A DNA stretch of 63,639 bases, the filler included, from Atractiella rhizophila (lineage: Eukaryota): the NCBI GenBank assembly GCA_021432655.1. It is 14 parts of 14 records of this genome, joined end to end, with 100 filler letters (N's around TTAATTAATTAA, not from the genome) between each part and the next. Parts side by side here need not be neighbours in the genome. Positions count along the whole stretch, not along the records: positions 9,211 to 13,708 come from MU272454.1; positions 13,809 to 18,304 come from MU272455.1; 12 more parts are not named here. The stretch is one strand, 5' to 3'. This document shows, in pieces, positions 1 through 63,639 of this stretch. Position 1 is the first letter of the stretch, and every line of letters starts with the position of its first letter. The notes under the pieces are model-generated. The model was given only the letters and a program-made list of their open reading frames with translations, did not search any database and was not told the DNA's origin. The position numbers were made by a program, and so were the translations under genes.

Positions 1-941
1 TCCTCCTTCACCAGAGCTAAACCGCTATTGAACACCCCTCGACAGATGGATGGAATGACCCACGATTTGTGTTTCGCTGACCGCTTGCGAGTTCTTGTCC
101 GCATCGCTCCCTTCGGTTCCTCGTAGATATCTGCGAGAATCCGGAACAATGTTCCCGTTGCAGACAGGTCCCACGGGTTATCCAACGGATCATTGGGACC
201 ACGCTCTATAGCTTCAAGAACCTCTTCGTTGTTTTTGCATTCCCAATCTACTACTCTACAGCACAATCAATGGTAGGTTAGTGAAGTGACACGTGGGTTA
301 GGAAATGGAGGAGTACGTGAGATTGTTCTTAGTATATCCCACATAGGCATACAGTCGAACTGGCGGGGAAAGATAAGGGAACTGTTTGCGAATTTCTGTT
401 GCTGACATGTGCGGAGACACGCCGATCATGGACAGGGTAGTGGTGTTGGGATCACTGATTGGCCATAGTTTTGCTTGGACAGATAAAGCAGATATTGGGC
501 CACGTCCTTCGAGGAGACGATGGCCTTCTTTCAGCGCCTCGAAAGAGCGCCATTGGATTAACAAGCGCCTTTCCCCAGACCTAACATCGGATCTGTTACG
601 AAGACTACATGAGAATTTCGAAAGGTTTACAGATGTAAAGCATACGGTAGGCGATACTGAGACGCAAGGTTTCGTAGACCGATTTGGCGGAGCTTCCAAA
701 GCTCCTGTGTGAACCAAGTAAAAAATTGATCTCTTGAGACGCTGGATATTGGGACGACCTGGGAGAAGTAGCCACGATTGAAAATTCTATTGTTGTCGTG
801 TTGTATTGATGGTTCAGGTACCCTGGAAGTGTCGCTGACGGAAGAAGAAACGAGGCGGGAAAGGTGAGGGTGGAGTGTGGTCTCCCATGGCCCCAATGAA
901 GATGAAAGAAAGTTGACAGATTGACGGTGTAATGGAAGCAT
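1..941 (-). CDS. Degenerate RRM-like protein, 3 exons, 3' end runs off the window; paralog of the gene at 1207-2214
   Basis: ATG at 941. Intron 1 starts at 645 (gtatgc) and ends at 605 or 593 (both keep frame). Intron 2 is 316-256 with a CTAAC branch site. The spliced product contains LLIQWRSFEALKEGH, TTTLSMIGVSPHMSATEIRKQFPYL and VDWECKNNEEVLEAIERGP, colinear with the neighbouring gene. Confidence 0.7.
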
Positions 942-1206
942 TAAATAGTATCTGGCACTGCTCCACGAGTGCAAAGAAGCAAGAATGATTATTAGTGAAT
1001 TCGAAAGCACTATGCGATCACAATGCTGCGCAATGACAAGGTAGGCAATTAGGCTCGATAGAGTTTGGCGCGTTCACGTATATTTTTACTTGTGTCATTG
1101 CAGTCTGCCTGCAATCTACGTCGACTCTCATAGAGCTTGCGTCTGTTGTCTTCTGAATGTTAATTATGGATTGACCTCGCGCTGTAGGATCAAAATTGTC
1201 ACCTCC

Positions 1207-2214
1207 ATGCCATGGGCCGTTGCCACAAATTGCCACTTGACGGTAACAACAAGGCTCCTCAACAGATCGGCGTGTAGAAACACAGCGCTTAGACGTTCAT
1301 TGAATTACTGCCGTCTTACCACGCCTTACATCTCTCGACAGGTTTCCAACTCGACGAATTCTTCTGGACCCTCCCAGCTTCCAACTGCATGGAAAAGCAA
1401 CAACGCCAAACCCTCGTCGACTTCTCGGATTGAACCTGGTTTTTACAGCTGGATGAAGATTGTCCGTCCAGCCATGCCGCGGCATTCTTCCAAGTTTACT
1501 CGATGGTTCTTGAGAACTCTATGGTTTCCTCGAAGAGGACTGAAGACATGGGCCGAAAGCTATATTTTTCGGTATTGGTTTCCGCTTCCCTTAGTTGTAT
1601 ATAATAAGGAACTTAAAAAGGTTTGCTTTCCGGCCAGGTTCGATTACGAGCGAGACCGCGTTGGGTCTCTTGCTGTACGTTGGAAGTCGTTTGAAGCCAT
1701 GCAATCGGCCCATCATTACTTTTCGTCTCAAAGTCACAGCGTCGTCACCTTCCACCCCGACTTGGGGAATTTTCCCGTAGATCATGACTACTGCACAACG
1801 CTCGTAATCGGAAACCTCTCCCCTTCCGACTCTGCAGACACTGTTAGACAGCAGTTCCCGTACCTCCCATCTCCCACCTCTCGACTTCGGCTGATTGTAC
1901 TGCACGGAAAGGACGGCAAGGGTGCCCATGCCTACTGGGAATGCGCTTCGAATGCAGATGTAAGGGAAGCTTTGAAGAGGGGACCAGTGGGACCAGCGGA
2001 GAACAAGCGATGGAACCTGAAGCATAAAGCGTCATTTCTCAGGATTCAAGATTACATCCATCGCCCGGCGAGATTGCAGTTATTCGAACAGGAAAAGCCC
2101 CTTCGTCCATCTCAGATGGGCGTTGGGAAGGAGAGAGAGGCTGAAAACGGCAAAATCGAAGAAGTGGAAGATGAATGGTTTGAGGATGAATGGGATGTAA
2201 AAAAGTTTTCTTGA
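1207..2214 (+). CDS. Degenerate RRM-like protein, intronless, with an Arg/Ser-rich N-terminus resembling a mitochondrial presequence
   Basis: Single ORF with first ATG at 1207. TTLVIGNLSPSDSADTVRQQF resembles RNP2 plus helix 1; GKGAHAYWECASNADVREALK resembles RNP1 plus helix 2. Acidic C-terminal tail. Confidence 0.75.
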   Translation: MPWAVATNCHLTVTTRLLNRSACRNTALRRSLNYCRLTTPYISRQVSNSTNSSGPSQLPTAWKSNNAKPSSTSRIEPGFYSWMKIVRPAMPRHSSKFTRWFLRTLWFPRRGLKTWAESYIFRYWFPLPLVVYNKELKKVCFPARFDYERDRVGSLAVRWKSFEAMQSAHHYFSSQSHSVVTFHPDLGNFPVDHDYCTTLVIGNLSPSDSADTVRQQFPYLPSPTSRLRLIVLHGKDGKGAHAYWECASNADVREALKRGPVGPAENKRWNLKHKASFLRIQDYIHRPARLQLFEQEKPLRPSQMGVGKEREAENGKIEEVEDEWFEDEWDVKKFS

Positions 2215-2356
2215 AGGCGAGGAAGGAATGAGATTATATCCTTTAGTTAATGGTGCCATCGTACTTGAGATTTCAGGATGCATCGCCACTTTCTCAATGG
2301 GTCTCTCAGATGCTGCAGGTGATACATTGCAACCTGTGCCAGTGCGTTGATGGGGA

Positions 2357-4507
2357 TCAGTTTGCGAAAGCGGGAATCCCTGTGATTGCCTTCCCCAAAA
2401 TGAGTGCATGGATGTCCTAACAAATAATCAGGCTCATTGTACGAAAGCATAAGGGAACTTACGTGAGTTCCTGATTAATATGCACACTGCTTGAGATAAT
2501 TCTTCAGAAGAGCATGAATGCCTACCTTCGTATGTGTTTACCCTAGAACCACATCAAGAAAGTTGGAGCCAAAGATGAGAAATACGTACACGTAAAGATT
2601 GTTGACTATCCTTCCAATGTGATACTCATCCGCAATCGCATTCCCTCCAAATACGTCCATCAGCTTCCGGCTCCCCTCCAGAGCTTTCCCACAGTTGTTC
2701 CGCTTCAACAAGCTGATCATCTCTGGCGTGACTTTGCCTTCATCTTTGAGACGTCCAAGTTGGATGCATGCCAGGAGGCCAATGGCAATTTCCGTGTGAA
2801 CATCTGCTAACTTTTTCTGGATGAGTTGGAAGGAAGCTAACGGACGGTCAAATTGCTTCCTATACTTCGTTATAGTGCTTGCGTCCCAAATGGAAATGCG
2901 CGCACCGATTGAGCGAATATTCGAGAGTATAGTCGAAGGCAGATTGCAACGCTCCCATTGCGCCTACCAGAGAAATCAAAGAATGCTCAAGTTCAAAGTC
3001 CGATTGTAAAATTTACCGAAAGAGATTCCAAAGCGTGCGTGACTGTAGGGCAATCAGGTTAGGACTCACTGATGCAGAGAAAACAAACTTGAGACATCCG
3101 AATGGCCCCTTTAGCCCGCTGACATTCGGCAGGAGGGATGCTTCGCTATCTACTTCCACGTCTTCGAGGATAATCGATCCCGTAACCGATGCTCGGAGAC
3201 CTATTTTGTTCGAGATTTTAGGGGCAGACACACCCTTAAGGTCCTGCGCAACGTATTTAGCCTCAATCCACGAAGTCGAAACGCGAAAGGCTGTACCTTT
3301 TCAACTATGAAACCACGAATCTTCCCTACAATAAATGCTTGTCAGCAGCAATAAGAGAACCAGGTGGATTAGACATACCGTCCCATTCACACTTAGCCCA
3401 AACAATGAAAATATCGGCATTGGGGGACATTGTAATCCATCTGTATCACATTAGAAGGGGTATCGAGAAAGCAAGCCTACAGACGTCTTTTCTCCATTCA
3501 GAACGATTTTTGAGCTTCCTTTCGCTTCCCTTGCCGTGGCTTTCATCGAAGCTGGATCGCTGCCTATGATGGTAAACTTTCCACATCGTTTCCTTGTTTA
3601 GGGCGAAGGAAGCTGACCATGATCAGGCTCTGTGAGACCCTGCTCTCCGTCAACAGAGCGTTTAAACAGAAGTAAGAGCTCACAAATGCGCCAATGACAT
3701 CTCCTTGTGCTGTGGAACGTTCAGCATGCGTCTGAGGGTGAAAGGGTGAAAGTGTACCCATTCGCGGAAGCCAGGTTTCCTTCTGCTTCTCGGTGCCGTA
3801 CATATCTACAATGGAAACCATCAGAAAAGGTGCAGGTTTTGTCGAAGCCTTACAAATGGCCTGCATTGCTAGACTGCTTTGCACCGACATAGCCGAACGA
3901 TACCCGGAATCGACTCTATTCGTGATTCAGCAAGGTTTGCAAGACTGTACTGGATCTTATCGTATGTGATTTAAGCAAAGTTCTTTGAAAAAGGTCATGC
4001 GAACCATCAAAGTTAGCTCTTATTTTAAGTAAAAGCGGTAATAGGAAGAGCTCGTTTAATGCTGCAGCAAAAAGTGTGTGTAGAATAAGCGTTTAAGCTG
4101 AAGGTAGTGCATAACCTATTGCAGAAACCAAATGGAAGCTGTTGTCGCAATCGGTTTCGATAAATGGAATGCAGTCTCGACTCTCTAGGTTCATTCTTCC
4201 CGCTTCCAAAATATAAAACGCACCTTTCTATCTCATAACACAACATGCCTCCTGCGACACTACTGACTCCTGCACAACCATAACCCTCAATTGTAGCACC
4301 TAAGAAGCCCAGCTCCCCCATCTCCTTCATCATACTCCTGTCAAAGCTCTCGTTCCTGTATCCTTGCACAACACGCGGCATCAATTTCTCCTGCGCATAA
4401 GAGCGCATGCTCTCCCGAATATCAGTCTCTTCGGACGTTAAGAGGCTTGATATTTGAAGCGGGTCGGATACCGAATATGTCGTTTTGTACCGTGGTGCTT
4501 GGAGGAA
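2357..4507 (-). CDS. GCDH: Glutaryl-CoA dehydrogenase (acyl-CoA dehydrogenase family), multi-exon, 5' truncated
   Basis: Exons encode [74 protein letters not shown] and a C-terminus [14 protein letters not shown] (stop 2359-2357). Confidence 0.95.
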
Positions 4508-4607
4508 NNNNNNNNNNNNNNNNNNNNNNNNNNNNNNNNNNNNNNNNNNNNTTAATTAATTAANNNNNNNNNNNNNNNNNNNNNNNNNNNNNNNNNNNNN
4601 NNNNNNN

Positions 4608-5033
4608 CAGGAGACACTCACCCCTTCGAATTACCATCTGTTCTTCTCCATGACTGTGACTGTCCTGGTACGACCATGGGAGACAATAATCCGTGGTCTC
4701 AAATTTACCGAGGTACGTTTCCCCTTATTCGATCTCATCGCGATTTTAAATACTGAAGAAATCCAGTTGGGTGGACTTAAATTTGACCGCGACCTCAGAA
4801 CGATCATGACGTATCTGTCATCACAAACAACATTCGGATCAGGAGTGATGAGAGATGCGTTTGCACGCTTGCAACACATCTCGGCATTGCTTACACTAGA
4901 ATCTGTATGCCATCCTTCTGTTCTAAAGCATTGTCCCTAATTTGTACCTGAATCACAGCCAGAAGACGCTGACGACGTTGGCGGTCGGTTGACTCAACAT
5001 GAAATAAAAGCTGTATTAGCTCAGCGTATTTGA
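4608..5033 (+). CDS. COG4: Conserved oligomeric Golgi complex subunit 4, 3' end only
   Basis: Spliced sequence LVRPWETIIRGLKFTE|LGGLKFDRDLRTIMTYLSSQTTFG..RDAFARLQHISALLTLES|..LTQHEIKAVLAQRI* matches the COG4 C-terminal pattern. Confidence 0.85.
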
Positions 5034-5411
5034 TGACGATGTGCAATGTTCATACACTACCAACACCATGTGGGTGCTTTCTGGAAGCCAGAATGAAGTA
5101 CATGGAACGCTGCTACCTGCATGATCGAACTGTCGAGCTGTCTCCATCGTCCAAAACTGCTAATGCGGTATAAGATACGGGTCTAAAGCCCGCAGAGAGA
5201 ATGGCAGACGTCGTTATGGTGGACAGGCACATACCTGCCTAGATGAAGCAGAAATCTACTTACTGCATTACAACCTATTTGTCCCATTAACAACCTTGAT
5301 CAAGCTTGAATAACTAGCTGTTAGTAAATTACAAGGAATGGGCACGACAAAACCCACTCAATACTCAATCAAATCAATCATTATTGACGCTGAAAGTGAA
5401 CTTTGAGCATA

Positions 5412-6108
5412 TTATGAGGAGGAATGGGAACTATGAGCTCGTGCGTGGTTTCGGGTAATGCGTCCTGAATCATCTTTGTGTCGACCTCTTAGGATTCCAC
5501 GTCCTTCATATACATGGGACGGCAAAGAACGGAACAAACTAGCTTGACAAATACCCTTCGTGTCTTGGATCTCGTCCCCACGACACATCTTATTATGCAA
5601 TCGCCTTTTCTTACTGGACTGGGCAAAGACGGCTTCGGGTCTCTTGATATCAGGGCAGTCCAAAACAAGCAACTCAACGGGCGCCGACCTTCATCTACTT
5701 GTGGCGTTTGGCGAGGATTGGCCATCTTTTGATTTCCATATCCTGATCGATCGTTGGGTCAAATACTCTGGTGGCATCCTAGAACAATTCATCCCCCCAG
5801 AAAGAGTCGTCCTCCTAATCATCCTTGACGTCCATGTCATCCAATTTCGCTCTCTCATTTGTTCACTCCATTGTCATGTGAAATGAGGCAACGACACTCG
5901 TACCGCTATGAAAAGTTGGGGTACCTGCTACCGGGTTAACTGATGCCAAAATGAGCAAAATGAGCAAGAGAGTAAAAACCAACCCTGCAGAATGAGCGTC
6001 TCGGTTGTAGGAATTTGAAGAGGACGCTTGTGAGCTGCAGGAATTGCAGCTGGATTGGTATAGACCAGTATAGACAGTAGAAGAAACTTGAAACCCTACA
6101 CACTTCAA
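5412..6108 (-). pseudogene. Possible decayed coding sequence of unknown family
   Basis: One frame reads like protein but with scattered stops: HMTME*TNERAKLDDMDVKDD*EDDSFWGDELF*DATRVFDPTIDQDMEIKRWPILAKRHK*. No family recognised. Confidence 0.25.
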
Positions 6109-6426
6109 TTAATCCACTTGTCTCGCAATGAAGAAGAAAAGATTGTGACCTTGATTTCAATCACGATACTGCCTAAACCACCATCCTTCATCAAGTTTAC
6201 ACTGGTGCACCAGCATTTCCGCCACCAACTTCCCATATAGCTTTTCTTTCCTGAGGTGTGGCTGCACTTAGGACTCGGGACAGAATGTACCTACGACAGC
6301 CGCTCTAATGATTTAGATATGTTTCAGAAAAGGAATGAATGGCTTGCACTGATGCATAATAAATTGTACAAATGAGACTGAAGCACTGTTGTACAACGAA
6401 ATGCGAACTAACAGTTGACAAATCGA

Positions 6427-8324
6427 TTATTCTCTCCTCCTTTCGCGCTCTTCTTCGCTGTCAGATATAACGATAGCTGGAACGTTAGGTGTTGGTCCCC
6501 CCAACCAATGGGGAAGCGTAACAATGCCGTTGAAGGCGAAAGTTCTACCCGGCAGATATATTAAATGGACCTGTTCGCTAAGACGGAGCAACGACGCACC
6601 CATAAACTAAAAGAGCAAATCCGACAACCTGTAACCAGCGGAAGGTTTCCCATCCTAACCCAAGGGAGACAACCCAGATGCCAAGTGTGCGGCAAGTGTC
6701 AATCGTGCTTCGCGCAGTGGCAGAGACCGAACGCGTCACTCCCAAACCCTTCAACGAGAGGTTGAGTATCGTACTTAGAAGAGACAGAAGAGTACATACG
6801 AAGAAGTTGAAAAACGCAATGCTGATGGCGATCGCAATACTGCTTCCCCAAACAGTTGGGTTCTACGTTGTCAAAAGTGAGCGAAGTATTTGACTAGNNN
6901 NNNNNNNNNNNNNNNNNNNNNNNNNNNNNNNNNNNNNNNNNNNNNNNNNNNNNNNNNNNNNNNNNNNNNNNNNNNNNNNNNNNNNNNNNNNNNNNNNNNN
7001 NNNNNNNNNNNNNNNNNNNNNNNNNNNNNNNNNNNNNNNNNNNNNNNNNNNNNNNNNNNNNNNNNNNNNNNNNNNNNNNNNNNNNNNNNNNNNNNNNNNN
7101 NNNNNNNNNNNNNNNNNNNNNNNNNNNNNNNNNNNNNNNNNNNNNNNNNNNNNNNNNNNNNNNNNNNNNNNNNNNNNNNNNNNNNNNNNNNNNNNNNNNN
7201 NNNNNNNNNNNNNNNNNNNNNNNNNNNNNNNNNNNNNNNNNNNNNNNNNNNNNNNNNNNNNNNNNNNNNNNNNNNNNNNNNNNNNNNNNNNNNNNNNNNN
7301 NNNNNNNNNNNNNNNNNNNNNNNNNNNNNNNNNNNNNNNNNNNNNNNNNNNNNNNNNNNNNNNNNNNNNNNNNNNNNNNNNNNNNNNNNNNNNNNNNNNN
7401 NNNNNNNNNNNNNNNNNNNNNNNNNNNNNNNNNNNNNNNNNNNNNNNNNNNNNNNNNNNNNNNNNNNNNNNNNNNNNNNNNNNNNNNNNNNNNNNNNNNN
7501 NNNNNNNNNNNNNNNNNNNNNNNNNNNNNNNNNNNNNNNNNNNNNNNNNNNNNNNNNNNNNNNNNNNNNNNNNNNNNNNNNNNNNNNNNNNNNNNNNNNN
7601 NNNNNNNNNNNNNNNNNNNNNNNNNNNNNNNNNNNNNNNNNNNNNNNNNNNNNNNNNNNNNNNNNNNNNNNNNNNNNNNNNNNNNNNNNNNNNNNNNNNN
7701 NNCGACAGCGTGCCCTTCTAATATGATCTCTGGATCGTCTAATCCAACAGGAAGCGGTAGTGGGGCAGCACCAATCTCGCCGTGCGGGACGTGCGATGCG
7801 TTGTCCCTCTTGACGTGAGCACGGGAGGTGAGGACGTCTTCGTCATCGTCCCGAATAGCAACAGCTGAATCGTGTGGCACAGATGTGGATACTGGCTGAT
7901 AGCCTTGTTTGGTTGGAGAGGATGAACGCCATTTGCGGAGTTGGGAAAGTAGGAGGAAGACTATGAGACCTATACGTTGCTCTTTCAGCGTGGTGCTCCT
8001 GATATGAAGGAAAATGTCTACAGAAGGTCTCCCCGATGAACATCACAAGCGTTTGCCAGACTGGCTGTGAATATTCTTTATGTTTCGACACATCCTCATC
8101 CTGGCAATTCTCCACGCATTGCATGTCCTTCCCGCGTCACTTCGCTTCAACCCACTATACCCCTTAACACCATGAAGAAGAACAGACCTGATACTTGGTC
8201 CATAAGCTATTAGAGACACCAGTAACCTATCCAGTTTTGGCGTCTCAGTGCACCCCCCTGTCAGGAGCAAAACACGTACCAACATCCCCGTAACCAGAAC
8301 TGGTATAATCGATTGAGCCGCCAT
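6427..8324 (-). CDS. SLC35F6-like drug/metabolite (nucleotide-sugar-type) transporter; middle lost in an 805-N gap
   Basis: N-terminus MAAQSIIPVLVTGML...MQCVENC...QPVWQTLVMFIGE. C-terminal exons SIAFFNFF|GLGVTRSVSATARSTIDTCRTLGIWVVSLGLGWETFRWLQVVGFALLVYG|TFAFNGIV...EEERERRRE*. Confidence 0.85.
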
Positions 8325-8524
8325 GTTGCCAATCAAACTCGTTGGGATTATAAATACCTGTGATTCTTGCTCTCGGATTCGCTTCTTGGTGGGTTGTGGG
8401 AACTGTGAAGTGGGGTCTTCCTTGCTTGGTTAAACATCCGACCGGGTCGGAATGATGCCGTTGATCTGGACTGTTTCCTCCAGCTGTCAGTTTGGTTTTG
8501 TCTTCAGAGAGACATATATGCCAG

Positions 8525-9110
8525 ATGACTGTCAGTCTACCATGGGACCTTGTCCCTACAATTGTGTATTGCATGGACCACAGTTGGAAAGATCTAGCGG
8601 CATGCGCACGAGTTTCACGAGCGTGGTTGCTGCCCAGTAGGCGGATGTTATACTCCTGGGTTCGATGTACAAGTTGGAGTGGAGAGAAGAACAGGCTGGT
8701 GAAGGTGTGCCGAAATGAAATAAACTGTCACTACTTATGTGAAAAGGACAGGTGCTCGCTACCCTGGATGTACACCCCGAATATTGTGAAATCATTCAGA
8801 AGCTCGAGATTAGGACCTGGCCCCTCGAACTCCCTTTAGACGAAAGGACGGAGCTTCACTCAAAGCTGATACACGCACTTCAAAGGTGTCAAAACCTTTC
8901 AGAGCTAATATTCACGAGAAATGGAGCCTTGTCAGATGAGCACGGCTTTCCTGTAGTGTTATCACAATTACAAACTCGACACTGCTTAGCGTTCTAGCGG
9001 CCATCTGCACTTTACCCAGTCTCAAATCTCTCGAAATCAACGGATCTACCTCAGCTCCAGGTGGATGGGAGGCAGAAGGACTTCTTCCGTTGCCGCGTCT
9101 CGACTCCTTC
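8525..9110 (+). CDS. F-box/LRR (RNI-like) protein, 3' truncated
   Basis: MTVSLPWDLVPTIVYCM...DLAACARVSRAWLLPSRRMLY is a fungal F-box pattern, followed by LRR-like LQRCQNLSELIF and LPSLKSLEIN. Confidence 0.8.
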
Positions 9111-9536
9111 NNNNNNNNNNNNNNNNNNNNNNNNNNNNNNNNNNNNNNNNNNNNTTAATTAATTAANNNNNNNNNNNNNNNNNNNNNNNNNNNNNNNNNN
9201 NNNNNNNNNNGAAAGAACGCAACGAATGATTTTCTCTTCATTGCCCTTATTTCGCGAACTTGAAGAAAGACTCACTACTTCTCTTCCCTAAACAGCCTCA
9301 TCACTATCAAGGCTCTGCTCCACTCAAGGTGATTAACAACAATCCCCAAACGACCCTGTCGAAGCAGGTTGAAACAAATTGAAAAAGAGAAAAAAGTTCA
9401 TGCTGAGGGGTAGAACCTTGGGGGTGACCCGGCTATGAATTCCGGTGTTTCCGCTGTTATCATCATATCTTCCTCTTCTCGTCACCAGAATTTTGACGAC
9501 GATTTGCTGTCTCCCAATAGTTGCTCTCCAAAAACG

Positions 9537-10348
9537 ATGTCTCAACCTGCACGCCTCTCTCCCTTTGGTAATGCACTCGCGGGAGCGATTGGCGGTTGCC
9601 TCTCCAACGCTGTTGTGTGAGTTCCTGTGTAGAAACGCCGGACAGTTCACTGACGCTGGAGCAGATATCCACTTGATACGTATGTCTTTTCTTCTCCATG
9701 TATTCCCTTCTGGATTGAGGAAAACGTAGCGTGAAAACTCGCATTCAAGCTGACACTTCAGCTGACGAGAAATCAACACCTTCCGGCTCCTCACTTTCGA
9801 GACCAGCCGCACCGAAGCATATCGACCTGTCCTCCGTCACGGCTTCGAAAAAGGATGGAGTGCGGAAGACTTTCATGAAAATTTGGAAGGAGCAGGGGAT
9901 TGAAGCGTTCTATCGTGGATTTGGAGCTTCAATGCTCAACACCTTCAGTATGCAATTGTACGTCACCTCCTCTTTCTGCAGTCCAGGGCAATGAGGTTTG
10001 AGACTCTTACGCTACTATTTCTGTGTAGTGCATACTTTTATTTTTATGCACTCGTTCGTGCGACATATTTGAAGCGCCTTGCGACTGGTTCCCTCTCATC
10101 GGGCAAAAAACAGTCACCACAAGCATTATCTACAGCGTACGCCTTTCCTTTCTATTCGGGGTTGAGCAGAATCTGAGAGGTGTATCACAGGACCGAGCTC
10201 ATCCTCGGAGCCATAGCTGGCGTCCTCTCTTCTATATTCACCATTCCAGTCTCGGTCATTGCGACCCGTCAACAACTCTCAAACAGCAAAAATGCGCCAT
10301 CATTTATCCAAACTGCGAGCGTGATCCTCCAGGAGGACGGAATTACCG
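9537..10348 (+). CDS. ANT1: Peroxisomal adenine nucleotide transporter (mitochondrial carrier family, Ant1/PMP34-like), 3' truncated at a gap
   Basis: LSPFGNALAGAIGGCLSNAVV|YPLDT|VKTRIQA carries the PxDxxKxR signature. Also EQGIEAFYRGFGASMLNTFSMQ, AYFYFYALVRATY and ELILGAIAG..FTIPVSVIATRQQ. Confidence 0.85.
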
Positions 10349-10390
10349 GTTAGCCTCTACCCATTNNNNNNNNNNNNNNNNNNNNNNNNN

Positions 10391-11452
10391 GAGGTACTCC
10401 AACCACTGAGGCGGGTGACAAAGCGTCCGAGGATGGGAAGGCCGAGCTTTTTGGCGACGGAACGGCGGGCGAGGAGGACGGCTGCTGCTCCATCTGACAC
10501 CTGCAATCCATACCCTCTCAGCATGCTGCAGGTAATGAAGGAATAGAGAAGTGCGAACCTGCGAAGCGTTACCGGCATGGGTAGAACCATCCTTCTTGAA
10601 AGCAGGCTTGAGCTTGCCCCAAGCTCTCGGCGGTAACACCGTCCCTGAATCCATCGTCCTTATCCACCGTCTTCTCATTCCCATTCTCATCCTTCACCAC
10701 GACGGGTACGATTTCATCCCTAAACTTGCCCTCCTTCTGTGCCTTGAAAGCCTTCTGGTAAGAAGACGCGGCAAACTCGTCCTGCTTCGCACGCGACACT
10801 TTGTATTCGGTCGCGACGTTCTCGGATGTGATACCCATGGGGACGAGACAGTCTGCTGCCTCTTGGTTCGACATGACCTCGTCACTGAAACGCTCAGGGA
10901 AGACGCCGGGTCCGTAGTGAATGGTCATGCCTCTCAACACCAGCACCGATACCAATATCGATCTCACCTGTGTACAATGTTCGTCAGCACTTTGACAAGG
11001 GTTTGACGGAGAGTGACGAACCAGTCTGAATCTCCAATGCGATCTGGTTGATGGAGGTAAGACCAGAAGAGCATTGACGGTTCACGGTATTCACGGCCGC
11101 GGTATGCGGGATTCCAGCAGCAAGAGCAGCCATACGCGCAATGTTGGCTCCTCCACCAGGGCAAAGGACAGTCCCGACAGCTACATCCTCAATGTATTTG
11201 GGGTCGATTCCTTCAGGTCAAAACGGTGATAAGTCCCAACTTTGCCCAGATAATAACCCAAGTAAAAAGCATACCAGACTGCTTGATGACTCCCTTGAAG
11301 ACTGTCAAGAGCAAATCATCAGGAACGACGTCCTTCAGTCCACCTTTCTTCGCTTTCGTAATCGGTGTCCTGAGTGCGGAAACAACGACGACGTCGTCTG
11401 GCGTTTGCCTCAAGATGGAGCTCTTTCCGCCGCGAGTGTTTGGTGCTGCCAT
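10391..11452 (-). CDS. POT1: 3-ketoacyl-CoA thiolase (peroxisomal Pot1 type), 3' truncated at a gap; three apparent +1 homopolymer frameshifts
   Basis: DDVVVVSALRTPITKAKKGG, NRQCSSGL (catalytic Cys), IGIGAGVE, PMGITSENVA, LKPAFKKDGSTHAGNASQ|VSDGAAAVLL. Confidence 0.92.
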
Positions 11453-11688
11453 TGCGATCGTAGAAGTGATCTTTTCTGTTTGTGATTGGATGGAAAAAGC
11501 TGGAGAACTGGGGAAATGCTCTGAGGCAACAGGTGTTTTATGCGACGTGTTGATTGCCGAGTTTCACGTGCTGCCCCGGGGGATGATGTGAGCGTGAAGC
11601 CGGAAACCTCAACCGGAACTTACCGCGGAATGTCTTTGCACATCAAAAACGATGGAGTATTTAGGTTGGGATATACACAATATGTACT

Positions 11689-11761
11689 GCCTTGGTAGCT
11701 CAGTCGGTAGAGCATGAGACTTTTAATCTCAGGGTCGTGGGTTCGAGCCCCACCTAGGGCG
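11689..11761 (+). tRNA. tRNA-Lys, anticodon TTT, no intron
   Basis: Acceptor stem GCCTTGG/CTAGGGC, D arm GCTC..GAGC, anticodon arm TGAGA-CTTTTAA-TCTCA, T arm GTGGG-TTCGAGC-CCCAC, then a T-run Pol III terminator. Confidence 0.97.
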
Positions 11762-12011
11762 CTTTTTGTTGGCTTAATTTTTTTTACTTTTGCCGGGAAG
11801 TAGTACCCGATAATAGCGAGCTCACCGAAGCTCCATGGCACCCAGCTCTTCTTCATTTCGGCCTATCTGTTCATTGCACACTTGCAGCACCTCTGCAGTC
11901 TGAAGCGTCCCCCGTAAGCCGCGGAACCCGTCTTATAATAACCCTCACCCGCGTTATTGGACATTACCCACCCGTCTTCGAATCAAACCACTAGATTTTT
12001 AGTCCCACGTC

Positions 12012-12724
12012 ATGAGTACCCAAGCAACTATCAACGCCCTAGGAGCAGATAATATCCGTCAATGGCTTGAAGGGTTCTGGGCTGCAGGTGGATACGGGTC
12101 AGAGGTCATGCAGAAGCTTCAACTGGTTTCATGCGAGTTGGAAGGCTTTGAAGTGGTGCAAGAGGATGGAGAGGACGTGTTGAAAAGCGGACGGGGAGCG
12201 AAGAGCACCGTTGTCTTCAAATTGCTGGTTGACGAGTCTATGTGTAGTCCTACCGGTAAGTTTCTTGCTTTCAACTCTCAAGAAGCTTCCTAACGTGAAG
12301 GCGGGCATCTTTCGCCAGGTTTCATACATGGTGGTTGCACAGTGAGAAATTGCCGGTCATGATGTGGTAGATTACTTATTCTCGTCCTAGGCATACCTTT
12401 TAGATGTCTGCACCTCGTTAGCGATACGGCCGTTCTCCAAACCTGGCTTTTGGTTCACGACGGGAATGAGCACTTCCCTCATCACCACCTTTCTAAACGC
12501 TGTCCCTTGCAATACTACCGTTTTGTATGCTACCTTCCTCAGCTCGAAGCCTTGACTAATTTGTTGTTCCACACAGACTTGTCAACCGTACATTATCACA
12601 AGGGAAGGCAGTAGCGTCCTATGACTTCGAAATGATCAGTGAGGATGGGAAGACTATTTACGCGAAGGGCACTCATACAAAGGCTGACACTAATAAGGTC
12701 AATACAGCAGTTAGTAAACTGTAG
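12012..12724 (+). CDS. Hotdog-fold acyl-CoA thioesterase (PaaI/ACOT13-like) with a C-terminal PTS1 (SKL)
   Basis: Four exons: MCSPT|GFIHGGCT|AYLLDVCTSLA...GMSTSLITTFLNA|...AKGTHTKADTNKVNTAVSKL*. The HGG..D motif is present; stop TAG at 12722-12724. Confidence 0.88.
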
Positions 12725-12793
12725 ATTTGAATCTTAGATTGCATGCTCTATTCACTTCGTCCTCATGCTCTATTTACAACATTACTCGGGACC

Positions 12794-13671
12794 TCAGCTT
12801 TGCTTTGACAGGAAGTCGATCATCTTCTCCAGTGCCCTTGCTCGATGAGAGATAGCGTTCTTTTCTTCTGAGGCCATTTCCGCATACCTATAACAGCATT
12901 AGTTCACATTGTAGCTTGTGACATGGAGCTCCTCACGTCTTCCCAGTTTCCTCAGCTTCAAATACAGGATCCCAACCAAAGTTCTGAAACAAGAATTAAC
13001 TCTTTTCACAAAAAAGGATGGCATCACGAACAGGGGGACCACGAGGTGGAACGATCTTTCCATCTGTGCTGCCTTGAAACATTTGTGGCTTCGAGACGGT
13101 ACCATCGACAATTTCACAATAACCGAACGTGCAAACTGCTTTTGCACCTTTGCCGTCAAATCCGGCAAGCATACTGTTGAGACCTACGAACGATTGAACA
13201 CTCAACTACTTCGAATCAGATCAAGATATGAAAGCACACCGTTCAGACCCAACGATTTGAGAAACCATTTGATGTATGGCCCAGGAAGCTCTCCCATGGC
13301 GTTGAAACATAGCGCTGTATCTTCAGTTACGACTGCGACCTTTCCGACAGTAGCTTCTTTCCTTGTCTCCTGCAACAGAGCTTCAGCAGCTCGCTCAACT
13401 TTTGCGAGAGCGATGGAGGCGATTGTTCCCTGTAATTCAGGGACTATTTGACGTTTATACCTCTGTAGAATTGCAAACGACGTACGGTCGAGATCCAACG
13501 AGGTTATCTCCAGCCTAGATGTGAGACTGGACGGGAGACGTGAAGACATCACTTCGCGGAACTGAAAAGACATATTAGAGTAGTTCCTTGGCTTGGATGG
13601 GACTGAAGAGCACCTCGCGTAACTTATTAGCGTTTCCGGTAACAAAGACTTAATTCTTTCATCAGAGACAT
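12794..13671 (-). CDS. HAM1: Inosine triphosphate pyrophosphatase (Ham1/ITPA)
   Basis: [61 protein letters not shown]. One extra A near 13650 breaks the frame after MSLMKEL. Confidence 0.93.
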
Positions 13672-13992
13672 TCACTCCATCATAAGAATACTTGCCTAAT
13701 TTTGACGGNNNNNNNNNNNNNNNNNNNNNNNNNNNNNNNNNNNNNNNNNNNNTTAATTAATTAANNNNNNNNNNNNNNNNNNNNNNNNNNNNNNNNNNNN
13801 NNNNNNNNGCAAGGGTAGGGCAAAACCTTAATTTCCGCCTTCTATGCGTTAAAGTTTGGAGGGACAGAGGGACAGTCAGAGGGACATTTAGCGCCAAAAA
13901 TTTTTGAAAAATTTTTATATCCGTGAGTTCCGGTAAACTCCACCCATCTGTGAAAGGTTGAAAAGTGCGCCGTACTCCTGAGCCATATCACC

Positions 13993-16900
13993 TCAGCTGC
14001 CTGAATGCATTTTATGTCACTGCTCAAATCAAAGTAGGAATGGGAGCAAACATACCATTGAGTTTGGCAGCTTTCTTTGCCCAAGCCTTAACCACATCAT
14101 CACCCTTCTTCACCTCTAACAGCAGCTGGTCCAGTTTCGGCCCTCTAATCAAGGCAATTTTCTTCTTTCTATCAATCTCCACCTCATCATCATCTTCCCT
14201 CAATTCCCAATCATGCTCTTCCTCTCCTCCTCGCATATACTGAGCAGCTTCACCTCTGTGAGCCTGGTGAAAATGATATTGGAATCCATAAGACCAGAAT
14301 GTATCTGAACAGTTAGAACCGAAACAGGGCAAGGGGTGGTTTGAGCATGGGTTGGAAGTTGTAGATTTTCGAAGTGTCACAATGCTGATCTTTTTAAGAA
14401 TCTGTCGGAAGACACTACAGTTGCTCTCGAACTCGACAGGATCACGGTTTTTGGCCCGCGCTTTTGCAAAGGCTCTACTGATACAAGTCCCTGTTTGCCG
14501 ACACATTGGGCAAGTAAATTGTACGGCCTACATGTTGCAAGTTCAGTGAATAGAGCAAGGGATGGAATGCAATGATTAAACTTACAGTGATCCGGGATCC
14601 ACTGTCTTGCCAAAGTTCCGGTGGAAATGGAGGGAGGGCAAGATGAGGATATGCTCCTATTGGAGAGTAGGGAGCTCCGGTGCGTCTGGACACATCTTGA
14701 AGATGTTGATTTGCAAGCCAGAGAGCGATATGATAGCTGATGTGTGGAATGAGCTTGTTGGAACTGATGATGATGGGGCAACCGGTAATGGGGCATGCGA
14801 TGTGGTTGGCCTTTATCTCTCCCGTTCCCTGAAGAGCAGTTTGAATCGGAGCAGACAGGAATGAAGATTGTCCTATATCTTGAGGAGTCAGTAGTGTGAT
14901 TTGGTATTGCAGAACTTGAAACACGTACCATTTTCATCAATATAGGGGAAATTTTCAACGGATGAAGTAATTGAAAGGATCCCCTTTGATTTGAGGCACG
15001 CAGAAATATCTGAGGGTGACAAGGTCCCATCATTTCCATCAAGGTAAAGACCTGTTAAGCTAGCTTCGAGTTGTATGAGGTCGGCCATGGAAAAAATGTA
15101 TGAGTTGGGGAATGGTGCAAGAATTCCGTGGACGGGGAGGAGATATCGACTCGAGATTGACAGCATGCCATTGTCTCTAGTCGTATTCGGAATGTTCAAG
15201 AAGTGAGAGATATTCCAGGTCCACAATGGATTGCCGAGTGGGGGAATGATCGAGGGACGTGACAATCGAATAGGGCGAAAGCGAAGGAACAGATTTTCTT
15301 GATCGGTTCCAAGTTTGGAAATGGAAAAATGTTTGACTTGCTTGGTATTCCTTCGTGGGTCAATATCTTTATACTGCCCAAGCAAAAGAGCGACATGTGG
15401 CCCAACATGACAGAGTGTTGCAAGAAAACTATCCGGCTGAAGGATATCGTCAAGAGGGATATCTAATGATGGAACTATACCAACCCTTGGATCAAGGATG
15501 GTCCAGTTACTTCGCGCATTGGAACGGTTGGCTTTTGGGTTGATAGTTTGCTTCATGTTCCGTCGTATTCTATCTCCAGATCCCGTTTCGATGTCGCGAT
15601 TGAAGGCTAATCGAGTGAGGTGTTGCTTGTGGACTGGCCCTCCTTCTGTTTCGGTCCGACTCTTCACAAAAAACTCCATTCGGTTCCTCATTAACTCCCA
15701 AATCACCTTCCTCTCCCCTCCGTTCTCCGCCTCCACTTCCATCTCCGTTCTAGCAAGCTGTACATCATCGCCGTGAAGGGCAGCAGCTGCTAAGAGAGCT
15801 AACCGATCATCAGACGAGCCACTGGCAAGCAATTCCAGACTACTATCTTGTTCAGCAGCGTGCTGAATTGCCGTCAAAACCTCTTCCAGAAGCTGGCTGT
15901 CAAAAGATTGTTGTGGTGGATAGAGTGCCGCAACTGCAGGAGAATTTTTTGGTGTCGGAATGTAGCCTGACGGTTTGGTGCGTTGATTTGATGGCAAGGT
16001 TTCGTCATCGAAAGCATCGGCGGGGGCTCCCTTGCTGAGACTGAGGGAGAGGAAGGAGCCTTGATTCGGGGTGTAGTTCTCGATAGCAAAGACAATGGAA
16101 GGATCCTGAAGCCTTCTAACTAAAGCAGCGCCTGCCTCCAACCCACTATTCCATAACTCCTCAATCCTCCCCTCCACCAAAGAAGCCTGAACATTCCCCA
16201 AAATATCTGAAGGGTTTGAATGGTCTACCCCTTCTTTGAGACAGATATTTCGACGTGACCTTCCTGGTTTACATTGACTATATTTCCCGTTGAGAAGATC
16301 GTCAATCTCCATTGCAGCAACAGCACCTTGCGCAGCCTGAAGCAAGTCGAACACCTTCTGATTTCCCTTCAGGCAGCGGATGATAGAGAAGAGACCTTCC
16401 AGACGGTCCGATCCCAAGAATCCTAAAAACACCTCGCCCGTAGGATCCACTTGAAGTTGGCGAAGCGTGGAGACCCAAGCGGCAGATATGGTTGTTTGCA
16501 GGTCATGGAAGAGCTGCCAGGGGCAGAAGTGACCACCTTCCTGTTTGTAGCAAGCGTAGAGAATGACTGCAGCGGTAGTGAGCTGACTGAGCTGATCCGC
16601 AAGGTTGTTCTCAGGATTGACAAAGGAGAGGAGAATCAGGTCGAGAAAGTTTGCAAGGAGTTGATAGGCTCGGTATTGGACAAGTCCCGTCAGGTCATCG
16701 GAAGGGGGTTCGGGAAGGTCTCGAAGCTCGATGAAATAATTAATGAGCCTTGTCGTCGTTGGTACATTCTGCGCATCTGCCTCCCAGAAAAGGTGGTTCC
16801 ACTCGTCTTCTGATACAGTCGGATGCCGCTTTCTGAGATATTCGAGATGAGTAGATGGGGTAAGAAGAGCTTGTCCGAATTTGATGCCAGCAGCTCTAGT

Positions 16901-18304
16901 CAACCAGGTTTTGATTCGTTTCCAAATATGTTTGGGATCAAAACACTGGACAACTCCGCACTCTGAACAGCCGTAGTGGAACCAACGAAGACCCTCAGGT
17001 AAGAATGCACACAATTCAGGGATGGCAGTGAGAAGGCGGGACTCGTTGTAAATTTTCGATCCATTCTTCCGTCGTCCAGCATCACCGTCACTGTTCGAGG
17101 TAACATGGACGCTGTTTGGGCGATTCTCACGTAGCCATTCGCCAAATACGCGGTCATGTAAGCGCATATCTCGTTCGATCATCTCATCTGACATTCCACT
17201 GCCACAACAGCCTGATATCGACATTATTCTGCAACCATAGTCTGTCAACACCATCAGCATAATTTGGACACATAATCAATCACTGACCACTACGAGTGTT
17301 CTTGTTATAAACCACAAATGACGCCTTTGAGCATCGGTGCCACTTCCCGTCAATAAACTCCTGCACCAGGTTATCGAGGTCCTCCTCCGTTTCAAATATC
17401 TTCTCCACATCATCACCATGTTCCTTACAAACCCCGAGCCAACAGTTTGAGTGAAAGTCCCACTGGACCTTTCCCTCACATGCGGTCTCGTCCTGAGAGG
17501 TCGAGTAGCACGCGGGAGAGGAGGAACTCTGCAGCTGATGAAAAGGTGGACCCTTGCTTTGAGGAGGAGAGGTCTGACGATGAGGACTGTGCGTCATCTC
17601 CGGAAGTTGAGAGGGTTCGAACGGGAGGCTTGACGGCAAATTCGGCGAGGTCGAAGTGACATCACTTTCCGAGTCTGATGATTCACCCCCACTATCCGAC
17701 CCATCTCCATCACAACTCGTAGGCTGAATAGTTGCGTCCAAACCCTCTTCCAATGTCCCACCGAAGGTGCTGAGGTTGTGCAACAACTCCTCCTCCATTA
17801 CAACACCTGGCGAGACTCGAACCTTTAGCTGACTCGCAAATCGTCGAACCGAGCGGAGGGAAGGAAGATTAGTTGCCTTGTGGAAGATATTGACGAGTTG
17901 ATTTCCTCCTATTCGAAGGAGGAAAAGGCTGAGCTCGTAATCTCGTACATTGTACGAGCGTATCCCCTGCTCGCCAGCTGCAACCGCATGGATCTTCTTG
18001 ATCACTTTCTTTGTTCCCATCTTCTCCTTCAGACAAGTATTGATAAGCTGAGGTATTCGAGCAACATCAATGAGCGCCACCGCTTCCAGCAGCTCCTTGA
18101 ACAACGCGATTCGTTTGTTCATCTTTTCGATCTTCCTATCTCTCGCAACAATCTGTCATGATCACTAATTAGCGCCGAACTTGAAGTGGAAAATAAACAT
18201 ACCTGATTGCTCAGACCCCTGCGATGAGAAGCTAACTGAGACAGATGAGCTTGCATGTGCTGGTAAGACTTGTGGCCAAGAGAGGTCTTGAGGGACAGGG
18301 AACC
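13993..18304 (-). mobile_element. Large (>1,300 aa, 5' truncated) P-element/THAP9-like DDE transposase with a C-terminal Cys/His zinc-binding region
   Basis: Stop-free spliced reading frame (introns 18202-18153, 17287-17242 and three more downstream). Motifs in order: LPSLRSVRRF, STSQDET, SNSDGD, FDPKHIWKRIK, DAQNVP, LGSDRLEGLFSIIR. These are followed by CPITGC..HISYH, CPMC..C and PCSNHPLPC..C..HFHQAH. Confidence 0.7.
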
Positions 18305-18499
18305 NNNNNNNNNNNNNNNNNNNNNNNNNNNNNNNNNNNNNNNNNNNNTTAATTAATTAANNNNNNNNNNNNNNNNNNNNNNNNNNNNNNNNNNNNNNNN
18401 NNNNGAGATCCACTCCACTGCTTGTGTTTTCAACATTAACGTGGGCGGTGTAGATTGTATATGTACTCGTTCGTCGCAATTGCAATGGACATATGAAAG

Positions 18500-19143
18500 T
18501 TCTATCATGGGATATTTGCTCGACGAGCTCGAACAATAGCTGAATATCGTCTAAAGCTTTTTGATAACTAGTTGTCAGGTTTTATAGTACTACCTCCTAA
18601 GGTAAGTTGTAGCAGTCAAACGCTCTGAATGCGACGGGCAAGTGATTCAATTTCTAGGCCTTCAAGTCGTATCTTAGAGCTAAGGCGTACCTTCGTCAAA
18701 ACATCACTCCTCCCGAACTTTTACTCTCGCCCAAAGGTTCATGGCACACTCGTTCATGATCTTCCGGAGCTTGCTCCGAGAAAAAACCGTTGCGTTCGGT
18801 ACATGTATTAACTTAGTATCCTCACATTGGGAAACCGCACTGTCGATGGAGCCTGTAGTAAAATTGCTCGTGCTTATGTTCCAGCCACGTCGCATTTTTG
18901 GTAGAATCATTGGCAGTTTACATGGATTCACTCAAGCCGTGTTTGGATTCATGGAGTCCTGTCAAAGGAAGTTACCTCCGTCTTGCCGAACAACATTTCG
19001 CCTTCAAGATATACTAGCTCTCCGTCTGTGCACCAATAAAAATATTCAGCATTAAATCCATCCCGTGGCATTGAAGAAAAGGAGAGCAGCCGTGCCGCCT
19101 CTTCCATCTTTCTCCAATCAACTTCAGGACTGTCTGGGTCCAT
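18500..19143 (-). pseudogene. Decayed ORF of unknown family
   Basis: MDPDSPEVDWRKMEEAARLL...FGKTE continues in another frame with in-frame TGA stops (NTA*VNPCK, REE*CF). Confidence 0.3.
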
Positions 19144-19341
19144 CGCTTATTTCCTAGTCTCGTTCCTTCTCCTAAGATGATTTCGCTTTCATGTAGCAAC
19201 GATTCTTTATGCCCTATGCCATTCCGCAGAACCGTACAATCATTTTGCCCCAATATACACAAACGCAGAAAACAGAAAGGAAAAGAACTCGCGGAGCGAG
19301 CAAAATCTAGAACGTGTGCACGAACTGCCAAACACGTTCGT

Positions 19342-20988
19342 CTATTGCGGCACACACTGCGAGTAATAGGGGTCTGCAGTTGTTTTCATCAAAGGAATGC
19401 TGGAGCAAATGAGAAGAGAAAGCGCACTTGAGTAAGCGCAACGATAGCCATTCGAACAAGCGGTCGCACCAGTCCAACCCTGTCCTCCGCACTGACCATA
19501 CGCGGTTTGCGTCGCTGCGGATGAGGGCGAAGGATTGTCGTCTCCCGGTACACATTGCGAGTAATAGGGATCTGCATTCGTCTATCAGAAGAATCCCTTC
19601 TCGGATATTGATTGCTAACTGGAGTAGACGCAATGATAACCGGCTGTGCAACCAGTCGCGCCAGCCCAACCTTGTCCTCCGCATTGACCGTACGCCGATT
19701 GTGTTCCTGTGGAGGATGGCGCAGAGCTGGGACTGCTTGGAGAGGAGGAGGAAGAGGAGCTGTCACCGCCAGGTACGCATTGCGAATAGTAGTCATCTAG
19801 GTTCGGCCATCAGCTTGAGGGATATTGAAGAGCTTAGATACAGACTAGAGTATACGCAGTTGTAACCGCTAGCACAAGCAGTTGCTCCAGTCCATCCTTG
19901 TCCACCGCATTGTCCATAAGCTACCTGTGTCGTGGTAGATGAAGGAGCAGAGGAAGTGGAACCGCTCGTGGGGCTGGAAGAACTGCTCGTGGATTTAGAC
20001 GATGAAGCAGAATTGCTTTGAGATGACCGCGACGACAATCCTGAGGCAGTCGAACCACCGTTGGAAGTGATGCTTCCCCCACCAGAGCAAGCGCAATTCT
20101 GGCATTGAGGAGCTTGCCCGCCTTCACCGTAATGTTGATTGTACTGACTCAGCTGTGCTGACCGTCAATGCTTTTCATTGGAGGAGAATCTGAAATGGTC
20201 AGACCTGGACCCAAGTAACACAATAGCTTCCGCCATAAGCTTGAGAAGCACCGGAGAAGTCATAGCAGTTCTTGCCAATGTATTGGCCAGATGGTTGATT
20301 GTTCTGAGACTCGAAGTGAGTGCCAAAGCTTTGAGGTGTCCATCCAGAATTTGAAGTGTACGACTGCCCGCATTGGTACTGGGAGCATGATATGGCCTGC
20401 AACGGTGTTAATTGTCGTCATTCTGGACAAGTGGCATCTATACCTGATAGTTGACGTGACCTCCGTCCGAATAGCCTCCGTTAGGAAGCGTGACACCCAT
20501 CACGCCGTTAGGGCATTCTTGATCGACAGTATAGGGCGTGCAGCCATCCGAACCTCCCTAATATCGTTCAGTGAGACGTCAATAATTCAAAGAGTACGCA
20601 CGCCACCGGTTTTGCACGGCTGGGTGGTGCTAGTTGTTTGGGTAGGCGTCGACGTTGTCGGCGGCGTCGTTGTTGCTGAAGGTTGCTGCCTCCTAATCTT
20701 TTTGAGGACGGTTCGATTATGGGAAACTTGGTTCCTCTTCACTCGATCTTTCATCATTCCATCAGCATTTCTTTTGTAACAAGGAATTTACGAACCATGT
20801 TGCACAGGAGCATTTCGACTGGTTCTTCCAACAAAACCCAACCATGGAACGGCGGATTGATCATCAAAAGGGGCCAGGGGATTTTTTAAGAATGAAAATT
20901 GATCCAAGGCTTCCTCGTTGGCGTATGAGCCGATAGAAGACGCTTGGGCTAAGTGAGCGACGAGGATAAAACCGTTGATGAGAATCAT
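19342..20988 (-). CDS. Secreted protein: signal peptide, Thr/Pro linker, unassigned Cys-rich module, Ser-rich linker and three CBM1 cellulose-binding modules
   Basis: Hydrophobic N-terminus MILINGFILVAHLAQA. Three copies of YGQCGGQGW(T/A)GAT.C..GY.C.YSN.YYSQCVP. Stop TAG at 19344-19342. Confidence 0.88.
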
Positions 20989-21315
20989 GGCGGTAAATGG
21001 TGGTTCAGCAAGCGAAGGAGTGAGATTGTTAATTATTTATTGTTGTTTAGCGCATTGGTATCGTAAGCAAGCAGCATCATCGGATTTGGAAGCTGTGTTG
21101 ACCACTGTTGTTATTGCTCCATCGGAAGCAAATTTATTTGTGATTGTTAACACTGTTCGATTGCCGTCTAAAGCCTGATAGATTCACCACTGCTGGTGAT
21201 AGCTGGCATTGGTTGAGATGAGAGATCAGTTATTGATTTGCATACAAGCAATGAGAGGGGACTGAGAAACAACTGAGCAGAGTACACGAATAAGTTAAAG
21301 AGAGGGGACGAGTAA

Positions 21316-22894
21316 TCAGGTACTCAAAATCTCCAGCTCCTCCTTTGGACCAAAAGGCCTGAAGTGCAATTCCTCCAGCAATTTGCTCGGTGGCAAAACT
21401 GTCTCCACCTTGTCGATTTGCAACCTGGTGAGGTTGCGCCTGGGATCTTGCAACAGATCAAGGAGGGGAATGGTGATTCCAGCTTTACGCACAGAGCGAG
21501 CGTCAGCTCTCGTGAAAGTTCTGATTATAGAAAACACAGGACGTACCAAGCCCCCGATAAAGCTTCGACCCCTCCTTCATCTTCTCGATCCCCGTTCTGA
21601 CTTCTACCTCCCATCGCCACCTATTGGGCTCCTTGAATCCCTTCTCTTCTCTTTCAATCATCACCCCCAGTTCGCGAATTTTAATCTGGAAAGCCAAAGC
21701 GTACGTAGGAAATGACCATGTCATGTTGGTGAAGGTTCGCCTCCTCACATAGTCCATGAAGATGGGATGTATGGCCAACGCTTCGTTGGAGGCATGGTGA
21801 CATATTCGCATGGATGGGTCATTTGGAGAATAAGAAAAAAAGGGGATATGGAGTCTCATCTTGTCCCTACGCCAAACCTTTAGAAACCGTGAACAGAAAG
21901 GATGGGACTAACGCCTGTAGGATGGAATGAGCAGCAACCAACCAGTCCCTCTCCTCCACCTCTTCGTCCGTCAACTGACCAAATGACACGCAAAGCTCCG
22001 CAAACCGCCGACGTGGGAATGCTTCAAGCAGTGCATGGGCAGTTTTATCGAGATGTATGAATGTGCGACTTCATGGAGATGTTAGAGTTTCACAGCGAGA
22101 CGCTGAGGGGGTGGAAAAGCAAACCTCTGCCTTGCCCTTTGGAGCTGAACTGTCGACAACATGACCCACGGTCGTTCCCACCCTAAAGCCACCCACTGTG
22201 AACACGGACCCATGTTTGCCTCAAACAGGCCAACGTACTACGCAAGAACTCGTCCATCCGACTCGAGAAGATCGACGTCTTGTAGAAGATTTGTACAGCA
22301 CCCAATCCTACAAAGGCATCCTTCGTTTCCCAAAACTCCTTGTTCTCCGGATTCAGGTTCGCGTTCTTTTCTAGCTCCAGGAAGGCGGAGGGAGAGGCAG
22401 AAGACGGCGGAAGAGGGGTGTGGATGTCGTCTATCGGTACAAAGGCAACTACTTGACATTCCGCATATATTTCCAGGATGAGAGACGAACCTGCTGATAT
22501 ACAGCTCGGCCAATGTGGCACACCAGAGATGTGTCTCTCCATAGTGATCGTGAGCCAAAACATGTGCGATCTACCTCAACCCAACCAACCAAAAAGGGTG
22601 AGAAGAGGGGATGTATGCAATGAGCAGAAGAGGAAGGAAGTTGACGCCTACCGTTGAATGTATGCCTCCCTTTCTTCTTCTGGAGCGGTGGGAGGGGGAG
22701 GTCGGGCTCGATCCAGTCCAAGTAGTTGACTGTCTTCGTTAGCAGGCAATGGCGGTATGGTGGGAGAAACGCACCATAAGCGTACACAAAAGGCGACAAG
22801 TACTGCGACCACGTTCCAATTCTCATTAATCTACAGCCAGATATTGGGTGCGATAGCTTCAGCCTCAACTGCTTGTTCTGGATCACGCAGAAAA
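21316..22894 (-). CDS. Fungal-specific transcription factor domain protein (Zn2Cys6 family middle region), 5' truncated
   Basis: NV|FWLTITMERHISGVPHWPSCI|..DDIHTPLP fits the Fungal_trans pattern FW....DR......P....DI.T.LP. Multi-exon; the DNA-binding cluster is not in the window. Confidence 0.65.
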
Positions 22895-22994
22895 NNNNNN
22901 NNNNNNNNNNNNNNNNNNNNNNNNNNNNNNNNNNNNNNTTAATTAATTAANNNNNNNNNNNNNNNNNNNNNNNNNNNNNNNNNNNNNNNNNNNN

Positions 22995-24297
22995 TTTATT
23001 TCAGCGTGTACCTGGCTGAAATGCCGCTTAGCCAGACGCTCCCGCTTCTCTGAAAGCATTCACAACCCGTTGTCGTGAATTCTCTCTTGCTCGGAAGCCA
23101 AACGGCAAACCCCTTCTCAGCTGGGAAATCGATGGCAGAGGAATCAAGGCGACGTCATCTTCACACTCCATCTCCAGCACCTCCAAAACGTTCACTGGCG
23201 GCTTGCCCCATGGCATGTCTCCGAAGAAAGCGCATGAGGTCGATCGCTTCATCGCACTTGCCCAAACGCTCCTGTCCAATGAACCACAGATTACGAGCGC
23301 AATTGATATTGGAGCCGGACGAGCACACCTTTCTGCTGCTTTGACCAGAGAGCCACTGCTTCTTGATGTTTGCGCGATCGAGGGCAGCTCCTCTCAAGTC
23401 ACTGGAGCAGAGAAGTTAGTTTCAAACCGTTTGAAATATAAGAAAAAGGAGGAAGAGGAACATAAGAGAGGGATGTTGACGTTGAAAACGGAAGTGTTGG
23501 ATGAGAACGGTATCAGGAGAATTCTGCAGGAAGGACGTGCGGAGAAGGAAGAGGGAAGGCTAGTTTGTGCTTTGCACGCCTGTGGAGATCTTACTGTGGA
23601 CACATTGCGCGCTTTCGTTAGCTCTGGGAGTGCGGAACGTCAAGATGTCTTGATCGCGATTGGGTGCTGCTACAATCTTACTTCCTCTTCCAGTGGGTTT
23701 CTCTCCGGTCAATATGTTGTAGAATAGTCTCATCTCATATTTCTTTCCCAAGACTTCCCATTTCATCCGTGCAATGTTTCTCCCACTTTCACTCACAACC
23801 ACCTTGTTCTCGCCACTCAGTCTCCCATCCTGTGGTCGTCTTCAACGTCATCCTGGGAATCCGCAAAGCTATCCATGCGCAAACTTGTCTATCGAGCACG
23901 TCTACAAGTAGAGCTCGACGCATCTCAAGGTCCTTCTCCTTCTGAGAACAGGGTCGGTAGACTGGCGGACTCCTGCTTTCTTTCATACGAGACCTTTCGC
24001 TCAAAAGCGTTGAAGAAGATGCATCTCAACGAGAATGATGTTGCACGACTTGAACCTCAAGGAGAATGGGAAGGATTCGAGAAGACGTTCATGTTCTTTT
24101 GGACACTCAGATGTCTTCTCGGACCAGTGTTGGAGAGCCATATTGTGTTGGAGAGATTCACAGGGCTTGCTTTGCTGTTGCAAGAGCGACTGGCTGTAGA
24201 CGAGAATGCGGGCAAGGAGCTTAGGCTGGAATTGTGGAATCTGTTTGACCAGGTGGAAAGCGGTAGTGCAAGAAACCTAGCTATCGCTGTCCATTGA
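22995..24297 (+). CDS. METTL25/RRNAD1-like SAM-dependent methyltransferase (Methyltransf_32), 5' truncated
   Basis: GMSPKKAHEV, IDIGAGRAHLS, LHACGDLT, IGCCYNL, FWTLRCLLGPVLESHIVLER, LFDQVESGSARNLAIA. Confidence 0.88.
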
Positions 24298-24349
24298 AAG
24301 ATTCCAATGAAAGAACACAAGACCCGCTAAATCTCGAATTTAGAAAGAA

Positions 24350-27070
24350 TCATTGCACATCATTTCTCCGAGATTTCTTAACAAGTTCCGGTGCATTGGC
24401 AGGTAACGCAAGAGCAGCATCTACCGCAACTCTGTAGAGATCGTTTTGGCGTCCGCGACTCAGATTATGAAAAATGCTTACCACGGAACACGCTCCGCAA
24501 CCTGTGGAGATATTTCAGTCAACGTTGAGGCAGTCGAAATTTGACTTACAAGCAGTGTCAATGGTCAAGTTTCCAGTGGCCCAATTAGTCCAAAACTTGG
24601 CTTGCTTATCAGTTTTGATGGTTCGATGGAACCAGGAACTTACACTCCTTTCAGGATGTCTGTAAACCACAGCAGGTTGCAGGGGCTGCTAAAGGCGTTT
24701 AATGCAGAATGAAAAGGGATATAAAAAGTGCTGTGGTTGCGTCTCATGTTAATGCACTGGCACATGTTGCGTGCCCAGAAAGGTTGACATCGACGGAGAA
24801 GATAATATTTGAAACATGGACCAGTTCGTGGCAACATTATACTACGCACCGCAATTAATTGCTCTTCAGACCTGCTTGATCATCTCCAAAGAGAATAGAC
24901 GAAACATGTCCGCAAATCGACGGACCTAAAGTTTACTCACAACTGGCTTCTTCCCTGTGATCGATACATACCAACGTCAGCAGCGGCCCATAATGACGGA
25001 CTGACCACAGTGGTTCAACTGTTTGCATGAATATGATATGTCACAGTACGGAATGGAAAGCTTGGACGTTCTCTGATGCATGACAGCGGAACTGAGTGGC
25101 ATTCAGATTACCTAGAATGTAGTTGTTGCCGGACTCATGTTCATATAGGACTCATTACGGGGAATGATGGAAAATGTCTCTTACTCTAGAAATGGTGACG
25201 GACTTGCCGCAAAACACAGGAACATTCAAGCCGTTGCGAACGCCCCACCCCCCGTTACAAATTGCAAGACGGTGAAACAATGTGTCTAGGACCGATTCTA
25301 GCCATAGACACAATTTGGCTATCTTTGTCCCACCGCTGAACGGATGCCAACTACCAATCATCCGAGAAACACACCTCAAAGGTCAAAGAAACCATTTTAC
25401 TCGGCCCCAGCGCTCCTTCCGTCGCAATGTCATTGAGCTACTGGTCCGTTTCCTTTGTCCTTTGAGCTTTGGCGAAACCACGAGAGCACCGCATGGATGG
25501 TGTGGAAAATATAAAAGCTCTCGATCCTGGCTGCTTCAGGTCCAAGCTTTTTCCGGTCAGAAAAGGGTATTCAAGAGTTCAAAATAAAACATGCAATTCT
25601 CTGCGATTTTCTACAGCGTCATGGCATTCTCCGTGATATCCTGCGCTTCATCTGCCCCTGCAGTTCGTAGTGCTGTTCCTATCATGGTTTCCGAAGAGGA
25701 GGTATGGTGTATCGAGTGTCGTGCTGTCAGTTAGCACAAATAGTCCAGAACTGGGTCGGTCTATCAGTTTCAAGCAGCCTGGAGCAGTCAAGATGGAAAA
25801 AAGCTCACCTCTTCGTCCGAGACAATGATTGGTCGTCCGCCTATGATAGGCGTTGCACAAGTGGAAGTTGTCTTAGAGATTGCTATGGCAGTCTAGGAAA
25901 CTGCTGAGAAGTCCGTCATGTTGCTCTGAGATGGCCGTTTTGTGTTGATAACAGAAGTGGCTGAGAGAAATATCCTGAGGTCCTACATGTCTTTTTGACG
26001 ATCTTGTCTGCCGTTTGTGGCTGTCAAGAATGAGTGAGATCGTCAAGCAGAAAGATTCACGACAGCAAGGTTTGGCGATGGAGCGCAAGACTAACTGTTA
26101 CTGTTACTGAAATGCCTCCGTTGCGTTGAAGAAATCATGATTTCCACTTATAAAAAGGAGGAAGACAGATGCATCTATGCTTACCGTTTGGAGCTGAGCT
26201 GTTGACCAAGGTTGAGGCCTTTCAGGACATATTATGGGCATGTCCAGCTGTTCTTTGACTGGTCGGCGTATGTCCTGAATATGTCTGTGTTTCCGTTTGG
26301 AATGGAAACTAGACTGTCCACTGTGTGGATGGAAGTAGATGAAAATACTGTAGCTGAGCAGTGGCGTCTTTGGAATGGTGCACCGAAGACAGTCAATTGA
26401 TGTCTCGATTCAGATGGAATCAGTGCTACTCTTTCAGTATGTCTGTGGCAATTTAGAATTGGAATCTACAGACATCTATAGCAACCTCCACTACTGTCCT
26501 TACTTACCCACTATCCGAGCGATGATACAGATGTTCCCATCATTTCCAATAACTGCTGCGATTGTTGGCGGCCTGTAACCGCAGTGGAGCGAGGTCAGAT
26601 TCGCATAGGAAGTCGAACAGTACTATGATATCAGTTGCGGAAGCCGCCAATCGAGTATGAATTGAAACAAACGACTGGTGGGACGGTCCTGACAACTTGC
26701 TCATTATGCGGTGCAGATATTCCAGCACCGTTACACCTACACCGCAAACACTAAGTCACCTTCCTCACACAGGCATCCCGTCTGGTCTTTCTCGACCCTA
26801 CGAGGACTGCAACAAGAACGCCAACGTCCTCGAATCGGACTGACACATACTACGCAAAGAACGTAGCGAGCTGGCGGACGAACCGTGGTTCACATACAGC
26901 TTGAATGCAGGAAGCTGCGTCACTACTTTTGGAGGCAATTTTGATACAGACGCTTTCCTCTGGTCAAACTCGTCCACACCTTCATCTCCCCCACGCTTAA
27001 GGAAGAAGAGAATACTGCCGCATTCCTGCCCTCCCCAGTTTTGATCGAATGACGGCACAGCTAGCACAAC
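24350..27070 (-). pseudogene. Unidentified multi-exon gene, apparently decayed
   Basis: Many short protein-like blocks bounded by gtaag/gtgag donors, with isolated in-frame stops (e.g. SWTCP*YVLKGL, NCRGR*SAG). No family recognised. Confidence 0.3.
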
Positions 27071-27565
27071 TACGCATTCAAAATGTCAATTGCACTTCTG
27101 CCTCGGCTCACAGAGATAGAGCTAGACGCATCGAGCGTCACAGACCTCCTCGCCTTCCCAGGTCAGTTCGCGTGACTGCTCTAGTCGGTGGTCCTCGGTC
27201 CTGCGGCCCCTCGAAAGATGCATCAGCGGTGTGATGGGAGGAAGATTGCCTTGTACCTCCTCTCTTTGGTAAGAAAGTCATTGCTCAAGTCTATCTATTG
27301 AACCTTTCCTGACCTCTGCCTGGCACCGATGACTAAGACTGCGTCAGAGGTCAAGTTGTTCAAAGACACGATTCCGGAGTTTGTGGGCAAACATCGGGTT
27401 CTTCTATCATCTTGATCTCTGTATACCAGGAGTTACATTGACCTTGCTAGCTTCATATCGCAGGANNNNNNNNNNNNNNNNNNNNNNNNNNNNNNNNNNN
27501 NNNNNNNNNTTAATTAATTAANNNNNNNNNNNNNNNNNNNNNNNNNNNNNNNNNNNNNNNNNNNN

Positions 27566-27842
27566 ATTGTGGGAGAAGAGGGGCAACTATTCTTTGCTGC
27601 CCAAGTGTTAGAATATAGGAAAATTGTTAACCGAGTCCTTGACAGAGAGGTATGCTATTCCGTACTTATTTTAAAGTCTCTGGGTTACAAGTAAAATGTA
27701 GATTAACCAAGGAGCCATTCCCACTGGCATTCCCCTCTCTGGATCTCTTTTCATTCCTCCCACTGCCGATTATGACCATTTACGGCGAAGAAACGTTTCT
27801 GGTGTCCGGAAAAATTTCTCGTTGAACCTCTCCTTGTCCTAA
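27566..27842 (+). CDS. 3' end of a hypothetical gene (2 exons)
   Basis: IVGEEGQLFFAAQVLEYRKIVNRVLDRE|gtatgc..tag|INQGAIPTGIPL...NLSLS*; the splice keeps frame. Confidence 0.4.
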
Positions 27843-28798
27843 CTCCTGAATACTTTCCTGGCTATAATATGGAGAAATGTCGAGGCTAAAGCAGACCCTG
27901 CAGTCTGGCTTGTCACAAGCACTGCAGATGTGCTTGCTGGGGCTGCCACGGTCTCCCATTTGCATCCAGAATGCAGTTGATGGAAGAAGCATATCCTATC
28001 ACTACTTCCTTCAACAATGAGCTTTCCTCGTGCCTGACCTTCAGCAGCCAGGTTCTTTCCACCAGCTTCAGAAATGGTTCTGGTGGAGTAGCAGTTGTTG
28101 TATTTATGACCGTTGTACAGGCACCAGACACACTGATCATCTTTTCTTGTCACGATCGATGGGCGTCTGGCTGTGGTAGGTGCGGATGGCTTGTTTGAGG
28201 AGTGGTTCTCGAACTTTGTACGAAAGGGCTTCTGTGCATGTGTGTGAGTTGCGAGTGGTGCGTGGCTCCTCAACTTGCTTTCGACTTCAAGGAGCATCCA
28301 TTGTTCCCGCTCTGGAACATAATGAGCGCATATCTGATCTAGGGAACGAAAATGACTTGAGGGATTGCTTTGGTGGATCTTTTGGCGTTTAATGGCTACA
28401 CATAGCCAGATTGGCCAGTCATCGAACCAGGCTGCCGAACTGTTGGAAACCACACGGAGGCACGAGGTGTCGTGGGCATCCTTGATGAAGTCGATGAAGC
28501 GGCGTAAATCCCGGAGGCGTTGCTGGAGTTTATGCTGTGTTAGTGGTTCTGGATTTCTGCTCGATTTCCTCCTTGATCGACCTGGTAAAGCAGATTGCTG
28601 GAACGTAACTGTGTGGGTTGGAGAGGATCCACTTCTCCATCTTGTTTGCGACAATCTGGTGGAAGGGACAACATGAGTACACTGTACTCCGTCATGTGAT
28701 AACCGCAAGGAATCGCGGTGTATTCTATCCAACAATTTGGGGATAGGCCATTGTTTTATAAAGCCTTTGACTTGTGAATTTATTACTTTGAGACACAT
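27780..28798 (-). mobile_element. Gag-like ORF with a CCHC zinc knuckle and a second Cys/His finger, similar in layout to ORF1 of DIRS/Ngaro-type retroelements; no RT follows
   Basis: CVWCLYNGHKYNNC is an exact C-x2-C-x4-H-x4-C knuckle. It is followed by ICFFHQLHSGCKW and, after a 1-nt shift in a G run near 27955, KHICSACDKPDC. Confidence 0.55.
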
Positions 28799-28993
28799 TG
28801 TGGCATGGAGCGTGCAGCTCTGCGGTACTTTGGTACTCTGGGTACATTAAGACAAGAAACACGAGGTTCTGCCATGCTACTTTAGGGTACATTATGGCAA
28901 GGAGCACAAGACTCTGCCGTACTTTGGTATTTTGGGGACATAATAGCATGGAGTGTAGAGCTCTGCCATACATTGGTACTTTGAGGTGCATTG
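28795..28993. repeat. Degenerate minisatellite, about 4 copies of a 45-50 bp unit
   Basis: Consensus is roughly ACATTATGGCAWGGAGCRYRRRGCTCTGCCRTACTTTGGTACTTTGGGT, with units of 49, 45, 49 and 50 bp. Confidence 0.8.
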
Positions 28994-29364
28994 GCAACCT
29001 TGAACTTTGAGGTCAGAGGGTTATTCCCAGTTGTATGTTGCTGCGCTGCAGAATACTTTGTACATTGGGGACTTACATAGAGTTCTGGGGGGGGCTTTTG
29101 GAAGTCAAGGTCCATGCTTTAGTCGAAAAGCATGTTACTGCGGTCTTTCATGGCAGCACTCCTGTCCTTGGCCAGCTGAATAAGCTTCGTCTCCCCATCT
29201 TCCTCCCGTGGCCGCTTCTGGGGTTGGGTAGATTGTCTGATGGAGGTGCTGGGGCTGGGTCCAGGACCGAAGGGTTTGATCGGAGCAGGGTGGTGTAGGG
29301 AGGAAACGAAAGGTCGATCGTGCGGAGGTGGGCAGCTCTTGGTAGGGACATTTAAGCTGACGAG

Positions 29365-29822
29365 CTAGTGATGCAGTTCGTTATGTTCATCCGTTACTGC
29401 TCTCGTCTCCTCCTCAAGGACGTCTTTTTCCATCTTCAGCTTGTCCACCTCCCTCTGCAGCTCTCCTACTCGTCTTTCTGCCAGGTGACAAGCCTCGACC
29501 CAGGGGTCGAAGGCGCTCCTATTCCAGGATACTGTGTCTGTTTCCCTCATGAAACTTGCTTTCACAAGCCGGAAGACATTCCAAAGCCACCTTTGGGACA
29601 TCTTCCACTCCCGAAGCCATGATTGAAAGTGGTCTTGAGAGAGGTTGTGACGGAAGGTTTCCACCAGTGCTTCCGCGATCGGGTACTTGTCGAAACGTCC
29701 TCTTCCAAGCCCTCACGCGAGTTCCTACGGCGTGGGGGCACGGGCTCTGCCGCTTGTGTTCGGGATGCTTCCTTTTGTCCAGGAGCACCCTCTGGGTCAA
29801 AACTGATGCCTATGGTCGCCAT
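29365..29822 (-). pseudogene. Hypothetical coiled-coil gene fragment
   Basis: ORF 29365-29664 contains the heptad-like AERRVGELQREVDKLKMEKDVLEEE. Flanking frames are broken. Confidence 0.35.
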
Positions 29823-30404
29823 CAGGAGAATTATTCAAGTCCTTCAATTTATGGTCAAACATGTCGGTGGGTAGGAGGACACAGGGGATTTCCTGAACAG
29901 GTGCAGAAGACTTGGACAGCGAGCTTCCACTGGGACAAACGACCTCAGAATTCCTCTATCGATTTGCCTAGTTGGAAGATCATGAAACACTGGATACACT
30001 CACTGGATATCCTGCCTTTTGGATCAGGACTAAGTCTGCTGCATCTGTGTCATGATTTAGCCGATCTTGGGTTCTGTCAGCAAGCAGAAATTAACGAGGT
30101 GGCTACTCTAATGTCTTCTCCTAACAATACTACACCAGCCTTACGAGATATGCTGCGACAACTTCTGCCTGAAGGACTTAATGTGGATTTAGGCGATCTA
30201 TTCACTTTTATCGTTCAATACTTGCATTCGGAAAAAGGCCTCTCTCTCAAAGTCAGAACTTGGTTTGATCCTTCTCCTGCCAATGTGGAACATCTTCTAT
30301 GCAAAGTTCGTCGGTTCCAGACCAAGATTGATGTAATTGAAGCTCCTGGATGGGATGGAAAGGGAATCGAGGATTCGTTCCCATGGTACATGAACAAGAT
30401 ATAG
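29790..30404 (+). CDS. Helical protein fragment with an HhH-like motif and a C-terminal EHxLCK motif
   Basis: ILPFGSGLSLLHLCHDLADLGF and NVEHLLCKVRRF lie in the open frame 29556-30404. The 5' part overlaps an opposite-strand fragment, so the true start is unclear. Confidence 0.55.
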   Translation, partial: LWVKTDAYGRHQENYSSPSIYGQTCRWVGGHRGFPEQVQKTWTASFHWDKRPQNSSIDLPSWKIMKHWIHSLDILPFGSGLSLLHLCHDLADLGFCQQAEINEVATLMSSPNNTTPALRDMLRQLLPEGLNVDLGDLFTFIVQYLHSEKGLSLKVRTWFDPSPANVEHLLCKVRRFQTKIDVIEAPGWDGKGIEDSFPWYMNKI

Positions 30405-30552
30405 ATTCTGATAGAAAAATGACTATTGAACTGGACGATAAAGTTACAAAGTCATCATACAGGCAAAAGTGAGGCATCGTACAATTATGGTATTAGGTCA
30501 CTTGCTTTATTAGTCCAAGTATTTTTTTTAAAACACATCTTTACTGTTCACA

Positions 30553-32034
30553 TTATTCCCAAAAATCGGTACTCTCATCATCGCTTCCATCATGACCACT
30601 CTCCCAGTCTTCATACGCGCTGTCTTCAGTCCGGAGACTACCAAACAATCGGCGAAGATCGAATAGCTCATTTTCATTAATGAGGCTTGAGTCACCGGTA
30701 GGGTTTGTCATTTTCTTATAGAAGTCACGCTGTAAAGCCGTCACTGTGTTAGCTTGAGAATGAATGATAATCCCCTCTTCACAAAGGGCATTGTTTTGCT
30801 GTCTAAGTTCTTGTGTCCGAGCTATATATGTTTGGACACCATCAATCAGAGTTAGCAGCTGTGTTAGAAATATTTAGCACCTTGCCTATGATAAAGCATA
30901 AACCTGCCTCATCTATCAAGTCAAAGATTTGTACATTTTTCTCGAGAGGAATCCATGTAGCCAATTCTTGTGGCGATATAGTTGCCATCAAAACAGCTTG
31001 AAGCTTGATGAAAACATCCCATACTGTGCTCCAAGTTACGACCAGATCTTCAGAAGAGAATTGAGCACGTGCGCCATGGTATCGTTCTTTAAAGGAGGCA
31101 GGATAGAGGTAGAAGCATTGATGATCTGGAGGACATATTTCGGCTTGAACTGTATCGACAATATTTCTGGGTACTTGAAGCTATAACCCCAGGAGAAGTC
31201 AGTTTACTATAGACTATAATGAGACACACAGTTAGATCAGACCGCCAAATCGATCAGCATGATCATATATTGTATTAGGAGCATGACCTTGTGGTAAAGC
31301 CTTATGTTTTTGAAACCTCTTCTTCGTATTGTTGTATCGTGCTTGTTCTTCATCTAGAATTTGCTGGATCCATGGCATTACCAAGGCACGAAAAAGAAAT
31401 CTATCGTCAAGTCAGGAAAGGCTTCAAGAAATTCAGAGTAGATATACATATCGAGAACCTCTTCTGGGTCATAAATACCATTCTCCACAGCCTATTGTGG
31501 AAGGAACTCCAACATATTGAAGAAATATCTTCAGAGAAAGCTCCACAAACTCTCAGGTTTGATATTTCCATGGCCAAAGAGAAACTTGTGATATAAGATC
31601 AGTCCCTTGGCCCCATTGTTTTCCATCATTCGTCGCATCAAGGTCTGAGCATTGCAAATACCATGATTGTCTGTACCTCGATCAGATTGTGTTCCTGTAG
31701 GAATAACTGAAACTTCTTTTAATTTTGGAGTTGCAAAATAAAGAAGAGGCATACTGTTGCGGTTCGGATCAGTAGTGCGCACACAGTCGAAGTAATAGCT
31801 GGCAATAAGTCGAGGATGGTTGGAACGTCCAACTCTAAGCCACATTATCTTATCAGAATATGGCTCAATTCCAACATGAAAATGGATACCGAATCGTTTC
31901 AGCTCCATACATAAAGGTACTAGTCAGCCTTAATTAACACTAAGGACTATGGATATTTAACCGACCTTGTCATGCTGATCGAATGTCCAGCGATCATTCT
32001 TTCCAACAACCCAGAAATGTTTGCGGGCTCCAAC
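30553..32034 (-). mobile_element. Decayed integrase-core (rve-like, IS3EU/IS481-like) DDE transposase, 5' truncated
   Basis: FWVVGKNDRWTFDQHDK|..LKRFGIHFHVGIEPYSDKIMWLRV..PRLIASYYFD..TQSDRGTDN..NIKPESLWS. The D, D, E residues fall in DQHDK, QSD and KPE. In-frame stops begin at 31533-31531. Confidence 0.75.
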
Positions 32035-32134
32035 NNNNNNNNNNNNNNNNNNNNNNNNNNNNNNNNNNNNNNNNNNNNTTAATTAATTAANNNNNNNNNN
32101 NNNNNNNNNNNNNNNNNNNNNNNNNNNNNNNNNN

Positions 32135-33328
32135 CAGTGATGAAGAGGACATGCCCAGGCTCTCTCCTAACACTACGTTGCCCTTCATGGACCTCGTCCG
32201 CCGACTTACAACAACTTCGGTTGGATTCCCAACCATCAGAGGTTATGAAGAAGAATGTAAGTTCTCCAAAGAGAGCCAATACTATACTGAAATGGCTGCA
32301 GATTTCTGGACCTGCATCACTCCTTTCTTAAGGGAAATTGGTAGTATGTCGATGCCTGAGGGAGACGCCTCTGACCAAGCAACTATAACTAGCCATCGGC
32401 CTACGGATAGGAGAATTCCAATCTGCAAAGGCCCGCCGACTCCCTTTTCAGGACGATAAATTTATGGAAATAATCTCCTCAATTTACTTCCTCCAACTCT
32501 CTCTTCCATATCTTGAACCAGCTCTACTCAAGCTCGAACGTGAATTCCTCACTGTGTTCCCAACCAATGCCCTTTATTTTGTTTCACTCATCTCTATTGC
32601 TTGGTCCAACGAAGTTTGCCTTCTTGAGAGCATCATTCAGCAAAGAGAAGGGGATTGTGTCCCCGACGTTAGGAAGGCTGCAAAACTGGATCGAGTGGCG
32701 CCATTAGTGAATGGGCTACTGATAAATGCTGCCAGGACCATTGCCTACGTATTTCATGTGAGCCATTTCTATGTCAAGCTATATTGAGTGGCTCTGACCT
32801 TGCTCTGTAGAGGCTACGAAAACTCGGCAAAAAGCTGGCTTCCTTTTCATCACTCACGGTTATGGCCCCTCAACTTCCTATGCTTGCGTACTCGTTGGTC
32901 CACTATGAAATCAAATCGATGCAGGCGAAAGTGCAGGAGACGTTGCCATTTCTGCCAGGTCTGACCGATCATCCGCCGCCGGAAACTGCTCAATGTACAT
33001 TGGAACGAAAAGTGCTGGAGATTACTTGGTGTGCCTTGCTTTGATAATGTGTTCGCCATTGACATGCCAAGACAGGCTGATGGAAGGCATAACGAGCTTG
33101 AGCTACCTCCATGCGGATAGTGCGCTCAACGACACGTTCAAGTACTTACTTGTAGCGCGGCAGCATCTAATGGGAGGGGCATGCGATTTTCAACCTGGGA
33201 ACAATGAGTTCGAAAAGACTTCGAGCGCAGAAGATTCCCCTTCGCCTTCCACAAGCGACTCGGTGGATAATATTCATCTGTTTAGAGACACGTTGGGCAG
33301 CAACTTCTTTCAAGCAGGCTCCACCTGA
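32135..33328 (+). CDS. Hypothetical multi-exon protein, 5' truncated
   Basis: Successive ORFs 32151-32459, 32464-32787, 32862-33044 and 32993-33328 are separated by intron-like GT..AG segments. No family assigned. Confidence 0.5.
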
Positions 33329-33542
33329 CTAGCGGTCACAAGATCACAACGTTCTCGAGAATCCATATGTTGTGTAAATAGGTTTACTCCTGTCGTGTTA
33401 TCGTTATCTTGTTAGTCTGAAGTCGTGACCAGCTCTGTGGCTCTCGCACAGGGACCAGATATTATGTTGAATGCTTTGTGTCATTTAGTTTTTATGTCTC
33501 CGAGAATTTGACATTTGCTTTACTATTCCTAAAAAGGCATCA

Positions 33543-35834
33543 TCACGAAGCTCGAAAAAGGTCAGCGATTAAAGTGGTCGCTTCTTTCCTGAAATCATCA
33601 CTAATAGGAGCAGTGCCATTCACAGCAGTGAACTGGATATCCTGGCCTGTGGCGTAGGAAGGCCACGTTGGCACTGTCACCACAATCAGCGAGCCGTTCA
33701 TTGAGGATATGCAGGGCATATAAAAAGCTTACCTGTCTTTCCGTTGGGGTCTTTTCCGTTAATGAAGTTAACCTTTGAAGAAAGGTAAGTTGCCACCACA
33801 GTTTGTAGAAGAAATGTACCCAATAATCGATAAATTCGTTTTGCAGCCTCAGGAAAGCTGCAGGGTCAGAAGCGGTCCCATCCGTGGGCCAGGTAGCGAA
33901 GGGCCAGTGGAGTTCACTTGAATGGTAAGCTGGAGTTGAACACAAGAAACTTCAGCCTTGCTCTGTGCTCATATTTTAGGAAGAAACATACCTCCGACAA
34001 GCTCGCCAATGGGGCCAGGCGGTGGTTGGCTGAAGAGGTATGAAAAGACGGGCTGGGTCTGCACGAAGTGGGAGGTCAGGAAACGGGTAGACGCGAGGAA
34101 GGTGCTGTCCCCATTGAAGTAGCCAACCTTCGTTATCAGTCACAAAGGATTAGCGCCAATCTATTGCTGTATTGAGATGGAACTGGAACTGACCATTGTC
34201 GTGTAACTCGCACCCTGCAGACTCGCATCGTTCTCATAAGCCGCTACAATCTCTTCTGCTTTCGCAGTAGTGACATTCAGCGAGAGCTGGACAGCGGCGA
34301 CAAAAGTGTCATGGGTATAGGTTCCGGTAGCAAACCTGCAGTATGTATACTGTAAGTAACAAAGTTAATGGATGAAATAGCTGAATCGTACCCTTCGTTC
34401 TTATTCGTCCCCTGAATCAGTGGCACCATGTTGTACCGCTTCCCCTCCACTCTTGCTCTTGGGAACTCGGTCACATAGTTTCCAGCAACAACAGGAGTAT
34501 AACCAGCGAGGCCGCCTTGGATCACTTGCTGTGATTGTGCAAGGAGCTGGGCGAATGGTAAAGCGTCCAAACAGTCGTAGGCTGCTTGAGGCGTGGTTGA
34601 AGCCTGAGTTCCGCACCCTGTGTAGTTAGCGAGTGTCCAGAAAGGCGTGTTGGACGGAGCATTGAATCCACTGCCAGAAAGAGGAGTTGAATGATACCCT
34701 GAAAGACGAAATAAGAAGGCGTACCGAAGAATGTACCCGCTGTCGATTGCTCCGGCTCTAAACAAACCTGAAGGTCCATAAAGAACATGTGTCTCCACGC
34801 TACCTCCTCCAGCACTCTCTCCCCAAATAGTCTGTCGTGCCATTTCAGCAAATGATGGTAAAACAGCAGAAGTACACACAATCTGGTTCGGGTCGCCACC
34901 GAACGCCAGAACGTTGGCTTTAATCCACTTGAGGGCTTGCAGCTGATCTGTGAGCCCAAGATTGTAATCTTGAGGTTTAGTGACCTCGCTGTGTTGGAGG
35001 AAACCAAAAGCACTAGGGGTGACATGAACTGGACGTAAATGGCGAAGAAATTTGGACGGACTTGAGGCGATAGTTCATCGCCACGTAGATAACAGGCTCT
35101 CCAATCGCCATCGATCGCGTCACAATAGCAGTAGGGTCATATTGACTGGCAGCTCCGTCTGTGAAACCACCTCCGTAGCTATCCACGCAATGAGTTCAGT
35201 TTAAACAGAACTGGTGGAGTGGCGCACATCCAAACGAGAACAGGCAGAGGCTTGAGTCCAATGTTGGCAGGTCGAACAACGTTGAGGTAGAGGCAATCCT
35301 CTGAAACGGTGCCGTTATAGTTTGTGCCATAGCTGCTCCCTTGTTGCGTTTGAGGGCAGACGGGTCCCCAGTTTTTTGCATCCTGGACTTTGAGGTTGGT
35401 CGACAAGCCAAGCGGTTTTGATGCCTTGAATCTGTCCGGAGGGGTTTGAGCGTAAGGTATGCCTTATGGGTGAATATTCTCAATGATGAACAAAGAATGA
35501 GACGCGAGAAGGCAGACCTAAAAACCAATCGGTATTCGAGGTCGTATTTGTAAAGCCTTCATAGATGCCAGACCAAGTGGTAGCACTTCTCTACTGTCAA
35601 CATCCTTCGAGGACAAAGTACAAGGAAGGCTCACATCGGCTTCCTGGTAGTGGTAGCTGGTGCAGCATACACATGCTGAGCCAACTGAAAGCCCAAGAAT
35701 GCTATGGAAGCAAGCACAACCATGACTTTCGACGCGTGGGAGAGCCTCTTCAGGTAAGTATGGGACCTCGCCTGGCCATCTTCCTCCTGGGTAGAGCTCG
35801 TTTTATAGGCATCACGACTCCCTCTCAGCGCCAT
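33543..35834 (-). CDS. Type-B carboxylesterase/lipase (COesterase family), secreted or membrane-anchored
   Basis: SEDCLYLNV, YGGGF, NYRL, NLGLTDQLQALKWI, FGGDP. Catalytic triad: GESAG (Ser), GTNKNEG (Glu), YHSSEL (His). Ends DDFRKE..RAS*. Hydrophobic segment VMVVLASIAFLGF near the start. Confidence 0.93.
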
Positions 35835-38190
35835 CTCGCATTCGTTCGGGCTCGTGCTTCCCCTCACCAAAGCCCCATATGGCCAAAAGGGAATTGCAAT
35901 TTTTGGATCCGAGTCTCGAGTGGTAAAACGCCTAGTTCCACTGTCGTCAGTTAATGGAAGGGTGGTACATGTATGGCAACTGCTGTCACTTGCACCAAGC
36001 AGCATGAGAAGTCCACGATGTTGTCAACGGACCTGTGTTTCGGAAAAATGTTTCTTGAGCACTCTTAGGAAGTGTGTTGGCACCTTCTAACAACTCAGCA
36101 AAAGCTGTATAACCGAAACCACCAAGCTGAATGTCAACTGGCTTTGTGGGATGTGGGACACTGATAATCAGGCAATCGATTGACGGCACAACGCAAGTAT
36201 CCAAGATTCATATCCCGAAATCCATTTTACGCGTTGTACACGTGGTAAAATGACATCCAATGATATCGTAACAAACTCATCAACATGAGGGAGAAGGAGC
36301 CCAAGGACAGAGGTACTACGAAATCTAGAGTTGGTATCGCACTAAAAGACTGACTATGGTATGTTGTATCTGGATCTTTGGGGAAAGAGTGAGAGATGAC
36401 ACTGAGAACGAGGACAGCCGATAAATTTATAATTTTGATGAACCTGAAGACCAGAAAGAGAAATCAACGAACTATACAGGGATTGATGTGACTTTTGTAA
36501 CTTTTGAGAGAGCAAGAGGGAAAGAGACGAAGTGCGGAAGTGTGATAAAACCGACAAAAATCGTGTTTTGATATTCTGTCGACGAGATGGAAACTGTTCT
36601 TGNNNNNNNNNNNNNNNNNNNNNNNNNNNNNNNNNNNNNNNNNNNNTTAATTAATTAANNNNNNNNNNNNNNNNNNNNNNNNNNNNNNNNNNNNNNNNNN
36701 NNGGAGAACAGATCCCATTGTCTATCAGCATCTAGTGAAGCAAAATGCTCTCTGCCCAACTCCAGAAGCTCCAACTCCTCTCCACTCGTCACCGCCTCCT
36801 CTTCTGGGTTTTGGCCTTCTTTCGGGGGTATGTACGAGGTGGGTTCGATTCTCTGTTGCATCACATTTTGTCACCCTTGAAGTAGTGCCTGCACACAATT
36901 TCTTCAGCTCTTTCTGAGATTCCTCATGGCTGAAAAAACACGAGACACAAAGTTGATGAGGATCCCCCCCCCCAACGAGGGTGCTGCTCAGTTTGTGATG
37001 AACAAATGCAACAGACAGTGATCGATTCGTTTTTCGCAGATTGAGTTAGAATGAAACAAATTCTGGGGACATCTTCTCTGGAGTTCCTTACTGCTGCTCT
37101 ACATCCCGAAGAAAAGTGAGAATCAAAAATGTCGCTTTAGCTAATGCAGGTCCCAGTTGATCCTTTAACCACAAGTTGGCGGTTCTAGAGATGCCTTATT
37201 TGTGATGACAGACAATTTCATACGCTGTGCCTTGGCCGTTAATATGATATTAAATACGCTGGGCTGGAGTGTACGGCCTGCCAAAATGCGCAAAACTGTT
37301 TGTTTATTAGCTGAAGACTTTTGAAGGCCTGAAGATGCGAACCAACGTGCTTTGCACACACGTTCATAAAATGCATATCCTTTTTCAGATATCATGAAGT
37401 GCTATAGCTTGAAAGCAGTTACCATGACAATCTACTCAATGTTTTTCCCAAGGCAGGTACATTCTTTACTTATATACCTTTCCCATTCTTTTTTATGGCT
37501 TATGATTTCATTTTGATGAAGTGTTGGGTCATAGAAAAGCATAAGAACGTCCCCTTGGTTCTCATATGATCCTATCGGTGATGAATTTTCCGCCCTCATA
37601 AATTGGTATATCGTTAACTCTGTAGTACAGCGTGCTTTATATATGGATGGACAGTTCCCTGTTCTGCTTCATCCAATGGAGAAGAGGTGAGTTCTCTCAA
37701 TTTCTGTCTCGAAGTGGTGCTAGCGTACTCATTTTTTGGGGTGTAGAAGGCACCATGAACCCTATCATATCGCCAGGTATTGGCATCAACGCACTGGAGG
37801 CAGTCTTAGGACCACTTATGATGATCCCACAGTATGGGCACTGTCCAAGAACTTTTTCTTGACTGCTGTGGCCTCAATAGGTTCGTTTTCCTCCTATTTT
37901 CTCTCACATCTTTGCCTAATTCATAGTTATGGAGATATATTGCAGTTTGTCACCTAGACAGTTCTGAGAGACCATCAAGAGAAGGGTCAAGGAGGGATAT
38001 TAATATGATGATTCTGCAGATCATGATAGAGAAGGAGGCTGTTGACCATTGTAAAAGGCAACTCTGACTTGCCTTGGAGTCAGTTTATAGAGTTAGAATA
38101 GAAATAATTCTGATTTACATGATTTATATCGGATTATCAGTATTGTCATTACACCATGAGAGGCTGAGTTCTTGATTCCTACTAACATTT

Positions 38191-38278
38191 AGGGTTCAAC
38201 CCTGCCTATGATAGAAATATGATCCTGGGCAACCAGGGTACAACCCTGCCTGTGATAGAAACAGGATTGTGGTCAAAA
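38191..38278. repeat. Two tandem copies of a 44-bp unit
   Basis: AGGGTTCAACCCTGCCTATGATAGAAA at 38191 and AGGGTACAACCCTGCCTGTGATAGAAA at 38235. Confidence 0.8.
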
Positions 38279-38289
38279 TCTTGTATTCT

Positions 38290-39390
38290 GGTCAACACTG
38301 TCTGGCAAAGTCGTGGTCCTTTCTACAACATATACATCATATATCTAATCTCTATAAATGGATTCTTCTTCACAGTGGACTGCCCTGTGGAGGTTCAACA
38401 TATATCTACCAGAGAGTACAGTGCATTCAATATTGTACAAATTGTTTTCATGAGAGTTGATGTAGGAGGTGTTTACGCACCATGTGCATTCTTTATATAT
38501 ATTCTTTCCTATATGCCAATGTATGGACATCAAGGATTGGACCTGACAATCTAATTTCAAAGAAAAGATATTACAATACTCAAATATTAAGAACACTGTA
38601 AAGGGGCATGGGCTGGTGAATTTTGAATGAAATGATCAATATCAATAGATTATCAACAACAGCTTAAGAGGGATTATAGGCAGGGACAATTGATACCATG
38701 CAGAAGATATCTCATACAAGTAAGAACACACTATATATATCCTTGAGCCATACAAGGTGAGGAATATGTGCAGATCATCTTGATATATATATAAACTTGA
38801 AAGTATGACCATGAGCAGGATGCCAGAGACATTATATGTAGTGATAGCAATTAAAGTAAACAGTTTGTTAAGACTGATCTGCAACTATGAGGCGCTAGAG
38901 AACTTGTTGTAAATGAAGTGCAAAGCAAGATAAGGATAAGTACAGCATTTTAGAATGATTGTGAGTTAGCCCTGACATAGAAGGTGGGTTCAGAAATATA
39001 GCATCAAGGAAGTTTATAAATGCTATTGTTCAAATGATTGATTGATTGTTAATAAACACGTCATTCTCGCTCTCTTTACTTTTAAGTGGGAAGAAAGTGC
39101 ATGTAATAATGGAAAAGATAAAACATTAAGGCATGGGCAGGCCAATACTACATCATCCTAGGTGAAGCAGGCAAGACCGGACAACCTGTCTGGCAGTCTT
39201 ATACCACCTACATATACAGTGTGTATAAACCTCATATATCAACTGTTATTTGAATGTGCTGTGTTCAATGTGGATGTATATTGGACGTGCATCAGGGCAG
39301 TCTACTGTGGTGAAGACTTCAATGGATATGGGATTGGATGTGTATTTCAGAGAGGGCCATGACAGTGCCTGATGGTGCTGACTGGTTAAC
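38290..39390. repeat. Diverged inverted repeat (~150-bp arms) in AT-rich, CpG-poor relic DNA
   Basis: 38290-38435 (..TTCTTCACAGTGGACTGCCCTG..AGTGCATTCAATA) aligns by eye with the reverse complement of 39245-39390 (..TTCACCACAGTAGACTGCCCTG..AGCACATTCAAATA). Confidence 0.65.
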
Positions 39391-40899
39391 AGCCTGGTGT
39401 TTGAATGAGCACTGAGTACAAACGTACAATGTCAGAGTTTGGCACCGTTTTAAGCTGCATTCGTGCCACTGTCATTTTGTGGCTCTAGTTTTCTTTCCCC
39501 TTTGCCATCTCTCTCATTTTGCCTCATTCCTTAAGGTATAAAAACCCATTATAACTTCATTGTAACTCATTCCTTTCGACCCTTGGAATCAACAGATGCT
39601 GGCTCCATCTCGTGACGCTTGAACGGGATAAGTTGAATCAACAATGACCTCTACGACCTCTCTTGATCCACAACAGGTTGATAACCTTTGAAGTCATCAT
39701 CTGAGACTGAAGAACTCGCGAATGTCTGCCTGCGCGCAAACGCGCAAAGATCACCAAAACAATATGTTCAATGCGCTAATTTTGCGCGGCAGAAAAGAAC
39801 GCAACCTTTTTCTTTTTACTTGGATTGCTGGACTGGGACTGTTTCGACCACGGAGGGCCTACTGAAGGGCGAACTAATTCTAGATAGGTGTGTTCTCCAC
39901 ATCGGGGAGAACGAGCAGTTTTGTCTCACATCACACACTGTAGCTTGAACATCCTGGATGAAGTGCTCACGATGTTAAAGGCTGGAGTGCAGGATCCCTT
40001 GGCGATAAGTGCGCTGGAACTCGAGATAGGCAAATCAGGGCTTCTATCACTACTTCGCGAAGGAACGGCCGCATTTTGGATTCAGGTGAGCATTGACACT
40101 TGACCTGAGCTTACCTTTCAAAGCTGTTGCTGATGGCTCGTCTCTATTTTTTCTCGTTCTTCCACGGTCACCCATGGGGGTGTCCAGGCTGCTCCTGCAA
40201 CTGGGTGGTCGTGCTGGCCGAGTGGGGGTCATGTGGCTGCCTCTGTCGTCCTTTCGCCGGGTGAGGTGTTTCTGTACCTAGGCCGAGGGGTTGGCTTGTG
40301 CGAAGTACTGGTAGGCGTGGAGAAATTAGCCCGAGTTGGGGGGTATTGCTGGGGTTCACGAAAGGTGGGATGGCGCCCGCTGCTTGCACAAAGCTGGCGG
40401 GGAATCCCCTGCGGCGACACCAAAGGTCTTCGCGATTGTGGATGCCCGCCATATCGTCATCATAGATGTAGAACGAATCTAACCAATAAAAGGCCGAAGA
40501 CAGTCAACCCGGAGTAACCCTGGTTCTCTCTTCTCTCTTTCCTTCCTCCTTCGCCGAGACTTGATGAGCCCATCGGATGCTGAGAGTTGTCAAGAATCGG
40601 ATCTCACGTCGTGGCCAAAACACAAAATGAGATAAATGAGGTATAAAAGCACCTTGCCATCCCCAAACACTCTGTAAGACCTGTCGGATCCAGCAAGGTG
40701 AAGAAACAAAATGTGGAGTGCCTGAACATCCTCCAACTTCGATGGTGAGGGCTGGGATGTGGTGAGAAATGGCCCTCAGGGGCTAGTGGACTTTGGAGTG
40801 TGAGTCATGCCAATCTGTTTGAAGTGTTATAAAAATCAAAATCTAACCCCTTAGGGCCGCGGTGACTTGTGACGTCCCAAGTTCAAGTCGTCGATTTCG

Positions 40900-41169
40900 A
40901 TGGCCACGAGTCCGAGTCCCCCCCCTACTCTTCGTCTCAAAGCTACAACCCCCCCCGCTAGCAACACCGCCAATCCCTCTCTAATAAAACCTACCCCGAA
41001 GCGGCTGGCTAGTAGCTCCAACCATGACGGTCAAATCATTCCAGCGACAGAGAACGAAGATGCCTACGACTTCATCTGCGCCGATATGAAGGGGAAATAC
41101 GCAACTTTGTCTGTGGACAAGTTTCTACAAATGCTGCCGCGGTACACCGACCCACCACACAGCTCCCTC
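40900..41169 (+). CDS. 5' end of a gene; N-terminus resembles fungal FunK1-type kinases
   Basis: A Pro/Thr-rich start with TPKR, then YDFICADMKGKYATLSVDKFLQMLP. No kinase motif is present before the scaffold ends. Confidence 0.4.
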
Positions 41170-41269
41170 NNNNNNNNNNNNNNNNNNNNNNNNNNNNNNN
41201 NNNNNNNNNNNNNTTAATTAATTAANNNNNNNNNNNNNNNNNNNNNNNNNNNNNNNNNNNNNNNNNNNN

Positions 41270-41631
41270 CTGAGTAAGCAGACACCTTCTGAGGTTGTAA
41301 AGGAAGGTCTGAGGATCACAGATCTGTCTTGATCATTGAAATTGAGCGAAATTTGAGTGCAGGAAGGGTGAAAATGTCGTCTGGAGGAGGGGGAAGATGG
41401 GTGTGGCAAAGTGCAATCCTAGCCACCAGCTCTCACTACCATGTGAGGATCTAAGGCTAGGAGCAGTTGGTGGTCAATAATGAGACATTAGAGAAGTATA
41501 GAGAGACATACCTAGGAGTAGTTGGTGGTCAATAATGAGCACCAACATTCCTAGGCAGAACTAAACTACATAGTGATGACTCATATGAGTCATAAGACGC
41601 AGATGACCAAAACAACACACTACAACTAACA
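41270..41631 (-). mobile_element. 5' LTR (190 bp, 41631-41442) of an LTR retrotransposon with PBS and leader
   Basis: The minus strand reads TGTTAG...TCACA immediately followed by the PBS TGGTAGTGAGAGC. The whole block is homologous to 56260-56625. Confidence 0.85.
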
Positions 41632-41765
41632 CTTTCCACACATGTGTCCCATCTTTCCAAACATCGTTCCCATGTTTCGAAACATGTTTCCCATCTTTCC
41701 AAACATCGTTCCCATATTTCCCATCTTCCTAAACGTGTTTCCCATCTTTGCAAACAGGGTTCCCA
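41632..41765. repeat. Degenerate 21-bp tandem repeat, cut by the LTR insertion
   Basis: Units AAACATCGTTCCCATGTTTCG, AAACATGTTTCCCATCTTTCC and similar; about 6 copies. Confidence 0.85.
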
Positions 41766-43724
41766 GGTTAGCACCTCAGCGGATGGAACAGAATCAATGA
41801 ACTGATCTCTAGCGGAAGCCACCAGGGCTTCACTTCATTCCATTGCACGAAGTCCTCTCGTCAACCTTACCCGTCAATCATCCAGAATCGACGAAGGGAC
41901 ACGAACAACCATTTCTGTCGCTGCCTCTCCTCTACCCTAAGACGAGCTCTCTCTATCGCTCTAATCTCGAACCAACAAAATCAATGGTACTTTACGAGTA
42001 AATAATGGTAAAGTAAAGGGTAAAGTAAGGTAACCTAAGGTATAAGTGCGAAGACTGTTCTCATCCCATTCAAAGCACAAATAAACGTTTGATCGCCACC
42101 ATATTCTTGCATTCTCAATTAACGTGCACTCGCAAACAGCAGAGCAAATTGCTAGCACCTCTCAGACCCCTTCACCTCCTTCCTCCGCGGTGTCAACAAC
42201 TGCTCCGAAGAAACAAAACAAGACCAAGATTACTCGTAACAGGAAGTATTTGGCTTGTGATGTTGGTCTCCCCTTCTTCCCCCTCCGTTCTCTTAATACT
42301 ATTTGTCATTCGTTAGGGCGTGCCGCAAATGGAGGAGGAAGTATGAGAAGGAGAGTGAGATGGACAAATGCAAGGGTACAGTGACAGGGAGATCTGGTGT
42401 GCTTCTTTGTAGGACATCAGTTCCCTTTCTCACTTGGTAGTACAGCTGCGAAACCACCTACGTTCAAGTGATAAAGCGACAAAGCAAGCCAAGGCTGTCA
42501 AGTATGTCCTCGCTAGCTTTTCAGTTTTTGATATCGATCGTCAATGGACCACATAGATTCCTCTTTCAGCCTCCCAACTCTGTCAATGCTGTATACCCTT
42601 CAGGGAGTATGCCTTTTCACATCTACCCACAAGCCATGTGAGCACCGATTATCCCTCCATTCCCATTGGACAACCATCTGAACGGTCAAAGCTTGGTGGG
42701 CTCCATTTCACCTCCGTTCCCTGACCGTGAGTTTTAGACTCGAAGTGTGCGACTACTCACTGTCTTGTAGACTTCCAATTAACATCTGCTCTACAATCGC
42801 ATGTCCAGTCTCATACGACAGGCTACGTCTGCCTAGTCTTCTAGAAGACGTCAAACCGCGGTTGCCAACCGTTTCTGCTGCACATATTCCGTATCATTTG
42901 GCCAACGCCCACGGCTTTTGATCCTCACCATCACCGTGACTATATGTTTATTCCTTTGGCACTGTTTATAGACATTATTGCCCGACTTTAGAGGACTTGA
43001 GCTTTCTTCATTCTGTGCCCATATGCCTTCTGTTTCTACTAGTACATTACAAATACTTTGCAATTAATGGCCTCATGACTGCTTAAATAATATTGTTGAT
43101 TCCTTGGGTAAATTGACGGTGATATTGAACATTCATGTCTAGCGTTTTCCCTCGCATGTTATATACTTCCCGTAACTCACGCTACCCCTTCCGTAACGAT
43201 CTCCACCCCTCCTTAACTTGTTTTCCAACCACAGCCAAGGGGTGTTGCGTCCCATTAGATTCACATTAGGTGCCATGTCTCCTCTGAAAACAAATGCTAG
43301 GCACCATTCATGGCATATCCATGTTGATGAGTTATTCGCATTTGAGCAGGAGGCCTTGAAAAGTGTTCACAGCGTAGAATTTGGAGTCCCCTATGTGCGC
43401 AGCTCTGTTCTCAGCCCCAACTTTTGGAATACTCAAAGAACGAACCCGTTGAACCATATAACATGCTAAACTTATCACGAATCTCTGCGTTCGTCTGGCA
43501 GAAAGGCGGCCAACAAAGTCAGTCCCGAAATCGGCTTTGGACAACTGAAACGATGAAGTCCACAGATTGCAATCTTGGTTCAATCAGAATTGTTATTCTA
43601 TTGTGGCACCTAACTCTGGCTGGATTTACCTCAGCATACCTGTTCTACTGGGCATATTTTTCGCTGGCCTGATTTCCTTATTAGCAACATAACCTCATTC
43701 TCCTTCTCTTCTCTAACCCCTAAC

Positions 43725-43995
43725 AAGAATCTATGTCGGCACCATCTCCTATGCCACCGAACATGATATCCTCCATGACCGCTAGAGGATTCTCATATAA
43801 TATAATGCAGGAACCGTCAGAGCCCCAACATCGCAGGGGGTATGCCTTTGTTGTCTTTCAAGCTCTCAAACAAGTGCAGAAAGCAGGTACGTTTTCTTCA
43901 ATTCTGGAAAACAAATGTTAACTTCTGGAAGTCAACACTATTGACGGTCAAATGGTAGACGGGAGATGTATTCGAGTGCACTATGCTGTCAGTGA
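43725..43995 (+). pseudogene. RRM-domain pseudogene
   Basis: RNP2 RIYVGTISYAT is followed by TAG and a frame change. RNP1 RRGYAFVVF, an intron, then VNTIDGQMVDGRCIRVHYA. Confidence 0.7.
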
Positions 43996-44890
43996 CCTAC
44001 CATTGGAATGTACTGGACTGACTGACGGTTCAAAAAACCCGGCTGCCTGATTTCGGAAAGCGCACTTGTCTTGGAAGGGAACTTGCACACAACTTGTCGC
44101 GTTATACTTTTGTTAAAGATATTATCAATCAAGCAATCAATATTATCAATATTCCTATGTTAACGTGCTAGCAGAAAGCAAAAATGCAACATCCATCAAC
44201 ATGTTCTTGGAAATAGCATATGACATACATATTGCTGGCTAACACACAATCTCATTACAAAGAATAATTATTCTTCGCTTAAGTTCGACGAATAGTCCTT
44301 CGACAATGTGTTTCATTTCTTCCTATTTAGCTTACCTAAATCTCATATCACACAAAAGCATATTGAAAACTTGAAAGCAATAGCTCGGCGGTACTTAGAG
44401 GGCAACAAGAGAGCAATGACAGCAGCCTTGTTGGACTCCTCTTAATCTTCTTTTAGGCAAAAGCTAGGATTGTTACATAATAAAGTAAGACAACTCGTTC
44501 TTTTAATGATTGATACCCTTCAAGTGTTCATTTTACTTCCTTATGATTTTCAGTACAACAAGGAAATAGGTGAGAGATTTGTATATATCAGTTTGACAAT
44601 TGGATATCATTCCAGCCATAGCTATTAACTCTTACAGAGTAAAGTGTACTTTATTGGCATTAACATGTAAATATCTGAGCATCTTTAAGAAGCTAAACAT
44701 CCTGGAAAACACGAACTCCTGGACGTGTCAAAGTCACGTGAGCTACCCCTTTCTTTTCGTTCCGTTCTGATTACAGCAACATCAGTATATTTTTTTGGTT
44801 GTAATATCTAGTGAGTTATTCTCTATCCTCTCATGCTTTCGGCATATTGATGTGGAATCTAGATACGACAATCCTTCAGATATTCAATTC

Positions 44891-45624
44891 ATGGACAATA
44901 CGCTCTCGAATGATTACTGCTGGCCTGTTACTGCAACCCATCAAGGATTTGAGCACTTAGCGGGAGAATGTAATCGGCCAGAGCCTAATAATGGAGGTAT
45001 TAATGGGTTTAACACTACAAATCACAGAGTTTGTGCATATTTTTCTTATTTGTTGAAGGGATATCCTAAATGTCAATGGATACGATTGCTAGCATATGCT
45101 ACACAAAATGGCATTCATCAATATCCAAATCATCTCTTTAATTCAGTCAGGGACAATCCATTTTTTGTCTCTGATGTGTGGAAAGATGCTGGTCATTCTC
45201 TTTTCGTACTGGAAAAGGGGATGCATTTAATCAGGACCCCGATCACCCTGTACCGGTCACAACTCCTTCAAATGTTAATTCAGCTCCACTTTCAACCTCC
45301 TATCTGCCGATGCCAACTTTCGCGAACTCCGACGAGAGTACCGGTTCATCTGCTCTCAATACACAACCCTTTCCACCGCTTCATCAGTCCCAGTACCATC
45401 TCTCCTTTCCTCAGGTTTACAGAAGCTACTTGTTGAAAACTCCTCTTATCCACAGCAATCTTTCTTCAAACATTTGCTCAAGTCCATGGCAAACCCATCT
45501 TGCCTCACCAGCAGAACCACTTTTTCCACTCTCAAAACAAACACACCTTCCTCAACCCAAAGTCCCACCCTCCAGCCAGCCTGAATCTCAATTTCATCAA
45601 GAATGCCTTGACTATCCCTACTGA
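44891..45624 (+). CDS. Hypothetical Pro/Ser-rich protein fragment
   Basis: Overlapping ORFs 44795-45436 and 45178-45624, low complexity, no domain recognised. Confidence 0.3.
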
Positions 45625-45697
45625 ATGACCCAGAAATCTGTGCCATTCTTCGTACCTGGCTCCGAACCAAAAAGTGGTCGATGGACCCAACAAAACT
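45612..45697 (+). mobile_element. Fragment of a fungal DDE (Tc1/IS630-like) transposase at the scaffold edge
   Basis: LSLLNDPEICAILRTWLRTKKWSMDPTK resembles a motif I recall from basidiomycete transposase-like proteins (SLL.DP.I...LR.YLRSNKWSM.P.KL). No catalytic residues are visible. Confidence 0.5.
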
Positions 45698-46955
45698 NNN
45701 NNNNNNNNNNNNNNNNNNNNNNNNNNNNNNNNNNNNNNNNNTTAATTAATTAANNNNNNNNNNNNNNNNNNNNNNNNNNNNNNNNNNNNNNNNNNNNTGG
45801 AGCAGGAAACTGATTGCCCACGCATTCGGCCCCATTCCCGCTATACGTAACCATCCTTCTAAGGTGAAAAAGGGAATCAAGCTAAGCCTGAGAAATGTGT
45901 TATCTGACAATTCGTTGTAACGACGCCAGCTAATTCAGTCTGCAATACCGCGTTCCGTTTGCGTTGCAAAATAGTGGATCGTCTGTTTGAGTGAAAAAAG
46001 AGATGTATACATATCCAAAAGTTTGCAAGTTCCCCCATTCATGTTTGTTCGGTATGGTACCAACGGTACTCACACAATCACCTCCTAACCCTGTCAGCAT
46101 TCGCTAAGCTGAAGAAGGATGAGAGTGATAACTGATTTGCTCAAAGGATACGCGCGAAGCAGTAGAATGAAAGTGATCAGCTTCATCAGAAGAACTTAAG
46201 CTACGCAATACAAGTTGGAGCTGCTTAACTTTGTCTCCAACACTGCTTAACGACGGCCATCAGTCCACGAAAGTCTGATTTGAACAGACAGTGGTCGAGG
46301 TACAACTCTACGACAAGCGCACAAATACACAAATACACAGATACATGAGGGAACACGTACTTCATCTGCTCATCCAATTCTCCTTGTCACCAGTCACTGT
46401 TTCAAAATTCAAATGTTCAAGACATCGCTCCAAGCCGCCACATTCAACCGTTTCAAACAAGGTCCCAAAGCATTGAAAGTAATCGCAACTGGTCGTCGTA
46501 ATTGTGTGACCTCGGTGGTCACGTGATTATGAGGAAGTCAACCTCGCAACTTCCAAGTCACACATGCTTTACAGCTGCCTTTCATATAGATTTAGACATT
46601 TCTACTGCGTGTCGGAGCTCTTTCTTATCCAATGTACGCGTAATTATCCCGCATTTAACTACACCATTTACAAGATGCCATTGCAGTCAGGACAGAACTT
46701 GAACGGACTCTCAGCTTTAGGACGATACCACAGTCGATCGAGTATTGCAACTGGTGAATCATAGTTGGGACATGGGGCAGGAAAGCTCCATAGACATTCA
46801 GCAAATAAGTCCCGCGTCCGTTCTTCCTCACTCCCTCTGACTGCTGCTGCTTCTTTGTTCGATGAATAACGAGTAGATGCTGACTCCCGCCTGCGTTTAG
46901 CTGAACGAAAATTCTATCAACTGAGCAACCTTCGAACCAACAGAGTTCCACAAGC

Positions 46956-49900
46956 ATGAGTAACCCCACTGAATCGACGAGCTCGTCGCATGTACGATCC
47001 AATCTCTCTCGACAGGGGACCATATCTAGAACCGGGGGAGCCGATGTCTCCTATCAGTCTGGGTCAACATCTTCTTTGAATGAGCCAGCGCAAGCCGCGA
47101 CACCCACAAATCCCTCGAGAGGAGCCCCGAGATCTGGCAGTACTCGTCCTCCTGTTTCCTCCAAGAGTACGAGCCCAGCAAGTTCTACTTTACATACACT
47201 ATCAAATACGACGACGACTTCTGCTATCAAGTGGCACCATCCCGTGCACCCTCAGATACGTCCGACTCTCTTCCACTCAGTTTCCTCTCGAGCTTCTTCA
47301 TCACAAAATCCTCGAAATCCATCTTCCTTCTCGGAAACTTTGACTTCCACTTCGCTTCCTCAGTCTTCCACACTCTTGGAATTCCTTGCGCATCATGCTC
47401 ACACTTCTCTCAATGTGGACGACGAGGACGTAGACGAACTCGCTATTGTTCCTGGACCCAAGAAGATCTCTATGGACGCTCTTGATGGCTATCCTAGTGG
47501 TGGTGGAGCGAGCCACAAGCATTCGGCTTCGACTTCTACTGAAAGTCGCCGAAAGGGGAAAGGACGGGGACTTTCCGAGAACGAGGATTGGGAGGGCAAT
47601 CAGAGAACGAGGTCTATGGTTGAAGATCAACCGTCGTTAAATCTGTTTGACACGCAGGAGAGGACATCGACAGATGATGTTAGCACCCCGGAGGCGAAGC
47701 TTAAACTTCCGGAACTCAGTCTACAAGCCGTTGAAACTGAGAGCGAGACGCTGTGTAATCAAACGGAGATGGCGAGGATGATAAAGTTGGCGGCTGAGCA
47801 TAGTGCGATGGAGGCAGAAATGACACTCGCGAAGGCACAGGCACGTTTCGATAGATTCTTACTCTCGCGGGGGAAGAAGAAAGAAGTCGCTGCTGAAGGA
47901 AAAAGTGGCGTGGCGACGATAGATGTGAGCGCTGCAGACCAAATGAGAGATGGTACGCCTGCAGCAAGCGCATCGGAAAATTCATTGGAAGGTTTTCGAG
48001 CGAAGCGGGAGAGGGAAAGGAAGGAGAGGCAGCTTCCTGCGGTGTGTAGACGCCTATTCGTATTTCCAAGAGAGCAATACTGAGAGACATGAATCATGAA
48101 TAGGGTGTTCCCTCCATGAGAAGAACATCAACGGTGTCATTTAACGCTCCTAACTCTTCCTGCAGCGATCCCAGCGCGTCGTCTTCCAGAGAATCTCCCA
48201 CGTCTTCTTCACTCACCAAATGCACCGATGACTCTGCCAACCGTCCAGACGTACCCTCCGACGAACCAGCCACTGCCAGTGATTCAATTCGTCAGCCACC
48301 AGTCCCACCTGGCGCTGCAGGTGAGCGCCGCCAAATGCTAAGGGCGAAGCAAATGCTGCTCTCGGGGGGATCGAGGCGCAGCCAGAGCGCTCAACAGCTT
48401 CTAGGGTTCTCTACAACCATGTCGCAGCGTCCTCCTGCGAACATGGATGTGGACCCTCACCGTACTGACCCTTCCCCGTCACGCCAAGAACCGAATGAAA
48501 GGACCGTCACATATCGAATACAACCAAAAGCGAACGAGTTGGCTACAGGAAAAGTTTCGTCATCATCCAATTCGCACGATGCTTCCCATCCGCAGGAAGC
48601 TACGACTTCGATTTTAAGTGAGGGAGGGGGGACAAACAGAGAAGCACAATTAGCTTCCAGAGCGGATAACATCTCGCTGCCTACCCTGGCGGCAAAATCT
48701 GCAGGTGCATTGTCCTGGCTCCGGGACTCCACCAACTTGTCACACCAAAGGGCCCCAGTTCCCCGTGCTCTTGTTATTGACCCATCAACCGTCCCGCGCC
48801 ATAGGAAATTGGCTTCTACATGCCGAAAATCGACCGGAGGACAATCTAACGCACGCCTCAACTCTTTCAGCCAGCTCTCAGGTGCTGGAACTGCAGCAGC
48901 AAAACAGGATGATAATCCTTCCACACCGCCACGCTCATCGAAGCCTGGCCTCCCCGATGCGAGCGCTTCAACCTCTAACAACCAGCATCCTGCGTCACAC
49001 CCCTCTACCGATGGATTCAGCGGTGCAGACACCAATTGGCCCCATGTCGAAGCGAGACAGGACAAGAGTGGGGCGTCAGAGGAGCCGACGGAGACTGAAG
49101 CTGAGAGCTTAGCTGCGATGCAGTTAGATCAGTCAGAGGAAAAACCACTTGTCAACAAGGATACCTCTGAAGAAGATGAGTTGGAGACGGACAATGATCA
49201 GCCTCGCTTGATCGCCCCCCTACCCGCCCGTGCACATCCTTCCACAGATCGATTGATAAACCAAGTCAACGACGATGAAGAACTGTTTACGACCACAATC
49301 GTCGATGACGAGAGCCACCGTTGCATACTTATCGTCAGGAATTCGGATGGGACGGACCACATGTGGCCAACAGATACGACCGAAAGGCGAGATAGGAACG
49401 GGTTGATTGATTGGCATAGACCGCTCGAAGGTTTGAAAAGGGAGACAACTTGGAAAAACAAGTTAGGTAACGAGCTCGCCCGCTTGTTGAAGCTTGGTGA
49501 GCCTTCTCATGCTCCCATCCATAGTCATCAATGGGGCTGTAGACGAGAATCGGCAATGGACGGTAGAGTGGCCACCTGGATACAAACTCTTTGAACATGT
49601 CAAAGAGATGGGGAGCAGTACGCAGAAAGATCGTCGTGATGTTTACCTCTTCGGTGAGTCCCTTACCCTACTCCTTTCTGGCGTTCAATTATTTTGTTAC
49701 AGGTCCAAAAAAGATTCCAAAGTTCCGTTCAGCAAACGAGTTTGCTCCACATCTTTATTGGCTTGCTACGCATCGACCACCAGGTACCATCAAGATTTGT
49801 GAATGCAAGTATTGCGCGGGCAAGAAGCTTCAGCGCGAAGTCAATCGCCAACTTGGTCTGGAGGAAAGCCCTCGAACTGTAGCACTGGGTTCGGTTCTCA

Positions 49901-50199
49901 GCAACAATGTTCCAGCACGGCGCAAGAGGAAACGTGTCCAAGTCGAAGAAAGTTTCGCTGTCTACGTGCCACCAAAGGAGGAGTTCGACCTTTACCCTGG
50001 CCCTTTTGTCTCGCTGGAACGAATTAAGGATTTAGACTGGCGTAGAGAAGGTTTCAGCCCGACTTTTCGACCCTTCGAGCTTGTGTGGTTACGGTTGCAG
50101 ATTCCTTTTCGAGAAGGAGACCTTGAGATCAGTTATTGGCCAGCAATTGTGAAGGAGAGAAAGTGGAAAGCCATAGCGCACCTTGAACCGTCAACAGTC
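46956..50199 (+). CDS. clr2: Clr2-like transcription-silencing protein with a long disordered N-terminus, 3' truncated
   Basis: SDG..WP, WKNKLG, WPPGYKLFEHVK, RRDVYLFG, FRSANEFAPHLYWL and CECKYC make up the Clr2 N-terminal domain pattern. Then FRPFELVW..YWPAIV. Confidence 0.8.
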
Positions 50200-50299
50200 N
50201 NNNNNNNNNNNNNNNNNNNNNNNNNNNNNNNNNNNNNNNNNNNTTAATTAATTAANNNNNNNNNNNNNNNNNNNNNNNNNNNNNNNNNNNNNNNNNNNN

Positions 50300-51073
50300 C
50301 AGGTGATGCAGCCCTATTCCACGAGACCGCATCGCATCTCGAACGGCCAACGCCTCCGCCTTCTCCTAAGCCGCACGAACGGGAACCTGTAGCAAGAGAT
50401 GCGATTCCTGCTGGCACGAGTGCGAGTGTGAGTGGGGGTGGCGGTGGGATGAAGGAGGAGAATAAGATCGGTGTCGCTGCTGCTTTTGAAGCTATAAGGA
50501 AGATGATGAAGGACTTTGATTCTGCTGAAGCCCAAGAGAGGGGAAAGAATATTTTGGATCATGTTGTGGGTGTGGGGAAGGAAGTCTATAAGGCTCAAAA
50601 GGAACATGCTGCTAAGACTCTAGCTCAGGGGAGTGGAAGTGGTAATGGAGGAGCGGGTTCGAGTTCAAGAGCCGCCAGTGGAACGGGAACGGAGAGATCT
50701 ACATGGCAGGAGAAGCTGGTACGCATCCTATCCCCCTTGTAGACGTTGTTTTACGATCTTAAATCATACGCAGGTGGGAATGGCAATGTCTGAAGCTGCG
50801 AAGCTATTCGATAAACAACATGCCTCCACCTCAGCTGCTGGATCCACGTCAGCCTCCGCTTCGTCGAGTGGGAAAGCGAAACGCGAAGCGATTCAATCGG
50901 CGGCTAAAACCTTACTTCGACTGTTGGACCAATTGCCCAAGGACAAGCCTGCAGGCTCTGCGACGGGAAGTGGGACCGGCGCTTCTGGATCGAAGACGAG
51001 CGTGAAGGACTTGTTGGCTATGGCTCAAAAGTTGGCTAAGTTCATACCTACTGATGGCGCCACGAAGAAGTAA
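50300..51073 (+). CDS. Beta-flanking-protein-like, Gly/Ser-rich, 5' truncated
   Basis: IGVAAAFEAIRKM, QEKL|VGMAMSEAAKLFDK and KREAIQSAAKTLLRLL match the helical motifs of the basidiomycete beta-flanking family. Confidence 0.65.
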
Positions 51074-51486
51074 GCTGCTTGAAGTTGTTTTCTGGACTGT
51101 CAGGATGGACGCGCTAAATATGTGCTTTCAACAAATTTGATTGGTAGATAAGTTGTTGTGAGTTGGAGGGGTGTAAATACCGAACATAAATGTACAGAAT
51201 ATACAGGAATGCTAATGTAACGAATCTAGTACCCAGTGTCTAAGGCTAGGTCAAACAACGGTCATACTAGGACTAGTGGAAGCGCTCTATCAAGCTTTAT
51301 TGGCAAGTCGTGTGCAATGTCATCATCATCCAATCACAAGGAAATGCGGGAAGGCTTTCAGCTGCCATCCATCCAGACCAAACATCTCACCTCCTTCGCA
51401 GAGGATATCCTGTGTAAATCGTTCGAATATATGTAAAGCTTTCAAGTTAGAGAATAGATCACTTTCACGCCTTACAGCCACGAGAA

Positions 51487-54400
51487 ATGCTCTACTCAGT
51501 CGTTTCTGGCGTCGCCTCGACAGCAGTCAGCTTCATTCCATTCGTCGGCTCTCGCTCTTCGACTCCCACCAAACAGCGCCTTCAAGCTCCAACCAACTCC
51601 GATCCCCAAGGCGAAGAGGACGAAAATGCGAGCTCAGCCACATTGTACAAGGCACCAGTCCCTCCCAATGCCCTTGCGACACACCAATCCACCTCTCTTG
51701 TCCTCCACCGGCTTGCCACCACGTCCCCTCTCTTGCCCGTTCAACTTGCAGAGCTTATAACTGCCCTCTCAATTGCCGCGAGGGTTTCTTTGCGTGCTTC
51801 GGCGCTCTTTGCGGAGGCGATCTTGGAGGGTGCACGAGTTGGGACTGGGACGGGGATGGGGCTTAGTAGGAGAGCAATAATTGCGGCGTTGGGGAGTGCT
51901 AGGTGGATGAGGGAGATTACAGCGGGTGGGACGAATGGGGGAGAGGAGTGAGTATCTTTCTTAGCTCATTGGGAAGCGGAATGTGAGGAAAGCAGTGAGG
52001 CTTGATTGAGCTTGTCTGAGAGTTCGCAATAACCACATAGAGGGGTATACGTGATCGAAATTCAGGCTCACGCCCACATTGCTGTTGGCGGTTCGCGAGT
52101 GGGACATGACATATTTGTTATTTTGTTGCTACTCTGCTTCGTTTGAAGCGACTGAAGGATTATCTGTGCGGCGAACCTGCCGCTTTCTCTGCGTGCGAGT
52201 CAACTGAAAGAATTCTGGAGAAATGATAATTGGATATCTCGCCATTGTAGTCATGGTGATGTCCTCCTGGGAAGGCGAGTTCACATGATCACCGCGTAGA
52301 AGTTCCCCACTATTGAGGTCCCTGCTAGAGGAGAAATTCTAAACCGCAGAGGGCGATAAATCAATAGACACAGCAGTTGATAATATGCCATCCAATCCAT
52401 TGTTGCAGGAAAATAAGACGCCAAAACAACTCCGAGAATTGCTGAAAATTGTGAAATAACGGTGTATAAAAGCTCCTAAGAAGTTATGTGGCTAATGCAC
52501 AAAACGTGTGGATCATCATTACTTCCTCGAAGTAGATGAAGTTCCCTCGCGTTTCCGTTGTGATTCCGCGTCTTCAACCTCCATGGTTCTGCCCGCGAAA
52601 GCTCGTGAAACTGACAAATTTGTGTATTGTGTATGACAGGGACAAGTTCTTACAGGTGCTCGACCATTATACCAATCTAGGGATCTACATGGTGCACCAC
52701 GCCTTCACCTTAGGCGAGCTCTTCACAATGTCAGGCTTCTACCTCGCCTCCTCCACTGTGTCTTTCTCCTTCGCAGCAGGCGAAGAGTCGGTACGAATGC
52801 TCGATTCCCTCTTTGGATCCAATGAGACTTCACGCGCTCTCAGTGCATTCATCACTCTCCTTGGAAGGGAAATGAATAGTGGAAAGTTTGGGGAGATGAG
52901 AGGAATCCTTGGGACTGGAAGGAAATTTTTTGCACTTACAAAGAGTTTGACGGTGTGGGCCTGTCTCCAGAGCGTGACGCATAGAAGGACGGTGAAGGGG
53001 ATGAAGATGAGAGTTCTGTGGGATTGTACGGTGTGCGAGCGACAGAACTTGGTGACCAGTCCAGAGGGCCGGGAGGAAGGACATGAAATGGAGAAGAAGG
53101 AGAGGGAGAGACTTATCAGTGATGTGCGCAGTGCAAAGGAATTCGGAAGAACATGGAGGGACGAAATGACCGAATCGAAAAGGGAGAAGAGATTGTCACT
53201 GGCTCCTACGCTCTCAAGAGCAACTACAACGAGCACGATACGTTCACGACCTGAAACTGAACTGGGGAATCCGATAAATGCGGGAGATGAAGGAGAAGAA
53301 GGGGAGATTGTCTTCGAGCTCATGCAGCTCATAGGTGATGACGATGAGAGCGAAGTGAAGATGGAAGACCTTCCGCATGATGTGAGAGAGGCGATAGAAC
53401 GCTTGGAGCGAGGCGATGAAACCGGATTAGAAGTGGTGAAAAGGGGAAAGGGAATGGATGGTACAAGATTGGTGCGATCGGAAGAGAAGGATACGGTGTA
53501 TGAGATCGAAACAACTACCACTGTCACAACGACCACAGTCGTGCGTGTTATCGATCCTAATTTGACCTCCAGTGTGTCATCTATCTCCTCTACCGTCGGC
53601 GCTACATCAACCGAGCTCGATGTACCCCAAGCCTCGACTTCCTCACATCGCTCGAGGAATCACACCCGTAACTCGTCCATTCTTAGTCACAACAGGTTCA
53701 GCACCGTCTCTTCCATGCTAGAGGAGTCAGAGTGGGTTGACGTCGAATCAGCCCTATCAGCAGAACTTGAACGTTCCGGCACTGCTACATTGTCGAGGCC
53801 AACGAGCATCGCGGAGCAGTCAAGGAGGGAGATGTATGAGAACCCCGAGGAAGGAAAAGCGAAGCTCGGGATGCTGGTCAAGACGATGACGAAGAGGTTG
53901 ACGAAGACAACGAAGACGGTGAAGCGGATGGCGATTCCTTCATTCGTCACCCCGGTTGGGAGCGATGAGGAGAACTCACCGGATAAAATACAAGGAAGAT
54001 TTTCCATCGTCGAAAATGAGGGCGAGAAGACGCCTCTGCGATCTGAGAGTTCGACCAGCTTAGCTACCATACCCACAGCTAGGAACGGACTGGGGAGGAA
54101 CGGTACTCTGAAGGACGCGCTGAAGAAAGCGAGGAAGGGTCTTTCGCGGAAGGCTACAGCTGAAGATCTTCAGAAAACTGTGGGAAAGACTAGATTACGG
54201 AAAGCCCAACAGTCAGCATCCTCTGTCCCATTTCCGTCTGCTTCCCATGGTCAATCACTACCTCGTTCCCCGACGTCACGCAAAGAATTCACCAAGGCAG
54301 AGAACGATGATGACAGTTGTAACGAGGTGTTCGGAAGTCCACGTTATTCTGCCAACAGACTACGAAAACCCTCGGCGATGTCTATGCGCTCTTCGTACAC

Positions 54401-54697
54401 TGCCCGTACACATTTGGAGACGACAGCGAAAGGGGAAGATGATGAGATGCATGGGTTTTGGCCTTGTAGTCATCTAGTCGCCAACATCCAGCGTTTCATG
54501 AAGTATAGCTCTGCAGCATACGGCCAACACTTCATGAGGATCCTGTAAGTTCTGTCTACTGTAGTCCTGTGTGTCTATCGAATTTACTGCCTTTGCGTGC
54601 AAAGCGGAATCGGCACTTTTCCTGACAAAGCGTTTCCAACAACTTCGAAGCATTCGCACAACCACTGGGCCTTCGCATGGCACACGAAATTATCAGT
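51487..54697 (+). CDS. Class-3 lipase / sn1-diacylglycerol lipase-like protein, N-terminal part (catalytic GHSLG not reached)
   Basis: AGEESVRMLDSLFGSNETSRALSAFITLL and HLVANIQRFMKYSSAAYGQHFMRIL|..HNHWAFAWHT. A frame-preserving intron spans 51948-52639. Confidence 0.75.
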
Positions 54698-54797
54698 NNN
54701 NNNNNNNNNNNNNNNNNNNNNNNNNNNNNNNNNNNNNNNNNTTAATTAATTAANNNNNNNNNNNNNNNNNNNNNNNNNNNNNNNNNNNNNNNNNNNN

Positions 54798-56625
54798 TCG
54801 TCTAGCGAAATCCTGGCTGGAGGAGCGGCTGGAGCATTGTTCTGTCCATCTCCCACCAGATCCTGACGCTCCTTCCACTCATCAAGTGGTCCCTGTGGCT
54901 CTTCCAACATAATCTTCTCCTTCCTAACCTTGCAGAGCATCTCTCTCTCATCAAATCTGGCAACATCTCGAACGTAGACCTTCTTTGCAACAGGATCCCA
55001 GAACCCCCACCCTTTCGCTGCAAGGGAATAGCCTATAAATGCGCATTTTCAAGTATGAGATCCTAAGCTGTGTGGCCTTTCATCCTTCTGAACTTGAACA
55101 TAGGCAGTGCATCCAATGATTCTGAATCTTGAGATGGTTGGAGTAAGTCCAGCGAGTTTCGTGTGGAGAATAGCATGGTTGATCGAAGCTGAGGGAGATC
55201 TGTTGCGAATGTGGACGATCGCTGAAGCAATAGACGGCCAGAGAAAGAGTGGGAGTCCAGATTCTTCAAACATGGCGACCATAGTTTCCTGAATCGTCCT
55301 ATTGGCCCGTTCTGCTCTGCCGTTCTGATGAGGAGAGTTCCTGATTGTCTGTTGGCACTGAATACCACAGCCTTGAGATATTGATCAAATTCCTTAGAGG
55401 AATAAGCACCTTCTTTGTCCTCTCTAAACTTCTTGATCTTCTTTCCAGTGATATTCTCTACCCAATTCTTGAAGGTGTTGAAGAGTTCTGGGGCCTCTGA
55501 TTTCTTCTTGAGGAAGGCAATTGTACAATGATTTGTTGCTTCATCCATGAAGGTGACCCAATATCGATATCCTTCTCTGGAAGTGACAGGAAGAGGTCCA
55601 TGCAGGTCTGAGCTGATTCTACCCAATACTTCCTTCTCCCTGGTCTCTGCTGACTTGTTGAAGACCCTGTGCTGCTTCCCAGCTAGGCATGGCTCGCAAA
55701 TAGGATCTGGATTGTCCTCTAAGTCTAAAATCATCCCATTCACAAGTTCCTTCCTCTTCAGATGCTTGATGTCCTCATAATTCAGGTGTCCAAGTCTTCT
55801 GTGCCATAGAGAAGCATCCATGGACAGTATAGAAGCATTTCCTGCAAGTTCTGGAGCAGGAAGAGTGTTCCCATCGAGTATTCCAGCCATTGTAGTCCAC
55901 GGCAGTAAGGCAGAGTTTTTGACCCTGGAAGAAGAGAACCTTGTTGTGCTTGATGGAGACCCTCATTCCCTTGTAGATGGTGAGCTTGAAGACTGATAGG
56001 AGGTTGTTGTAGAGCTTGGGGACATGTAGAACATCTGAGATGGTGATGGTGATGGTCTTCTTCTCCCCCAACTTGGCTTCAAAGATCAAGCTCCCAATCC
56101 CAGCACTCCAAATCACTTCTCCACTTGCTACCCTAATACGAATGACCTTCTTCTGGTAGGTTCTTTGCACTAAAATGACCAGTCATTTCCAACAGTGCAG
56201 ATTAACCCTTTATACCCAAGGTTCAACAGTAAGGTGATAGATTTCAATTTTTCTTGATTCCTGGGTAGGCAGAAACATTCTAAGGTGGTAAAGGAACGTT
56301 TGAGGATCACAAATCTGTTCTGATCATCGAAATTGAGCGAAATTTGAGTGTAGGACGGTGAAAATTGTAGTCTGGCGGAGGGGGAAGGTAATAGGTGTGA
56401 CCAAATGTAATCCTAGCCACCAGCTCTCACTACCATATAAGGATCTAAGGCTAGGAGTAGTTGGTGGTTAATAACGAGGCATTGATGAAGTACAGAGAGA
56501 CATACCTAGGAGTAGTTGGTGGTTAATAATGAGCACCAACACTCCTAGGCAAAACTAAACTACATAGTGATGACTCATAAGAGTCATAAGAGGCAGATGA
56601 TCAACACAACATGCTGCAACTAACA
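54798..56625 (-). mobile_element. Decayed Ty1/copia element: 5' LTR (56625-56436), PBS, no gag, then protease remnant, GAG-pre-integrase, rve and SH3
   Basis: VLHVPKLYNNLLSV, WHRRLGH, CEPCLAGK, SDLHGP, FMDE, FRIIGCTAYV, FIGY..KGWGFWDP. Two frameshifts and a TGA at 55051-55049. Confidence 0.9.
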
Positions 56626-57240
56626 GATTTTGTGTTCAGAGTCCTAGGCTTTACTGCCTATGTCTAAGTTTAGAAACACGAAAGAAGCCACAGTTTAGCA
56701 TCCCATATACATAGAAGTACCTTTATAGGTTACTCTACCAGCACTAAAGGCTGGGATTTATGGGATCCAGTCTCTAAGAAGGTCTACAATCGAGATATTG
56801 TGAAATTTGATGAAAGGGAGATGCTTTGCAAAGTCAGGAGAGAAGAGAACATGTTGGAACTACCATAGGGACCACTGAATGAGTGGAAAGAATTCCTGGA
56901 TCAGGTGGAACAAGGAAAGAAGATGCTCCTACTATCCTTTTGCACTTTAGTGAAGAAGAAGAGGAAGGAGATGTCTTGGAGAGTCTGGAAGAACAGGAGA
57001 GACTTAGTGTGGAGTCCCCAAATCATTTTGAAGGATTAAGGGATGAAGGAGGGAATCAGGAAGCAGAGCAAGAGAGACAAGAATTACCAGATAGGCCACA
57101 GGCTATTCCAGAGTCGCCAGTAACACCCCCACTACATCTTCTTCCTCAGAGAGATCCTGGACTGGACTAATGGTGGTAGGAAGACAGACAGAATCACCTG
57201 ATCCTCCCCAAATGACACCTTCTCACACTGTCCTTGCCCT
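56626..57240 (+). mobile_element. Older copia fragment (SH3 and linker) in the opposite orientation, related to 54798-55130
   Basis: FRVLGFTAYV*V*KHERSHSLASH..FIGYSTSTKGWDLWDPVSKKVY..FDEREMLCKVR..LP*GPLNEWKE. Confidence 0.85.
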
Positions 57241-57265
57241 CCAGCGCTATTCTGAACGACAAAGG

Positions 57266-57409
57266 TGTAAGGATCTAAGGCTAGGGGACAGGAGTTCGTG
57301 GTCAATGATCAAACTGCCCCCTAGGGATAAAACTTTAAAGTGAGCAAACACAACAAAGGTGGCTATCCATATAAATACACCACCATGAAATGTTACACCT
57401 AATCCAACA
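57266..57409. mobile_element. Probable solo LTR (144 bp), partly related to the 190-bp LTR
   Basis: TG..CA ends. Starts TGTAAGGATCTAAGGCTAGG, like 41442 and 56436. No clean target-site duplication. Confidence 0.55.
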
Positions 57410-58909
57410 CCTCCATCGACCACTCCATCCCCTACACCAAATTGACAGGACAACTGGTTGATATTTTGCATTTCTAGTTGTTGTCGCACAACCACTTAGC
57501 CAGGTTTGCTGCTGGCAGGTGGCTACTTTTCCTATCCTGCCAGAATCATCCAAAAATGTCCAAAACTCCAAATCAAACTTGACAGGGATTCTGTCAGTCG
57601 TTTCCAAGTTATCATGTTATTTTCCTACATCTTCTGTGTTTTCTGTCATGTTGGAAAATGCAGGAGAACACAGAAATTTTAGGTTAGGTTACAGATTGAT
57701 GCGATGGCAAACGTGTGTGTGATTGGTGCAAAAAATAGGAATTTCTTCAATTTCCCAACTTGTCTCCTGTACCATTGATGATGTTGCCAGCCTCGGTATT
57801 TCTATACCTTCCATCCATACTCTCCCGCCTCACTCACTCTGTCATCCACCTTCTCTCCGGATGTCCTCACTCCAGCCAACTTCGAGCCTCACGCTTCTGT
57901 CTCCCTTGATCACATATCTACAAATTCCTTTTAGGGAAGAGTGTATGTCCTAGTGCTTGACTCTTCCTATCGTGGTAAGCCATCTCACTTCTGCATATCA
58001 TGCCATCTCTGAAATGCTTTCGGCCCCACCACTTGTCACAGCAGACGCAGATGCATATCGAGACAACAACAGGTGACAGTGAGCCGAGTGGGGATAATGT
58101 GATGTAGTGAGATGGTGACTGGTGCACGCACTTAGAAGGGACTGCGCAGGTGGTCAAGTATAAAAGCGAACTTCTATACATTTTGCTCGCTTCATTGTAC
58201 CCAAGTAGAGACCACGTGTCCTTGTCAATTCTATTGTCATACGACGTTCCTCTGACCAATTTTTGTTTCCGACGCAAATGTGAACAAATCTTGACCAACA
58301 CATTTTTGACCATGTCCTCCACTTTGGAGAGTTGTTTCACTCATTTCCTCGGTATCTTATACTCCTACCTAGATTACTTTGAGAGGACGGTTTGCCCCCA
58401 TATTGCGGGACGGTCGCAGTTTATATCTGCGGAGAGCTGCAACCAGCTTCAGCAAGAAAAACTCTGGAGGAGAGGAGAGATAGATTGAACATGAGTGATT
58501 TGTTGGCCACTTAAATGGACCGCAGAAAGGCACTAGGACTCAAGTGAGCCTTGTGCTCAAAGATGAGTGAAACTGAATCCTAAGCAATAAACATTGAGCA
58601 AATCCTTTCAGAAGGATTTGCAGAGACGTGACAAGTAACTGCAACGCTCTCAAACATCTTGCCGTAGTGACAAGGTGAAGTAGCTCATGTTTCGAAGTCC
58701 GTCAGATATTCAAAGGAGCGCAGGTGCTGGCAATAAACAGTCGTTGATCGTCATCCAAACAGTCGCCACAGGTGGCATGGAAATTGGGAATGCGAGTCGG
58801 CGGTGCTTGTGCGGGTATGAGAGCGAAATGATGAAGTGATCCTAAGGTTCGTTCAGGCCACCCGAGAGGCGTTGTTGGCGTTCAGCCCGCGAGGAGTCGA
58901 AGAGAGCTT

Positions 58910-59170
58910 GACCTTGAAAGGGAGTTGATGGCTGGGGCCAGAGTTCAAGCGCAAAATGATGCCAACGAGGATCCTCAGGTTGAAAGGAGGTGTTGCCAAG
59001 GGCCCGCACTCCTGCCAAGGAAGAAGTGGATTCAAAGCGGACTTGATCTTGAACAGGAACTGGTGACTGAGGCCTGAGTTCGAGCCCTAAATGATGCCAA
59101 CGAGGATCCGACTGGAGTTGAAAGGTAGTGTCGCCCCCTGCTAAGGAAGAGGATTCAAACGGGACTTGAT
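58910..59170 (-). repeat. Two tandem ~135-bp units, probably a coding repeat in a decayed gene
   Basis: AAATGATGCCAACGAGGATCC occurs twice. The minus frame gives DPRWHHLGLELRPQ and DPRWHHFALELWPQ. Confidence 0.75.
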
Positions 59171-59270
59171 NNNNNNNNNNNNNNNNNNNNNNNNNNNNNN
59201 NNNNNNNNNNNNNNTTAATTAATTAANNNNNNNNNNNNNNNNNNNNNNNNNNNNNNNNNNNNNNNNNNNN

Positions 59271-59467
59271 CTGGATCCCAGCGAAGTGTAAGATGGTGGA
59301 AAAACCGCTGGGGATCCAGGTGTCCGAGGGACAAACAAAAACACACCAGTCACGTGCTAGTCACGTGACTGTGGCTAACATGGAAGAAGGAAAGAAAGAC
59401 AGGGAGAGACTAGGATATGCGAAGTGGGCTGAGGGACAATGAGCGTCCAGCTCTCACACCCCCCCTC
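59271..59467 (-). mobile_element. Polypurine tract and partial 3' LTR of the copia element
   Basis: Minus-strand GAGGGGGGG (59467-59459) directly precedes TGTGAGAG at 59458. The LTR is cut by the scaffold edge. Confidence 0.85.
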
Positions 59468-59638
59468 GCTCAGCGCACAAAGCAGAATGAAAACAAGAGA
59501 AATGAAACATGGAATGATAAACCGAGAAATTCGGAAGGAAAAAAAATTATTAAAAGACGATAAAACAAAAACGAATGAATCGAAAAGAAATTATAGACCG
59601 AAACCCAATCTCTCTTCAAAAACAAAACAACCAAACTC

Positions 59639-62600
59639 TTATCCAGTAATCAGACCCATCTCAGAGCACAATGTCCAATGTTGCAGGTGGGCTAGTCCTT
59701 TTGTCATCACGTCCGCGACCATCTGGTTTGTAGGAATCCATTTGAGGACTATCTGACCGTCTGCGACACGCTCACGAGTGAAGTGATAATGTACTCCGAC
59801 ATGTTTCGTACGACCATGGTTAGTGGGATGCTTAGCAAGTGTTAACGCACCTTGATTATCACCTCGAATCAATGTGGGGGACGTTTGAGGAAAACCTAAA
59901 TCATTCATCAACTGTCTAAGCCAAACAGCCTCCCTTGCAGCAGTAGACAAGGCAATATACTCAGCCTCCGTGGATGATATTGCCACCGTCGGCTGCATCT
60001 TTGATATCCATGAAACTGCTGATCTACCCAACCGAAAAACAACGCCAGATATCGAACGGCGCGTATCCACGTCAGATGCATGGTCCGAATCGGAGTAACC
60101 GTCAACGGTTGTCGAACCCATTGCGTCCCAAACAAGTTTGAAGTGTTGTGTGCCGTTCAGGTACCGGAATATGCGTTGCACCTGTGACCAGTGTCTTTTC
60201 CCGGGGTTAGCACAAAATCTAGCAGCTCTGTTGACTGCAAACGCTATATCTGGGCGAGTGTTTACCGCTGCAAAAATGAGTGCCCCAACTGCTTCACGGT
60301 AGGGTATGCGCTTCATGTAGTTGTGCTCCTCTTCCGTCGATGGTGCCCATTCCTTGGTGACTTTGTCGTCGATGTCACAAGGAGTCTTCACAGGTCTAGA
60401 ATCCCCCATCATGTACTTTTCAATACACTTACGTACGTAGCTCTCCTGATCGAGAGTAACTCTGCTGTTCTCCTCATCCCATTCTATGCGCATCCCAAGA
60501 AAATTGGAAACCGGAGAAGTGGTAATCTTGAATCGTGATCGCAGTAACGTGAACAATCGTTCGATGAGCTGGTGTGAAGACGCCGCAACCAGACCATCAT
60601 CAACGTGTAAACAGATAATCGTGAGTTCCTGTGAAAGATCAGTACCCTCACGCTTAACGTACACACCATGATCAGCGTTTGTACGAACGTAACCATTGTC
60701 TATGAGAAAAGAATGGAAGGTATCATACCAGCCCTTTCCAGCTTGACGAAGGCCATAAAGTGTCTTTCTGAGCCGAAATACCTTTTTAGGGTCGCTAGGA
60801 TCAACAAAACCCTGTGGCTGACGCAGATATACCTCTTCGTCCAGCGTACCGTTCAGGAATGCGTTTCCGATGTCGAACTGTGCAAGTTTAAGTCGTTCCG
60901 TGGCTGCTATCGATAACGTGCTCCGTAATGAGGACATTCGGACCGTAGGGGCAAATGTCTCGGTGAAATCTATACCCTCCCTCTGCCGGTCACCTCTGGC
61001 TACAAGTCTAGCCTTGTATTTTATCACATTACCATCCAAATCGCGTTTGATGAGAAGGACCCATTTGCAGTCAATCGCACGCTTGCCCACAGGCAACTCT
61101 ACCAAGCGTTCTTCCCACGTCCCCATCGCTTGCAGCGCAGATATCTCAGCCAATATCGCCGCCCACCATTTATCGGCGTCTGGACCTTGGAGAGCTTGAC
61201 GGAAGGATGGTTCGTCTATATTCCCATTCCAGTTAACCCCAACGGCATATACTTCCCATTTCCTCTGGGGTTCAGGGTACCCCACGCTCACAGCCTGCCC
61301 AGATCTACACATCTCACGATTCATAGTGGCAGCAGCCACAGAAGGAATGTAGTCCTTTGGTCCTACCCAAATATGAGAGTTGGCGTATAAAGATGATGTC
61401 TGAGCCTGTAGAGTAGTCGAGGAGTGTTCTGTGGGATCAGGAAACGCTTGCGTGCGTAGAATCGGTGGTGACGGAATGCGTAAGTTTCCTCGTTGCTTAC
61501 CTGTATGTAGCACCTTGTAATCACGTCTAGGAACATTACGTCGAGGTCTTGCAGAAGGAGGAGGATAGGGGCGAGGAACGAAATCATTTACCACTTGTCT
61601 GCGGTAGCGGCTCTGTATCATTTCAGATGCGCTGCCATCGCCCTCCAGACCATTCTCCTTTCCAGTAACATCACCCCCAATGTCAGGGTTGACCGCGTCA
61701 AAAGGAGGCGTAGTAGTATCGGTAGTAGAGGTCGGTTCAGGAAAGGATATATCTGGTGGTTGTAGGATAGCGGAAGGTTCTGGTATGCTCACAGTCACAT
61801 TATCAGCCAAGGCATCAAACTCAGAGGGCATAAAATCGTTCGTGGTCCACTTAGCCAAAACCCGTGTCTCCTCCTCCGTCCTATCCTTGTAAAACTGATC
61901 CTCAAACCAGCGTACCTCCTTCGATTGGACGAAACGACGCTCCTTCGGCAACCAAAACAGCCAGCCCTTCGATCCTTCGAGGTATCCAACGAAGTAACCA
62001 ATGGCGCCACGTGGGTCTAGCTTTGACCTTTGCCTTTCGACAGGGATATGGATGACAGCCAGGCAACCAAAAGTACGTAGGTGTGAGATATCCGGCATCG
62101 ATCCCGACCACAATGCCTCCGGGCATTTCCAAGTCCCATGAGAAAATGTAGGTAAACGATTCAAAGTGTAAACTGCAAATTGGACTGCTTTTTCCCAGAA
62201 AGATAATGGTAAACCAGATTCAAAGAGGATAGTGCGTGCCACGTCAAAAAGAGTATACCAACGACGTTCAATGAAACCCATTTGGTTGTGAATATAAGGA
62301 ATGGATGTTTGATGTGTAATACCATGCGAACGAACAAAATCCTGAAAATGAACAGATTTGAACTCACCCCCATTGTCGCTTCGAATAACCTTCACTTTAA
62401 TGCCTACACGTCGCTCAGACTGGCGTATCCATTCCTTCAGCGCCCCAGCTGCATCTGACTTCGCATGCAGGGGAATCCACCACATCTTAGCGGTGGCATC
62501 ATCGATAATCCCAAGTCCGTATCTCTCACCGGTCTGCAACGCAGAGACCGGGGCAGGACCCCACAGGTCACAATCAACTCGTTCACCCTTGGTGTTCGAG

Positions 62601-63639
62601 GAAGACATTGTGGTTACTCGATTCGGTCGAGCTTTCGATTTTCCGGCGGCACAGGCAACACACGGAGGTAACGAGGTCGCATTGCAATCGAAACCCGACA
62701 CCCAATCCCCGTTACAAAGCTCTTTCCACCTCTTCGAACCTATATGGCCCAAACGTGCGTGCCAGGTTTGAGGAGTCGTAACTGCAAAGGCAGACGTGTG
62801 AGACAGAGCATTGGAAGCCTTCGCAGGCCGGGAAGGGGCACTCGCCTCCAATTCAATTTGTCCTACGCCAAAAACCGCTCTTCCAAAGTGCGCGCCAGCC
62901 TCGCGACGGAAGAACATGTTGCGGCGGTCATTGGTGAACTTGATCCCACGTTTCATGAGGGCGAGTTGGGAGATCAAGTTGACACCGAGACCTGGTACGT
63001 AGAATCCCGTTCCAAAATCCGCTTCAGATATGACCCTGCCGGACCGGTCTTCAAATAATGGTTTGACCCGTCCGACGTGCGTTGCGAATCCGCCGCTGCC
63101 AAAAGCACCACCAACAAATATCGGAGGAGTGAGAGGTTGCATGTCGGTAAATAACTCTGGGGAACCGGACATGTGGACGGATGCGGCAGAGTCAAGGAAT
63201 GTTGATACGGGGACGGTTTCCATTCCGGGGATATCACGGGAGAGGAAGCGGAAGGCGCCATCAGGGATAATAGCGTCATAAGTTGTGAACGGTGAGTTGG
63301 AGGAAGTCGAATGTGAATTGGGAAGAGTATGAAAAGCCGAAGGAGGAGTGGACATCGCAGCTTGAGCATTTGTGGCGACATGAACAGGAAGGTTCAGGTC
63401 AACAACGCAAGAAGGAGATTGTAAAGCCATGAGTAGATCAGAAGTCAAAGAAAAAGGCTGAAACGTTTGAGAATATAAAGCCACATCAAATTGAGGGAGA
63501 GACAGAAGATAATCGATATTAGAAAGATGGTCAAGAGAAGATTTCGAAATTTTCTGATTTGAGCAAGTAAATGGTGAAGTAACGAATGCAGAAGGTCGAT
63601 GAGAAGGGGATAAAACTGAATCGGAGGGCATAGGGTCGT
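59639..63639 (-). mobile_element. Ty1/copia retrotransposon pol (PR-IN-RT-RH), uninterrupted, 5' truncated
   Basis: 1330-aa ORF with LDSAASVHM, WHARLGH..CVAC, DLWGP/IIDD/SDNGGEF/IERRW, YKARLVARG, LYGLRQAG, LHVDD, YSDSDHA, TEAEY, DNQGA and ADVMTK. Confidence 0.97.

Follow-up and report, generated by a model that had tools for sequence, protein, structure and literature searches.

A probable P-type transposase gene with a long C-terminal extension on a contig of the fungus Atractiella rhizophila and its relatives in basidiomycetes

The window analysed here, a stretch of 63,639 nucleotides, consists of 14 unrelated contigs of Atractiella rhizophila (GCA_021432655.1), each 4.4-4.5 kb in length, with N44-TTAATTAATTAA-N44 linkers in between. 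Positions 13809-18304 correspond exactly to one contig (MU272455.1; 4,496 bp), and because the contigs are joined by N linkers, the neighbouring sequences in the window do not represent its genomic context. Four long ORFs of 291, 795, 152, and 167 aa were found on the minus strand between 14024 and 18155, and the 795-codon open frame by itself is far beyond chance. When these ORFs are joined through four predicted GT..AG introns (50, 46, 56, and 58 nt) and preceded by a 102-nt partial first exon, a frame of 4,068 nt is obtained, which comprises 1,356 codons and contains no stop codon. The gene model, in the direction of transcription, is as follows.

18203..18304, minus strand: partial upstream exon whose frame is open at the contig end; the gene extends past this contig
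18153..18202, minus strand: intron 1, 50 nt, GTATGT..CAG
17288..18152, minus strand: exon 2, encoding a coiled coil's end, an HTH (helix-turn-helix) region, a low-complexity acidic/Ser-rich stretch, and the initial strands of the RNase-H core
17242..17287, minus strand: intron 2, 46 nt, GTCAGT..CAG; the donor in the NCBI model lies 3 nt upstream
14929..17241, minus strand: exon 3, encoding the second half of the RNase-H core, an insertion domain, a conserved region that follows the catalytic part, a linker of low prediction quality, and a beta-rich domain
14873..14928, minus strand: intron 3, 56 nt, GTACGT..TAG; TACTGAC resembles a branch site
14586..14872, minus strand: exon 4, encoding Cys/His module 1
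14528..14585, minus strand: intron 4, 58 nt, GTAAGT..TAG; the family profile spans the junction
14027..14527, minus strand: exon 5, encoding Cys/His modules 2 and 3 followed by an acidic/basic tail; stop codon at 14024-14026

The original prediction of an intact, intron-containing gene for a protein of more than 1,300 aa, with about 4 kb of spliced, stop-free coding sequence, was borne out with respect to the introns, the length, and the open frame. The gene is not intact on this contig: the frame is open to the 5' end of the contig, and the family profile still matches residues ahead of the first Met, so that the contig end truncates the gene and leaves its N-terminus outside. Logan contigs continue 500 and 2,101 nt past position 18304. 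The sole match of a word-based homologue search was the gene's own NCBI entry, a partial model of 521 aa (P0001). This model splices out an additional in-frame, Ser/Asp/Pro-rich GT..AG stretch of 174 nt (17700-17527), and RNA would be needed to tell whether the stretch is intron or coding. In the X5 Logan data, which are RNA by guess only, there were two contigs (151 and 245 nt; depth 2), neither of which spans an intron. No second copy was found in the other 13 contigs of the window by tblastn (best E 4.6) or blastn (nothing).

Every motif named in the original prediction is present, in the stated order. These motifs, the predicted catalytic residues, and the domains and modules of the spliced protein are located as follows.

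17867-17841, minus strand: LPSLRSVRR, in the HTH region
Within 17498-17481, minus strand: QDE
17490..17492, minus strand: predicted first catalytic Asp codon, D255 (D153 of P0001), in Q-D-E, on strand 147-156 of the structural model
Within 17098-17078, minus strand: SDGD
17087..17089, minus strand: predicted second catalytic Asp codon, D374 (D271 of P0001), in S-D-G-D, invariant, directly after strand 264-270
Starting at 16942, minus strand: FDPKHIWKRI
16409..16885, minus strand: all-helical insertion domain that follows beta5 and precedes the helix with the Glu, with an invariant D-x-Q-N-V-P motif
16783-16760, minus strand: DAQNV
16414-16376, minus strand: GSDRLEGLFSIIR
16397..16399, minus strand: predicted catalytic Glu codon, E604 (E501 of P0001), in D-R-L-E, invariant, on helix 498-509 of the model
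14930..15442, minus strand: beta-rich C-terminal domain, approximately residues 923-1093 of the spliced protein, pLDDT ~70-90
14798-14730, minus strand: Cys/His module 1, with C2H2-type spacing C-x4-C-x12-H-x3-H
14512-14483, minus strand: Cys/His module 2, with a further Cys near 14420
14353-14258, minus strand: Cys/His module 3

An AlphaFold (AF2) model was built on the deposited partial protein P0001 with 99 aligned relatives (pLDDT 92.4; pTM 0.86). In this model, a predicted RNase-H-like core is present, with D153 on beta1, D271 just after beta4, and E501 on a helix behind the all-helical insertion domain, and these residues form a putative D, D, E triad placed as the original prediction had expected. 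The top match in Foldseek was the Drosophila P element transposase (6p5a_A; E 4.5e-11, TM 0.53/0.60), and the next class was RAG1 at ~1e-5. In VIA, the model aligned to P transposase with a Z of 24.6 and an rmsd of 4.9 over 369 residues (model 55-521 to P 155-551), whereas Transib, RAG1, and Hermes gave Z values of 12.2, 10.8, and 7.3, respectively. A second model, covering exon 3 (770 aa), was used in a Foldseek-free search of 48,161 chains, in which P transposase was the sole match with a Z of at least 8 (16.1; next 5.8). The modelled fold, which combines an HTH with an RNase H split by a helical insertion domain between beta5 and alpha4, is thus closest to that of P transposase, and the P-like reading of the original prediction, against which a fold without an RNase-H core or a best match to another superfamily would have spoken, is supported by these results.

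Sequence comparisons gave weaker signals in the same direction. With phmmer, the 795-aa exon yielded no matches to PDB sequences at E<=10. Against the same sequences, P transposase was the best match of the A1 family profile (E 0.0024; rank 1 of 7 listed) and the only match of the A2 family profile (E 0.036), and the A1 and A2 alignments pair family columns with the LPS..T motif, F-D-E-M (D230), and D-x-P-H-L-I-K of P. The family column of the first Asp, which is at least 90% conserved, aligns to D230, a catalytic residue of P. The Pfam part of the originally proposed check fared differently from the Foldseek part: none of the Pfam P models (PF12017, PF21787, PF21788, PF21789, and PF12596) matched the four ORF pieces at E<=1, and among 50 relatives only sub-threshold matches were seen, namely to TNP-like_RNaseH_N (PF21787) in 2/50 (best E 0.0089; at most 16.8 bits, the cut-off being 24.6) and to TNP-like_RNaseH_C (PF21789) in 2/50 (best E 0.018). 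PF21787 was also found in one metagenome element (L059) at E 0.011. At the sequence level, the family therefore shows no Pfam P-model match that reaches the gathering threshold. No hAT, KDZ, or Transib Pfam families were listed in the 50 relatives, the TNP-like families being the only sub-threshold transposase families. Matches of the last ORF piece to DUF3915 (E 0.057) and RXLR (E 0.27) were taken as noise.

The features of P transposase used for comparison are those given in PMC7776569. Drosophila P transposase (PDB 6P5A/6PE2), which forms a superfamily with THAP9 and zebrafish Pdre, and the Atractiella protein share an HTH with an LPS..T motif, a coiled coil upstream of the HTH, an Asp on beta1, an Asp after beta4, a Glu on a helix behind an all-helical insertion between beta5 and alpha4, a D-x-x-H-x-x-K-x-x-R motif after beta5, and a D-x-L-E motif. 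The insertion domain occupies the position of the GTP-binding domain of P transposase. The Asp located three residues ahead of the catalytic Glu is at least 90% conserved across the family, and its positional equivalent in P is D528, a GTP contact according to PMC7776569. By contrast, identity in the structural alignment is only ~12-13%, and where P has an acidic CTD, the Atractiella family has a beta-rich domain and three Cys/His modules. A further, possible difference from the P superfamily lies at the N-terminus: no THAP family was listed for the 50 relatives at E<=1 (the N-terminus of the Atractiella gene being off the contig), and the relatives instead bear other Cys/His motifs N-terminal of the coiled coil.

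The predicted catalytic Glu is followed by 752 residues in the Atractiella protein and by 220 residues in P (PMC7776569), so the C-terminal excess over P is ~530 residues and not the 650-750 that had been proposed. The extra Cys/His region itself is real. Throughout the family, the long extension at the C-terminus is conserved together with its three Cys/His modules, and the Cys/His region is nearly invariant in full-length relatives. The beta-rich domain (model residues ~600-770) appears, from its predicted structure, to resemble no clear known fold: it gave only Z 4.0-4.4 in VIA, to BAH, chromo, Tudor, and PWWP barrels, only E 0.25-1.2 in Foldseek, to chymotrypsin-like proteases, and no usable match in the ESM Atlas. 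For the zinc region, 29/30 ESM Atlas matches were clusters without a common Pfam family, and the three shown were uncharacterised basidiomycete clusters. A lead of 0.83 to zf-Di19 was also seen there, and zf_C2HC_14 was detected in 3/50 relatives (best E 0.0054).

The family comprises 717 representative clusters at E<=1e-3 and 362 at E<=1e-10, and the C-terminal profile is covered by 50/150 among the matches listed. The spliced protein aligns to positions 54-1117 of the 1175-position profile, including all three Cys/His modules. All of the named members sampled (17/17) are basidiomycete proteins annotated as 'hypothetical proteins', and the sampled members belong to Pucciniomycotina and to many Agaricomycotina. 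Mycena floridula possesses three proteins of 1,695-1,698 aa on three contigs that fall into one 90%-identity cluster, and paralogues within A. rhizophila are only ~30-35% identical. In full-text searches of the literature, no paper was found in which this basidiomycete family or the modules at its C-terminus are described.

Two features that may belong to the end of an element were found downstream of the gene.

13859..13886, plus strand: GAGGGACA occurs three times in 28 bp, at a distance of 50-77 bp from the terminus; the whole window has 7 matches, these three included, against 2.3 expected
13810..13827, unstranded: element terminus starting with CAAGGG on the plus strand, the same terminal hexamer as in the inverted ends of relatives bounded by target site duplications (TSDs)

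The CAAGGG terminus is located 1 nt from the contig end and 214 bp past the stop codon, and the sequence of 13810..13827 is unique in the whole window. None of the other 27 contig ends has a CAAGG start within 5 nt, and the CAAGGG hexamer occurs at a frequency of 2.4e-4 per position. One Logan contig begins exactly at 13810; because X1/X2 may be the source data of the assembly, the contig stop common to the assembly and Logan is not independent evidence. The three GAGGGACA copies may be subterminal transposase-binding repeats. Inverted repeats inside the contig, from which the 5' end of the element is absent, were just short pairs at chance level, none of them terminal.

Relatives in metagenomes were found with a degenerate DNA motif pattern; a locus search with a single protein had given 54 pattern matches, none of which was confirmed. 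The degenerate motif scan identified 97 metagenome stretches, and 89/96 loci encode relatives. Blocks of ~6 kb that share 96-99.9% identity are embedded in unrelated flanks. Thirty metagenome loci with a length of 5 kb or more yielded 16 pairs of candidate ends, and five of them (L008, L059, L064, L073, and L074) are bounded by perfect 8-bp TSDs and by terminal inverted repeats (TIRs) of 14-20 nt starting with CAAGGGGG. In the other eleven pairs, the numbers of TSD matches out of 8 were 7 (L079), 6, 5, 2, 2, 2, 1, 1, 1, 1, and 0. The family is thus mobile in the relatives, and the 7-8 bp duplications that the original prediction suggested looking for are found there as 8-bp TSDs; they are seen in relatives only, the Atractiella copy having one end on its contig. 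These relatives share TIRs and an 8-bp TSD with the P element, whose TIRs are longer (31 nt versus ~14-20 nt).

Taken together, the contig very probably represents the 3' part, ~4.5 kb in length, of a P-superfamily DNA transposon of A. rhizophila that would be autonomous, of the cut-and-paste type, and ~6-6.6 kb long. Its single intron-containing gene would encode a transposase of >1,356 aa in which a coiled coil, an HTH, and an RNase-H core (D255, D374, and E604) split by an all-helical insertion domain would be followed by a family-specific extension of ~750 residues, consisting of a conserved post-catalytic region, a disordered linker, the beta-rich domain, and three zinc-type modules of Cys/His residues. 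If it acts as P does, the transposase may bind the inverted CAAGGG... ends, excise the element, and integrate it at a cut staggered by 8 bp. Recognition of DNA ends or of target sites or chromatin is probably added by the beta domain and the zinc modules of the C-terminus.

It is unlikely, though still worth weighing, that this is a true P-like transposon whose copy or lineage in this genome is inactive despite the open frame. The 5' end is off the contig, and six sites within the element differ between the assembly and the Logan contigs, indicating some divergence among copies or haplotypes. However, the 1,356 stop-free codons and the four introns, all of them clean, suggest that the copy was active recently or is under selection, and the catalytic and family-invariant residues are all present.

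It is considerably less probable that the locus is a former P-like transposase which the host retains as a gene with a role in the cell and which has ceased to move. THAP9 in vertebrates is such a domesticated P-like transposase gene. A long open frame with no signs of decay, the single copy visible among the 14 contigs, and the low identity of the paralogues within the same fungus would fit this explanation, whereas the family-type CAAGGG terminus at which the contig stops, the kept catalytic residues, and the TIR- and TSD-bounded, near-identical copies of relatives in different flanks do not. The original prediction had allowed for either an active or a domesticated lineage; because of the mobility in relatives, a transposon is favoured over a domesticated gene.

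The remaining explanation, another RNase-H superfamily with an insertion domain that only resembles P (hAT, Transib/RAG-like, or one of the Cys-rich groups of fungi, for example KDZ), is very improbable: hAT elements likewise make 8-bp TSDs, Transib, RAG1, and Hermes do appear in the structural lists at Z 7-12, and the Pfam P models stay below threshold, but the Z for P is about twice that of any other class and spans the HTH, core, and insertion domain, the motifs are collinear with those of P in the profile alignments, and the sub-threshold Pfam families include no hAT, KDZ, or Transib. Transib/RAG1, the second-best structural class, shares an RNase-H core with an insertion domain and reaches about half of P's Z; Transib TSDs are 5 bp in length, in contrast to the 8 bp in the relatives, and neither TSD length nor closest fold places the Atractiella family in this class. 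Hermes (hAT) also has an insertion domain in its RNase-H fold, and its Z of 7.3, compared with 24.6 for P, is a weak match that is still compatible with distant kinship.

The assignment to the P superfamily is not unexpected in kind, because rust-fungus P elements (P-1_PSt, P-1_MLP, and P-2_MLP) with 8-bp TSDs have been in Repbase since 2011, according to PMC3164196. The description of P-like elements as seldom reported in fungi is therefore fair but does not hold as an absolute. Compared by description only, these rust elements share with the Atractiella element and its relatives the superfamily, the TSD length, and the subphylum (Pucciniomycotina), whereas the Atractiella family also spans Agaricomycotina. 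In Pfam-based surveys (PMC5751038), only 11 P-type transposase copies were recorded in all fungi and horizontal acquisition was proposed, giving a sporadic picture. In contrast, one query led here to 717 sequence clusters and a single motif scan to 89 metagenome loci, some with perfect TSDs, which suggests that the annotation of transposons in fungi has a substantial blind spot. Large genes of this kind are deposited as hypothetical proteins and therefore inflate gene counts.

A broader reading can be put forward tentatively, with rather less confidence than the assignment itself: the family may be a basidiomycete-wide, recently mobile branch of P that is invisible to domain libraries, in which the THAP finger has been replaced by other zinc modules and a C-terminal gain of ~530 residues (a beta-rich reader-like domain plus three zinc modules) would serve end recognition or the choice of chromatin targets. 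If this is true, P-type elements would be common rather than rare in Dikarya, and the picture of sporadic, horizontally acquired elements in PMC5751038 would have arisen as an artefact of how sensitive the profiles are. The family is also a second lineage, strongly diverged from P, in which one can ask whether the dependence of P transposition on GTP and its unusual end structure are ancestral. Its beta domain and zinc modules, which are conserved at the C-terminus, add parts with a putative role to a well-studied type of enzyme.

In the Logan data, the word depth of the element-bearing contigs was ~725 (X1) and ~514-536 (X2), and that of contigs touching the element over 20-36 nt only was ~130 and ~87, depth not being equivalent to copy number in either case.

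The P-like gene lies on the minus strand of contig 4 (MU272455.1), which occupies exactly positions 13809-18304 (4,496 bp). The window consists of 14 separate contigs of 4,369-4,507 bp, arranged in order of falling length and separated by 13 linkers of the form N44-TTAATTAATTAA-N44; therefore, the window sequence beside contig 4 is unrelated to it, and no part of the window represents the genomic neighbourhood of another. The stop-to-stop listing of the window contains minus-strand ORFs of 291, 795, 152, and 167 aa within 14024-18155, and a short open piece beyond these four extends to the contig end. Splicing at four GT..AG introns yields 4,068 nt (1,356 codons) without a stop. The predicted introns are as follows:

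18202-18153, minus strand, intron 1 (50 nt, GT..AG)
17287-17242, minus strand, intron 2 (46 nt, GT..AG)
14928-14873, minus strand, intron 3 (56 nt, GT..AG)
14585-14528, minus strand, intron 4 (58 nt, GT..AG)

In this stop-free spliced frame, every motif named in the original prediction was found in the order claimed, and the sequence observation as a whole is thus confirmed. The gene had also been called apparently intact; the 1,356 visible codons are undamaged, and the N-terminal part lies off the contig. The open frame continues to base 18304, and the 38 residues ahead of the first Met match the coiled-coil part of the family profile, indicating that the contig end cuts the gene; two Logan contigs of the same organism extend 500 and 2,101 nt farther upstream. 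The window copy covers the 3' two-thirds of its element, and the gene is undamaged as far as it is visible.

A word-based protein search returned a single match, the window gene's own deposited model (P0001), a partial Atractiella rhizophila entry of 521 aa that is named 'hypothetical protein'. The NCBI model additionally excises an in-frame 174-nt GT..AG low-complexity stretch, and its intron 2 donor is located 3 nt upstream of the one used here. None of the runs on record as RNA contained the stretch, and either splice model may hold. Six single-base differences (at 15226, 15228, 16156, 16179, 17129, and 17277) were observed between the assembly contig and the same-organism Logan contigs, and one sequencing run (X1) contains a minor-variant bubble at 16679-16738 (depth 35.8 vs 615); both would fit copies or haplotypes that differ slightly. 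Near-identical small pieces (151-245 nt, 0-1 mismatches, depth 2-3) also turned up in runs from rhizosphere metagenomes and in one from a different organism.

P0001, which spans all core motifs, was folded with 99 relatives as the alignment, and the resulting model (mean pLDDT 92.4, pTM 0.86) has the topology of a split RNase-H domain, with the following elements in P0001 numbering:

D153, on the first strand
D271, directly after strand 264-270
317-320, a strand followed by the D-P-K-H helix
about 339-497, an almost wholly helical insert
E501, on helix 498-509

In a Foldseek search of the PDB with this model, the Drosophila P element transposase ranked first (E 4.5e-11, TM 0.53/0.60, about 500 columns), followed by RAG1 at about 1e-5. 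VIA-align superimposed 369 residues of the model on the P transposase (residues 55-521 on 155-551; Z 24.6, rmsd 4.9), and the Z values for the next classes were 12.2 (Transib), 10.8 (RAG1), and 7.3 (Hermes). A second model, made from exon 3 alone (770 aa, pLDDT 73.7), was compared with 48,161 representative chains without the use of Foldseek, and the P transposase was the sole match with Z of at least 8 (16.1; next 5.8). The P-like identity proposed in the original prediction is supported by this predicted RNase-H core, which lies closer to the P transposase than to the other classes.

At the sequence level, the link was detected with profiles. A single-sequence search of the window protein against PDB sequences gave no match, and the profile of family alignment A1 (99 relatives) matched seven chains at E<=10, the best of which was the Drosophila P element transposase (E 0.0024). 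In this alignment, the LPS..T region of the family is placed opposite P residues 104-200, and the family D-x-K-H-x-x-K-R motif is opposite D-T-P-H-L-I-K of P. For the profile of a second family alignment, A2, the P transposase was the sole match in the PDB (E 0.036), and the first acidic family column is opposite the Asp of F-D-E-M, which is D230 by counting along the alignment. D230 is named as the first catalytic residue of the P transposase (PMC7776569). In the family alignments, the three acidic residues predicted to be catalytic (D, D, and E) show either no variation or conservation of at least 90%, and the same holds for an Asp located three residues ahead of the predicted catalytic Glu; its P counterpart, D528, is named as one of the GTP contacts (PMC7776569).

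When the 795-aa exon was used as the query of an exhaustive HMMER search, 717 representative clusters were identified at E<=1e-3, including 362 at E<=1e-10, with relatives of up to about 1,700 aa. Twenty relatives were looked up, 17 of which have an organism name, the other 3 being from Logan or JGI. All 17 are basidiomycete proteins, and all are named 'hypothetical protein' by NCBI. They are from Pucciniomycotina (Atractiella paralogues and Rhodosporidiobolus) and Agaricomycotina (Tulasnella, Rhizoctonia, Pleurotus, Marasmius, Stygiomarasmius, Sphaerobolus, Sistotremastrum, Amylocystis, Plicaturopsis, Tephrocybe, Mycena, and Phanerochaete). A Pfam search of the window protein gave no match, and none of 50 relatives scanned reached the threshold of a Pfam transposase model; the only transposase families below the threshold were TNP-like_RNaseH_N (2/50, best E 0.0089) and TNP-like_RNaseH_C (2/50, best E 0.018). 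In one relative (P0026, 1,364 aa), residues 12-111 match Peptidase_S9_N (E 4.5e-12) on the N-terminal side of the transposase; the gene model was probably fused with that of a neighbouring gene.

Because one end of contig 4 lies inside the gene, the contig alone cannot tell whether the gene belongs to a transposon, and metagenome contigs were scanned instead, using a degenerate pattern for the G-T-D-R-L-E-x-L-F-G-x-x-R motif. The pattern matched 97 stretches, compared with a few expected by chance (hand estimate), and 89 of 96 metagenome loci encode relatives of the spliced protein (tblastn E<=1e-5). All-against-all blastn of the loci revealed discrete blocks of ~6 kb common to contigs with unrelated flanks, as in the following pairs:

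L059:6837-12849 with L079, shared block, 98.1% identity
L001 with L059, shared block with a common left boundary, 99.9% identity
L021 with L075, shared block, 96.5% identity

The block ends are formed by inverted repeats starting CAAGGGGG[C/T]... Target-site duplications, which the original prediction had proposed as a check, were looked for in these relatives. The 30 loci 5 kb or longer were surveyed and gave 16 candidate end pairs in which 11 or more of the 14 terminal bases match. Five of these pairs (L008, L059, L064, L073, and L074; 5,954-6,087 bp) are directly flanked by a perfect 8-bp direct repeat; among the remaining pairs, one matches at 7 of 8 positions and the other ten at 0 to 6. 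A single cluster at 90% identity groups three Mycena floridula proteins (1,695-1,698 aa) encoded on three different contigs. The shared blocks, inverted ends, and 8-bp repeats demonstrate that the family is mobile, with terminal inverted repeats (TIRs) and an 8-bp target-site duplication (TSD), a combination that is the P hallmark (PMC7776569; PMC3164196). Two further loci may be nested or head-to-head copies: L026 (3,128 bp) contains two motif matches on opposite strands, and L016 (6,812 bp) aligns with L022 in two places, once in each orientation.

The window copy itself shows one family-type terminus. The plus strand of contig 4 starts with G and then CAAGGGTAGGG..., the family terminal hexamer, 214 bp past the stop codon and on the side of the relatives' downstream end. 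Of the 28 window contig ends, this is the only one with CAAGG in its first positions, and the frequency of the hexamer is 2.4e-4 per position. The assembly contig and two Logan contigs end within 1 nt of the terminus, and one runs 33 nt farther. A repeat boundary would break an assembly graph in this way; because the Logan runs may be the assembly's own data, the shared stop lends weak support. Three copies of GAGGGACA, located 50-77 bp inside the terminus, may be candidate binding sites.

The spliced protein contains 752 residues after the predicted catalytic Glu, compared with 220 in the P transposase (751 aa, E531). The C-terminal part of the family profile is covered by 50 of the 150 relatives listed, and the spliced protein aligns with profile positions 54-1117 of 1175; the extension is thus a family feature. 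It comprises four parts:

part 1, directly after the core, well predicted in the second model and conserved, with motifs such as G-x-D-H-x-N-P
part 2, about 200 poorly predicted residues of the second model
part 3, a beta-rich domain of about 170 residues in the second model (pLDDT mostly 70-90)
part 4, a zinc region encoded by exons 4 and 5, outside the second model

Part 4 contains three modules:

module 1, C-x4-C-x12-H-x3-H in the window copy (C2H2-type spacing)
module 2, a C-G-F-C-G-type cluster (C-P-M-C...C...C in the window copy)
module 3, P-C-T-N-V-P-x-C-x-x-C...W-K-Y-N...H-x4-H in the family (N-P-C-S-N-H-P-L-P-C...C...H...H in the window copy)

Across 50 aligned full-length relatives, these modules keep their Cys/His positions at 90% conservation or more, and the extra C-terminal zinc-binding region proposed in the original prediction is therefore real and conserved as a zinc-type region. 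It would serve in the recognition of DNA ends or targets. For the beta-rich domain, neither a BAH, chromo, Tudor, or PWWP barrel (VIA Z only about 4) nor a chymotrypsin-like protease (Foldseek E 0.25 or worse) was convincing, and an Atlas search gave nothing usable.

The relatives also indicate what the missing upstream part may encode. The L059 gene begins some 320 bp in from the left end of the element, and its coiled coil is preceded by about 400 residues that include C-x2-C...H...C and H-x3-C...C-x2-C motifs, the latter also being present in two Atractiella paralogues. A common N-terminal motif, H-[AS]-x2-C ... C-[QS]-x-C-x-E-L, is located upstream of the coiled coil in the paralogues P0003 and P0004 and in L059:7974-9272. 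No THAP family was found by Pfam among the 50 relatives scanned, and this motif may stand in for the THAP finger. The part of the window gene beyond the contig probably holds a similar Cys/His module. The TSD-bounded element of L059 (6838-12848) additionally contains an open piece downstream of the zinc modules (12269-12610, plus strand), which ends in a PHD-like C-x-C-G...K-C...C...W pattern and has no Pfam match at E<=1. The window copy lacks space for this piece, as only 214 bp separate the stop codon from the terminus. Another relative, P0145, carries the automatic UniProt name 'Zinc finger PHD-type domain-containing protein'.

Rust fungi are already reported to carry P-superfamily elements with 8-bp TSDs, which have been in Repbase since 2011 (PMC3164196). 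A Pfam-based survey gives the fungal P elements in Repbase as "Only Pucciniales & Allomyces", counts 11 copies with transposase, and suggests horizontal acquisition (PMC5751038). Full-text searches of the literature returned no description of the basidiomycete-wide family or its C-terminal modules. The P-like interpretation of the window gene is supported by the fold, the profiles, and the family-level transposon anatomy, and the window element is a divergent architectural variant of the known P superfamily and not a new kind of system.

Two features of other window contigs were also observed. N runs inside contigs 2 and 3, at 6898-7702 (805 N) and 10366-10390 (25 N), are scaffold gaps and not linkers, and the former accounts for the GC dip to 0.16 at 7001-8000. 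On the minus strand of contig 5, ORFs at 19342-19796 contain a repeated motif of the Y-G-Q-C-G-G-Q-G-W-T-G-x-T-x-C type, joined by linkers ending ...P-Y-Y-S-Q-C-V-P; the motif is a candidate fungal cellulose-binding module (CBM1).
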